This document shows positions 1 through 64,000 of a DNA stretch of 64,000 bases, piece after piece. Source of the stretch: Salisapilia sapeloensis CBS 127946 (Eukaryota > Protista > Oomycota); NCBI GenBank assembly GCA_023334545.1, contig JAADVB010000081.1:1-64000 (forward strand), given 5' to 3'. A program made the position numbers and the translations under genes. The notes beneath the pieces were generated by a model, which saw nothing but the letters and a program-made list of their open reading frames with translations, ran no database searches and was not told where the DNA came from. Position 1 is the stretch's first letter; each line of letters begins with the position of its first letter.

Positions 1-455
1 AGAGCCAAGCCGCCAACACAACATCCTCGAGCGCAAAACCCAAGGTAGCGAGCTCGAGTCGACGACCAAACTTTTGTCTTTCAAACTCCCAATTTTGGCA
101 CCTATGAGTAGAGAATGCTCAAAAGTGTCTAGTGGACTGGTTTAGAGTGTCTAGAAGACGTTCCTTCATCTCTAAAAAGATCAAAGTAAGTCTACGACTG
201 CTCAAGGTACATCAAGTACTAGAAGCCTCGATCGCTGTCCGAGATTATCATGCATGTGCAGTCACGGTCACGAGATCATCGATAGTCGACAATTCTAGCA
301 AGGATAGGGACACAATGTGTAGTGATAGTTCCTACGTAGCTATTTAAACGTAAATAATGGGTTTAACATGCCTGATTACTTTAAATGTACATAACAAAAG
401 CACAATATCATGGACAAAAGAAGTGTATTTGCCTCTACGTTTCCTTGGTGGAAAT

Positions 456-1127
456 CTAGTTGTCCGCGACGATCCAAGAGTCGAGAGCGCGCTCGTAGTC
501 GTTGAGCTCCTCTTCCTTAAACCACATGCCGATTTCATGGGCAGCAGATTCCGGGCCGTCAGAGCCGTGGACCAAGTTGCGGCCCGTGGAAATGCAGTTG
601 TCGCCACGGAGCGTGCCAGGAGCGGCGTTGTTCGGGTTCGTCGCGCCGAGGATCTTGCGTCCCGTGAGAATGACATCAGTTCCCTCGAAGACGAGGCAAA
701 CGATCGGGCCGCTGGTGAAGTACTCGACAAGGCCATTGAAGAACGGCTTCTCCGACAGATCAGCGTAGTGCGCGCGAGCACGCGCCTCAGTAGGAGTCAT
801 CATCTTCATGGCGACGATCTTGTAGCCCTTGCGTTCGAAGCGAGCGATGACTTCGTTGACAAGGCCACGCTGGACACCATCCGGCTTCACAGCGATGAAC
901 GTACGCTCCTGAGACGTGCCGGCGACACCGGTGTAGGGTGACACTTTCTTAGCCTCAGCCTGAGCAACGGATCCGACGGCAATGCCAGCAGCCACGGCGG
1001 CCACCGCAAGCGTCGCCGTAGGGGCAGAGATCGAGGCAGTCGACACAGCACCCTTCTGGGCGTGGAAGGAACGGACACCAGCACGCTTGGCGGCAGATGC
1101 GACACGACGGGTAGCACGGGAAAACAT
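456..1127 (-). CDS. NDK: Nucleoside diphosphate kinase with N-terminal mitochondrial-type presequence
   Basis: RTFIAVKPDGVQRGL and GRNLVHGSD (catalytic His) motifs; Arg/Ser/Ala-rich N-terminal extension; intronless. Confidence 0.96.
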   Translation of the reverse strand: MFSRATRRVASAAKRAGVRSFHAQKGAVSTASISAPTATLAVAAVAAGIAVGSVAQAEAKKVSPYTGVAGTSQERTFIAVKPDGVQRGLVNEVIARFERKGYKIVAMKMMTPTEARARAHYADLSEKPFFNGLVEYFTSGPIVCLVFEGTDVILTGRKILGATNPNNAAPGTLRGDNCISTGRNLVHGSDGPESAAHEIGMWFKEEELNDYERALDSWIVADN

Positions 1128-1262
1128 ATTTGTTTGGTCTAGTAGACGAGTATCCTAAAATGAGATGTACATGTCCACAGAATATTATTATCCAATCCCA
1201 TCTGCTCCTTTTTTATTTATAACCAATGAAACAATGATTGTCAACCGCCAGACAACCAAATC

Positions 1263-1679
1263 ATGAGCAAGGAAGAGAAGGACGCGGAGCAGCACGAGTC
1301 GGACGAGGAGGAGGATCAGACCAAGGATCAAACGAAAAAGGATGAGAATAATGCGCTCCAGAAAATGACTGATGTCGTCGAAGAAAAGCAAATGGACGAG
1401 AACGCGATGAAAGAGGCGTTCCAAGCTCTTCAGAAGCAAGAGGCGGCTGATCGGGAGACCGAACGCAAGAGGTAGTGTGCACAGCTGGACGCAATATACT
1501 ATATTTAAGCGCTAAATTTGTCTGCAATTAGGGAAAAGCAGCTAGCGGCAGTTAAAGTTGACAAGGAGCACGTTGAGCTGATTGCTCGTGAAATGGAGCT
1601 CACGACGCAGCAGGCGGACCGGAAGCTTCGTGAAGCCGACGGAGATCCCGTACAGTGCCTCCAAGCTATGCTCGTCTAG
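1263..1679 (+). CDS. HYPK: Huntingtin-interacting protein K (HYPK) homolog, 2 exons
   Basis: Intron 1472-1531 (GTAG..TTAG) joins the charged N-terminus to EKQLAAVKVDKEHVELIAREMELTTQQADRKLREADGD, the HYPK UBA-like C-terminus. Confidence 0.88.
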
Positions 1680-1762
1680 AATAGTTACAACACCTTTGCA
1701 GTAATAAATCATGGACGATATAGCTTGTCTAGTTCACTACTCTCTTCCAGTTCCTATTCGCT

Positions 1763-3897
1763 TCATCCTTCCAGCTGCACTTTGCTTGGTTGGAAAGCCA
1801 TTAACTTCCTTGGATCCATCGCATACATCGGATTATTCTTCTTAGCGATAAAACCAAGTACAGAGGATAGTCGGTCGATCGTCAGACTCTCAACTCGCTC
1901 TTTATCAGCGGGAGCAAGTGTATCGTGGAATGCCTCCAACGCATGGTCTTCAAGTGCCTGTCGATACATGTCGTTCGACAGCTTCTCGAGAACATGCTCA
2001 AACGCACTTGTCTTTTGAAATCGTGGCAATGCATCTCGTGTCATCAGCTTTAGAATCTCCGTACAAGCTTCATCAAAGACATGGACACTTGGCACCGAAC
2101 TGTTTTGTACGTCGTAGAGAAGTCTCTTGCGTATCCAGTCGGGGAGATTAACCTCCGACTCCGATCCCTCCTTGATATACTGGCTTACAAGCACGTCTGC
2201 TGCGTGCTTTCGAAGGCCTATAGCGTCCTTTGCATCATCGTCGTCTATACTTCGATACTCCTCCACACCTTCACAAAATCTGAAGTTTTCATCACTATGT
2301 TCATCCTTCACGAATCGACAAAAGGCTTGCTTTAGCTTTGGTTGAGCGAACACGCTTTCTAAATCACACTTCGTCCCATCCCATGCGATCTTGGCGGTCG
2401 CGTAGGCTACAGGATACACACGAAACAATTCATTTAAAACGTCTTTAGGACAAGATAACACGACGGCAGCGGTACAAGCGACGATAGAGCCATCTTGTCC
2501 TAGTTGCAATCGGTCGAAAGTGAACTGACCAAAGTAGCATCCAGGTCCAAGCAGCACAGATTTGTTTCGACGATATCCGAATGCCTTTCGTCCTGTACGA
2601 ATGATCTCGAGCGAACCGTTAATGACAAGCATAAATCCTACTTCGTTCACACTGTTATGGTCTAGTACACAATCACCGATTCGGAACTTGTCTAAAAGCT
2701 CCATCTTCTGACTTAACTGTTTGATCCCGTCTTCCGGTATATCTGCCAGGAATAACAGTATACCGCTACGCAATGCTTTTATCACAAGTCTTTCCCGAAG
2801 GACAGCATAAATACTAGCTTTCACTTCTGGAACGTACTCCAAGAAGACGTGGAAAGCCTTCTTTTCAATTGTCAGTAGCATACAGCTTTCCAATGACGTA
2901 ATTGTCGCTGTTCGAGGCGTGTTGATCAATAGAGACATCTCGCCAAAGAAGGAGCCTGGTGTCAGTGTAGCTAAAGGAGCCTTAGCTTTCGAATTTGACG
3001 CTTTCAACCGTCCTGCTAGCGTCAAGTACATTTGATGACTAAATGCCTCGCCTTCCTGCACAATGACCATGCTAGGCGGATATACTCGAATCGTTGAGAG
3101 TTCTGTAAGTATACTGAGTTTCTCAGTCGGTATGGAAGAAAAGAACGGGATATTTCCCACAAGCTCCTGTACTTCACCACTCGTGATTGCGCTCAAGCAA
3201 GGCTCATTGTTACTCTTAAGCTTAATACGAAGGTAGCATACTGGACGTATAACCACTACACGGTCTGCATGCGCCGACTTCAATATAATCTCCTCGCCTC
3301 TCGTTTGGCACGAGTAGCGACACAAGATCTTGTCGGGCTTAAATACGAGTAGAATCTCCGTCGATAAAATACTCTCAGCAGTGTCGCAGTACGAATTGGG
3401 ATACATTTTCGATTGATCACTCCGCGTGACGGACATCATCTTAACAAACCTACTCGATCCATTCTCGGAGGCTACGCGCAACCGAATGGCTTTACTATTG
3501 CCTAGGTACAAATCAATACATCCGTCGTAGATAAATAGCATTGCTCCATTCTGCCGCCGAATCGACTTGTCTCCTTCCAGTTTATGCATTTGGGCATGAC
3601 GCACAATACTATCCTGAGTAGCTTCTTTAACAAGCTGTAGCAATATACTATTTTGATAAATACTGCTGATGGCATCCGCTCGACCAAGACTAAAGCTGCA
3701 TGCCCCACCCATGGTTAGCAAAATCGTGACGACGGATTCGTTATCTGTAGGCTTATCGAAACGATTATCAATATAGTAGTCTTGGACTTGTGCTGGTTTA
3801 AACGTTCTAGCCTGTGTCCATTTGAAATGGACTTATAGGTGACAAGAATAGTTCGTGCAAGTTGCGAAACCTCTGACATTATCGGCAAAAATAGCAT
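1763..3897 (-). CDS. Cyclic-nucleotide-binding domain(s) plus C-terminal RGS domain protein
   Basis: cNMP motif SFFGEMSLLINTPRTATIT, a second degenerate repeat (CYFGQF), and RGS motifs FVKDEHSDENFRF..EVNL..LMTRDALPRF; 5' exon inferred via intron 3812-3870, start ATG 3897 or 3879. Confidence 0.85.
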
Positions 3898-4036
3898 CTA
3901 GGAACGAGTACTTGGTAGCTGTATGAGGTGGCAGCGGTGCACATAGCTAAGAATAGTTTGTGGCATGCTAGAAAGTGGGCACTCCCACGGTGGAACGACT
4001 TTTTCATAGCTATCTAGGCTTCTACACAACGATAGT

Positions 4037-7000
4037 ATGACCTCGGCGTGCCATGCTGAAGAAACGTTAGATTACGAGGACGTAGCGAAGCATCGTCGTG
4101 GTGCGCTAACGCCGGAAGGAAAGGTTCGTAACTACCTTTTATGAATAAATAAGAGTAGATTTTATATCATGATTATAGAGCCTTGGTGTGGAACGAGCGT
4201 TGTGCTTTTTAACTCGGGAGAACCTACTTCGTAAGAGTTGCATCCTCCTTGCATCTTCGAAATACTTTGAATGGTTCATCATCTTTGCAATACTGTCCAA
4301 CTCGGTCTTGCTTGGAATCAGTGACTACAGTGTTGTAAAGGATGTAACAAGTCTCGAACCAGTAAGCAATGGAACCCGATTCGAGCATGACGAGCTAAAG
4401 ATAGTGTACTCGCTCGAAAATGACATTATAAGACACTCTGAGCTTCCTTTCACCGTCATCTTCACGATCGAGTGTCTCGTGAAGATCATTGCCATGGGTT
4501 TCGTTGGCCAAAGGGGAACATACCTTCGGGATCCGTGGAATATCCTTGATTTTGTCGTCGTCCTATCCAGGTAAAGTTTTTTTATATAAGTTGATATCGA
4601 GTGCTACCGAACTGATGTGATATAATCCTTTACAGCCTCGTCACACAGACACTTGATACACTGTATCCGAACATGCCGAACGTGTCTGCGATTCGGACCA
4701 TTCGAGTACTTCGGCCATTGCGCTCTCTATCCGTCATACCTGGCATGCGGCGGCTTATATCTGCTCTTTTGAAAGCATTACCAAAGCTCGCGAATGTCGT
4801 TGTTCTATTGCTCTTCGTATTCTTCATCTTTGGTGTCTTAGGCGTACAGCTCTTTAATGGAGGCTTGACACGACGCTGTCGATTGACGCCATACCCTGTA
4901 AAGATGCCTTATGACCCATCCGTGGGTGACTACGTGTGGCCAGCGCCGGAAGAGTATATAGTAACCGTACAGAACGATCCATCTCCACATATATGTCACG
5001 AAGAGTATGTTGATGTACCGAAAGATGATACCTTTATACACTATTACACGGAAGAGCGCATTTGGAATGAGCCACAGCCATGTTTCTGGCCGATCAACGA
5101 AGACGACACACTTCTTTGTGCTCCACCTGATGACTCTGGTAACCACAAATGCTACTCTGGTACGACATGTGGATCGGACTATGACTATCTTGGTAACCGG
5201 CGCTTTCAAAATGAACGCGTGATGGACTCTGCACTTCATTTGGAAGAATTGAATTGGGGGATCACGAACTTTGACAATATCGGCTCTGCTTCACTCACGA
5301 TTTTTCAATCCGTGACACAGGAAGGATGGACACAAGTGATGTACATGATCATGGACTCGTCTGAGCCTCTTATTGGCATCCTATTCTTTATCGTTTTGCT
5401 CTTCTTCGCTTCTTTCTTTGTCATGAACTTACTATTAGCTGTTATTTCCGAAGAGTTTAATCTAGATGAAGGCGCAGATCTTACCAAAGTTATTAACCAA
5501 GATACACGTAAGGAAGCGGAGCCAACGGCGTACAAAGCAACAGAAAAGGAGGAACTTTCATCGTCTGCATTGTACAAGTTTGTTTCGCATACATACTTCT
5601 CGAATTTCATCATGATCGTGATTCTACTGAACACCATGGTACTGATGATGGATTATCACGGAATATCAAGAGAGCTAGACAATGCCCTCGAGATGATCAA
5701 CTTTGTCTTCTCTATCATATTTATCTTCGAGATGGTAATAAAGCTACTGGGCCTAGGCCCGCGCAAGTATGTCCAGGACGCGTTTAACACCTTTGATGCT
5801 TTTGTCGTGATCATGGGAACGCTAGAAATGATTACTACGCCGCCTACATTTATAACAGGAGATACGGAGTCTACAAAGGCAGCAGTGTCCGCGCTCAGGT
5901 GTTTTCGTCTCTTTCGAGTCTTTAAACTCGCACGGAATTGGCGATCGTTACGAGAGCTGCTAGCAATGATTGCAAGAGCTGTGGCTAGTATCGCGAACTT
6001 TGCTGTGCTTCTTCTTCTCATGATCTACATCTATGCTCTAATCGGCCTCCAACTCTTTGCCAATACCTTGCACTTTGATGAACACGGGTACGTGATGAAA
6101 GTGGATCAAGGGATTGACTTTTGGCGTGGAGAGGTAAGCTACTACTTGTTGATTAAATGAGTCGTTGGAACTAAATATGTCATGATTGTGCATGACTGGT
6201 ATAGGTACCTCGCAACAACTTTGACAGTCTCTTGTGGTCCTGCCTAACTGTCTTTCAAGTTATTACGGGTGAAAATTGGAATACGATTATGTACGACGGA
6301 ATTAGAGCCAACGGTGCAGTTGCCGGTGCATACTTTATATCTCTGGTAGGACTTCTGATATTCCACTTTGCTTCCTCATGTTTTGATATGAAGGCTAACA
6401 GAGATAATTGACGTAGATCATCTTTGGAGACTTTATATTGATGAACTTGTTTCTCGCCTTGCTACTTGATAACTTTAGTGGGAATAATGAGAATGATGGA
6501 GAGAAAGAGGACAGAGAGGAAGGAATGAAGCAACTAGTGCAAAAGATGTCTACAATGAAAGTAGTTCCAGAATTTACACAGACTTTACGTCGATCATCTC
6601 GAATGCCAATACTAGCCTCTCGAACGAGTATGATATCATCCCTACATGGAATTGACGGGAAGATCGACGAGGGTGATAGTGGTGACGAAGACGCAGAATC
6701 AGTCGACCTCGATCAGTTGTCGAAAGACCTTGAGAACTATTCACGGTTACATTCAGCTAGTCTTGCTCGGCAATCTGTACGGTCCAATCGTTCGTTCAGG
6801 CACTCCGCCGAGGGTGATTTAGGTAGAAGCCGAAAGTCATCTTTTATTCCTTCCAGCGACAAGCCTGAAGAAGTTGATGAAGCGAAACCCAAAGACGAGG
6901 ATGATGCATTCTTTCCACTACCACCTCAAGGCAAGTCACTCCTTCTCTTTCCTGAAACAAACCGATGGAGACAAAAAGCCTTTCAGCTCATCTCTCACCC

Positions 7001-9496
7001 GTGGTTTGATTCCTTGGTACTCGTACTCATCATCTTCTCGTCCTTGGCATTGGCCGTGGACGATCCTATCGCGGACGAAATGGCGCCAAAAGCAATGATT
7101 TTGAAAAAGCTGGACCTTATCTTTAATGTCTTGTTTTTGATCGAAATGCTGCTGAAAGTCTTTGCACTGGGATTGGTGTGGCATAAAGATGCTTATCTGC
7201 GGAACTCGTGGAACATATTGGACTCCATCATCGTAATGTCATCTATGATCATGATGGCAGGTGATGGAAACAAGTTCAAGTTTTTACGGTCTCTTCGGAC
7301 ACTTCGGACGCTGCGACCTCTTCGAATGATCAGCCGTCGACCAGGTTTACGTCTAGTCGTCAACTCTTTAATCGAAGCGATACCGGCAGTCGTGAACGTG
7401 TCGTTTGTTTCGTTGCTAATCTTTCTCATCTTCAGTATAGTTGCCGTGACGTATTTGAAAGGGACGTACTATCGCTGTCAAGGCGATGTCTTCGAGTCCT
7501 TGACAGAGGAGCAGCAAGAGTTCTTGACGTTTCCAGTAGTGTGGACGAACATGACAATGCATCAACAGCAATGGTTTGATGGTAATGCATCTTGTATCGA
7601 GTTCAGCTCCAGTCCAAAAGCAAGAATCACATCGAGATATATATGCGAGTGCTTTGGAGCCGAGTGGGGGCCATCGCTTCTCGAGAATCAAAATTTTGAC
7701 AATGTCGGCTACGCGCTCATGACGTTCTTTGAGATTTCGACGACAGAGGGCTGGGCAGATGTGATGATGGCAGGAATGGATGCTACGGAAGTGGACATGC
7801 AGCCGATTGTAGACTACAACAAGCCCATGTCATTGTTCTTTGTCGCCTTCATTTTCATCGGAAGTTTCTTTGTCGTCAACCTTTTGGTAGGTGTGATCAT
7901 CGACAACTTTAATCGGATGAAGGCAGCATTAGGTGGAGACTTTTTATTAACACCAGAGCAGCGAAAGTGGATTGAAGCTCAGAGAGCTGCTTCTCGAGTT
8001 GGACCTGTACGTATATTAAAGCCGCCCAAGAATCCCGTTCGAAAGTATATATTCATGTTTGTCCGAAGTATCTACTTTGAATGGTTCATCATGGGATGTA
8101 TCATTGGCAATACGCTCTTGATGGCAACAATGTACTTTGGCGTATCATCCCTCCAACAGCTCTTGATGGATATTATAAACTACATCTTTGCCGCCATCTT
8201 CACGGTCGAAGCGATCCTAAAGCTATTTGCATTCGGATGGGCATACTTTGAAGATGCATGGAACAAGTTTGACTTTTTTGTCGTCTCAGGAACGCTCGTT
8301 AGTATCATCGTTGAACGCGTGACGGACACCTCCGTCCGGACACTCACAACGTTCGTACGTATATTTCGCGTCACTCGTATTCTACGACTCGTCAAGGCTT
8401 CCAAAAGCATTCGACAGATCATGCTGACGTTGTACATTGCCCTCCCAGGTCTTAGTAACATCGCATCCATCCTCTTTCTGCTCATTTTTATCTTCGCTAC
8501 GATGGGTGTCCAGCTCTTTGCCACCGTTGAGTTACATAACAACATTGATTCTCATGCAAACTTTCAAAACTTTGGCATGGCTACGTTATTCCTCCTGCGT
8601 GCAGCCACCGGTGAGTCTTGGAACAATTGCATGCACGACCTTGCCACGAGCACCCCAGACTGTGTAAATGAGTTCGTATACGACCCGAACTTGTGCGATT
8701 ACACCACGACGGAAGATTGTGTCCCATTAAAAGGGTGTGGTAACTTAAGCGCCTACGTCTACTTTTGCCTCTACACGCTCCTCGTGACATACGTGATGCT
8801 AAACCTGACTATCGCTGTCATTCTTGAAGGTTTCTCGTCTTCCCATGAAGACGATGAACCTCTGTTTGAACCAGAGCTTTTGGATGAGTTCCGAAAGAAA
8901 TGGGCTGAAATCGATCCTCGTGCAACTGGATTCGTGAGCGTGCTGAAGCTCAAGACGCTTATTAACATTCTGGAACCTCCGCTAGGAAGATATGGGACGC
9001 TACTAGATAAGCACGAGCTACTAAGCTACATGAGTATGAAGCATCAACTAGCTCCTAAGGCTCTAGATATGTACTAATATGTACTTTTTAAATATAGGTG
9101 ACTTGGATCTGCCGCTGTATGAAGGCGAGCGCGTCCTCTTCAAGGATGTGCTACTAGCCATGGCTCGAGAAATGGTGAAAGAGGTGCGTACACTTTTAGT
9201 CGTATAAAGCACGTGTTATCTTATATTCACTTTCGATCTATTAGGCAGTGTCAGGAGATCCGAATGCTATTGTGACAATGGCATCTCCACCAGATGAAGA
9301 GTTTGCGCACGAACGCATTGACTTTTTCGCCCACGAGTACTTTGCCGTCGTCGTCATGCAACGAAGTGTCGTGGACTGGTTACGGACAAAGAGACGATTA
9401 GAAAAGCAGTACATGGAAGAGTATAAGAACAAGATTAAGAAACCGAGTGGTCGACCGAAAAAGGTGCGGGATGCACGCGTGTACACAATTGCATAG
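4037..9496 (+). CDS. Four-domain voltage-gated Ca2+ channel alpha-1 subunit (EEEE filter), 7 exons
   Basis: Four S4 Arg-repeat helices; pore loops VTQEGW, ITGENW, STTEGW, ATGESW; EF-hand-like and IQ-like C-tail; introns 4124-4178, about 4571-4636, 6134-6204, 6346-6416, 9034-9097, 9184-9244 keep the frame. Confidence 0.95.
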
Positions 9497-9512
9497 ACAT
9501 CAACTCGTAGAA

Positions 9513-9530
9513 ATATATATATATATATAT
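9513..9530. repeat. (AT)9 microsatellite between convergent 3' ends
   Basis: atatatatatatatatat read directly. Confidence 0.9.
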
Positions 9531-9613
9531 TCCAAAAGAAGATTTCACTAGTGTTGTATCGGATGTTTGTGGTTTATTGATCCAAAACAGCGTTTGAAAT
9601 GGAGAATCTAGGT

Positions 9614-10154
9614 CTATCTACGTCGTCCTCGGTCTCGACCTCGTCCACTCCGGCGGCTGTCACTTGTACCTACATCAATGCGTTCATATTCATTCTCATC
9701 TATCATACACATGAAACGTACTTGGTTTAAATGCCCAGTTGACGCTAATCTTTTCACCCAAAATCTCTGTGCCATCCAGTCGAGCGATAGCATCCTTGGC
9801 CGCATCGAACTCCTCGAACTCGACGAGCGCATACCCTTTCACGAAACCTGTGCGCCGGTCTAGATTCAAATGCATGTTCTTCACAGGGGCATCTTCACCG
9901 AATGCATCCATCAAGTCATCCTGCTGTGCCTCTTCATGCACACCAGTGACGAAGAGAATCCAGCCTTCGATCGATTTAGCTGCGTCCTGTTTGTCCTCAT
10001 CCTTATAGTCGAGTTTTTCGAAAACCCCGCTGCTGCCACCATATCTCTCAGTATCCATAGCCGCTCGACGAGGACCCCGGCCTTTTACATTATTTCTAGG
10101 ACTCATAGAGTCGCTCGTATCATCCGAATATCGTCCTCCTCGCTCTACTTCCAT
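9614..10154 (-). CDS. RBM8A: Exon junction complex RRM protein Y14/RBM8A
   Basis: SIEGWILFVTGVHEEA..LNLDRRTGFVKGYALVEF signature, KGRG N-terminal motif, RG-rich tail after intron 9670-9721; start ATG 10154 inferred (10058 alternative). Confidence 0.95.
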
Positions 10155-10297
10155 TATTTTTTCTAATGTCGTGACTTGTTGCTCGAGGTCAAATGGTACC
10201 GTCTCTACATACAATTGACAAGTGTAAAGCGCACGCTTGCCAGTCGGAACGGTACGAGACTTGGCCAACGAGTACTCGGTCTCTATTCGACAAGACG

Positions 10298-11745
10298 ATG
10301 ATGACCGAGTCGGAGGAAACTCCATCACCCACCAGCAATGAACAGGAATCCAGGGACCACCATGAAGCAGTGGATGTAGCGGAAATGGAAGATAAACCAG
10401 AACCGAGTATAAATTCAAAGGAACGTCCTGCTCGACCGCAATTGACACTCGACACGGATCAGATAAGCCCCAGCGTAGGCAAGTCGAGGTTCCTAGAGTC
10501 GATGAATCTAGACTCTCCTACTGAATCCACTGTCATGGACGACGACGATGACGACATGTCCGAGTATGACGCCGAGACACCTCAGACGAAAAAGCTCCAA
10601 GGCCAGCATGATCAGAACTTTCGCGTCAATGGCATCATCGTCGACCATGAGGTCGTCGGAGGTGCTCGACCGAATTGGCAATACATGTACGAAGTCCTGT
10701 TCAAAAGCAGCACTCCATCCGGCCAACGTATCGCCGTCATCCTCCTCGTCTTCGTCTCCATGAGCGTCGTTGTTGGTATCTTTACCTTTTATATCTACGA
10801 GGCAACATATTCTCATCCTATCTCTACCTCATAGCTGTGCTGGATAGTGTCGAGGAAATACGGTATGCAGTCATATACTGGTATCTCTACGATCGCATCT
10901 AACCCCCTGCCTCTAGTTTCTACATTGGCGACATCTTACTCGTACTAGAGATCCTCTTCACGGCTTTCTTCTCCATCGAGTACCTCCTCCGACTCGTATG
11001 TCTCCAACGACCACTTGAATTTATCCTCAGCCTCCTCGGCTTTGTCGATATCTGTGCACTCGTGCCATCCTATCTAGGTCTACTCCTACCGACTGCAAGA
11101 CCTCTTCTCCATCTAGCTGTCTTACGTATCTTTCGCGTCATGCGAGTCTTTCGTGTCTTGCGCATGGCTCGATTCGTCGATGCCGCAGCGGCTTTAAACG
11201 ATAACATTCACGCCAACAAACGGCGTATCGTCGTCTTCCTCGTCGGTATGTTCAGTCTTATCCTCGTCATCGGCTGTGCCATGTACTTGATCGAAGGAGA
11301 CCGATACGAGTTCTCCAACATACCCATCAGTCTCTACTGGACTGTCGTCACCATCACGACCGTCGGGTATGGAGATATCTTTCCTCTTACGGTCATGGGA
11401 CGTATCCTAGCTACCATCGTCATGCTCGCGGGTTACGGCATCATCGCCTGCCCGCTCGTGTTGAACCAGTCGGCTGGTATCGATGCACTCACGGACATCA
11501 ATGAGTGTCCGCGATGCTACCGTCGACAGCATCAAGAAGACGCCAACTTCTGCCGTGTCTGCGGTGCAGCGCTACGACAGCCACAAGCCAAGACGATTCG
11601 TATGCGTCGAGAACGCGTTCGAATGGCCAAGCTGAGGCGAATGGCGCAACGTACACCATCCACCGCGCGATCGACAAGCCATCTCCTTCAAGACGACTTC
11701 AACTCGCCTCGATCCGACGCGCCATGCGATGCAAAGACTGCATGA
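10298..11745 (+). CDS. Voltage-gated K+ channel (prokaryote-type 6TM) with C-terminal CxxC-CxxC zinc ribbon, 3 exons
   Basis: TVGYGD filter, S4 LRIFRVMRVFRVLR, CPRC..CRVCG tail; introns 10776-10834 and 10863-10916. Confidence 0.92.
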
Positions 11746-11821
11746 CTTGCTTTTTGTATACGACTGCGTCCTCTCCACTTTAGACTACAAGACGACGTTT
11801 TTTCTTTTCTTTCTAGCCTTT

Positions 11822-12035
11822 TTATCTTTCAACTGTCAATGCATCCTTGTGACGTTTCACTTTGTCGAGCATGGGAAGCTACGGCCATGTCTAAACGTCA
11901 AGACGTTTCCTCTACTTGCCTACTCGACCGTACCTTCGCATTCGGTGCGTCGAGGGCGGTTTCAATCTCCAAGGGCCGTTTTACTTTGAAGTTGATGGCG
12001 GTTGAAGCGACGCAGGAGGGATGACCTGTGGTCAT
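11822..12035 (-). CDS. Possible small 2-exon hypothetical protein (about 52 aa)
   Basis: ATG 12035, GTACGG donor and CGTAG acceptor (55-nt intron) give an open frame to TAA; no recognisable domain. Confidence 0.3.
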
Positions 12036-12074
12036 GATGTGGAGGACGCTATATAGTTGTATACTAGAGACAAG

Positions 12075-14235
12075 ATGTCGCCCCGCCAAGGCAACATGCT
12101 ACGCGATGGAGAACAAGAACGTGAAAGCGCGGCAAGTACGGAACGGCTGACCATGCTTCGATCACCTAGCGCCAGTCCAGGTGCAGCGCCATTTGATGAG
12201 AACAATCCGTGTCCGTTCGTCACAGGTACCTACAGCGAAGATGAAGACCAGAACATGGAAGTCATGCGGTCGACGCCCGGCGTTGCTTTCTCGCCATCAC
12301 CGGTCGAGCATGAGGACGTCAAGCAGAGCAAAAGCCAAGTGAAATTCGCCTCTCTTGCAGACGACTTCCCCGTTGCCACGACTGGCACAGCTCTCCCCCT
12401 CGCGACACAGTCGTGCGCACAAGAGGCGGGTGGTGTCAACTTCTTTGCTAGTCCGTTCCACGGCCGACAATCACCTGCGCGTGCGGAGACGACTCAGATT
12501 GAAGAGATCGCACAGGCGGAGGAATCACAGGTGCTGTACAAGGAAGGCAACTTGAAAGGCGTGACGTTCGTCGCAGCATCCCATCGGAGTAGCTCTCCGT
12601 TGTGCGAAGAGAAAGTTGCTGCAGACAAAGTCATTCGGCAACAAAGGAGGTCTCCTTTTCAACTCCATGCGTCTAGTCCACTGCCATTGTATAGCTACGA
12701 CGCGAGTAAGGATGATATGGACGAAATGGAGGTAGGTGCTGCTCTAGAGCACTTTGTCCATAGATCCTCACGTTGTACTTGTAGGAAGTGCGATGGAATC
12801 TGCAGGAACAAGTCTTCCAAAGGTACACAGAACTGAGGCAGCAAGAGCCAGAGATGGGGACACTCGAGATTCGAGACAAGTAAGGTTGACAATACGATAG
12901 ACAGGATGGCGCTAATGTTTGCTACGACTGTAGTCGGACGTTCTTCCGCTCAGGCAAACGGAGGGAAGCAGTGATGATGGAGAAGCGATTCTACGAAGCT
13001 CGTTACAGAGAAGTAAGTTGTATATATTAAGACAGACAGTAGTAGCACTGACATGTTGGACGACAGACGCAGGACACGCAGTGGTTTGAGAAACGTCTCA
13101 AGGAGTTTGAAGAGCCCTACAAGAATTTCTGTGTAAGGTTCTATACATGCTTTTGGTCGTAGATGGTAGCTTAGATGGATATGATAGATGGAAGAGAAGA
13201 AACACAAGCTGGCTATGGTCCAAGCGCATCTTCAAAAGAGTACGTCCATCGTCCATACTGTTTCCTGTGACGGCATTGTAATAACCTTGGATGTATCGCA
13301 GCGTCACCTTTTAAGAAACTCCCGATCCTATGCAACCGGTTCCTGCTCGTGTGTCTTCGAGGACGAGGAGGCAACGGAGAAGTATGGGAAGTGCTCGACT
13401 ATCAACAGGGTCAACGCCGCGTCGCGATCAAACTCTCGACGGCGCAACGATATCTTCGAGAAGAACACTGTACGCACGTGGTAAGTCGTTAAAGTTGCTT
13501 ATTTTTCCCCGCACAATGCTCATTTCATGTACCAAAAGCGACTGCAACACCCGCACATTGTACTCGTTGGTGGCAATGCATTCGCGTTCGAGTATCGGCA
13601 GCAGATCTATTCTGCGTTCATGCAAGAGTGCATCAAGTCAGACTTGCAGCAAGAGCTCGACCTGTGCGACTGTCTGCCAGAGCCGACGTCCCTCAAGATG
13701 CTTTATCAACTCTTGACAGCCTTACTCTATCTACATGAAGAGGTAGTGTCTGCTAGTACAAGGTGGCCAAAACATTCTCATATATGTTTCCTCTTAGCAA
13801 AAGATCGCGCACTACGACTTAAAGCCGTCCAACATTCTCGTGTGCGAAGATATGACGATAAAGCTAACTGACTTTGGTCTCGCGCGCCATGTTGATGCGC
13901 AAACGGCAACTTCGACCATTGGTACCCTTCGGTATCTCCCACCCGAGTGTTTCCGAGACCGAGGAGATGCGACCGTTGGAACAGCCGAAAAGGCTGACGT
14001 GTGGATGGTCGGCGTCGTCTACGCACTGATGATCTGGGGCAAGCACCCGATCTTGGGTGACCGGTCGGCGCGAGAAGACGCGAAAAATCTCATCGGCAAC
14101 TTCAACGGCAACGTTCGGATCCCGAAACCCACGTCGGAAGTGTCACGGAAGATCATCCAGAGTTGCCTCCAGTTGGACCCGCGACAGCGACCGACGACGA
14201 GGGAGCTGCTGCAGGCAATGACGCAAGGCGTATAG
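12075..14235 (+). CDS. Tousled-like (TLK-type) Ser/Thr kinase, multi-exon, long low-complexity N-terminus
   Basis: Spliced kinase motifs NRFLLVCLRGRGGNGEVW, VAIK, IAHYDLKPSNIL, DFG, GTLRYLPPECF, DVWMVGV; HYD and YLPPECF are TLK hallmarks; coiled-coil exons precede the kinase. Confidence 0.8.
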
Positions 14236-15197
14236 GTCAACTACATCAAAGTACTATTAAAGAAAAAAGAAAAGAGTGTAGTTGTAGCGAAGACGATAAA
14301 AACAATTAGACTTGCATCCATCCCTAGTGCTTCTTGGTGAGTTGCCGTAAAAATTTGGAGGTGCAGGAGATAGGAAGCGATTCTCGGCAAGTAGAGAGAC
14401 AAGGGATACAGACAGCTCCCTGGATGTGAAGATACATGGACCAAACCACGGATGCAAGACGCAGCGCTGCTGAAAATTTCCAAGAGATGCTTGTGCACTG
14501 GATAGGAAGCACGTTCAAGTTACTGTCTAGGAAGGCATGATAATTTCCATGGGTATTGCTCGGTTACTGAAAGGCCGAGTTAGATACGATACGAACATGT
14601 GCAGCGTAAGCGTCCAGAGGGTATGGAGGACATGTCAATACTTCAGAATGCGTGCGCTACACTCCGAGTTACCCGGCCGATTTTTGGATACGGAAGTTTG
14701 CAATGAATCAAGTTGAACTTGGAGGTTGCATACGCTACGTGCATCTGAGTGTATGTCGACAATGCAAGCGATATTTTCATGATGAACACGGTGAATTCGA
14801 ATCGAGTATGGAAGCTGCTTGCTTTTCTCTGTGCTGTATACTGTCTGCCGGAAGCATCTCATATCGGTATTTACAATTCCTTATCGATGACGACAATTTT
14901 CGCACGTAAATTTTTGAAGGCAGTCTACCACAACAGTGCACTGCCGTGCGCACATATCATGCCAAGGTTGTGAAGAACATACAATCGTCAGCTGGCATGG
15001 TCGAGGAGGACGCAAGGTTTAGATCTTGAGACTGACCGGCCAGCCTCCGAAACGACGCTCGGCTTGTCACATGGCGTCCATATATGCGCCGCATCATCTT
15101 TATCTTTTAGGCAGAATCGTACGAGATGCAATGTGTTTCACAGGAAGGCTATTTCATGTGGTATAACGTGTTGTACTACCTTGATCGTGCGAGTTCG

Positions 15198-15991
15198 CTA
15201 GAACCTTGTGCAAGTACCATCTTCTATCTCCACTTCGAAATGATCGCTCCATTTTCTACCTCGCGACGTTGTACCTGTATAAGATCGATTGGTAGCCATA
15301 ACGATTTGGACCTTGCGTGCACTTGATGTTGCCGCATAAAGATAGGTGGTGGTGTTGACGAAAACAACGCGCATCGTCGGCAATGCAGTTGAAGCTTGAA
15401 GCAAGCTTTTTTGAACGCATGTTTCTGCCCGGCTTCGAGTGTCGTCGGGAGGTGATGAAGCTCGTACAGCCAACGATAGTCGTGTCAGCACTTCGGCTTC
15501 CACCGTCGTTGCATCCTGCACGATACTTGTAAATTTTTTAATTGACGTGACCGTGGTGGTATCCAGCTGGAAGTAAATAGCGAATCTTGAATGGCCATGC
15601 GCTGGTTGCCACAAAGTGGGTTCATGGCCAGTCAGTGGTTGCAACAGGGTTTTGGTTTCGAACAGCGCGATGTAAGGTACGACCACGAGGCAATGATTGC
15701 CATTGGTTCGACGAAACTACACGTACGCCCGTTCCGAAGATACAGCACGTGCTCATCAATGAGTGAAGACGTGAAGAAAGAGCTTACGTGGTAGAAAGAA
15801 TAAGAGTGGAAGGACGTCTCAGCTGGCGCGAGGCACTGGCTGTGCGAAATGTTGAATTTCAAACTGTTGAATTTCAAGTGATTTTTTGCAAAAGCCAGCA
15901 ACACATCTCTATTCCAACATCTGCAGACTGTCCATGCCGTTTGACACGGTGCAATCGCAGGTTTGAAAAGCGGCCAGAACCGAATTAGCAC
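15198..15991 (-). CDS. Hypothetical protein (5' end uncertain)
   Basis: 162-aa ORF plus an upstream exon joinable through a GTAAGC..GTGTAG intron; no ATG or domain resolved. Confidence 0.35.
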
Positions 15992-16016
15992 GCCAAGACG
16001 TAAATGCCCAAATTGG

Positions 16017-16415
16017 ATGAAGCGGTCCAGAGCCTACGAAGACCTCGTCGCACTCGAATCGACGCATACCAAGCCTCGATGCAGACACTTTGGCAGTAAA
16101 CGACAAAAGACCGACAAGATTGCCAAAGAGCTGTCACTTGACCATCTCGTCCTAGACGACGAGCGAGATGACCTCGACCATCCCGAAGAGGCGCATTGCG
16201 ACTTCACCATATCACCTACGGAAATCTCCTTTCTACAGAACGACGATAAGACCGACAAACTATTCGCACTACCGGACTCGACGACCCACTCGCGACTGCG
16301 ACGAAATCGCGTCCGACTAGAAGCACTTCATCTGAGTTCGTTCGAAAAGCGCTTGGCGCCATACATCGAATGCCGGACCATGGCACTTCAGCCGCTGCAC
16401 CAGCACAACGCGTAA
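16017..16415 (+). CDS. Hypothetical protein (132 aa)
   Basis: ATG-initiated ORF MKRSRAYEDL.. with basic NLS-like stretches; fills the gap between neighbours. Confidence 0.55.
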   Translation: MKRSRAYEDLVALESTHTKPRCRHFGSKRQKTDKIAKELSLDHLVLDDERDDLDHPEEAHCDFTISPTEISFLQNDDKTDKLFALPDSTTHSRLRRNRVRLEALHLSSFEKRLAPYIECRTMALQPLHQHNA

Positions 16416-16572
16416 AGCTGCTTCTCCGCCCTTCATCTCGTCGAAGATGGCGTACCGCTCGTGTACCGGTCTTCTTCAAGTCGTTGAAGAAACGGAAGAC
16501 TTGGCTGCTTCTTGCTATTTAAATAGAAAGTTATACAATTCTTGCAATCTACTTATGGTTTTATTTCTCTAT

Positions 16573-17831
16573 TTATGCATATGGGTTCCATTGACTATGT
16601 CCGCCAGGAGGTGGACGTCTCGAGCTACTCGACATGGTACTACGTCCAGAGTCCGATGGCGTCGCAATGCGTCGACCGTGGTCCACCCACGGACTACGAT
16701 TTCCATACTGATGACTGATCTGGTTGCCTGATCCGAAGGTCGCAGGTTCGTGGCTCGACACGCGCTGCTTGAATTGCTGTTGCTGAACCAACTTGGACAA
16801 GGGCGAAGTAGCTCCGTGACGAGCCGACGAAAGGCTTTGGTAACTTGAAGTTGGCGGCGGGCCATAGCTCTGGCAGCTGGAAGTGGATCGAGATCCAACG
16901 GAGCTGCCACGACGCGCAAGCCACAGCCGGCGCTTCTTCTCCCAATTCTGATCGCGCTTGGAGCTTGTTAATGGTGGCTGCTGCGTCCAAGTAGAAGAAA
17001 CGGTGCTGTTCCCACGAGATAACGAAGCTTCTCTACCAAAGGAAGAGTACGATGGCTGATGGTTCATATCTGCGCCTCCGGTTGGATAGTAGCTATCTCC
17101 TTCCACCCGATGAGCGTCAAGTCGATTGTTAGCTGATGCCGTCGATGGGTGGAGATCGCTGCGATAGCTACCAGCAGTTGGCGGTATCAAAGGATCTTGG
17201 TAACCTCGCATGCCAGATGCAGCTGAGATACTTTCCTCATACGCACCCGAGCTTGGTGGGCTCCGGATCATATGCTCTCCACTTCCATACGCATTCGTGG
17301 TAGGCATAGCCTGATCTCGGTAATAACTTGAAGTCGGTGGCGGTCTGGCCAGCCCAGCTTCGCCACGATAGCTGCCAGAAGTAGGTGGAGCCTGATCTGC
17401 GTAATAGTTTGAAGTAGGAGGCGGTCGGGACATTGCAGTGTCTACACGATAGCTGCCAGAAGTAGGTGGAGCCTGGTCTCCATAGTAGCTAGTAGGTGGA
17501 GGTCTGGACACTGCAGTTTCGCCACGATAGCTGCCTGACGTTTGTGGAGGTTGTACAGCCGATTGCAATCGACTATTCTCGGTCGTACTCGGACAGTCGT
17601 ACATTTTAAAGTGTTGCTCGGAGACGGGCGAGTCGTGGACTTCGCTTCGTGGTGGATCCATCGACCCAAAGCCACCAGCACCTACATACTCATCCTGTTC
17701 AGCGTACATGCTCCTTTTAACGCAAATATATCGATGATACCAAATCCGAGAGAGGAGCGACCACCAGGAGGAGCGTGTAGCCTAGTCGAGCTTCGCTTTA
17801 CATGCATGTCCGCAGACGTTAGTGTCGACAT
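16573..17831 (-). CDS. Jupiter/HN1-like PPGG-motif protein (putative microtubule-associated), 2 exons
   Basis: Exon 1 17741-17831 (STRLHAPPGGRSSLGF) spliced by 59-nt intron 17682-17740 to the 378-aa ORF ending RRPPPGGHSQW. Confidence 0.75.
17300..17545 (-). repeat. Three coding tandem repeats of 78-81 nt (TSGSYR..RPPPTS.YY.DQA)
   Basis: CGATAGCTGCC starts at 17366, 17447 and 17525; a degenerate copy lies near 17162. Confidence 0.9.
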
Positions 17832-18520
17832 GTTTTCACGTCTAGGAAATGAGAAATGGCTATATTTGGAACGCTCGACGTCGTCTGTAGGATCCCACTT
17901 TCCTAGTAGACATGAGCTTATTTGATGCTGCTAAAGACCTCGTCTGGTTCGCTCTGAGGGATAATAGAAATAAGACAGTAGACCTGACGAGTGTTAGTTT
18001 CCACATCAATTCTTTCTACGATCATTTGCTCTCCGAAAGGCATGCTCAACCTCAGAAATCCATCAAAGTTTCCAAACTTCCAAATACATTTCCATTCCAA
18101 TTCCATATCCACAAACCTTAGTAAAAACATCAAATAGCGCGTCAGATGTCAATGTCTAAGCTAGACATCTTCTTGGCGACTTGATGGACGAAATGGATTC
18201 GAAGCACTTGGTAACTTGGACGACGGTCACCTCTCGTCAAAAGTATCGCGATACCTCCCACAAATCATTATCACGATGTACACCTTGACTAAGTCTTTTT
18301 AATTATTTATAACAATATATCATATATGAAATCTACTATTGAAGCAAATGCTAATCAAAACATTGTACCTTTTTATCGATTACTGCGTAAAATCAATTTG
18401 TAAAGGATCAGTTCTAGGAGGTATGACGGTATCTCGACACCCAACTAAACCACATTACGCCTATCGTACTTGTCATTCATATCCTCCGTCACCTCCAATA
18501 GCTCAGATTGCTACATTACG

Positions 18521-20244
18521 ATGCTATCCGAGTCGGAAGCTGCGTTCTACTCCTTCGGAGCTGTCATGCTCCTGCTCTATCTAGTCCCTGCAGGCATCTA
18601 CACTAGCTACAGGCTATACAGACAGCCCAAAGCAGCTCTTCGATCCAATGCTTTTCAATTCCACCTCGCGATCGTAGTCATCCTCATCGCACTCCTGTGG
18701 CAATGTTTACGTACACTTGAGGACGTCGATATCTCTGGCGTCTTCGACCCCTATGATATCCTCGGTGTGACCATGTCAACCTCCATTAAGGACATTAAGC
18801 GCAAATACAGACGCATGGGAAGAGAACTTCATCCTGACAAGAACCCTAGTGCCCAGGCAGCAGCACAATTCCAGCGCCTGACGAAAGCCTATGAAGCACT
18901 GACAGATGCACGAGGGATGGAAAACTATAAAAAGTATGGTCATCCAGACGGCAAGCAGTCGATCCTGATGAACTTTGCCGGTCTATCCGACTTTGGCGAT
19001 AGCAACGGGTCGATCTTTGTCCTCCTCTACTTTATCGGTATCTTTGTCGGTCTCCTCTTCCTCGTCTACTACGTCCGAGGAGGTGGTAGTAGTCGAGATA
19101 GAACCCACGTATCGAAAGACACTAGACAGAAGCTCGTGGAGGCTGTAAAGAATGACATGAGCGTCCAGGACATTGCAGAGCTCTTGCTCTCCACCCCTGA
19201 GATGGCAGGAACAAGTAGTGAGAAGGAGACAATGGAGCTACAGCAACGCAGCAAAGCGCATGAAAAAGTTTTGAAGAAGATAGACGCAGCCAAAGCTCTA
19301 CCAGCACCTGCCATTGCTCGTATCAAGAAATGCACTGATCTAGCGACTCGGTATCATTTCCGTACAAGGCTCTATCATGTAGTATCTAACTGAGTCATGT
19401 AGAGAGAACCTCATCGCCTTGTACTGCTTCCTCCGTCGCCACAAGCTGCCAAACCTCATGAAACCTGATTGGCGTACTCTTTCCTACTTCTATAACAGCT
19501 ACAACAGTTCTCATACCTCGAAATAGTCGAAATGCGTACGCGTCGTGTCGTCCTCGAACTCCCCTTCCTCCTAGACGTACTCCTTAGTATCCTCTACCTC
19601 CATTCTACCTCTAACTCACGATAATCGTAGCTCTTTGCCGACATCGCGACGGCCGTGAGCGTTAAACGCGGAGATAAGAGTACAACGGTGGAGCGTTGTG
19701 TGGGTCTGCTAGCAGGTATGATGCAAGGCAGCCTCGTCGCAGATGACCAGGCACTACAGGAGCAACGCCAGCGCCTCTCGACCGCTCCTCCGTCCTATCA
19801 GCTCGTCAATCCGTCCTTGTGCGTAGTCGACGAAGACCACGTGCGGCCTGGCGACTACCTGACACTATCGCTACAACTCGTTCGAGAGCATCTAGATGAA
19901 GGAGACAGCGCCCCATTAGCAGCAAGTGTCTACGATCAAGTGGATCCGTCCATCTTGTATCGAAAGGAACATGTCTACTTTATCGTGACGGAGAAAAAGA
20001 GTCGACAGCTCTTGTCTGCTTGGAAGTGCAACGACTTGAACAAGACAGTGGACGTCCAGAAAGTGTTCCAAGGACCGTTCAAACCAGGTACGATGCATAT
20101 ATTGATCCGTCTGCTCTAGTTATATTCATGCTGTGTCTAGCCAAGTACCAGGTCGAGATCCAAGCCATGTCAATGTGCTACTTGGATGTCTCGAGTACCA
20201 CTTCCGTACCTCTCGAGGTCGAAATGGAGATGGATCGGAAGTAG
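18521..20244 (+). CDS. Sec63-like membrane J-domain protein, multi-exon
   Basis: TM helices flanking J domain (FDPYDILGV..HPDKN..KAYEALTD..YGHPDG) followed by Sec63/Brl-like helical and Ig-like regions. Confidence 0.82.
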
Positions 20245-20254
20245 AAAATCTGAA

Positions 20255-20943
20255 TTACTGAATGACACACTCATCATCGTCCTTGTGTTTTCCCTCTCGT
20301 CGTCGCTCCATCTCACGTTCCTTGGCCTCTCGTCTCATCCGTTCCTCTCGACGGACAAAGTAGCCTGCTTTTTCATCCAATTTATAATGCTGCATGTGCC
20401 TAGAGGTCGATTAGTACGAGAAGAGGATGGCGGAGAGGATGGCGTACGCTGTGACGCGAGCACTGCCTGGACTGCGTGCCGTAGGGGTATTGTCCCGAGA
20501 GGAAGACGAGTGCATTTGCGCCCTCTTCTTCGGCTCGACGCCATAGTGATGATAGAGCCATTCTTCCTCATTAATGCCATAAGCTGGTCCGGTATACATG
20601 GTAAAGTTGGAGCTGCCTCGTCTGGACCTCGGTCCGTACGTTTGTTTCCCGAACCGGTCATCTCCGGCGGTTGGATTGTAGGAAGTCCGGAACGTAGCGT
20701 CATACTGTCGTCGTTCTTGCGGATCCGTGAGAATATGATACGCCTCGTTCACGCGTTTAAAAGCTTCGGCTTTCGACTGATCATTCCCTGTTACATCCGG
20801 GTGCAGCTTTCGTGCTAATTTCCGATAAGCTTCTTTAATTTCTTTGGTCGATGCATTCCTACGCTCCAATAAGTCCTTGTATAATCACTAGTATCCATCA
20901 ATGGAACCTACCGAGAGACGCTGAGGACGGCGTAGTAATTCAT
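20255..20943 (-). CDS. J-domain (DnaJ) protein ending in CAAX box CVIQ, 3 exons
   Basis: MNYYAVLSVSR/NAS..HPD J domain; introns 20859-20911 and 20400-20447; last exon ends ECVIQ-stop. Confidence 0.88.
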
Positions 20944-21152
20944 TCTGAATTCTTTTCTTTTTCCAAGAACCACTTGTCGCAGGTACCGCACCCACCCAAC
21001 AAAGTACGCTCCCTTTTATACCGCAGTTTCGACCGTCGAGTATTCTCTCTGACTCTTTGTATACCGCCAAAGAGACAGATTCTCGCTCTCGACCACACTT
21101 GCTCTTCGCACCCGTTGGCTTCTGCCCGATAGCTACTTCCTCGATACACGTC

Positions 21153-22708
21153 ATGAGCGTCTCGAATGATCGCGCACGATGGAGCCTCGCTCGCGCCACG
21201 GAGTTCTTTAGTGGAGATGGAAAACCAGACATGTACACACCTCTTTCTTGGTCCTAGTAGACGATTCGAACCTTAAAACACCATTTTTAGGCTTGATATT
21301 CGAGGCATGACGGCCGTCACCAAAGGTGCGACGGGGAAGCGTGATAAATTCCGTAAGAGCGTCTCGAAATGTGGCGTGTCGATCTACGGGCCCAAGCACC
21401 AGCAATCTACAGGTACACTTGTTTCGTCGACATCCCTCTCGCTTTGACATACTAAGAACACGTATAGAAGCGTCGCGAGGGAGCGGCAAGGAACGTATCT
21501 TTATTGAAGACCCGCGAGCGCCTTGTTTAAACATTGACTATGCCAATGAAGCCTACAGGCTCTTGCCGTCGTCTGAGAAGTTTAGCGCCCATTCGGGCGT
21601 CTGCCAGATCCTCGGCACCAAGAGCATTCGAGGTGGCAAGCACAGGATTAAAGTCGGCGATATCATCCGCTTTGGGAGCGTCGGGCTACTAGTGACGGAG
21701 ATTGACACTGGCGGCGTCGGACCGAACGACGCCTCGCTCTCGACCGCCGAGACCAATAGTCTCATCCAGCGCGTCGTCTGCCATGACGATGGCGTCGCGG
21801 ACGTTGACTCTGGTCTGGACACGGATGACGATGGCGGGGAAGGCTCTGGGAATGACGAGAGTAAGCCTCGAGCGTCTCTCTCTCGACAATCCACGAGTGC
21901 CATTTGCTACGTCTGCTACGACGAGACGGAGGAAGACAACCCTCTCATCTCGCCATGTAAATGCACTGGTGATACCAAGTACATTCATCTGAATTGTCTC
22001 AAGCGCTGGAACACGAATGGCGAGAAGAATGAGATTTGCACCGTCTTGGATGAACGTAACGCTCGATGCTGTAGCATTTGCAAAGCTCCTTACCCAAGCA
22101 AGACACGTCTTCCATCCGGGAAGTGCATCTCTCTCCTCCCCGATCGTCTCCAAGCACCCAACATTATGTTCCAAGTCGTGACGAAACACTCGTCATCAAC
22201 GCTGAACCTATCGACGAGATACCAACTGAGCTACAAGAGTCTCTTGGAGAATGACATCCATCGTCCGCTCATGGTCGGACGCTCATCTCAATGCGATCTC
22301 GTCCTCAAGTATCGCACCGTCTCGACCATCCACGCGGAGATTCACTATACCAAGGGTGAATTCTTCCTCAAGGACGCCGGGAGCTCCAATGGGACACTAC
22401 GATACATTTATCGTCCACTTACGCTGCATAACAATCAGAGTCTCCACGTCAAGTTCGGTCGTACGGTCTTGTCAATTAAACCGACGAAGAAGATTCGATT
22501 GCCGCACTTCTTCTCCGGTACGACTGGAAATGGTCCGATGAATGAGTATGGACGATCGGAGGACGGTATGCAAGAAGAGGACGATCAGGCGCTGGACCAC
22601 GTGACGCCGACGGACCAGCGGCAGCGCTTTGCGTCGCCCCCCGCGGCTAGTTCGAATGGCAATGCTGGACATGGGCTCCAGTCGCAGATGGACAATTTAG
22701 ACTTGTAG
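21153..22708 (+). CDS. FHA - RING-CH (RINGv) - FHA protein, probable E3 ligase
   Basis: CYVC..PCKCTG..IHLNCLKRW..CSIC RINGv; GRSSQCD..VSTIHA..SSNGT FHA; N-terminal partial FHA (GDIIRFG); two 5' introns inferred. Confidence 0.88.
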
Positions 22709-22710
22709 CA

Positions 22711-22797
22711 CAAGTGTCCTCCACGACAAAATGGACACTTGAGAATGTCCTCCATGAGAAATGGACATTTTGATAGTGTCCTCCATGACAGGATCAC
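22711..22797. repeat. 31-nt-period tandem repeat, each unit a stem-loop
   Basis: TGTCCTCCA at 22715, 22746 and 22777; stems caagtgtcc/ggacacttg and aatgtcc/ggacatt. Confidence 0.85.
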
Positions 22798-22887
22798 GAC
22801 GCGAGGAGCATGCATACTGTAATAATTTTCAACCTTTGCCATGAATTTGTCAACCTTTCTTGTATGTCCACTTGTATTATTGTCCTC

Positions 22888-25560
22888 CTAGACGTCCACA
22901 ACGTTGAACTCGACGATGCTCCGGGCCAAATTCGCCATAATCGCGCTTTCGAAGCGAGCTGCGACGCTCGGATGATCGCGTTGCATCTTGCGATACTTGC
23001 TTCGACTAAGGAAGAAGAGGAGAGTTGTCGCTCGAGCTTCAGCCGAGAACTGATGTCGACGACGCAATGCGAACTCTGATGACCCGCAGATGCCACCACA
23101 AGACACGCGCATGACCCTCTTCCGTCCAGAGAAGCCAGGCCCCATGGCTTGATGGACCTTGGATGGCACATACACATCCACTTTGCCATACCCGATGAAG
23201 TAGATCCCAGTCACGAGCGATCCGACTCGATAGACCGTATCTCCTTCTTGTTTCCACATGTACTCGATATACTTTTCTCCAATCTCACGCGTCAAAGCAC
23301 CATCCGCATGCTCTCGCTTCGGCAACATCTCTTCCAACAACTGCATACGATCACTACCTTTCGGTATACTAGACGTAAGCGGTTGCACGCCTTCACTAAG
23401 CAGTAGTTCATCCTCACACCATTCAAGAGCACGGTCGACGGATTCAAAGACGAGAGAGCCATCGCCACTACCATCTTCATGCTCTAAAACGTCATGCACA
23501 CGTAACAAGTTCTCTACTTCAGGGATGACACTCGCGAAGATTAACGTGATGCCATGCTGATCCAAAAGCTGCTTTGTTGCTTGGAAGCAGCTACGGACGG
23601 CAGTGGCATCGACACCTCGTACACGTTCAAAGTCGAGGATGAAAAACTGTGTGCGCTTCGCGGTCATGATCTCCGCCGATTCATCCATCGGATCCGTCTC
23701 GAGACTTGAGAAGGCTGCACCACCATCTTCTAATGTCGTTAGTTCATCCTCTGCATCTGTCGTCCCAGCGACACTAATCGGTATTTCAGGGGATAGTAGC
23801 GGCGTGTGTTCCTGCATCACACCTCCATCCGAGTGATTCGCATTCACTAGTACATGCTTTCGTATCTCTTCATTCATCTTGACACTACTCCCGAAGAAGA
23901 TGAATCCGTCGAACTCTAACGTGACGATCGCTAGACGTAGACGCTCGAGTACACGTTGTTCTCGTCCACTACGTTCTACTCGACTACTCTTGACAACACG
24001 TCGAACGCTAGAAACGTTGATATACGAGTAGATAAAGTTGAAACCAGCGATGACGATGCCGAGGATGATCCCAGCTTCAAGGTTCAAAAAGTTCATCGCG
24101 AGGAACGTTAGCCAGACGATCGCATACTCTCGTCCGAGCATCTTCTTTCGAGCATGGTACATCCATTCCGAGATGAGGTCAGCGGCGATGAGCGTCTGGA
24201 GGGCACCGAAGAAGAATTTAGGAACGTAAGCGATGATCGAGAACGGACAAAAGACAACCACGATTTCTAATAAAGCGACGAGGACACCATTGAGACGAGT
24301 GAAGACACCGCCACGCATGGTGAAAATCGTTTGAGAGAAGATGTAGGAACCAGTGAAGCCACCCGTGAGACCGGATACGAGGTTACTAAACCCGACTGTC
24401 TGGAGCTCGACGTTATAGTCTAGTGGTCGACCAAGTCCCATCTCGACTGCCGCGACGTCGAGAGACGAGGAGAAGCTTACTACGAAAAACATAGCGATCC
24501 AATTCGGAATCTGAGCAGTCATGAAACTAAAGTCGACCTTGTCTAGTTGATAGAATTGGTAGCTATCGAATACAGAAGGTTGGGAGTGCGGGAGCTGACC
24601 GACCCAGCCACTGTCTCGAGCGTCTTGCATCGAGTACCCAAAGCCAAAGAGAATGGCGTAGAATATAAACAAGACAGATCCGAGGCAGCTCGGGAGGACA
24701 CCGATGTGGTCCACGTGCGTCACGATGACAAAGATGAGGACGCCGGCGAGGAGACCTGGTGCGATGAGTGTCAGCGACTCGGCGTTCGCGAGCTCTGGCC
24801 AGTCCGAAAGGTCTTTGATGGTCTTGGACGACATGGCTGATAGACCGGCGTCGAGACAGTAGAGACCGATGTAGGCGAGGTAGCCACCGATGACCGGCAT
24901 GGGGAGGTACTGGACGAAACCAGCGAGTTTCAGCTTGCCTGTGATGATGAGGGCGATACCGAGCAGGGCAGTAGAGCCGGCTAGAGTGAATAAAGTGGTG
25001 GCAATAAGCTCTTCGATACTATACGTCTGTGCTTTGGCTCGAACGGCGTCGGCGATGTTACTCGCCATGGCAGAGAGGAAGATGAGTCCTGCGTCCTGCA
25101 CTTGACCGACTGCAAAGGGGAGGGAACTACGAAAGGCAAAGCAGAGCTGATGGACGGAAGCAGACACGAGCACGAGCTTGACGAACATGTCCATATACGG
25201 CTGGAAAGCTTGGTCACGGAAAATGATTTGCGTAAAGCTGATCATCAATGGGATCAAGATGATCGTATTCAAGAGTCCATATAGTCCGACACGCACGGCT
25301 GCAGAACCTTGTGATGGCTCTTGCGTCGTCGTATCCATCGGTTGCGGTTTCAATGGTGAACGAGTGGTAGCGCCATTGGTCTGTGCTCGACGCTCGATAA
25401 AGTGGCGAGGAGTGCGTTTATGACTGATGCTACCGTACGCTACGTCGCTAGAGCGACGAGTGAGTATCGGGCTAAAGGATGTATCTCGGGGAGTCCGATG
25501 TCCATCGGGAAAGCGAGCAGGAAAACCTGGAGACCGAGCAGCGGCCCCAGCACTATTCAT
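22888..25560 (-). CDS. SulP/SLC26 anion transporter with STAS and C-terminal cNMP-like domain
   Basis: Multi-TM SulP core (FSSSLD, TGSYIFSQT), STAS (GFIFFGS..ILDFERVRGVDATA), cNMP-like tail (YFIGYGKVDV..RRRHQFSAEA). Confidence 0.93.
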   Translation of the reverse strand: MNSAGAAARSPGFPARFPDGHRTPRDTSFSPILTRRSSDVAYGSISHKRTPRHFIERRAQTNGATTRSPLKPQPMDTTTQEPSQGSAAVRVGLYGLLNTIILIPLMISFTQIIFRDQAFQPYMDMFVKLVLVSASVHQLCFAFRSSLPFAVGQVQDAGLIFLSAMASNIADAVRAKAQTYSIEELIATTLFTLAGSTALLGIALIITGKLKLAGFVQYLPMPVIGGYLAYIGLYCLDAGLSAMSSKTIKDLSDWPELANAESLTLIAPGLLAGVLIFVIVTHVDHIGVLPSCLGSVLFIFYAILFGFGYSMQDARDSGWVGQLPHSQPSVFDSYQFYQLDKVDFSFMTAQIPNWIAMFFVVSFSSSLDVAAVEMGLGRPLDYNVELQTVGFSNLVSGLTGGFTGSYIFSQTIFTMRGGVFTRLNGVLVALLEIVVVFCPFSIIAYVPKFFFGALQTLIAADLISEWMYHARKKMLGREYAIVWLTFLAMNFLNLEAGIILGIVIAGFNFIYSYINVSSVRRVVKSSRVERSGREQRVLERLRLAIVTLEFDGFIFFGSSVKMNEEIRKHVLVNANHSDGGVMQEHTPLLSPEIPISVAGTTDAEDELTTLEDGGAAFSSLETDPMDESAEIMTAKRTQFFILDFERVRGVDATAVRSCFQATKQLLDQHGITLIFASVIPEVENLLRVHDVLEHEDGSGDGSLVFESVDRALEWCEDELLLSEGVQPLTSSIPKGSDRMQLLEEMLPKREHADGALTREIGEKYIEYMWKQEGDTVYRVGSLVTGIYFIGYGKVDVYVPSKVHQAMGPGFSGRKRVMRVSCGGICGSSEFALRRRHQFSAEARATTLLFFLSRSKYRKMQRDHPSVAARFESAIMANLARSIVEFNVVDV

Positions 25561-25835
25561 TCTTGTCGCTCTTGAAAATGGTATAGTCAGGCTTCATCCA
25601 TCTGGGTATGAGACGATCCAAGAAAAGGAGGGGGAGGTACTTGATACCTCCGGAATGGATGGACAATCGAGAGAGATGGTGCTAGTACGTTCATGAAAGT
25701 TGTCATGTACTATGGTATCTAATATGGAATTCCAGGTTTCCATAGATATGGGATAAGCAAGGTTTCCGTTGGTGATGGATTGGCAACGAGTAATATGGTA
25801 TACTTGGTTGGACGTTTCTACTTGAACCTTTCGGT

Positions 25836-26713
25836 GTGCCGGTAGATGAGGAAGATGTAGGTAGAGACGGAATGTACCTTGACTTCGCTCTATCTAATGG
25901 GTCTGGCTATCTTTCGAAGGAGTTGAGATTAGAGGAGGGATGCATTAGGATCTACTGCGCTGCAAAAGAGATTTGTGTGGTACATGGATCTTGTCTCGTC
26001 TGCACGGCTGACGGGAAGGTAGCAGATGTCGATACGAACAGCGGTCGTATCAAGGCTTTGCTAGTGCATATGCGTTCTGTCGACGATGCAGAAGCGTCGG
26101 CAGTATGCGCTGTGGCGATACTTTCAAGTCGCTTCTCTTCTTTCATGACGTGTATAAACGCATTTCGATGCTAGTTGCGGACATGATGTATAGGATCACA
26201 GTACCTGATATCTTTCCTTTCTACTTTGCTGTCGTCATTGATGAGGTTTGTGCAGGTTGTGCACGACAAAGCTCTCTTCCTCTCGTATGCCCAATGATCA
26301 GGAATACGTACGGCATGTTTTCGTTTAATACTTCTCTCCATAGAAAGCTACAGCATCAAATGTACATCTTGTTCATCCGTACCAACCTACACTACCTAGG
26401 CGATGAATATGTAAAACCTCCACTTGAAAACTGTTGTCCCCGTCCTCGGGTCCTGTCTGGTGGTAGAGCCAATAACGTAGATCTCGAAAGGATAAGGCAC
26501 GGTTACCATATCTCAGGTACATCGTGCTTTCAAATCTACTCTTCATGCACACAGCACAGGAGCTTCATCCCAATTATAACAGTGTGCAAAGTCCGAGGTA
26601 TTAAATTATCGCAATACACCACAGATACTGAAAGCATACAAGACGATCTACTAGTTACATTCTATCCAAATAATACTAGTATAAGACGAGAATGTAAGCG
26701 TTCACTTTATTAA
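25836..26713 (+). CDS. Probable multi-exon hypothetical protein
   Basis: Overlapping 112-aa and 202-aa ORFs joinable by short GT-AG introns; no domain recognised, ends uncertain. Confidence 0.35.
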
Positions 26714-26745
26714 TCCATGGCAATTTCAATTTGCTCACGATCTTC

Positions 26746-28808
26746 TTAAGCATACATGCTTTCGATTACGTCCTTATGGTTCTCCATGACATTTCGCCGC
26801 TTGAGCTTCAGCGTCGGCGTCATCTCACCGTACGCGAGCGAAAAGTCTCGGTCCAGGATCGCGTACTTGGAGACACGTTGGGCATGGGAAATCGCTCTTT
26901 CATTCGCACGAGCGACACCTTCATCCAAGTACTTTTGAATGTTTGGACATTCCTTTGCCTCTTGGACAGTTGTCGCTGAGCTTCCAACAGATTCACATAC
27001 TCGCAAGGCTGTCGGGTCCAGCTGACTCGTCGGAAGTCCATTCTCATCAGGAACTGTCCGTAGAGTAAGGAGAGCAGAGACAAACTTTCGGCGGTCGCCA
27101 ATCACGACTGCATTCGACAGAATGCTCATTTCGTCCTTGAGGACGTTTTCAATCAGACCTGGATGCATGTTCTCTCCGCCTGCAGTGATAATGAGCTCCT
27201 TAATACGACCAGTGATCTTCACGAAACCGTCTTCATCCACGTCGGCACAGTCACCCATGTGATACCATCCTTCGTCATCTATCGCTGCTTTCGTCTGGTT
27301 CTCATCGTTTAAGTATCCCATCATCACGTTTCGACCGTAGAGGCACAACTCACTCGTGCCTTCCTCCGACTTGACCTTGGATCCGGACAAGGCTGGACCG
27401 GTGGTGCCGATCTTCCAGATACCACGATTACCAGACGTCAGCGGTCCTGTTGCCTCACTCGCGCCCATGACCTCATAGACGGGAATGTCGAGCGCAGCGA
27501 AGAACTCGAGCGTCTCCTTTGCAATGGGAGCAGCAGCGCTGATACATAGCAGAGCTTCGTCCAGACCAAGCGCTTGCTTGATTTTGGATAGCACAAGCGC
27601 ATGGCAGATGCCATAGTCGTACGGATCGCCGTCTTCCTGGCCGTACTGAGAGTACTGGCTACGTCGCCAGCCACTGCTTTTGGCCCAAGCCATCAGAAGG
27701 CTCTTGATCAGACCAGACTCAGCCGCGACAGTCTTGAGCTTCTCTGCCATCTTCTCCCATACTCGAGGCACGCCAATGAAGATTGTAGGCTTCACCTCCT
27801 TTAGCGTGTCCACGAGTGATCCCTTGAGCGCATCCGGCTGGGCAAAGTAGACCTGGCAGCCTGATCGCATCGGCAGGTGGACGTCAGCTGCCAACGCTGC
27901 GATGTGCGAGAGCGGGAGAAAACTGACGATACGATCGACGTTGCTCATGGATCGACCGTAAGGCTCGTAGAAGTGAGGTGCTGTGGATGCCATCGTCCAT
28001 GTGAGGTTGTCGTGGGAGATCATGACGCCCTTGGGATTTCCAGTCGTACCGGATGTGTAGATGAGCGTACAGCACTCTCCAGGATGCTGCATTTCCATTC
28101 GTTCCTGCAACTGCTCGTCCGGTACGTCCTGTCCGACTTGCAAGAACTCTTCGAACGAGTACACAGGAATGGTGGCGTGGATGTCCTTCGGTACCTCAGC
28201 GTTATAGACGACGAGAGCCTTGAGTTGTGGCAAGTCCTGCTGCACCTCCAACAGTTTATCTAGCTGCTTCTGACCGTCGCAAAGGACGACCATCGAGTTG
28301 GAGTGCTCGACAATGTACTTGCAGGCTGGAGGCGTGTTTGTCGCGTAGATACCGGTGCCGATGCCTCCCGCGAAGATCGTGCCGATGTATCCCATGACCC
28401 ATTCAGGCGAGTTGAAGCCAATGATACTTACGCCTTGGAAGCGTTGGATACCGAGATGCAGGAGAGACTTGCCGAACGCTTTGCTCTGGTCGTAGTACTC
28501 TTGGAACGTCATCGAGTGCCTATCATGGTCGACTAAGCTCTAGGTTTCCATAGAAAGAAAATGTAACCTAAGTTACCATTTGTCACCGCGTTTGATATGA
28601 AATGCTGGCTTTGAAGCGTCCTGTTGGAGACGGTCGTGGAAGACCTCGATGACCGTTTGGGCGGGGCGAGCACCTAGCTCACCGTCGCATGGACGGATCT
28701 CCACTTGGCCGTCGATGCGCCAAGTCTGTCGATAAAGGTATGGGTCTATTGGCAATTGTAATTGCAGTCGAAAGAGAAGTTGCGTACACGATAGTCGGAA
28801 GGTGCCAT
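26746..28808 (-). CDS. Long-chain acyl-CoA synthetase (bubblegum/ACSBG-like), 3 exons
   Basis: AMP-binding motif IYTSGTTGNPKG, YHMGD, ITGRIKELIITAGGEN, PTLKLKR; two short 5' introns. Confidence 0.94.
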
Positions 28809-28819
28809 GTCCAGAGTTT

Positions 28820-28836
28820 GTAAATTAGGGAAATGA
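28820..28836 (-). promoter_or_regulatory. Oomycete INR+FPR core promoter
   Basis: Minus strand TCATTTC-CCT-AATTTAC matches INR YCAYTYY plus FPR MWTTTNC, ending 11 nt before the acyl-CoA synthetase ATG. Confidence 0.7.
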
Positions 28837-29699
28837 TATCCAAGGGAACCAAGCGGCTTTCAAACGGACGGCATGCATGTTGTATGGACGTGAGGGATTA
28901 CACCAATCTTGTCACTTCAAAGTGGTAGTACGATGTATTGATATGCAATTATCGAGTTTCTAATGGCTTGAAGGTGCAAGTACCTTGATGGAGAACGTTC
29001 ACGATGTAGTTGCCACGTTGACCGGGCGTTCGCTTCGATATCATATGCAACGACTTATTGTGGATACGACAGAAGCTCCATACGCCATAAAAGTTTTGGC
29101 ACATGAAGTACCAAGGGTGTCCTCGTCCACGGTAGAGTGGCTCTTGGTGGTAGAAGGTCTCGATTGGAAGGACGCATCGAGCTGTACTGGACATCTTTAT
29201 AAGACCGGTAGAGAGACCAAGGGCGATGCGCATTCGAGCCGGATAGAAGCAATCCAACATTAACAACTGGGTGCACTTGTGTCAAACACTATCACTACCC
29301 TTGCATGGAAGCGTCCGAGTATACATGATTCGCTTCCTTCTCTCTGTACGCCAGTCACTTAGGTCCAAGACCTAATCCAGGTGTATGTCTTCCTACTCAG
29401 AGTTGACATGGTATCGAATCTGATGTTCTCGAAGGTGGTTTCATCAACTATCTTCACGTCTCTCGTCTCGATTAGAAATAGCGAAAGGCAAGGAAGATGC
29501 TATAGCACACACGCCAACTTGCATCAGACCAGAGAGTATTTCGAACGTATAGCCCAAAGCTCGAAAAATCGACTTTGACGTCGTCTCAAAACTTTTCGCA
29601 CAAGCGCACGCCACTTCCGTCGCCTTGTTTATGATACTGACGCCATTACGCCGGGAGCGCCGGCGAGAGGGCAGTCTTGCCTTCATGATACTCAGAGGC

Positions 29700-30479
29700 A
29701 TGCACACGTCCCCCACCGCAGTCCCCACCCGCGGCTCGACCATCGTCGGCTCGCAGACCTTCTCCGGGTTTCACGGACGCAGCCCACTCTTCTCCGCCAC
29801 TTCAACTACCATATCGCCCGCTTCGACCAATGCGAGTCGAACGCGGTCCTGGCAGTCGCTATTTGACGCGCCGGACGACCCGGCTGGTCGCTACCGGCAT
29901 CGACGTCATGGCGCCCATAGCGCCAATGCTGCACGCGGCATTGTCTCGCGCAATCGCTTCGACAGCCTCGACGACGATTCGGATATGAACGCTGTAGGTC
30001 CATCGCCACTTGAGTTAGCTGCAATACAATCGCAGCGAAAGCCACCAAATAACGCGCGACGGGCGCGGAGACGTAGTGCAACGGACCAGAGCAATCAGCT
30101 TGCACCAGCAAAGTGCTCGAGCTTGATGGTCGCGAGTGTCGAAGCCGTGCCATCAGACGTCCGTGCGCACGCCGAGACGCAGGACGCGAACGAGAATGGT
30201 ACATCTGCAGGTGGCTGGGTCCGTGGGTCACCAGCAGAAGTCCGATGGTCTGTTTTGGACACCTCGATACAAACCGTTCGGTTGGATGTCTGCAATGCCA
30301 AGTGGGATGTCCCGACGACAATCTCGACGGAGGCATCAAACGATGGCACTTTTCTATGGAAACGAGTGTATTGGGGCATGCCGATCACGGACGGATATTA
30401 TATAAACGTCTATGATGCAACGGAAGGCAAAGAGTTACGTCTACTCGCGACAAGTGACTACTTTCGTGTCGTTCGTTAA
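29700..30479 (+). CDS. Hypothetical protein, disordered N-terminus with a C-terminal beta-rich (Ig-like) domain
   Basis: 259-aa ORF; tail VRWSV..NDGTFLW..DGYYINV..SDYFRVV has a beta-sandwich pattern. Confidence 0.7.
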   Translation: MHTSPTAVPTRGSTIVGSQTFSGFHGRSPLFSATSTTISPASTNASRTRSWQSLFDAPDDPAGRYRHRRHGAHSANAARGIVSRNRFDSLDDDSDMNAVGPSPLELAAIQSQRKPPNNARRARRRSATDQSNQLAPAKCSSLMVASVEAVPSDVRAHAETQDANENGTSAGGWVRGSPAEVRWSVLDTSIQTVRLDVCNAKWDVPTTISTEASNDGTFLWKRVYWGMPITDGYYINVYDATEGKELRLLATSDYFRVVR

Positions 30480-30586
30480 ATCTCGAGCTAGAGCCGATCG
30501 GTCACCTCGCTCTCGTCGTCCTCTTTTGCTTCGCGTCAAGTTGGTAGAAAATGGAGAAATAAAAAATCAAATTATCATCCACACAC

Positions 30587-31588
30587 TTAAAATGTCTTCG
30601 GCCGGAAGCGCTGGAATGAACGTTGGAGCTGCTCGCCTTGTTGCACGGCCTCGGCGATCTTGGTGTCCTGCTCTTCCATCATCTCCGCCTTGGACGCCAC
30701 GTCCGCTGCTTTCTCGATCGGAACTACGATCACGCCGTTCGCGTCGCCACGGACGATGTCGCTGTTCCGGACGACGCAGCCCGATACACTGATGGGACAC
30801 CCAACGTCCGCGACGGTCGTGGCACCGCGCTGGCCGTGAACAGACGTACCTTTGGCGAACGCTGGGAAGCCCATGGTGCATATCTCCTGGACATCGCGCA
30901 CGCGACCATCGGTGACGACACCCGCGACGTTGCGAGCTTTTGCTGCCGTCGCGAGTAGTCCGCCGAATACGCCGGTGGTGCTACCTTCGGGCGCACTGAT
31001 GACGATGACTTGACCCATCTCGGTCGTGTCAATGTAGTTAAATGGTAGCTTCCGGACGGCAGCGCCCTTGGCAGGAAGCACTTTGACCGTCAATGCCGGT
31101 CCGCAGATATTCATAGACAAAGGGTTTTCATACCCTCGGATTAAATCTACGTCTACGAGATGTCCTTCAATTTTAATGGACGCCATGGCGTCTGCAATGG
31201 CACATGTCGATAGCTTGGAGAAGCGCAGGAGGAGATCCGTATCGAGATCATCCGTCTCGAGGAAACCTACAACGAGTTAATATAAACTACGTGAAAACTA
31301 CGAGAGTAATTTACTTGGTAAAGCGAGTTGCGCCGAGGCGTCTTGCAACGCGCCTTCGGATGTCATGGGTGGATTTGCACTGCGCTTACTTGTCTTTTGG
31401 TTGCTTACAAAGTTCGGCATGCAGCCGCCGAAACGAAGGTGCTCGGCTAAACGAGTCGCGTTCGCCGCGTACTGCTTTTGACACTTTTTGCACTCGTACC
31501 GGACGAGGTTTTTCCCAGACTCGATACTATCTTCCGTCGGCTCGATGCGTGTGAAAAAGTCGTAGACGTTCGAGGGTTTCCGTCCCAT
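30587..31588 (-). CDS. BED zinc finger fused to RraA-like / HMG-CHA aldolase domain (317 aa, 2 exons)
   Basis: Exon 1 31315-31588: VYDFF..CKKC..ATRLAEHL..C; 48-nt intron 31267-31314 (GTAAAT..TTGTAG, phase 1); exon 2: STCAIADA, CGPALTV, GGLLATAAKARNVAGVVTDGRVRD. Confidence 0.8.
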
Positions 31589-31805
31589 ATCCTCGGCACC
31601 ACGCACGTCAACTAGCTGGTCGTCCACACTTGTGCGTGATACTTTCGCGTAGTTTTCTCCGCCTTTCGTTTCTTCCCAACAAATTGTGTAACTTATACTT
31701 GTATGCAATGTTTCTCGAAGGTACAAATAACCAACACAGCCGAAAGAAAAGAATTTGGATAACTTCCTAAAAAAGCTTGTTTTTGTCTAGCTTTAAATCA
31801 AACGC

Positions 31806-33923
31806 TTAATCCACCTCTTCCATCGTGCTCTCCTCTTCCTCGCCCTCAAGCGGAGGCAAGTCGTCCATGTTCTCATCCGCAGCATCATCATCGTCGTCGA
31901 TGCTCAGACCGAGCTTAATAAGACGGTGGATACGGTTCGCGAACGTCGTCGGCTCATCGAGGCTGAAGCCAGACGTCAGGAGCGACGTGTCGTAAAGCAA
32001 CCAGATGAGATCCTTGACCGTCTTGTCGCTCTTGTCGGCCTCGGCCTTTTCACGAAGCGCCTTAATGATCGGATGGAGCGGGTTGATCTCCATCGTCTTC
32101 TTCGACGTCATGTACTGCGACGTGCTGCTGTCACGAAGCGCCTGCGCCTTCATGATACGCTCCATGTTGGCAGACCAGCCGTACTCGCCCGTCACGAGTA
32201 CGCACGGGGACTCGACGATACGGTTCGAGATCTCGACCTTCTCGACCTTGTCGTCCAAGACCTCCTTCATGAGCTTGGTAAGACCCTCCGTAGCGGCCTT
32301 AGCCTCCTCGAACGACTTCTTCTCGTCCTCGGTTTCCTCCATCTGGAGTCCTTCCTTGCTCACCGAGATGAGCTTCTTGCCCTCGTACTCCTTGAGCTGC
32401 TGGACGGCGTATTCATCGATAGCCTCGACCATGAACAGCACCTCGTAGCCCTTCTTCTTGAGCTTCTCAATGAACGGAGACGTCTCGACCGCCTTCTTGG
32501 ATTCACCCGTGACGTAGTAGATGCCAGGCTGGTTCTCCGGCATGCGCGAGATGTAGTCGTCGAGCGACGTCATGTCCTCACCGCTCTTGGTCGAGTGGTA
32601 GCGGAGGAGCTTGGCGATCTTGTTACGGTTCGTCGAGTCCTCGTGGATACCGAGCTTAAGGTTCTTGCTGAAGGCCTCGTAGAACTTCTTGTAGTTCTCC
32701 TCGTCTTCAGCGATTTCAGCGAACATCTCGAGGCACTTCTTGACCAAGTTCTTCTTGATCACACGCAAAATCTTGTTCTGCTGGAGCGTCTCACGCGAAA
32801 TGTTCAACGGCAAGTCCTCAGAGTCGACAACACCCTTGACGAAGGACAAGTACTCAGGCATCAAGTCCTCGCAGTTGTCCATAATGAACACACGACGGAC
32901 GTAAAGCTTGATGTTGTTCAGCTTCTTCTTTCCGCCACCTTCAAACATGTCGAACGGAGCGCGCTTCGGCGTGTAGAGGCACGCCTTGAACTCGAGCTGA
33001 CCTTCAACAGAGAAGTGCTTGACGGCCATGTGCTCCTCCCAGTCGTTCGTGAGCGACTTGTAGAACGAAGCGTACTCGTCGTGCGTGACGTCCTCCGGCT
33101 TGCGCATCCAGATCGGCTTCTGGTCGTTCAGGTGCTGCCAGTCGTGCGTCACCTCCTGGATCTTCTTGGTCTTCTTCTTCTTCTCACCATCTTCGTCCTC
33201 ATCAACTTCCTCAACCTTAGGCTTGTCGTCCTCTTCCTTCTCGTCTTCCTCCTCTTCCTCATCGTCAGTCACCTCCTTCTCTTCGGTCTTCTCGACGTAA
33301 AGACGGATGGGGAAACCAATGAACTCGGAGTGCTTCTTGACGAGGTCCTTGAGCTTGCGCTCTTCAAGGTACTCAAGCATGTCCTCCTTGAGCTTGAAGT
33401 CAATGCGCGTACCACGCGGGATGCGCTCGCCCTGGTCCGGGGTGATCGTGAAGGAGCCACCAGCGGCAGACTCCCACACGTACTGCTCGTCGTCATTGTG
33501 CTTGGAGTGGACGACGACCTTGTCGGCAACAAGGTAACCAGAGTAGAAACCGACACCGAACTGACCGATCATAGAGATATCAGCGCCAGCGGAAAGCGCT
33601 TCCATGAAGGCCTTGGTGCCAGACTTGGCAATCGTACCGAGGTTGTTGATCATGTCGGCCTTGGTCATACCGATACCAGAGTCCTGGATGGACAAAATGC
33701 CGTTGGCCTTGTCCGGGATGATCTTAATCTCGAGGTTCTTGTCAGCGTCAAGGACGGACGGGTCCGTAAGCGACGCGTAACGGATCTTGTCGAGCGCATC
33801 ACTTGAGTTACTGATGATTTCACGGAGGAAAATGTCCTTGTTCGAGTAGAACGTGTTAATGATCAGACTCAAGAGCTGGTTGATGTCCGCCGAAAAGGCG
33901 AAGGTTTCTGCTTCCGCGCTCAT
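31806..33923 (-). CDS. HSP90: Cytosolic HSP90, intronless
   Basis: [32 protein letters not shown]-terminal MEEVD; true ATG at 33923. Confidence 0.99.
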
Positions 33924-34049
33924 GTTTCTCTTGTTTCGGTTGAAAATGCGCGCTTGAGGTGTCCGCGGCAACTATGGAAATGACTGGGTGCAGGTCTTGC
34001 GGATCTTTTATTCGACTTACTTGACTTTTGTATGGGCGACCCTTCCCGC

Positions 34050-34290
34050 CCAATGCGCCACCGATTGGAACTTATCGATGGATCTTTCTCGAACTTGGAT
34101 TCGAGAAGGGTAGGACAGCAAGTATGAGGATGGAGGTTCGCTTGGATGGGGCATTTTAATTATAATAGAATAGTATAAATGGATGCATGGAAAGTGTAGA
34201 CGGAGATGGTGGGGAGGTAGGAGGCGACGAGCTCTTCCGTGGATGGTGGTAGTAGCATGGAAGATTCTAGACGGATGGGAATATTCGAAC
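34050..34290 (-). promoter_or_regulatory. HSP90 upstream CCAAT boxes and heat-shock elements
   Basis: CCAAT 34050-34054, ATTGG 34064-34068; TTCnnGAA dyads 34086-34093 and 34100-34107; GAAnnTTC at 34260 and 34279. Confidence 0.65.
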
Positions 34291-35230
34291 AGTCGCTGAT
34301 ATACAAAAAACAAGTGTATTATTAGTGTAGCCATATCGAGTTTGGAAAGTCAACTTCATCTAAACTTCAACATCGTGTCCGCTGAGAGGATACCTGGAGC
34401 GAAGCTACTCTCTTGTCATCTGAATGGAACATGGATGGCTTTCTATTTATGTCCTGTCTCGTGTATTGGTGCAATTGAGTCTATGTGTGGATGGTTATCA
34501 TTGACAGGGACGTAAGCGCCACGTGTTCACTGTTGCAGCTTTCCGTTTAACAGTCATACCTTCGTATCTCTATCTGAGTGAGTACTACGTATCAGGACAA
34601 TCTTCCTTTGGATCCATTTTCTTGTGCACAAAAAATTGATGCATATAGAAAGTATGCTCACCACTGTTGGGAGGATATACCACTATAAAAATTGATAATG
34701 GCATTGCCACCTTTTCAGATGAATTGCATTCTCTTTCCTTTGACATGAACCTAGGCTTGGTGTACAAGAGATACAAGGATCATTAAAGCCAAGTATAATG
34801 ACGTTTATGGAGATGAAAAATGAACATTCCGTGTGCGCCTTCGGAACTGTGTCATCTCGAACAAGCGATGAATATAGATATCTCTTCCGTTAGACAACCT
34901 GCTATGCCGTGCTTCAAAGTATCTTCTTTCTGAGCTGTACGAAGACATTATAAAATAAGAGATATATATTCTATGATGAAAGCTCTAGCAAGTAAATCGG
35001 TGTTCGTTGAGTAGATAATCGGGTAGTACACAAGGCATTGAAGGCGATATGAAAACAAAAAAGGATAAATTATAAGAGAAATTAATACATGAGTCTTTGA
35101 CGGGTTTCCTACTCTTTTGTCGTTATCCACCTTTTCATTCCTATCTATGCATGTCGTTCGCTTTTCAGCCGACCTTTGATGGGGCATAGTGTCGAGCGTA
35201 TCATCGGAAGTCCTTCAGGTTGAAGTGTCA

Positions 35231-35379
35231 TTCGATTTACTTCCGCTATTGAGCTCTTCGCTGTTTTACTGGGACGGATACAGTGCGCGTTGAACATGGC
35301 GCTCAATTATTCCATCCAGCACGGTACTGTGTCTGTTCCGAAATAATAGAGAAGGGCTCAATAGCGCAAGTAAATCGAA
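35231..35379 (+). ncRNA. Long intergenic RNA hairpin (pre-miRNA / hairpin-RNA-like)
   Basis: 35231-35286 pairs with 35324-35379 in register: 44 Watson-Crick, 7 G:U, 5 mismatches, 37-nt loop; expression not shown. Confidence 0.6.
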
Positions 35380-36153
35380 GAGCTCACCGAGTCTTTCGCG
35401 CGCTTTTTCAAATGTGCACATTTCGAGCACCAGGCATGCTTTGAAGTCTTCTCGAAGATCATTTTCTCCTGTGTGCATGAAAGACGAAGACAGAGATAAA
35501 CCAAGAATATGAATTCGCATCTCCATTGGCAGTAAAGGACACTCGCTTATGCATTCGATATGATGGGAGAAAGTTGTATTGAAGTGTTGTGTTAGGTTTC
35601 CATAGCATGTAGCTACTCCGAATCAACAACTCTCAACGAACACAGAGCTGTCCGATTTGAATATCGAGAATATAATTGCTAAAAGTGAGCCCCCAATCAT
35701 GCCGACTCGGTATTCAGTGCAAACACGGCTTAAAATGTGGATGGTTTTAGACTGTTGAGGATCGCAACCTTCGCCATCGAAGCATTTGCAATCTCTTTGA
35801 TAGCGTATACGATACAATCTTTTCTACGAGCACAAAACTAATTGCCAGCAAAACCTACAGTAGGCCCATCTCAAATGTACATTTACTTGTACAAGTAGAG
35901 TACTAGCTACCTATCAACTTCCTCAAGACATCATTCCATTAAAGAGAGCATGCATAAAGTACAATCAAACGGACATCGTGCCAATATGATCTAAGAAGAC
36001 TGATGCTAGATACAGCAACTCTTAAAAGCTCCTGCTGCAACAACTAGATAGAAAACATATATGAATATAAATTGATCTATTACCAGCATACGCGATTTAA
36101 CTGCAGAGTATCTAGAAGAATGGACTTCTTAACAATCTCACTTTCGTACGAAT

Positions 36154-37593
36154 CTACTTGCGCTCGTCCTTCTCGTATGCGCTTCGCATGAGCAGAAACA
36201 AACTCTTATAAGTTTTCCTTGCGTTTTCATCCCAAGCAGTTCCTGTGCGATGATTGCCGTTCACACGATAGACATGCCATCGTCCTTTGAGGTAGTGACA
36301 ATGGTCTTCCTGGATATCATCTACCGAAGTATGTGAGTTAAAGCGAAGACGACGCTTATGACCAACCGTCGGGACATCGTGTGCAGTTGCTTCTGACTCA
36401 GTCACTGGTGCAAGTGCGTCATCGGAAGCTGCTAAGGCTTCCGGTATCTCTGCTGGCGCAGGGAACCAAGGTCGGTCCATCGACTTGATATTAATAATCC
36501 CATCGTTCGTCTGCCACGCATCCGAGTCAAATCCTTCAAAGAGGTCTGGAAGTGACTTTGTCACGATAGTCATCACCCAGCTTAACCAGAAGAGGAACGA
36601 AAACCAGGAGAAAGAAACATTCTTTGCTCGTCTCCATAGCAGAATGGACAGAAGAAAAGCTCCTTGCAATCGAAACGCCAAGGACATTTCGATCGGTAGT
36701 AGATCCATCAACAATAAGCCGAGGACTACTAGTACCAGCAGCTCTGCCGCTGGGAAATGAGCCGAGTCGTGCGTCGTGGCGATGCTTAGCAAGTAGATCT
36801 TGTCCATTTCAATCAACTTTTTATTTCGTTGAACGCGTTCGTGAGGTAGGATGTCGAAAAACAAGTTCCCTTTGTGCATTCTCCGAGGCATGTTCGGACC
36901 AGCGAGATCAGAGAGCGAATGGTCTCTCCATTGCGTCATCCGCAAGTCGTACATGGAACGAAGGAAAGGAAGTTTTTGGTAAATCTGAAGCCAGCCGATG
37001 ATGACACCACAGAATGCCTGTCCTCGTAATCCCAACGGCGATGTCGTATCGCGGATACCAAAGAGGTATGGAAACGTCGATCCCGTGAGTGGACTCGCGA
37101 TCGTCGTGAGGCTACGCACCCACGAAGCATCTGAGCCGACTTTGAAAAAGTCTTGGCAAAGCAATTGGTAAAGCTCCAACGCAGTGGTGCCACCACAGCT
37201 GTGACCAACGAGGTGTATCGGCCGCTTGCTGCTCCACTTGGCATGCAGTGGATGGTGGAAAGTTGGACCATAGCGATGGTGTCCACGTTCCTTCGAGTGC
37301 TCTTCTCCGTAATCGACCGTACCACCATAGAGTTGGTAGAAGGTCTCGCACGCCCGATCATGGTCTGAAGTGATGATACCACAGTCAACCATGATATGAT
37401 TCGGATTCAATTCTTGCAGAATGTCGTCTGGCCAATACGCCGGACCTCGCCCGTACAGCGGCCTCGAACGCCCATAGCCGAAGGCACCTAGCACAGTCCA
37501 AGCATCTTTAGTAACTCTGGAAAGCTAGGTAGAGAGTCGTAGCCATTGCATACCGTGGATAAGAACGACAGGAAACTTGGTTGTCGCTGACAT
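36154..37593 (-). CDS. Alpha/beta-hydrolase lipase resembling bacterial family I.5/I.6, with a hydrophobic insertion, 2 exons
   Basis: PVVLIHG(A)FGYG via intron 37488-37553, DYGEEHS..HHRYG, HLVGHSCGG nucleophile, NDG acid, probable His in GNHRTG. Confidence 0.88.
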
Positions 37594-38973
37594 TGTCAGT
37601 GGACTGAAGGACGAGCGAATATGCGAATGAAAAGGTAAAGGCCGCCCACGCTCACATAGCATTAGTACTCGACAGGCATGTCGACCGTACGTAAATTGCC
37701 ATCATTCATATGGAACGGTATAGAGGAATGGCAGGTTCGAGTAGGAACAAATGACACTGTCACATCAAGTCAACTTCAAACGCGATTCTGAAGATACTCG
37801 TGTCTGCAACTAAGATGGTCCATAAAGAGATTTTAAGTGGAGTACCAGCTATACTCACGATGTTCGGTTCGATTTCACCATGATTGACTAGAATTTCATT
37901 ACGTGTATATTTGACGATCAAGTGCGATTTTGAAGAGCTTCTTGCGTTGTGACGATGTTTATGTCAATGCTGTCTTCGTCCACATTGCGACAACGCTAAT
38001 GAGAAAAATGCAAACTGGGCAATGGGCTTATTCATTTACGTGGACGTGTCCGTGCCCGCGTTTCTATTCAAATCGTCATCAGTAACCACATGAGTATGTA
38101 CCTCGAGATAGTAGCATGGTTGCAGCATATTGACGCATCAAATTGGTCTGGTTATCGCCTTTCATCGCAAAAAGTTTTTTACTGAGCAAGGTCGACCCGG
38201 AGCTCTACGAGATACACAACTAGAAATCGTAAGATAATGCTTATAAGCAGTGTGTAAGTCTATTGAAGTGCACGATGATACCGCCGTCAAGAGCGCGTTG
38301 ATCATGCTCATGACATTTACTTCGCGTCAGAGATAGTGGTACATGAGGAGACTGCGTTATCGCTATTGGTAGATTACATTATCTAGGACAAGAAACTCAT
38401 GAACACATCGACATCGTTTATACTTCTTTGTGAGCTACATTCCATTTCCATTTGTTCATCACGGTGAAGCTTTTCAATCGATTGATCAACTTGGGTACCG
38501 CTTCCATTGGATATTGCTTAATCCAAATGACAATGTCACCAAGGTGTTGGTGGGAAGGTGCACTGTAGCGATTAAGACAAGCATAGGACGAGCAAACGCA
38601 ATTAAAGTTGGCTTGACATAAAGATGCCCGCATCTTATGCAAATACCTCTACATTCCTAAAGCAACCGCGTGGTATGGATATAGAAAGAGCTAAGCACGA
38701 GATGAAGTATGAAGCAATGTCGAAACGGAATCCACGATATCACTCCTTCCAACAAGATCGGGCTGCTATACTCGAACATTCCAAGCAACTACAACTCCCA
38801 ATTACGGGATCAACGTCCATTGTAGCCATTGAAAAGTAGTTTAGAGCAAAGATGATACTTTTGTATTTATAAAAGCAGCAAAACTTTGATCCACGCCGGG
38901 TTTGGCGTTTAGTTGTATAAATAGAATAGACAGTAACCAATTAATATGAGCTTAAAAGCTCAACGCAAAGTAC

Positions 38974-40892
38974 ATGGAGTCGCTACTTTTGCTTCCAAAC
39001 GTCCGAAGCTTGCTCCAACAAGAGAACTTGATCCAGCTCTTTTCAGACATCAATATACAGGATGATCGATATATCCCGACGCTCCAGTATCTCGTGCAAC
39101 CTGACCACTGTAAGAATCGGAGTGTATTGCAGATATTATCTTTGCTCATGTCTATACAGTACAGGAACTAGTTGCGCTTCTGTTAGAGGAACCTCACGAG
39201 TCGTTAGAGAAAACAATTGCGTCCACAGGCAATGGACAATACCCGGTATATAGTCAGTACTCGTTCGTGTATAAAGCGCAATGGCTGCTTTGCTCGTCCA
39301 CTTTTTCCCATGGTATCATTTCAGCGATACTGTCGTTAAATTCACAGCAAAAGCAGACACTACAGGAGTTTATGTTGTGCTGTAATACTCGTGATACGAT
39401 GGTAACCGAGGCCTTCACCCGCTTTTTATCGGCTATCATTGATCAACATTCAGTGATAGGCTTGGTTACTTTCTTCGAGGACCGTCAGGAAGAGCTTGTT
39501 GAAACGTTACTCGTTCAATTGTACTACGAGTCCGTCCGAGAAGTCCTCGTTCTTATATGTACAAACACCAGCGATACCGAGGTGCATATGAAAGGGTTTG
39601 TTGGGCAGTTATTACATCAACTCAGTCCACAGTCCAAGCTACTCGAAGACACTTCCCTTGTGTCTAGTCGGGTGATCGAGAAACTAGCCAAGGATGAACC
39701 ACATCATACGTTCTCTCGTGTGATGTTCACTTGCGACTTCATTACAGACATCATTCATGAAAAACGAACAGGAAGCATAGGTTGGTTTTACGTCAATGAA
39801 CTGATGCACAACGAGACGTATATCAACCATTTTCTGGATGCAGTTGTGTGGGAACTTACGACTTTGCCGACGTTTCTCGCGAATGAGTCCTATGCAGTCA
39901 AAGTGCTGAACACTTTACTGCAGCAGTCTCAGTGTGGTTGTGTCACGAAGTTAGCTTTTACAGGACGACCGAGTGACACAGAAGCATGGCAAGAACAAAG
40001 TCCGCACGTCGACTTGAGCTTGTTATGGAAAAAGATGATCGAACGATTACCAGAGCTTTTACAACTAGTACAATTACCACTCACACGGTCCTTTCGACCG
40101 ACACTGATTCAGGTCATCTACTTGATACTTCCTATCGTCAACTGCTCCTGCTATATCGTCGACCAACACTTAATCAAAGCGAAGACATTCGAAACGCTGA
40201 TCGAAGTCGTTCTCAAGTATCCACGTCTTCACATCGTCCATTCTGCCGTCGTTCGACTCTTCATCCTCTCCCTCGAAGACGCACCATTCATGTTTGGTAA
40301 AGAGCTTCCGGTTCTGCGCACTGGAAGCGATCCACTTCGACTCCACTTATTGCTACAAGGCTGTCTCGAACTACTGCTCTCGTCATATGAGAAACAGCTA
40401 GAATTTCCACCTGCCTTCACCGACATTTCCATCTCCTTTGACCAAGCACTTACGGCAGCAAGGGCTAACTTGACCCAACCTCCCCATCATAAGCTCTTGA
40501 AACGATGGCAAAGATATCGATCCAACTTTCTGCTTCCAATTCAAATGCTGTGGGAGAACCAAGTACAAGAGAAGAAGATCGTGTCTGCTCCACCCTCTCC
40601 AAAGCACACCGACAGTGAACTAGAAACACTTCCTCCTACCATTTTTACACAAGACAAGGACTCACCTACAAAACCCACTATTCTTTGCCATTCGCATCCG
40701 ATCCAAGGCTTAATGGAGGAGATGATAAGCACGACGGAAGAAGTGGTCGTATCAGACGAACTTGATCATCAGAAAGACAGTGAGACCCCTCTGTCTGCTC
40801 TCTATGATGATGAAGAGCGAATGATCATGGAGAAGGTGGTGTCGGAGCAAGAGCAACGTACTGTCATCACATCCAATCAAGCACAGAACTAG
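38974..40892 (+). CDS. Divergent SAPS / SIT4-associated (PP6 regulatory subunit-like) protein, 2 exons
   Basis: Helical repeat with LQELVALLLEEP, FLSAIIDQ..LVTFF, KTFETLIEVVLKYP..IVHSAV, aligning by eye to SAPS blocks; acidic tail. Confidence 0.6.
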
Positions 40893-40930
40893 ACAATCAG
40901 ATGCAGAGAACAAGAGACTAGCAAGTATAT

Positions 40931-42697
40931 CTATTCAGCTTCTTCCTTTACTTTTTCCTCCTCCTCTTCCTCCTTCACTTGTTCCTGCTTGACTTCCAAA
41001 CCGTCCAACAGCTCACGTATCTGCGTTCGAGACCTTTCAATGTCCTCCGTCGTTTTCTCTTCGTTCTCGTCCTTCACCTCGAGCTCTTGCTCCAACAACT
41101 CGAGCTGCTCTTTCAAAGTGTCCACGACACTCGATCGCTTCAAATTGCTTTCGTACAGTTGGATATTGATGTACGCATTCAACTTTCGAGAGTACGTGCA
41201 CAAGTGAGCAAGCGTAAAGGCAAGTCGTTGTAGCACATATAGCCCTGCCTCCAGTCTACGAACATACGCCTCGTCCGAGTCATCATCGACACTCGATTGA
41301 ACTCGTTCGTAGTACTTGCCAAACAAACTCACAAGCCGATCTACCTTTTCCATCTCATTCTCGATAAACTTTGCATGGAATCGATCACAAACATCGTGCT
41401 CTGCCTCTGGACGCAAGAGACCACAGCACGAAGCGATGATACTCGCTGTATTCTCCTCCAGCTGAGCTTTCACGGACGCAAGCTTGTAGTTCTTGGACGG
41501 ACGAACGATCTTCTTGCCCATAAAGTACGAAAACAAGGCACGCAAGCCACCGACTTGGACCAGTCGCTCGCAATTCCGAACGTTCCCGATCGTCGCGTGG
41601 TCTACGATCCGCACTGCGCCATGACCGACGAATAGTTTCTTGTCTTTCAAGCACCGGAGCATGAGCTCCATGCCTTCTAAATGTCGAAAGTGGTCCTGTG
41701 CCTGTCGAACGAGCAAGACACTACATAACGAATTGACTAGGTTTTCTACCAACTCTTCCTCTTCTTCTGACGCTGGCGTCCGCTTACGGTACGGAGCCAA
41801 CGCCTGGAGAAGTCCATCCAGTCCATCCGTATCCTCTTGCTTCTTGAGAAAATGATCTCGAGAAGCTGGACCGGATTGGAGCAGGATGGATAGGATTTCA
41901 CTAGCGTACAATTTATTTTCACTAAAGGAACGAGATGGACTAACTAGTTGGAGTAGGAACGGCGCGACATTCGTGTGTCCGATGGCTTGTTCACATGCAG
42001 ATGGAAGCACCTCGGCAACGTTTTCCAGGAGCTGGAGGGAATGGTAGATCCCCGTCGCCTCGGCAGCGTTCTCGTCCTGCGTCGGGTTCGCTGCATCCAT
42101 CTGCCACATGTTGGACACTACTAACGAAAGCATGTTCTGGTCTACAAAGGTCTGGACGAGGCCGCGAGTGTGCTCGAGCACAGCAGACGTGGCGGAAGCT
42201 TCTTCCTCCACCACGTCCGAAAGCTCCGCAAGAACGGAGAGGACACTAAGGCGTACGTCTAGATTCTCATGGGAAAGCATACCCAAGAGCATACTAGGTA
42301 CTTGTAGCTCCTGTAGACGTGGATATAAGGACGAAGCAGCACCCACTGCCTTCCATTTATTCACTTCTTCATCGAGTGTCACCTCGGAGTCCATGAATTT
42401 CGTCGGGTCATTCGCGTATTTGGAGCGTTGGAGAGCGTTTTTACGTATAGCTTTCTGTAGTGAAGTCGCCATGGATTTTAAGGAGCGTGCATCGAGCGTT
42501 AGCACTTGATTCTTGTCAGCTTGGGCCAATAATCGGTCCATATCGTCCTTGGACATCTCTGTTTCCTGTGTTCTGGAACGTTTAGCATGAGATTCGACGC
42601 CATCCGTGTAAGTGGATGGGTTGTCTTCGTCAATATCATCTTCTAGAGACCGTTTCTTCGCATGTACGTCGGATTCAGAGCGAGAGGAAGAGCTCAT
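40931..42697 (-). CDS. CTNNBL1: Beta-catenin-like protein 1 (Prp19 complex)
   Basis: KFMDSEV.LDEE, MLSHENLD, NKLYASEILSILLQ, EEEELVENL, RLEAGLYVLQ. Confidence 0.93.
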   Translation of the reverse strand: MSSSSRSESDVHAKKRSLEDDIDEDNPSTYTDGVESHAKRSRTQETEMSKDDMDRLLAQADKNQVLTLDARSLKSMATSLQKAIRKNALQRSKYANDPTKFMDSEVTLDEEVNKWKAVGAASSLYPRLQELQVPSMLLGMLSHENLDVRLSVLSVLAELSDVVEEEASATSAVLEHTRGLVQTFVDQNMLSLVVSNMWQMDAANPTQDENAAEATGIYHSLQLLENVAEVLPSACEQAIGHTNVAPFLLQLVSPSRSFSENKLYASEILSILLQSGPASRDHFLKKQEDTDGLDGLLQALAPYRKRTPASEEEEELVENLVNSLCSVLLVRQAQDHFRHLEGMELMLRCLKDKKLFVGHGAVRIVDHATIGNVRNCERLVQVGGLRALFSYFMGKKIVRPSKNYKLASVKAQLEENTASIIASCCGLLRPEAEHDVCDRFHAKFIENEMEKVDRLVSLFGKYYERVQSSVDDDSDEAYVRRLEAGLYVLQRLAFTLAHLCTYSRKLNAYINIQLYESNLKRSSVVDTLKEQLELLEQELEVKDENEEKTTEDIERSRTQIRELLDGLEVKQEQVKEEEEEEKVKEEAE

Positions 42698-43011
42698 GAC
42701 GTCCGAAAGTTTATTATCTACTTTTTGTGTCGCGTTTTAGTGTCGTGGAAAACACTTGAACAAAATATAGGACCAGGAAAAGGTACTTGAGAAAGCGTCT
42801 ACTTGGCTCTTTTTGACCATCGTCATGTACGCTCACGACGTACTCCTGTGCTCATGCAAAGTCGGAGCATTATATATACATCTACCATTACGATATTAAA
42901 ACGAGCTAAAAGACACATAAGCAGATTCTTCTCAATACTGCATAAAGGTCTAGCTGAAAGATAATGAAAGCTAGCTGAACTAGTAGATATTCATGTATAT
43001 TCCTGTTCTAC

Positions 43012-43389
43012 TTAGGACTGCAAGATCGGTTGAGGCCGAGATGCAAAGAGCACTCGCTGTCGCGCGATCCCAACGACTTCATATTGCAATTCTATTCCCA
43101 TTCCACTCCATAAGCACATATGTATCTCCTACAAGCTGACGATGCTACCTTCATCCTGTTCAGCTCCACCATGCTTTTCAAGCACAGCAAAAGGCTTTGG
43201 AAGCGGCGCTAGCTTCCCAGTGAGTAGCTGATGACCGATACGCAGTGTCGGTACGCCATTCACAAACTTTAGTTTCCCGATCTCGGTGTCCTGGAAGCCA
43301 TCGGAAGCTTCCTCCGGTACGATCTGTCCTTGGAACTCGACCACACACCACTCGTGGTCCGCCCCCGTCGTCTCCACCTCCACGAGCAT
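43012..43389 (-). CDS. CTF8: Chromosome transmission fidelity protein 8, 2 exons
   Basis: EWCVVEFQG..PTLRIGHQLLTGKLAPLPKPFAVL; intron 43092-43148 adds YEVVGIARQRVLFASRPQPI. Confidence 0.88.
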
Positions 43390-43489
43390 GCTTCGAGCTT
43401 CCTGTTCGTGTGCTTTATCCGGATGACTAGCATCTTATCCGGACAACAATTCCACGACACAAGCTGCCGGTGCTTCGATCCTAGCAGCT

Positions 43490-44593
43490 ATGGAGACGGC
43501 TTCCTCAGCTAGTACGCCGCCAAAACCACGTACCAAACCATCCATGGTCAACAGACTAGATGCCTATCAAGAGTCAGACTTGCCAGGTACACCACCACCT
43601 CCACAAGAGCTGCCAAATACGGAAAAGAGACCAGCGAGCGTCACGTATGACGACGAACAAGTCGCGTGTGGTAGAAGGTTGCAACGTGCAATCCGTAGAT
43701 TCATGTTCCGAACTAGATACGCTCGTAGTCGTAGTGCAGAAGGTCGACCGGCCCAAGTACGTGTACTTCGGACATTAGGATTAGAACTCTTATGCGATTT
43801 TCGTAACCTCGCCTACTTGTACTGCAATGTCCGCGTCCTCAAGCAACCGTTCGGTCCGTTCATGTTCCAATTCCAGACTTCTCGTTGTACCAACGTCTAC
43901 GGTGGGCATTGGGAAGACGACGAGCTCTTCGTGCCGTATCTCTCTTCCAAATGCGAAATCGTCCTCACGCTCGTGGGCGTCACGAGTCGAGGACGTAAGC
44001 GGCATCTAGGCCAAAGCGTCATTCCTCTGCACACGTATTGGGAACGCAGCGTTCAGACTGTGACAGAATCCCTGGGCAAGTGGAAATTCCCGACGGAGGA
44101 AGAGCTCCTTGGAACAGGTCGCTACATCAAAGGACAGTTCGAGGTAGAAATCAAACCCGTCGCGTCCAATTCCTCGGGTCAGTTCCTCATGGCCCCTCCG
44201 ATGAAACTCCAAAACAGTACGTCATGGAAAGCACTCTGGTCTGCTTGGTCCAAGACGAAAGAAGAGGAAGACGCAAGTACGAATACACATGCTACGAGTT
44301 CTACTTTAAAGGAGGTGGAAGGCAACTTGGTGTGTCGTTGGGGCGTGCTAAGCGACACCTACTTCCACCTCTTTGACCACAACTCTGCCAAGCTCTACGT
44401 CAGCCTCGACCTGGCGAAACTACAGCTCATTCAGCCGACAGAACAGGAGCAAGAAGACGCGAATACTCGTCTGTATCCCGTTAAAGTCTACAGCCAAGGC
44501 TCGACGTACGTGCTATTCGTCTCTACTCTCCACCTACAGCAGCTATGGGTCTATCGTATCGACTGCTGTCGACGCAAGCTCCTGATTCCATAG
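43490..44593 (+). CDS. IQ-like - C2-like - PH-like domain protein
   Basis: LQRAIRRFMFR (IQ-like); beta-rich C2-like region ending RHLGQSVIPL; PH-like tail CRWGVLSDTYFHLF..QQLWVYRI. Confidence 0.7.
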   Translation: METASSASTPPKPRTKPSMVNRLDAYQESDLPGTPPPPQELPNTEKRPASVTYDDEQVACGRRLQRAIRRFMFRTRYARSRSAEGRPAQVRVLRTLGLELLCDFRNLAYLYCNVRVLKQPFGPFMFQFQTSRCTNVYGGHWEDDELFVPYLSSKCEIVLTLVGVTSRGRKRHLGQSVIPLHTYWERSVQTVTESLGKWKFPTEEELLGTGRYIKGQFEVEIKPVASNSSGQFLMAPPMKLQNSTSWKALWSAWSKTKEEEDASTNTHATSSTLKEVEGNLVCRWGVLSDTYFHLFDHNSAKLYVSLDLAKLQLIQPTEQEQEDANTRLYPVKVYSQGSTYVLFVSTLHLQQLWVYRIDCCRRKLLIP

Positions 44594-44644
44594 ATATGTA
44601 CTAGCTGTATTTAAGAAAAGAGTCTTCGGAAAGAAAAGAAAGGT

Positions 44645-45747
44645 CTATTGCGTCTTCTTCGCTAGCCATCCAAGAGGTCTACAAATCTTTGGTTTTAGAT
44701 ACAGAAGTAGGCAATCGAATATAGGTACAGGTCTTACGATCCGACGTTCCAGAGAGATTGGATCTTGGGAAATATAAGGTATGCGTCATAATCCACGACG
44801 AATGCTCGTGGATTCTCGTCAGGAGACGTGTATCCGATCGGATGTCCAGCTTGGACGCACTGGAAGTTCTGATGACCGACACCGTCAGCCCATTGGAACC
44901 CTTCCTGCGACAGTTTAAACACCTGCGTTATCTCGTACGTATGTCGCTTGCCAGTGGACTCTACAACGGAACTAGTAGGTGTATCTAAAACGACCGTCTG
45001 TGTGTCGTGCTCTAGTATCTGCCATACCCTACGTTCTAAGTCATCTACGGTGGCACTGGAGAAGGCACTTGCCTGGCCACTCTCGTAGCAGATGCCTGTA
45101 CCGCCATGGATGTTCACGTACTCGTCCGTGAGCGCTACTTGACCATCTGCTAAGAGATGATTCGGATCTAGGAGATGGATGTCACAAGGCAGGCGGCGTA
45201 GCATTTGCTGTAGCTGACTGTCGTGCTCCACACGTTGTGCCTGGCGTCCTGCTAGGCGGATGAAAGGATCGGAAGGCTTGTTCGTCGAATGCACATCCAG
45301 CAATACGTCGCTTTGGGCTAGAATTGGAGCTAATGCTTGTGCTCTTTGCTGCTCATACACGCTTGATTCGTGATTTCCAGACAAGAGGTCCTGTCGGAAA
45401 CACCGGTTCATGTCTGCATGAGGAACACTTCCTCGCGTACCCGTACGAATCGCTACAGGATTACCATATATGAGTGTCAAGGATCCATTCACGACTGTCG
45501 CGGGGTTTCGAGCTGCTTGTGGAAGCAAGAGAGCTTGTCGAAGTCGATCAAGCACATCGACACCAATGCGTTCATTCCCATGCACACCACCCATGATCGT
45601 AACATTCTTCCCAGCACGTGCGGACTGAGATGGGAAGCGATAGACGCCATGGAGGAGCTGCTGGTACTTCATTTGTCCACTTTCGTCTTCTGAGACGAGA
45701 CTCTTTCTTTTGTTTACAATTCTTTTCTTCCCATGAGACGAAACCAT
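44645..45747 (-). CDS. Succinylglutamate desuccinylase / aspartoacylase (M14-like Zn hydrolase)
   Basis: GGVHGNE, DMNRCF, LLDVHST, CYESG; 3' intron 44679-44737; start could be 45672, 45747, 45783 or 45831. Confidence 0.88.
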
Positions 45748-45777
45748 ATCCTGAAGCGATTTATTTTGAATCGGAGC

Positions 45778-47097
45778 ATGATGCATCTCCTTATCCTCTT
45801 CTTTCTCCTCTTCCAGGCCTCGTATGGCCATCTAAGTGAAGACAAACGCAATGTACTAAAGTCACACATGTCTACCAAGACAGTGTACCCACCTCCACCG
45901 ACATTTGATGACCAGCTCAAGCAAGAGAGCGAGGTCGAAACGACCGACGAATGCGTTCCGATCCAGCTCAATTATGTCATTCGACACGGCACGAGACACC
46001 CGACAATCAAGGATATTCGTAAGATCAATGCCACGCATGCAAAGCTGAACACTAGCAGTCGAGCAGACTCGTGGATCTCGTCCTGGACGTCCAGATATAG
46101 AGACGAAGAGGAGGCGTGGCTCGCACCTGCTGGCGTCACGGAGCTCGTGGGACTCGGACAGCGTCTACGTGCTCGATTCGGAGCATCCATGGGCATTCAA
46201 TTCCACGCCGACAAGTTCGTAGTGGAGCACACATGGAAGGAGCGGACGCAGCAGAGTGCTTCGGCCTTTGCTCACGGCTTCTTTCACGGTCCGCAGCCAG
46301 TGTTCATGTCCGCGGCGCCGGCCGGACAAGATGAGATCCTTCGGTTCTATGATAACTGCCTAGCTTTTGAAGTGCAAGTAGAAAAGAATAAGTCAGCTCT
46401 AGTAGAACATACAAAGTATAGGGATAGTCATGCCATGCGTCGGAACTTGCGCAAGTTCCGACAAGCAGCAAACGACCCGACGTTGTTGCAAAAGGACATG
46501 GAGGCTGCTTACAGTGCCTGTGCCTTTGATGTCGCAACGCACGGCATTCTCGATGAATGGTGCTCGCTCTTTGACGTCGAATCGCTCCTGTCCTTGGACT
46601 ATCTAAACGACCTCAAGCACTTCTATCGCAAAGGCCATGGCAACGCCATCGCCTATGAGATCGCTTCTCCTCTTCTGCAGCACGTCGCGCAGACGATGGA
46701 GAGCAGAGTGCGTGGCGACACGAGTGTCGAAGGCCACTTTCGCTTCGCACACGCTGAAACGATCCTCCCTCTTGCTTCGCTTCTTAATTTGTCCAGTTTG
46801 GACATCCACCAAAGTCGTTTAGATGGACACTTCCGTGCCGATACGCCTCTCGAAGTCGCTCTCAAGCGCAAGTTCAAAGGATCGGAGCTAGCTCCTTTCT
46901 CGGCCAACATTGGCTTCGTCCTATATGACTGTCACGACGGCTTTAAAGTCCAGACGCTGCTGCATGAACGTCAAGTGACGTTTGATGCATGTGGTAACGA
47001 GCCTCTGTGCCCATTTGAAGAGTTCAAAGACATGTTCCGGACTTGGCTATTCGAGTACGACTTCCAGACGCAATGCCAAGTACCATTTGAAAAATAA
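45778..47097 (+). CDS. MINPP1: Multiple inositol-polyphosphate phosphatase (histidine acid phosphatase/phytase) with signal peptide
   Basis: RHGTRHP and FAHAET motifs, PFSANI; hydrophobic N-terminus MMHLLILFFLLFQASYG. Confidence 0.9.
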   Translation: MMHLLILFFLLFQASYGHLSEDKRNVLKSHMSTKTVYPPPPTFDDQLKQESEVETTDECVPIQLNYVIRHGTRHPTIKDIRKINATHAKLNTSSRADSWISSWTSRYRDEEEAWLAPAGVTELVGLGQRLRARFGASMGIQFHADKFVVEHTWKERTQQSASAFAHGFFHGPQPVFMSAAPAGQDEILRFYDNCLAFEVQVEKNKSALVEHTKYRDSHAMRRNLRKFRQAANDPTLLQKDMEAAYSACAFDVATHGILDEWCSLFDVESLLSLDYLNDLKHFYRKGHGNAIAYEIASPLLQHVAQTMESRVRGDTSVEGHFRFAHAETILPLASLLNLSSLDIHQSRLDGHFRADTPLEVALKRKFKGSELAPFSANIGFVLYDCHDGFKVQTLLHERQVTFDACGNEPLCPFEEFKDMFRTWLFEYDFQTQCQVPFEK

Positions 47098-47113
47098 GAA
47101 AGCAATCTATTCC

Positions 47114-48387
47114 TTAATCCAATTCATCTACATTCGTCTCCATCTCTTTCGCTCTTGATGCCATGTGAACAGGTGCTGGAGGAGGTAGTAAAGGTGCCTC
47201 TGTCTCTACAGAAGACAGAAGAGGAGTGACGTTCAAGAGGCGCGTGGCAGGTGGAAGAACCTTGTCATGATCCATGGTAACCTCCGACGCACTCTCCACG
47301 ACCTTGTAGTTACTCTGTACAAAGGTCTCGGTGGAGCTGCCGATGCCAGCTCCGACACTTGCACACTGCTCCAAGAGCTTCATCCGATCGGGAGTCACGT
47401 CGACGGGAGCTCTCGTTTCCTCCTGATTATCATTCACGACATTCTCCCATCGCTTCTGTCTCTGTTGTCTCAAGTCCTCGCTCTCTTGCGTCGGACGAAT
47501 CGTTTCGCCAGAGTACACGTTCGTACGTGCCTCTTGTTCATCTCTCCTCTTCTTCTTCGCGTCCTGAATCATCTGCTCAAAGAAGAGGAAGTTCTGTTCA
47601 TCCCGATCCTTCTTCTCCTGCCGAATTCGATCCATCTCGACTCTCTCAGCTTCCTGAGCTGCCTTATAGTCTCCATCAGAAGCATCCAACGCTCGTCCCC
47701 ATGCATCCACTCGACGTCGCTCGTCCTCAAAGACCGGACGATCGTCCAAGTACCGTAGTTTCCGACAACGATAGATGATCGTCTTGCGATACTGCTTAAT
47801 GTGCTTCACGACGTCATTTCCGTGGAGATACAGGACCTTTAGCTCCGGCATGTTGGACAAGATATCTACGATCGCCGGATCATCGAGTTGGTTCCCTTGG
47901 ACATCTAGGACACTCAGCTTTGGCAGAAACTCGACGGCAGCGATATCGGACGCTGAGTGGAGATAATTCCCCTTTAACGCTAATGTCTAGTAGGAGATCG
48001 TATAAGTACATCTACCTAGATCTACGCATGTCGATGGAAACGTACAGTCAATTGATGTAGATGGCTCACATTTTCTATACAAGAGATCTGGTTCTGACTA
48101 AGGTTCAGTGAATCCAACTCGAGTAATGTATCAAGACCTTCTATCTTTCGGATCAAATTTTCATGCAGATAGAGAGATCGGAGATGTGTCTGATGCTCAA
48201 GACCTTCGATACGAGGCAGACCATTGCCTTCGAGCCACAAGACTTTCAGGTTCACGTACTCTTCCAGATTTTGAATACGTCGGAAACCCTTGTAGTGGAG
48301 GTACAGCTTGTCATTCACCGATGGCGTCGTGTACAAGTCATGCTCTCGACAGAGCTTGCGCAAGTACGGCTTCTCCATGTCGACCAT
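47114..48387 (-). CDS. DNAAF1: Dynein axonemal assembly factor 1 (LRRC50/ODA7), 2 exons
   Basis: [25 protein letters not shown] LRRs; [16 protein letters not shown]; intron near 47989-48045. Confidence 0.93.
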
Positions 48388-48511
48388 AGCTGCTGGAGAT
48401 CGAGTGTGACCTTTCAAGATCGAAAGATCGCATCTGCCGTTTCGATATCAAAGAGTAGAGGTACGAGTACTACTGGCACTGGCCATGGAATATCTCCTTT
48501 ATTCAAGGTTC

Positions 48512-49588
48512 TTATAGCTGGTTAGTCGAGTTCAAGTTCTTGAACGCAACCTTGACGCGCTCCATCATCGACTCCTCAGCCTTGCGGACCCACACGCGCG
48601 GGTCGTAGTACTTCTTGTTCGGCTTGTCGGCGCCCTCCGGGTTACCGATCTGGTCCTGCAAGTAGTCCTTCTTCTCGTCATAGAACTGACGGACACCGTT
48701 CCAGTACGCCCACTGCGTGTCCGTGTCAATGTTCATCTTGACGACACCGTTCTTGACAGCGTCAAAGATCTCCTCTTCCGTCGAGCCAGAGCCGCCGTGG
48801 AAAACGAACATGACCGGCTGCTTCTTCGACGGAGCAACCTTCTCGGACACGTACTTCTGGAACTTATCCAAGAGCTCCGGGTGGAGACGGACGTTGCCAG
48901 GCTTGTAGACACCGTGGACATTGCCAAAGGCAGCGGCAATCGTAAAGTACGGGGAGACTTCGCTAAGCTCGTTGTAGCAGTAGAGAATGTCCTCCGGCTG
49001 CGAGTACAGCGAGTTGTTGTCGACACCAGTGTTGTCGACACCGTCTTCTTCGCCACCCGTGATGCCGAGCTCGACTTCCAAGATCTGGTTCATCTTGGCC
49101 ATGCGCTTGAAGTACTCCTTGCTCGTCTTGACGTTCTCCTCCATGGGTTCCTCAGACAGGTCAAGCATGTGGGAGCTGAAGAGCGGGACGCCGTGCTGGG
49201 CAAAGTACTCTTCATCGGCCTGGAGCATGCCGTCAAACCACGGAAGCAGCTTCTTGGCGCAGTGGTCCGAGTGCAAGACGACCGGCACCTTGTAGTGCTT
49301 GGCCATGGCGCGGATGTGGTAGGCGCCGGCAACGGATCCGAGGACCGAAGCCTCCTGGTTCTTGTTGTCAATGCCCTTGCCGGCAAAGAAGGCGCCGCCG
49401 CCGTTCGAGATCTGCAAGATCACGGGCGAGTTGGCGTCGCGGGCGGCCTGGAGCACGGCGTTGGCCGTGGACGAGGACGTGACGTTGACGGCCGGGATGG
49501 CAAAGTCGTGGTCTTGCGCATAGTGGTAGAGCTTGACGACGTCCTCTCCGTTGAGGACACCGACGGGTACAATATCCAAGACTCCCAT
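48512..49588 (-). CDS. FBA: Fructose-bisphosphate aldolase class II (IIA)
   Basis: HSDHC, SSHMLDLSEE, GNVHGVY, FHGGSG, KMNIDTD, KKYYDPR. Confidence 0.97.
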   Translation of the reverse strand: MGVLDIVPVGVLNGEDVVKLYHYAQDHDFAIPAVNVTSSSTANAVLQAARDANSPVILQISNGGGAFFAGKGIDNKNQEASVLGSVAGAYHIRAMAKHYKVPVVLHSDHCAKKLLPWFDGMLQADEEYFAQHGVPLFSSHMLDLSEEPMEENVKTSKEYFKRMAKMNQILEVELGITGGEEDGVDNTGVDNNSLYSQPEDILYCYNELSEVSPYFTIAAAFGNVHGVYKPGNVRLHPELLDKFQKYVSEKVAPSKKQPVMFVFHGGSGSTEEEIFDAVKNGVVKMNIDTDTQWAYWNGVRQFYDEKKDYLQDQIGNPEGADKPNKKYYDPRVWVRKAEESMMERVKVAFKNLNSTNQL

Positions 49589-50221
49589 TCTTACGTTTGT
49601 GTTTCTGTGGCTTGTGTGCGAGGCGGCAAGATCCAAAATGAGCTTTTCGAACCTTTTGCGGTGATCTCATGTCGAAGTGTCTATGTCCACAGCAGCATTT
49701 ACTAATTTTCTATATCAAAATTCTAGTCAACTTAAAATTTCAAGAATTCATTTATCATATCATAGCTCTTTCTAAAAAGAAATATTTATCTCCAAAAATA
49801 AGAAGGAAACGTTGCTGTTGAAGTGGAGGCAAGAGCTCCATGTGCTTCTACCAACGCTTTCCCTTCTAAGAGTGCATGTTCGCATCATCGACCTTGTCCC
49901 TCAAGCGTTGTCCTTGCTTTAGTAATAGATATACCAGATGCATCTTGTTTGCATCATGAAGCGTCTTATATGACGCTGCAGTGTCTATGCCACCTTCTCT
50001 CCGCATCGAATTAAAGACAAGTACATGCATGCCCCTGTTTTTCCCACACGCCTTCCCTCCTTTTGCTCTGCACACCGTCAATCGCCATACAAAATGTAAC
50101 TACCTCTCGTCCTCGTCGTCTACACCTCTACACAGTCAGTGTCTTCACTTGATTTTTGTATGTGAATTCGAACTACGTTCATTTTCCATCGAGAACCGAG
50201 AAACAAAGGTCGAGTACTAGT

Positions 50222-51653
50222 ATGCCGATTAATTCACCCTACCACTCCTCTATGGAGAAGGAGATCATTAAAGCGACGAAAATCGTCGACTCCTTCTTCG
50301 GTTCTACCGTCAGCGCAGACGGTGCCATCCCGACGGAACTTTTACGCAAATGCAGCGGCGTCGCATTCCTCACGGTCATCAAAGGAGGTTTCGTTTGGAC
50401 GGGCAAAATCGGCACTGGCGTCGTCATCTCGAAACTCCCGGATGGGTCCTGGTCGCCACCCTCTGGTATCGGCACCGCCGGCGTCGGCTTTGGTGCTGAA
50501 ATCGGTGGGGAGCTCGTCGACTTCCTCATCATCCTCGGCTCCCCCTCGGCCGTACGCACCTTTAAGAAAGGAACGCAGGTAAGCGTCGGTGCAGGACTAG
50601 ACATCACCATGGGCCCTGTCGGTCGTACTGCTGCAGCCAGCGTCAATGCCAGTGGCGGCGGCTTTAGTGCCAACTACTCGTACAGTCACTCGAAAGGAGC
50701 GTACGCTGGCATCGGTCTGCACGGCTCTACGATCATGATCCGAGGCGACATGAACCACAGATTCTACGGCTCGGAAGTGTCGCCGATGCAGATCCTTTCA
50801 GGCGACGTCCAGCCTCCTGCCGGCTCGTGTGATATGCTCTACGAAGCCATTAACAGAGCTCTTAGCCACGAACAGAACATGCATCAGCCTGCCCTCGAAG
50901 GTCCCTCTTACGCAAGCCAGACGTACGGCAGCTACCACTCTCGTGAAGAACGTGCGAGCGTCCTCCAGAGCGCCAGTCGCTCCTCAATGAACGCCAGCGT
51001 TCCGTACGACCACCAGCGTTCTTCCTCATCCTCATCATCGTCCATCCCTCCACCCACCACCGTCGAAGCCGACCCAAATGACCCGAGACTCCGTCGCTTT
51101 AGCAATTACAAGAGTGAAAAGGAACTTTACGAACAGTTCGCACAGCAAAAGAATGGCGGGAGTAAGCAAGAGTACAAGCACACGAATCCGAATGCGCCGG
51201 CAGTCCAGTACGAAGCTCGTCCGGCACCGGATGCCTCTCGTCCACCACGCCCATCGACCTCGTCTTCCTCCAGCTTTTCTGCACCAAAGCAAGAGGCACC
51301 TCCCGTACCTTCTCAGGCAACTGGATCCGAGATGAAGCAAGTGTACATGCAAGTGATCAAGTTCATCAAGACGCAATGTCCACATGCCGATGTGCAAAAG
51401 TTCAAGGACAATTGTCGTCTCTTTGGACAGGACCAAATGTCTTTGGACGCCTACTTTACCTATTTGAATTCGATATGCTCTCAGCAGCATCTCAAGGAGC
51501 TTTGTCCGCAACTTGTCCGACTACTTCCGACCGCCGACAAGCGAGAACGCCTATGGGTACGTTGTATTCAATTTCCTAGTCATTTCCTCCTGATCCTCAT
51601 GTACGTAAAAATAGCAAAAATACGTCTCGGATGTCCTGCTCCTTCGAGTATAA
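50222..51653 (+). CDS. Ysc84/SH3YL1-type (DUF500) domain protein with C-terminal PAH-like helical domain
   Basis: GTGVVISKLPDGSWSPPSGI, YSYSHSKGAYAGIGLHGS; intron 51557-51614 then QKYVSDVLLLRV-stop. Confidence 0.88.
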
Positions 51654-51727
51654 AGAAAAGAAAAAACATGCTTATCTTTTTTGAAACTTTTATCTTTATT
51701 TTTATTTCTTGTTGCGAAGAGACGTTG

Positions 51728-52180
51728 ATGGATCTACAGCTTACGCAGGAAGAGATTGATGCATGTCGAGAGTCGTTCGTACACTTTGACAAGGATGGGA
51801 GTGGGACGATTGACAAGTATGAATTAGCACGAGTCTTGGAAGCTTTAGGACAAAACCCGACGGATGAAGAACTCTTTCAGATGATCGCCGAGGTCGATAG
51901 CGACCACAGTGGCGAAATCGAGTTTACAGAGTTCCTGCAGGTCATACAGGGACAGAAAGCACGCGCGGCGCAGTTCGATGATGAAACCGACTTTGTCGAC
52001 GCGTTCGTGGCATGTGGCGGTAAGGCTGACAAATCAGGACATGTTGAGCGAAGGTTGCTTGTACAGCTCATCAAGAAGGACTTCGGCCTGCCCATCGACC
52101 TCGACCGAATGCTCGACGCGCTCGACACGGACGGCAGCGGCGAGATCGAGTACGACGAGTTCAAAGCGCTATTGTCCTAG
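51728..52180 (+). CDS. Calmodulin-like outer-arm dynein light chain LC4 (18 kDa)
   Basis: EF hands DKDGSGTID, DSDHSGEIE, DTDGSGEIE; FDDETDFVDAFVACGG..KDFGL closely follows Chlamydomonas LC4 as recalled. Confidence 0.88.
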   Translation: MDLQLTQEEIDACRESFVHFDKDGSGTIDKYELARVLEALGQNPTDEELFQMIAEVDSDHSGEIEFTEFLQVIQGQKARAAQFDDETDFVDAFVACGGKADKSGHVERRLLVQLIKKDFGLPIDLDRMLDALDTDGSGEIEYDEFKALLS

Positions 52181-53091
52181 CTTGCTCTGGAACTGCCGCC
52201 GGGATTTTTTAGCACTAGGTTTGTACCCACATGCCTCGCACTCGGACGCGTCGTTCAGAAGCGTGCAGCGAGGACACTCCCAACTACTTTCTTCCGTTGT
52301 TTCCTGCTCTTCCATCTTGCGTTTCTTGTCATTGCTATCTGGTACTACACTACTAGCCTGTTCTACGCTATGTCCATCCTTTCGCTGCTGAATCTCGGCC
52401 TTGAGACGAGCGAACGTCGCGTTCATGGCCGAGGAAGACTGCGTTTTCGCGACGGTGGAGCGGAACCGCTCCTGTTGCCGCCGCTGATGGTTCCGGACCA
52501 CCTCCTGCTTGAGCTTTGCTACACTCTTGGGTGCACTCGAGTCTGCCTGTGCGTTCCACAACAGCACAAACTAGATGCACATTCAGATAGATATCTACTT
52601 GGAGCTCTATTACGACGTACCTCTTTGTGTATTTGGATAATCTCATCACGCTTGGTCGTACTGACTCGTATACCTGTATCCTCGAGCAATTTACGTACCT
52701 CCTTGTCCTTCATGACGCTGTAATTGACCAGCGGCATGCGTTCCAGTGGTGCCTGTCCACCGTCCTCACTTGCCTCTTCACTCGATCCATCGAGCGGATG
52801 GCGTTCAAGTACAGGAAGTAGTCTCGGCTTAAGCTTCCGAAACGATGCAGCAAGTCGCTCGACGGTTCGATTCGCCACGAGCTCTGCTGGCGTGCACGGC
52901 TGCTTGCATTCGGGGCAGCAGCCATTGGAGCCTCGAGACTGCAAGAAGCGTCGAACACATTCAGAGCAAAAGACGTGGCTGCAAGGCAATAAAACAGGTC
53001 CGTGATAGAACTCGCCGCAGATCAAGCACCGGAGAGCTGCCTCCATGTGCTGGAGCTCCGGCTCGGTCCATTCGGCCTCCTCCATTTGCAT
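52169..53091 (-). CDS. RAD18: RAD18-like RING E3 ligase (RING, SAP, C-terminal RanBP2/NZF-type finger), 2 exons
   Basis: CLIC..CSHVFCSEC..CPEC; SAP-like NYSVMKDKEVRKLL..IHKE/FVLLWNAQAD across intron 52571-52620; WECPRCTLLN..CEAC. Confidence 0.85.
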
Positions 53092-53157
53092 CTGTACTTT
53101 CCCGCCAGTTTTCTATGGATTAAAATATGCGATGTTTGACAACGACGACACGAATTG

Positions 53158-54304
53158 ATGGACACAAACAACGAAATGAGCCATAAGACCTACCTCGGAG
53201 CTTTTACGGACAAAGTGAAGGCGTATATACATGAACTAGAAGACTTTCGACAACATAATCGACTCCAGACTTTCCAGCCAAAGTTTTGGCTTCAAAATGA
53301 AGATTTTAACGTCGCGAGAGACGTTTTCATTGCGGTAGGATATGAAGTAGAGTTTGTATAGGCTGGTAAATTGATAGAATGACTGTATTAGGCTAGTGGA
53401 AGCATCGGACATGAAGTGACCAAGTTCTCGCTTGTGTATAGCAAGACACCGTCCGAGGCAGAAGCCGAAAGTATCTGTCGAGCCATGGATGAGCCGTGTG
53501 AGCAGCTCGTATCTGCCGCCAAAGTCGCTCTCTTCTGCGGTGCTGGTCCGTCACTTGCCAAGGAGATCCTCAACGATGCACTGTACTATTCTACACTGGT
53601 CTTGTATGCCTACAGCCTACTTATCAAGAAAATGAACTAGACGATTGCTTACATGCGTGAGGGACTTGGGCCTTGGCGTGCTAGATGGACGACTAAAGGA
53701 TGTCCCACAACTCACAGGTCGCGTGTGGGAACACTCCAAGGCACAGGTTTCTAAATCCAACTGCATCGCGTCCAAGAAGAGCATGCTCCAGTGCATTAGT
53801 ATGCTCAATTCGACCATCCAAGAGCTACAGGAAGCTGTCCAAGAGGCTTCTAACGAGACAGAAAAGGATGTAGAGGACGAGGATGACTTTGATTTCGATG
53901 TCGACATGTCCGAAGAGGAGACGAAGCTACTGGAAAGTGCCATTAAGCTACTCTCCATGTGTGCAGCCGTGCTCAAACGAGGCGTTTTGACCTTAAAAAA
54001 CGCTCAGAACGTCGAAGACAATAACACTTTCCTCAAGTGGACAGCCGAATTGGAACTCGCCTACGGAGAGATGCAGGACCCGATCGTCGACATGGGCGCA
54101 GCCTGCACGCCGCCTCCATCCACAGACGAATTGGCCGCACCGATCACAAGCATCGAGGCTGCGACCATCAAAATCCTCGATGCACTCGCACAGCACCCAC
54201 AGCGTGAGCTTAAGGATGAAGAGCAGTTGGCAACAGGCCGCACGGCCCTTGAGCGTCAAGTACAGGTCGTTCGAGACCATCTCGCTGCCGTGGAACAGGA
54301 ATAA
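53158..54304 (+). CDS. Grap2 and cyclin-D-interacting (GCIP/CCNDBP1) family protein, 3 exons
   Basis: HEVTKFSLVY..GAGPSLAKEI, acidic linker, DMGAACTPP helical bundle; two short introns. Confidence 0.7.
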
Positions 54305-54431
54305 AATGCATACAACCCTTCAGGATCTATATGTATGACGTCGTTTTTCTGGAACAATACAAAAACCAAGTGTAATATCGAATAAAAGTACTCAAAAGGT
54401 GATCTCGGGGCTGTCTTGGGCCAGTGACGGC

Positions 54432-55518
54432 ATGGAGACGAGAGGGAAGAAGCGTAAGCGTGTGGGCTTCCACGGTGCCGAAGTCATCGAGTATGATGCT
54501 GAACGGCCAGCTGTGGTGCACTTGGGTGGAGCTAAAAAAGCGTGGGCTCTAAAGAACGATACGCTCGAGAATAAGGCGAGAGGACTGGATGAGACGGCGG
54601 AGGACAAACTCGAGCAAGCGTACGTGGACGAATTGACCGAATGGCTGTCGAATCGAGGGCTCACGGCACTTCCACTTGCGTCGGATGAAAGTAAAGTGCC
54701 TTATCTTCGACGACAGACGCACTTAGCCGATCTCCTCTTCACATCTGCAGAGCTCTTGGCAGCATTTTCCGACGCTGAGGAGCATCAGGAGAACAGATTG
54801 GAGGCTAAGAAACTAGTACAAGACAGTATAGATGCATGGGTAGCTAGAGATGAATACGTAGACAAGTTACATCAATTGCATCTACTTAAAAAGCAGGTCG
54901 ATGGGCAGGAAGATGAGAGCTATGCGTTCGGAAGGCGCTTCATCTCCATCGAAGCGTACTTGGAGTCAATGGAGGAAGATGAACTCGTCGCTCTGGCGAC
55001 AGATAAAGGTGTCCATATACCTGGGCTAGAAGGAAAGCAGAGGACGCAGTTCCGAGTCCCAGACAGTGAACTCGTCGGGACTCTTGGCATGGCTGTAGGC
55101 AAGCCGCTAAAGAAGTTGACACTACGGGAGCTAGTTCTTGAAGCACAGGCTCGAGGCCTGAATGTCTTCCGAGCGAACGACAAAACGTCTAAGAAGAAAA
55201 AGATCTGGGTTGATGCCCTCAAGGTAGTACGCGTCTACCATACTTATTGGAACATGATTAATGGAATTGTAGCCTGTAATGCGAGAGGAGATACGGGACT
55301 TTAAGATACGAGAGGCGAGGGAGACGGTGCTACGTATGGTCCTAACACCAGTCCTGGAAGAGCAGATGAAGCATCAACAAGTGAAAAACGTCGTGGCACT
55401 CGTAGACGAGACATTACGTCGGGAAGACGCAATGGCAGATAAAGTGGAAAGCAGTTTGGAAGATGAACTCCAGTCAAGATTCACACAGCTCTTCCACCTC
55501 GAAAGACGAGCGACCTAG
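54432..55518 (+). CDS. Hypothetical nuclear protein with SAP/HEH-like motifs, 2 exons
   Basis: KKRKR NLS; ELTEWLSNRGL and LTLRELVLEAQARGL motifs; intron joins to the 55279-55518 ORF. Confidence 0.65.
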
Positions 55519-55681
55519 ACACTTTTCTTTTCTTTCTAGTAAACACGAGTCGTAGCACATGTACTTGTTCCTCCTTCGTTCCGTTTCAGAAAGGCTTTGG
55601 CCTTTCCTCTTGATCGAATCTATTTTCAGACGACAGCTCGACTCGTCTTGCTCTTCTCGCCGATCGAAGTTTCCAACGTGC

Positions 55682-57976
55682 ATGAGCGCCAGTATCGAAC
55701 CTCGAGCACATACGACGGCACTAAGCACCGTGGACGAAGAGGCTGGGAAACAGTCGGCTTCAAATGCTTCTGAGCTCTCATCCATGGACTTGGAATCTTC
55801 TGCTCGAGCTAGCAGCGTACATACCTTTTCTATCCTCCTGTTCATACGCATCATATCCACTTGGAAAATATAGGTCGAGAGTCCAGATAAGAAACCTCCT
55901 GATCGCTACGGGACTCCGGATGCAAAGGTGAAAGCCAGGTTACAGCACTTGTGGGCACAGCATACGACGTCGACGCCAGTAAGTGCCTTGAGAACGCTTT
56001 CGAGAGACTTTACGTTGCCACAAGTGCCTTCTGCCATCTTCCATGAAAGCTGCGCCAGTCTCAGAGACCAATTTCTGCGCGTACGAGACCGGTTTTCAGC
56101 GACAGGATCCAAGTCTCGATCGTCATCGCTAAATAAACCGCTGAAAAAGTCTTCCTGTCAATCCGATTCCTTGACAAAGAGACTGGCATTAGCTGTCGAT
56201 GCCATCGCTAGTCGGCCGCCGATAGACGATGCCCAGACGCTCGTGTGTGGTCCTATCGAGCACTGGTACGTGGAAGACTGTCGATTACGAAGGACAATCA
56301 TGTGTACTTCCTTGGAAGCTGGAGCAGCTGTCGTCGCTCGTATCGCGAACGCTGCGCAGCGAGAATCGTCGAATGAAAGCTTAAGTCCAGACTTGAACCT
56401 CCAGTGGGTAGACCAGTCGACGTGGTCCGTGACCGTCACGCTCGTGCTTCCGAAAGTCGGGTCTATCGCAGATGACCACGTCGCATTGGCACAGACGATC
56501 GAAGACGCGATCGTTTCGGACCAAACGCCAGCACAGGTGACACCGGATGACCTGCCATTAGAACGAGGCGCGTACTGCTGGAGCAATCAGTACGGGACGT
56601 TGGTACTAAAGAAAGAAAGTAATGAAGAAATTAGACAAGCAGAAACTTTAGATGAAGCTCCATCAGGTGATGTAAGACCGGCAGGACCACTACCGAGCGT
56701 ACCGGAGGATAGTCCATCGACCAAGGTCGAGCTAAACGTTCCGAATGCACCAGCAATGCCAGAGAAGATGGGCTGGCTGAAGAAAAAGACCGGTATCAAC
56801 TCGTGGAAACTTAGGTATTTTGAGCTCAAGGGGAATCATTTATATTATTTTAAAAACGATACGGACGGCATGCCAAAAGGAGCTATCCTCATGGACCAGA
56901 CACGAGTCACGCGAGCTCGGACGGACGATAAGACGTTCACCATCACAGCATCCAAGCTCCAAGGTTCGCTACAAGTTCTCAAGTTTTCCAGTCGAAAGAT
57001 GCATCATGCCTTCCCTCGCAAGTCTTTCGTCCTCCGCATCGATGACAAGGACGTCGCGAATGCATCGAGCTGGATCGACTTGCTCAATCGTGCCTCTCGA
57101 TACTGGCGCATGGACGACAATATGACTTCAGCGAACACGAAAGCCAACACAATACCTGCTTCGTCCTTCCGTCCAGGCTCTTCATCCTCTTCGTCCTCCA
57201 TCTCTACGCCTGCAGAGGATGATGGACACCACGTTTCTTCCTTTGGCATCTCGTCCATCCTCGAGAACGCTACGCTCCACCACTTTGGCAGTGTCAAGTA
57301 CTTGCAAGCAACAGATCCGCTCTTGTGGGAGATTCATCCACAAGACCAAGCAGGTATCCGCAAGCGAGCAGCAACCGCCCAGACGCGACAGGACTACCTG
57401 ACTATCTTCCACAAGCATGCGTCGACGTTCCGTCAGATCTTTCTCCCACGACCTCAATCGATCTCGCTCGAGCAGACACTTCGAGACATCCTACCCGAGC
57501 GCTTCGTCCTCGATGGAGCGCTCTTCGGAGGCGGCTTAGAAGGCGAATCAAAAGGACTTGAAGACATCTTCGATGACCTCGACGCCAAAGTCAAGCAGTA
57601 CGTAAGTGATCCAGGAGAACGTGTGCGAGCCGTCAGTGCCATTCTCCAGGCATGTGCTCGCACGATCAGCGGCGGCGACGCGTACTTTGTCGTGCACAAT
57701 CTCCTTGGGAACGACCTGATGGTTCTCCGTCCGGCCGAGAACCGCGGCCATCCGATCGAGATCAAGCGTCTCGTAGACCACCCTGGCAGCTTCCGTATCA
57801 CCGTCCATAGCTCCTTTTCCTTCCATCGAGTACGAGACGTCGAAGAGTTCTCGTCTCCAGAAGACGGACACGTGATGACACCGTCGGCACTGTTGTCGGT
57901 CCACACGCAGCACATCCAGGACTTTGATCTGGTCTCAAGCAAGTCGCTACGATGGTTGTGCGTCACGCCGGAATGA
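55682..57976 (+). CDS. Pterin-carbinolamine-dehydratase-like domain + PH domain + C-terminal domain protein, 2 exons
   Basis: Intron 55817-55873 supplies the ATG exon; PCD-like W..LRRT..IANAAQ..PDL..DHVALAQTIE; PH KMGWLKKK..WKLRYFEL..WIDLL. Confidence 0.78.
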
Positions 57977-58049
57977 AAAGATAGGTAGCGTACAAGTAAA
58001 GGAACGAGGTATCAAGTAGAGTTTTTTCTTTTGTCATGCCTGGCACTAG

Positions 58050-59024
58050 TTACTTGGCCTGCTCGTCGTGCAAAGGCGTTTGGAGACGATCCGCTAGTTG
58101 CTTGACCTTCCGGTACGATTCTCTATCTCTGTTCACAGACTTTCGCTTGCCAGTGTAGTACTCACTCGAGGCATGGACCTTGTAGCCAAATACTCGAGGG
58201 ACGTACGTCTGCGTCGGTGGCGACGGCACGAGCTGCGCGTGCGTCATAAGGAACATGTGTGCAAACGTCGTGCCAAAGTACGCGCCATCAATCTCTATGA
58301 GCCAAACATAAATATAAATAAGTATAAAAGTAGTGCACAAGGAAGAAGAAAACATACGTCCAGCGCGCTTGGACTTTGGAAAGTAAATGTCGCGGCATTT
58401 CGGACAAAAGACATTCACCGTCGTGTGGCGAGGGACGTCCGATTGACCGACAGGCAACACCGGCTGACCTTGGCAGTGGACGCGATGACACCGGCCAAAG
58501 TCGACGCTCTGGTACTTTTCCAGCATCGCCGCCATGCCCTTGGTCGTGAGAATGTATCGCTGGTGGATGAGACCGTAGAGCATTTCAGCTGCCGACTCGA
58601 TCATCTCCTGCTGGATCTGTGTGAGGCTCTGGTCGTGCGGAGCCTCAATGTCCAGGATAATGTCCAACGCATAGTCATAGTACGGGACGATGGCGCTGAG
58701 GCCAGTCAGGTTAAACTCATCCTCGATGTAGTCCTCATCGACTTCGCACAGGAAGGCGTTCTCGCGTAAGGAGCAGAACCATGCAATCCAGCTAGCCTCC
58801 TCTTCTTCCTCGCTCTCGTCCCCGTCCTGCTCGAACTCATCCTCGTCGCTCGAGTCGTCCATGGACGAGTCCTCCTCCTCGTCCTCGTCCTCTTCTCCTT
58901 CGCCCTGCTGTACGTCTCCCCGTCTCATCTGGAGGTTCTCCATGTTGTCCAGGAGGTCCTGAAGCTCATCTTCGTCCGCCGTCTTGCGCTGGCCAGGTGA
59001 CGAAGGCGGCACGGCCCCACTCAT
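58050..59024 (-). CDS. CKB: Casein kinase II regulatory beta subunit with acidic N-terminal extension
   Basis: [45 protein letters not shown]; 63-nt intron 58295-58357. Confidence 0.97.
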
Positions 59025-59793
59025 TCTAAGCTGCTAGCAACTCGTGTCTTCACGTATACAAAACGCAAGTCAATCCAATAATTGCGATTGTAGGCAGAAG
59101 AATCAGAATTATCTAGATAGTAGTCTCTCCATGGGAAAATTAATAGGAATATGCTCGCTTTACGAGGTAGGTCGAGTATGGCATGCGTGTGTATGGAGGT
59201 GGAGTACCCGGCATTTGGGGATTGGCGTAGGACGCAGAAGTGGTCGGGTGTGACTGATGTGATGAGACGTGTTCTGTTTGCAGTAGCAGGATGTCACAAG
59301 GTATCGAACGAAACACGCGGGCTACGACAGGATCGGTAGGAAAGCAGACTAGAATCGTCATAGGCGAATGGTGCGAGCTATCGACAACAAGCGTACAAGG
59401 TATCGTAAAGACGGTTTGAGCGACTAAGAATTCTTGAGCAACACATAGTTTACAGCGCATATACATCCAACTAGCTGATATTCACATCGAAACAAGCAAT
59501 AGCATGGCTCTATCCATGCCAAAAAAACGAGATAAAAGATCATAAAGATGACATCACCTCTTTATATAAAGCTACTAGTATACCCTATGTAACTTTACAA
59601 CCATCAAAGGCGTACAAAGATCAATACTGTACTTCATGGTCATCCAAGAGCCCGAAGCGAGCTCCGAGTACACTTCGTAGCATGCTTTGGCGCCAGTCCG
59701 AAGGATTTGATTCGTGTTTCCTCCATCCAATCAAAATACTACAAGAACCTCCTATCCTTGATATCAGGGCCCATGTCACAATAGCATTGGAAG

Positions 59794-60914
59794 ATGGCTC
59801 GAGGCTTCTACTCTGCGGATGGCGGTGCTGCTGAGCTCCTAAACAAACTCGTACCGGAGGAGATCATCGAGACTGGTCCATATGCCTACGTCGGTGACTC
59901 TCGTCGTGAAAATAAGGTCGAGGCGAATGCAGAGCCGGTGGAATTCAAAGGTATTAAGATCCAGGACTGTGTTGTCGGATGTAATAAGACCCACATCACG
60001 CCCATCGAGACGCTAGATGCGTACGTCTACTCCCTCTTACCTCTTTGCAATACACACCTGACCCAAAAGTAGTGTCGGGGAGGAAGCGCAACTGACGCCA
60101 CCCGAGATGGTCTTTGGCCACAATCAGCTCCTCTTCTACCACGAGCCTTCAGGCGTATGCTACAACTTTTTAGCAGTCGAAGCCCTTAAGGGCGCCCACT
60201 TCTCCTCACAAGATCGCAAAGACCAGGACGTCGTCTCGCAGCAGCAGCGACAGCTCAAGGTGTCCATCGCCAAGGAGAACTCGAACAAGTACGATTATAT
60301 CTATCTTTTCACTTTGCTGCCGCTAACTTTCGCTACAGGGAAGCCGTTAAGGAGCTCGATATCCCATACGACTGGACCTATACGACAGATTATCGGGGCA
60401 ACATCCAGCGAGTGACGAGGGACTCGACGGCTCCGAATGGATTCACTCAGTCTGATAACGTTCGTATCGAAGCGACGGAAGAGCGGATCGATTTGGAGAA
60501 ACTCAAGGAGAGAGAACCGATTCTATGGTTTGAAGACGTCGGGCTGTACGAAGATGAACTGCATGACCACGGCCTCTCCATCATGTCCGTCAAAGTGGTA
60601 CGTCCAGCATGTGTCTATCTTTTCACCACGATACCCACCTCTCTTCCTAGCGCGTGATGCCGTCCGGCGTTTACATTCTCGCGAGGTACTGGATGCGTCT
60701 AGATAACGTCGTTGTACGCCTGCACGAGACGCGTATCCATCACCTCTTCGGTCGCAACTACTTGCTCCGAGAGTTTAGCCGCAAGGAAGCGACGTTCGAC
60801 GAGCTCTTTGCTCAAGGACATCCGAAGGGCATGGCCAACTACACCAACATCGACACTTTCCAGCACTTGCTTCCCGTCCAAGAGACGTGTTATGAACGTG
60901 TAGTACTCGAGTAA
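59794..60914 (+). CDS. TIPRL: TIP41-like PP2A-family regulator, multi-exon
   Basis: PEMVFGHN, YDWTYTTDY, LYEDELHDHG, RYWMRLDNV..HETRI. Confidence 0.93.
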
Positions 60915-60954
60915 CTAGCAATACAAACGAGATGGAACGACATGTACTTGTACT

Positions 60955-63078
60955 TTATGTTTGGATCGGATGCGCGACACGAAGGTAGCCCGGGTGGATG
61001 TACTGGGACCACGCGAGGGACCTCCCGGGCGGTGGGTCACTACGATACATGTCCATGTCGTCGCCGACGTACCCAGCGAAGGTTTCGCGGGCGTTGAACG
61101 CATATGAACAGCAGAGCCACGACTCGGTGGCGGGAATGCCGTCCAGCACTACCGGGCACGGCTCTCGCCATCGCCACTTGGGGTTGTACTGAAGGATGCC
61201 ATTGAGGAAGAATGCAATGCGGCGCTGGTTCATGTCAATCGCGAGACCGACGGTGTCGCCGGCGCTGTACCGCAGCGCGGAGCCGACGACGCCGGCGGGA
61301 GAAACGATGCACCCATTGCACGAGTACGCTAGGACGCACTCACCAGAGGCATCACAGACGCCCACGGCCGTGTCCTCATTGCATTGCTTAGGAATACACG
61401 CTTCGAGGTAGTGGCAGCCGCTCGTGAAGAAGAGATGCTTCCGTCGGTGCATTGGAATGGAAATAAATGGCATGGTAGAGTCCACGTCCTCTCTTCTGAT
61501 CCTACCGAATACGTCTACGTCGTACGCAAGGAAAGTGGCGGTGCATCCGGAACAACGCGGGGAACATGCGACATACAGTATCGCGACGTCGCGCGTTCGC
61601 GCTGACGCTTGCGATCAGACATTTGCTTGAACAAGAAGCGTAGAAAGATGTATATTACTAGTTCGCCCACGTGAGCATGCCGCTGCTTTCATAGTAGCAC
61701 ACGAGCTGTAGCTTTACGAGTTCATCGACGGCACGCTGGCCGTCACGTTCGCTCGGACACGACTTGAGAAAGTCATTCAGGTCGAGCGTCTTGCGGCGTT
61801 TGCGATTCGAGTCTGCACGCTCCGGCGCTAAGTGCGCGTACAGTCGCTCCATCAACGGCCTCAAATCGGCGGACGGCGCGACAATGCGCAGGAGCTGGTG
61901 GAACCTCGTCTCAAGCTCCTGATGCTCAGACAAGAGGTCCTGGACCACACCTTCCTCCTAGTAGCTAGTATGAGTACGATGCGCTTGTACTAGTTTCAAT
62001 GATAAATACATAAGTAAGCTCTTCCTCGGCTTCCTTGAGCTCCTGTTCATACTGCGACGGCGTCTGGTGCTGCTCCGTGAGCGACGCATACGTGTCCTCG
62101 AGTACCTGTATCTCTTGCTGCAACCTACTAGATTCTCGCTCGAGCCGCTCCGTCTCTAAAGCGACATGATCTCCACTAGATTCTTCCTCCTCCTCTTCGT
62201 CGCCTTCATCCAGACGAGCATACTCGCTCTGGAGCTTCCCGACCGAGGTCGAAAGCTCCGAGATCTCTTCCTACGACTACGAGTGACTACCATGCAACTC
62301 CTTGTACTAGTTTTATAAGGTACTTGTAGCTGATCAATCTCTGTCTGTGGGTCGTCTTCCTCGCCGGAAGGAGTCGAGATGTCATGCTCCTGCCGTTTGA
62401 TCCGAATCGCTTCCTTGAGCGCTTTGGATTTCTACTTGATCTACTAAGACCTGCGTCGTGGGGATGCGACAAACCGACGTACCTCGATAGAAGACGCGAT
62501 CTGGTCCTCTACTTCACGCATGATACGACTATACTCTTTCTACTCGTGCATTAGAAGCCAGGAAGACACTTGAGACGACTAGACGTGCCTGTATCTCGAC
62601 ATCTCGACTCTCGACAATCTCCCGAACTTGTTCCTCTCGACGCTCCGACTCCCTCTCCGTCCGAGCCTTTCGAGCCTCGAGCTCCTTAACCAGCTCCATC
62701 CCTATGATCGACATGAGAAGAGCTCGGACCAAGACAAGCAGCAGCAGCACCTTGCTGGAGATGCTGCTCCACTTGGTCCACCGACGTCGCGTTCACGTCT
62801 GCATGTTCCTGTTTCCTCTTCACACTCACTGTCGCTCTCTACACCCCCATCAGCAAGTAGTCTATAGCCTTCGCTAGCCTCCTAGCAACGTACGAGCGAC
62901 GGCAGACCGGTCGATAAGAAGGTCTGCTGCGTCTGCTTTAGCCTCGCATCCAGCACCTCCTGCGCTCTCTCCAACTATTTTAACTATCAATACACATACA
63001 CCTCCTTCTTATCGACTTCCTGCAGACCTTGGCATTGCAAGAAGCGAGCTCCTGGACACACTGCTGCAGCTCGTCCAT
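60955..63078 (-). CDS. Multi-exon coiled-coil protein with C-terminal SPRY/B30.2 domain
   Basis: HYLEACI..VGVC, YSAGDTVGLAIDMNQRRIAFFLNG; coiled-coil exons joined by about 50-60-nt introns; exon boundaries partly uncertain. Confidence 0.72.
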
Positions 63079-63202
63079 CCGGTCGGAAGAGCTCGTGGTG
63101 ATGGATATCTTGTACCAGACATTTGCGTCCTCACCAGTGATCTCGTCATGGCGTCTGGTATCTAGGTCTCTCTCGCTCTTTATCTTCGTACCTGACACTA
63201 GT

Positions 63203-64000
63203 ATGACAGATACCTTACGTACGAAACTCTTTCTACGAGGCAAGCACGGCATTGAGTCGCTATGGGGACCTCCATCATCCAGTCAAGACGATGTCCAGAT
63301 CGAGAAACATGACTCCTTTGATCTGCCGCAAGCGGATGTGATGGTCTGTTCTCCTGATGGAAGGAACATCGTACTCGTGTCCACGGATAAGGGATTCAGC
63401 GTCCGAGATACACAAACGTAGGCAGTATCAAGTACATCTACTTTCCTACATATTTCTCATCGACCTCTTCTAGTGGACATGTCTCGATCGACATCGAGCA
63501 TAGTGGCATCCAAGCCATGGCGTGGTCTCCCAAAGGTAGCTACTTGATCTCATGGCAACGGCCGGTGAAAGACTCGGACGATGGAAACCTCATTGTATGG
63601 GACGCCGCCACGGGTGCCATCGCCACGCGTTTCCAGCAAAAGACTTATGCTCGCGACGTGCGTCCTCCTATCCACTACCTACCTGCCGTGCCTAACACGT
63701 CTATGATAGAAATGGCCGTCCCTCCAGTGGTCCTCGGACGAAGCCATCTGCGCCCGACTGAGCAACAACGGCGTCGTCGTCTACAACGGCAGTAACCTCG
63801 CCAGTGGTCCCGTCGGCAGCATCAACCAACCCGTACGTCTTCTTCCCTCCCTCTCCGATCCATCTAACACCTTGATAGGGCACGACCGTCTTTAGCGTCG
63901 CGCCTGGGAACGCACCGTACAAACTCGCGCTCTTCGTGCCGGAGAAGAAGGGCAAGCCCGCGAGCGTCCGCGTGTACCAGTTTCCGTCACTCGACACATG
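63203..64000 (+). CDS. EIF2A: Eukaryotic translation initiation factor 2A (partial, runs off the window)
   Basis: WSPKGSYLISWQRP..NLIVW, WPSLQWSSDEAI, YKLALFVPEKKGKPASVRVYQFP. Confidence 0.9.

What the first reader, a model, noticed from the sequence alone, without database searches (positions are those of the whole stretch)
35231..35379. 56-bp intergenic hairpin with plus-strand G:U bias: candidate new oomycete pre-miRNA / hairpin RNA
Sequence: arms 35231-35286 and 35324-35379 pair without indels (44 WC, 7 G:U, mismatches at 35243, 35260, 35266, 35268, 35269; 37-nt loop). G:U versus C:A is 7:1 on the plus strand (one-sided binomial 9/256, about 0.035), whereas neutral decay of a DNA inverted repeat should give them equally. 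It sits in a 2.2-kb gene-free gap, has no target-site duplication, and an INR-like TCATTCC lies at 35135-35141. Known: Phytophthora has Dicer-like/AGO genes but essentially one accepted miRNA family (miR8788), which I do not recognise here. Inference: an RNA-level selected fold, possibly a small-RNA precursor.
Basis: partly seen in the sequence, partly recalled or inferred. Interest (0 to 1): 0.8.

Follow-up and report, generated by a model that had tools for sequence, protein, structure and literature searches.

The report
Fold-back hairpin inside a dispersed repeat
The 56-base-pair hairpin is real and would fold very stably as plus-strand RNA, but it lies inside a non-coding repeat with several transcribed relatives elsewhere in this oomycete genome, and no exact RNA evidence covers it, so it is a candidate hairpin-siRNA source and not a demonstrated new microRNA gene.

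Summary
Arms 35231-35286 and 35324-35379 pair without indels: 44 Watson-Crick pairs, 7 G:U, 1 A:C and 4 transversion mismatches. The + strand folds at -83.3 kcal/mol (z -9.8) and the - strand at -65.4. It is the only inverted repeat of this size in the 64 kb window. It lies in the 2.2 kb gap between HSP90 and a lipase-like gene of an oomycete that is not a close Phytophthora relative (HSP90 92% identical).

New facts:
- A low-abundance, spliced, ORF-less + strand transcript matches this locus exactly from 35411 to 35909, with two GT..AG introns. It begins 32 nt after the hairpin.
- No exact-match RNA contig or indexed RNA word covers the hairpin itself.
- Many RNA contigs at about 90-95% identity lie on 34991-35540, cross both hairpin borders and continue into other sequence. 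Hairpin and flanks therefore belong to a dispersed, transcribed, non-coding repeat family.
- There is no TSD, Rfam match, miR8788 seed, protein homologue, or syntenic hairpin in relatives.

The G:U bias is suggestive only (p about 0.035-0.09). Transcription-linked mutation bias could also produce it.

Verdict: a repeat-derived fold-back and a possible hairpin-siRNA source. A miRNA is unproven. Small-RNA data and the full genome are needed. The scan has noted other ~150-nt fold-backs in this genome, but I could not compare them.

The parts
35231..35286 (+). Left arm of the fold-back (56 nt)
   Evidence: pairs position by position with 35379-35324, 44 WC + 7 G:U out of 56.
35287..35323 (+). Loop (37 nt). 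The MFE fold adds a small inner stem.
35324..35379 (+). Right arm of the fold-back (56 nt)
35231..35254 (+). Outer, best-kept part of the stem. It pairs with 35356-35379 (23 of 24 WC). If the hairpin is diced, this is the likeliest duplex (inference).
   Evidence: Six of the seven G:U pairs and three of the four transversion mismatches lie in the inner part, 35255-35286.
34988..34999 (+). 12-nt exact third copy of the right-arm core (equals 35366-35377), marginally significant
   Evidence: 11 of 500 shuffles score as high.
34991..35540 (.). Stretch on which RNA contigs from other loci (about 88-96% identical, continuing into different sequence) are laid, i.e. a copy of a dispersed transcribed repeat. 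A further short piece lies at 35692-35734.
   Evidence: tables 2, 3, 7, 8. Examples: 35182-35287 within a 1719-nt contig at depth 152; 35334-35434; 35304-35381; 35394-35467 within contigs of 2142 and 621 nt.
35411..35531 (+). Exon of the own-locus + strand non-coding transcript (exact-match contig). The true 5' end is unknown.
   Evidence: record 4 (121 nt, 0 differences). Joint 35531>35596 with GT..AG in two runs.
35532..35595 (+). Intron 1 (64 nt, GT..AG)
   Evidence: table 5. Bases read.
35596..35684 (+). Exon 2
   Evidence: record 6 (0 differences).
35685..35750 (+). Intron 2 (66 nt, GT..AG). It is at least partly retained in one contig of run X3.
   Evidence: table 5 and record 14.
35751..35909 (+). 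Exon 3 (3' end not determined). The spliced RNA has no ORF longer than about 50 codons.
31806..33923 (-). Flanking gene: cytosolic HSP90 (705 aa)
36154..37494 (-). Flanking gene: lipase-like alpha/beta hydrolase. The RNA contig reaches down to 36085.

Best explanation
The hairpin is an imperfect internal inverted repeat of a decayed copy of a dispersed, non-coding, probably transposon-derived repeat, which fills much of the AT-richer gap between HSP90 and the lipase-like gene. The copy lies at or just upstream of the 5' end of a weakly expressed, spliced, non-coding + strand RNA. Shown: the inverted repeat, its strong fold, its non-coding nature, the + strand spliced transcript next to it, and transcribed relatives elsewhere in the genome that share both hairpin borders. 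Inferred: if + strand transcription starts upstream of 35231, the RNA forms a 56-bp stem. That stem is the kind of substrate from which Phytophthora Dicer-like enzymes make heterogeneous 21-nt siRNAs at inverted-repeat loci (PMC3804510). One arm of those siRNAs would be antisense to the expressed relatives. It is not a conserved microRNA gene.
For: IR and fold. Non-coding: no Pfam hit in any gap ORF; the 86-aa minus-strand ORF over the hairpin has 0 hits among 1.84 billion proteins; the spliced + RNA has no ORF. Dispersed family: one search shows many RNA contigs at about 90-95% identity covering 35182-35287, 35207-35261, 35304-35381, 35334-35434 and 35394-35467. They sit inside contigs of up to 2142 nt at depths up to 152 and run on into sequence that is different or only about 60% similar in register. 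The silent stretch 34349-34990 shows the libraries carry no detectable DNA background. Own-locus + strand transcript with two GT..AG introns. No TSD, no Rfam match, no miR8788 seed. The stem has no indels and its outer part is the best kept, as expected for an inverted duplication or TIR-like repeat and not for a long-evolved miRNA stem.
Against: The paralogues were seen only as pieces of RNA contigs. I could not fetch them or search the genome, so copy number, borders and whether other copies also fold back are unknown. None lies in this 64 kb window. One paralogue contig joins 35287 to 35405, and it is not known whether the 117 nt between are missing or merely diverged. The 7:1 G:U excess on the same strand as the neighbouring transcript is what RNA-level selection would give. 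No repeat class could be assigned (no TSD, no coding relic, no tRNA-like part).
Confidence: 0.55

Rival explanations
1. It is a genuine small-RNA precursor (miRNA-like or short hairpin RNA) kept by selection on the + strand RNA fold. It would be transcribed as the first exon of the spliced non-coding RNA and diced, most likely from the near-perfect outer duplex 35231-35254 / 35356-35379.
For: Very stable + strand fold that is 18 kcal/mol better than the - strand. 7 G:U against 1 A:C; the observed configuration is the most +-favouring of 256. An own-locus spliced + strand non-coding transcript lies next to it. The size (149 nt) resembles the 136-140 nt MIR8788 foldbacks, and species-specific miRNA-like RNAs are predicted in many oomycetes (PMC3804510, PMC10080066).
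Against: No exact RNA contig and no sampled RNA word covers the hairpin, although the adjacent exon is assembled at depth about 8. The sequence is multi-copy, which standard miRNA criteria penalise. There are no small-RNA data, no conservation in relatives, no Rfam or miR8788 match and no target in the window. The G:U bias is two-sided p 0.07-0.09 and can arise from transcription-associated mutation asymmetry (my own knowledge, not tested here).
Confidence: 0.22
2. It is a classical MITE: a small non-autonomous DNA transposon whose terminal inverted repeats are the two arms.
For: About 150 nt, non-coding, with the outer ends of the arms best conserved. Related copies exist elsewhere. Other ~150-nt fold-backs were noted in this genome by first-stage readers (unchecked).
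Against: No target-site duplication at any offset outside the stem. Paralogue contigs continue through both hairpin borders into the flanks (35182-35287, 35334-35434), so the arms are not the ends of the repeated unit.
Confidence: 0.1
3. It is a neutral relic of a local inverted duplication with no RNA role. The G:U excess is chance, and the neighbouring transcript is unrelated transcriptional noise.
For: The stem has no indels and the arms are 21% diverged. The hairpin is absent from exact-match RNA. The statistical support for strand bias is marginal.
Against: Both arm-flank junctions and the loop-right-arm junction occur in paralogue contigs. The fold-back therefore seems older than this copy and is not a local event. 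The strand of the bias agrees with the strand of the only local transcript.
Confidence: 0.13

Closest known systems
Phytophthora MIR8788 foldbacks (Fahlgren et al. 2013, PMC3804510)
   Same: Oomycete, intergenic, foldback of similar length (136-140 nt against 149 nt), long stem. The best-paired part of this hairpin lies at the base of the stem, where miR8788 lies in its foldbacks.
   Different: No sequence relation: the conserved 15-nt miR8788 seed has no match within 3 mismatches in the hairpin. MIR8788 is conserved across species and has sequenced miRNA/miRNA* pairs and validated AAAP targets. Here there are no small-RNA data, no conservation, and the sequence is multi-copy.
Phytophthora inverted-repeat hairpin siRNA loci, e.g. 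pin-IR2758 (PMC3804510)
   Same: An imperfect inverted repeat predicted to give a hairpin RNA. That paper proposes such loci give heterogeneous 21-nt small RNAs without an RNA-dependent RNA polymerase. This is the mechanism I consider most likely if the hairpin is transcribed.
   Different: pin-IR2758 is 714 nt and has small-RNA and northern evidence. This one is 149 nt, lies in a different oomycete lineage, and has no small-RNA evidence.
MITEs / fold-back transposon relics
   Same: Small, non-coding, arms best kept at the outer ends, related copies elsewhere in the genome.
   Different: No TSD. The family similarity runs through the hairpin borders, so the arms are internal, not terminal.
Young plant MIRNA genes born by inverted duplication of expressed sequences (Allen et al. 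2004 model; from my own knowledge)
   Same: A long, indel-free stem whose arms resemble expressed sequences elsewhere in the genome, so its small RNAs would match those transcripts.
   Different: The relatives here appear non-coding. Neither dicing nor targeting is shown.

Membership tests
microRNA gene (criteria as applied in PMC3804510) | Single-stranded hairpin fold with few and symmetric mismatches in the candidate duplex | tested here: met
   no indels, and 23 of 24 WC pairs in the outer duplex.
microRNA gene (criteria as applied in PMC3804510) | Dominant 20-22 nt read with a complementary star read giving 2-nt 3' overhangs | not testable with these tools
   No small-RNA run was listed. 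The reads tool offered only assembled contigs of ordinary RNA runs.
microRNA gene (criteria as applied in PMC3804510) | At least 95% of small RNAs from one strand | not testable with these tools
   No small-RNA data.
microRNA gene (criteria as applied in PMC3804510) | Transcription of the precursor from this locus | tested here: inconclusive
   the exact-match + strand spliced RNA is seen only from 35411 onward. All contigs over 35231-35379 carry 3-9 differences and belong to other loci; no RNA run holds a sampled word of the hairpin.
microRNA gene (criteria as applied in PMC3804510) | Not a repeat or transposon locus, with few genomic matches (ten or fewer) | tested here: inconclusive
   One search shows several distinct related transcribed copies at 90-95% identity. 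The exact copy number is unknown without the genome.
MIR8788 family | Conserved first 15 nt of the guide strand | tested here: not met
   no match with up to 3 mismatches in 35231-35379. The sequence was taken from the supplement of PMC3804510.
MITE | Target-site duplication flanking the terminal inverted repeats | tested here: not met
   no direct repeat of 2-10 nt at offsets 0 to +8 outside the stem.
MITE | Inverted repeats are the termini of the repeated unit | tested here: not met
   paralogue contigs run from the flank into the arm on both sides (35182-35287; 35334-35434).
MITE | Multiple dispersed copies | tested here: met
   indirectly from RNA contigs. None lies in this window.
Any Rfam family (including snoRNA and miRNA models) | Score at or above the gathering threshold | tested here: not met
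   0 matches in the window; the best hit is 19.9 bits against a threshold of 48.
tRNA-derived SINE | tRNA-like head | tested here: not met
   no tRNA-like gene in 33900-36200.

The most novel reading that the evidence does not exclude
In an oomycete lineage outside Phytophthora, a spliced long non-coding RNA carries in its first exon a repeat-derived 56-bp hairpin that is diced into 21-nt small RNAs. These small RNAs would act in trans on the much more abundant transcripts of its own repeat family. That would be a proto-microRNA caught at birth, with the plus-strand G:U excess as the first trace of selection on the RNA fold.
Probability: 0.15. Interest if true: 0.55.

Novelty: new member of a known kind. 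Interest (0 to 1): 0.3.

Why it matters
Oomycetes have one well-supported microRNA family plus many inverted-repeat loci that yield 21-nt small RNAs. Species-specific miRNA-like RNAs are predicted in many species (PMC3804510, PMC10080066). A validated hairpin small-RNA locus in a poorly studied oomycete lineage, born from a repeat and hosted in a spliced non-coding RNA, would be a useful example of how such loci arise. As it stands, the locus is an ordinary repeat-derived fold-back with some suggestive features. Its main value is as a defined candidate to check once small-RNA data for this organism exist.

Tried and rejected
- Protein-coding reading. No Pfam hit in 12 gap ORFs. The 86-aa minus-strand ORF spanning the hairpin has no relative among 1.84 billion proteins. 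The spliced + RNA has no ORF. The paralogue differences I could place show no 3-nt periodicity (by eye).
- Known RNA families. None matches.
- miR8788. Absent.
- tRNA-SINE and tandem repeats. None.
- Other copies in the window. None by blastn or tblastx.
- Metagenome scan with a degenerate arm pattern. 0 hits.
- The scan's own index by sequence. Blank.
- Orthologous comparison. The organism's HSP90 is not on record. The nearest HSP90s are only 90-92% identical. In Phytophthora fragariae and one Logan assembly the gene upstream of HSP90 is different (a WW-domain gene and an endosulfine gene). Those gaps hold no comparable inverted repeat and no similarity to this gap. Covariation therefore could not be tested.
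- Target search with all 21-mers of the stem. Within the window there is only one overlapping pair of chance-level same-strand hits at 4 mismatches, and no antisense hits.
- Bacterial-type promoter/terminator scan. Not meaningful for a eukaryote.
- Assembly artefact. Rejected, because the arms are 21% diverged and a DNA run holds 75% of the words of the region.

Full report
**1. The observation**

Arms 35231-35286 and 35324-35379 pair in register without indels. There are 44 Watson-Crick pairs, 7 G:U pairs, one A:C pair (35269) and four transversion mismatches (35243, 35260, 35266, 35268), with a 37-nt loop.

The repeat finder reports the same pair, and it is by far the longest short-spacer inverted repeat in the 64 kb window. 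Folded as RNA, 35221-35389 gives -83.3 kcal/mol on the + strand (z -9.8) and -65.4 on the - strand (z -6.2). No shuffle reaches either value. The stem also survives in a 402-nt context.

The outer 24 bp are nearly perfect (23 WC). Six of the seven G:U pairs and three of the four transversion mismatches lie in the inner part.

**2. The G:U bias**

Under strand-symmetric mutation, each of the eight transition mismatches is equally likely to read G:U or A:C on a given strand. A 7:1 split has p = 0.035 one-sided and 0.07 if either strand would have been reported.

I enumerated all 256 configurations and folded both strands:
- The observed configuration is the single most +-favouring one.
- 24 of 256 have an absolute energy difference at least as large, because the rest of the hairpin slightly favours the - strand.

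The bias is suggestive but not compelling. An excess of C>T and A>G changes on the non-template strand of a transcribed region would give the same pattern without any selection on the fold. That point rests on my own knowledge of transcription-associated mutational asymmetry and was not tested here.

**3. Context**

The gap runs from the HSP90 start codon (33923, - strand) to the stop of a lipase-like alpha/beta-hydrolase gene (36154, - strand). It is AT-richer than the genes: about 0.39-0.45 G+C against about 0.52-0.56 in HSP90 and 0.48-0.54 in the lipase-like gene.

HSP90 is 92% identical to Phytophthora, 90% to Pythium/Globisporangium and 87% to Saprolegnia. The organism is therefore an oomycete but not a close relative of any genome in the protein database. 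Its own HSP90 is not on record.

**4. Coding potential**

I found none:
- No gap ORF hits Pfam.
- The 86-aa minus-strand ORF that spans the loop and right arm has no relative among 1.84 billion representative proteins.

**5. RNA evidence (Logan contigs of four RNA runs of the same organism)**

The stretch 34349-34990 has zero depth in all four runs, so DNA background is negligible.

There are two kinds of contig.

(a) Exact-match contigs define a + strand transcript:
- 35411-35531, then a 64-nt GT..AG intron.
- 35596-35684, then a 66-nt GT..AG intron.
- 35751-35909.
- Depth is about 4-9, and intron 2 is at least partly retained in one run.
- I checked the splice dinucleotides in the sequence. 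They are canonical only on the + strand.
- The spliced RNA has no ORF, so it is a non-coding RNA.
- Its assembled start, 35411, is 32 nt beyond the right arm.

(b) Every contig lying on the hairpin carries differences (3-9 per 46-101 nt) and runs on into other sequence. Examples:
- 35182-35287, inside a 1719-nt contig at depth 152.
- 35207-35260 and 35216-35261.
- 35304-35381.
- 35334-35434.
- 35352-35420.
- 35394-35467, inside contigs of 2142, 621, 130 and 106 nt.
- Further pieces at about 35031-35097 and 35692-35734.

Where loose ends are printed, they are often still about 60-75% identical to the window in register. This is what diverged copies of one repeat look like.

These are therefore transcripts from other loci that carry related sequence. 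They cross both borders of the hairpin and the loop/right-arm junction. The fold-back is an internal part of a larger repeated unit of at least about 290 nt, and probably 550-750 nt.

One paralogue contig joins 35287 to 35405, and another joins 35471 to 35691. It is not known whether the intervening parts are absent or just diverged.

In agreement with (b), no RNA run holds any of the 14 sampled 31-mers of 35215-35395. RNA runs do hold 6-18% of the words of 34900-35700.

**6. What it is not**

- No Rfam family matches, either in permissive mode over the gap or at gathering thresholds over the whole window.
- The conserved miR8788 seed, taken from the supplement of PMC3804510, has no match in the hairpin.
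- There is no tRNA-like part.
- There is no TSD at any offset outside the stem. Because the family similarity runs through the stem borders, it is not a classical MITE.
- There is no other copy in the window. A 12-nt exact third copy of the right-arm core lies at 34988-34999 (p about 0.02).
- No 21-mer of the stem has a convincing target in the window.
- It is not an assembly artefact: the arms are 21% diverged and a DNA run holds 75% of the region's words.

**7. Relatives**

Orthologous comparison is not possible with the data at hand. In Phytophthora fragariae and in a Logan assembly carrying a 90%-identical HSP90, the upstream neighbour is a different gene. Those gaps have neither a comparable inverted repeat nor any similarity to this gap. 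A metagenome scan with a degenerate arm pattern found nothing.

**8. Interpretation**

The best-supported reading (about 0.55) is a fold-back inside a decayed copy of a dispersed, transcribed, non-coding repeat. It sits at or just upstream of the 5' end of a weak spliced non-coding + strand RNA.

In Phytophthora, 21-nt small RNAs come mainly from inverted repeats, with processing that ranges from precise (MIR8788) to heterogeneous (pin-IR2758) (PMC3804510). Species-specific miRNA-like RNAs have been predicted in Pythium, Lagenidium and Phytophthora (PMC10080066).

If + strand transcription does pass through 35231-35379, the most likely mechanism is Dicer-like cleavage of the 56-bp stem into siRNAs. 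One arm of those siRNAs would be antisense to the abundant paralogue transcripts. Transcription through the hairpin, dicing and targeting are all inferred, not shown. The absence of exact-match RNA over the hairpin, beside an assembled neighbouring exon, counts against it. A very stable stem or rapid processing could still hide it.

A true, selected miRNA-like precursor remains possible (about 0.2). A classical MITE (about 0.1) and an inert local duplication relic (about 0.13) are less likely.

**9. Earlier notes of this scan**

First-stage readers listed several other ~150-nt fold-backs elsewhere in this genome, and a follow-up described a common non-coding repeat with hairpin-forming inverted repeats. 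I could not see their sequences. They are leads for a family-level comparison, not support.

**10. Verdict**

The pre-miRNA interpretation is only partly supported and is weakened by multi-copy status and by the lack of exact RNA coverage. Novelty is modest: a new member of a known kind (inverted-repeat or hairpin loci in oomycetes). Interest is about 0.3. The decisive data are small-RNA reads, raw stranded reads or 5' RACE, and a whole-genome copy census.

Noticed in passing
window 35411-35909 (+): A previously unnoted spliced non-coding RNA in the 'dark' gap. It has three exons, two short GT..AG introns (64 and 66 nt), depth about 4-9 and no ORF. Intron 2 is at least partly retained in one run. 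It points towards the 3' end of the lipase-like gene on the opposite strand.
   Followed up: partly
window 33923-34309 (-): The HSP90 RNA contigs end at 33952 in two runs but extend to 34294-34309 in the two runs of another sample, at the contigs' full mean word depth (a single value per contig, so no measure of local coverage). This suggests an alternative upstream start or a leader roughly 370-390 nt long in that condition.
   Followed up: no
window 25734-25745, 28542-28553, 35594-35605 (+); near copy at 63579-63590 (-): The 12-mer AGGTTTCCATAG occurs three times exactly (expected 0.14). The copy at 35594 spans the 3' splice site of intron 1 of the non-coding RNA. The copies at 25734 and 28542 share wider similarity, including a second GGTTTCC-like motif about 20 nt downstream.
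   Followed up: partly
window 33659-33689: In all four RNA runs a different transcript shares just this 31-nt piece of the HSP90 coding region and diverges on both sides. It is probably another HSP90-family gene.
   Followed up: no
L001 4414-6001; L002 5216-6001: The gene upstream of HSP90 differs among oomycetes: a lipase-like gene here, a WW-domain gene in Phytophthora fragariae, and an endosulfine-domain gene in a Logan assembly. Synteny on this side of HSP90 is not conserved.
   Followed up: partly
window 35692-35734: A 43-nt piece inside intron 2 of the non-coding RNA matches a high-depth transcript from elsewhere (run X5). One contig joins 35471 directly to 35691. The repeat family therefore seems to exist in forms with and without the 219 nt in between.
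   Followed up: no
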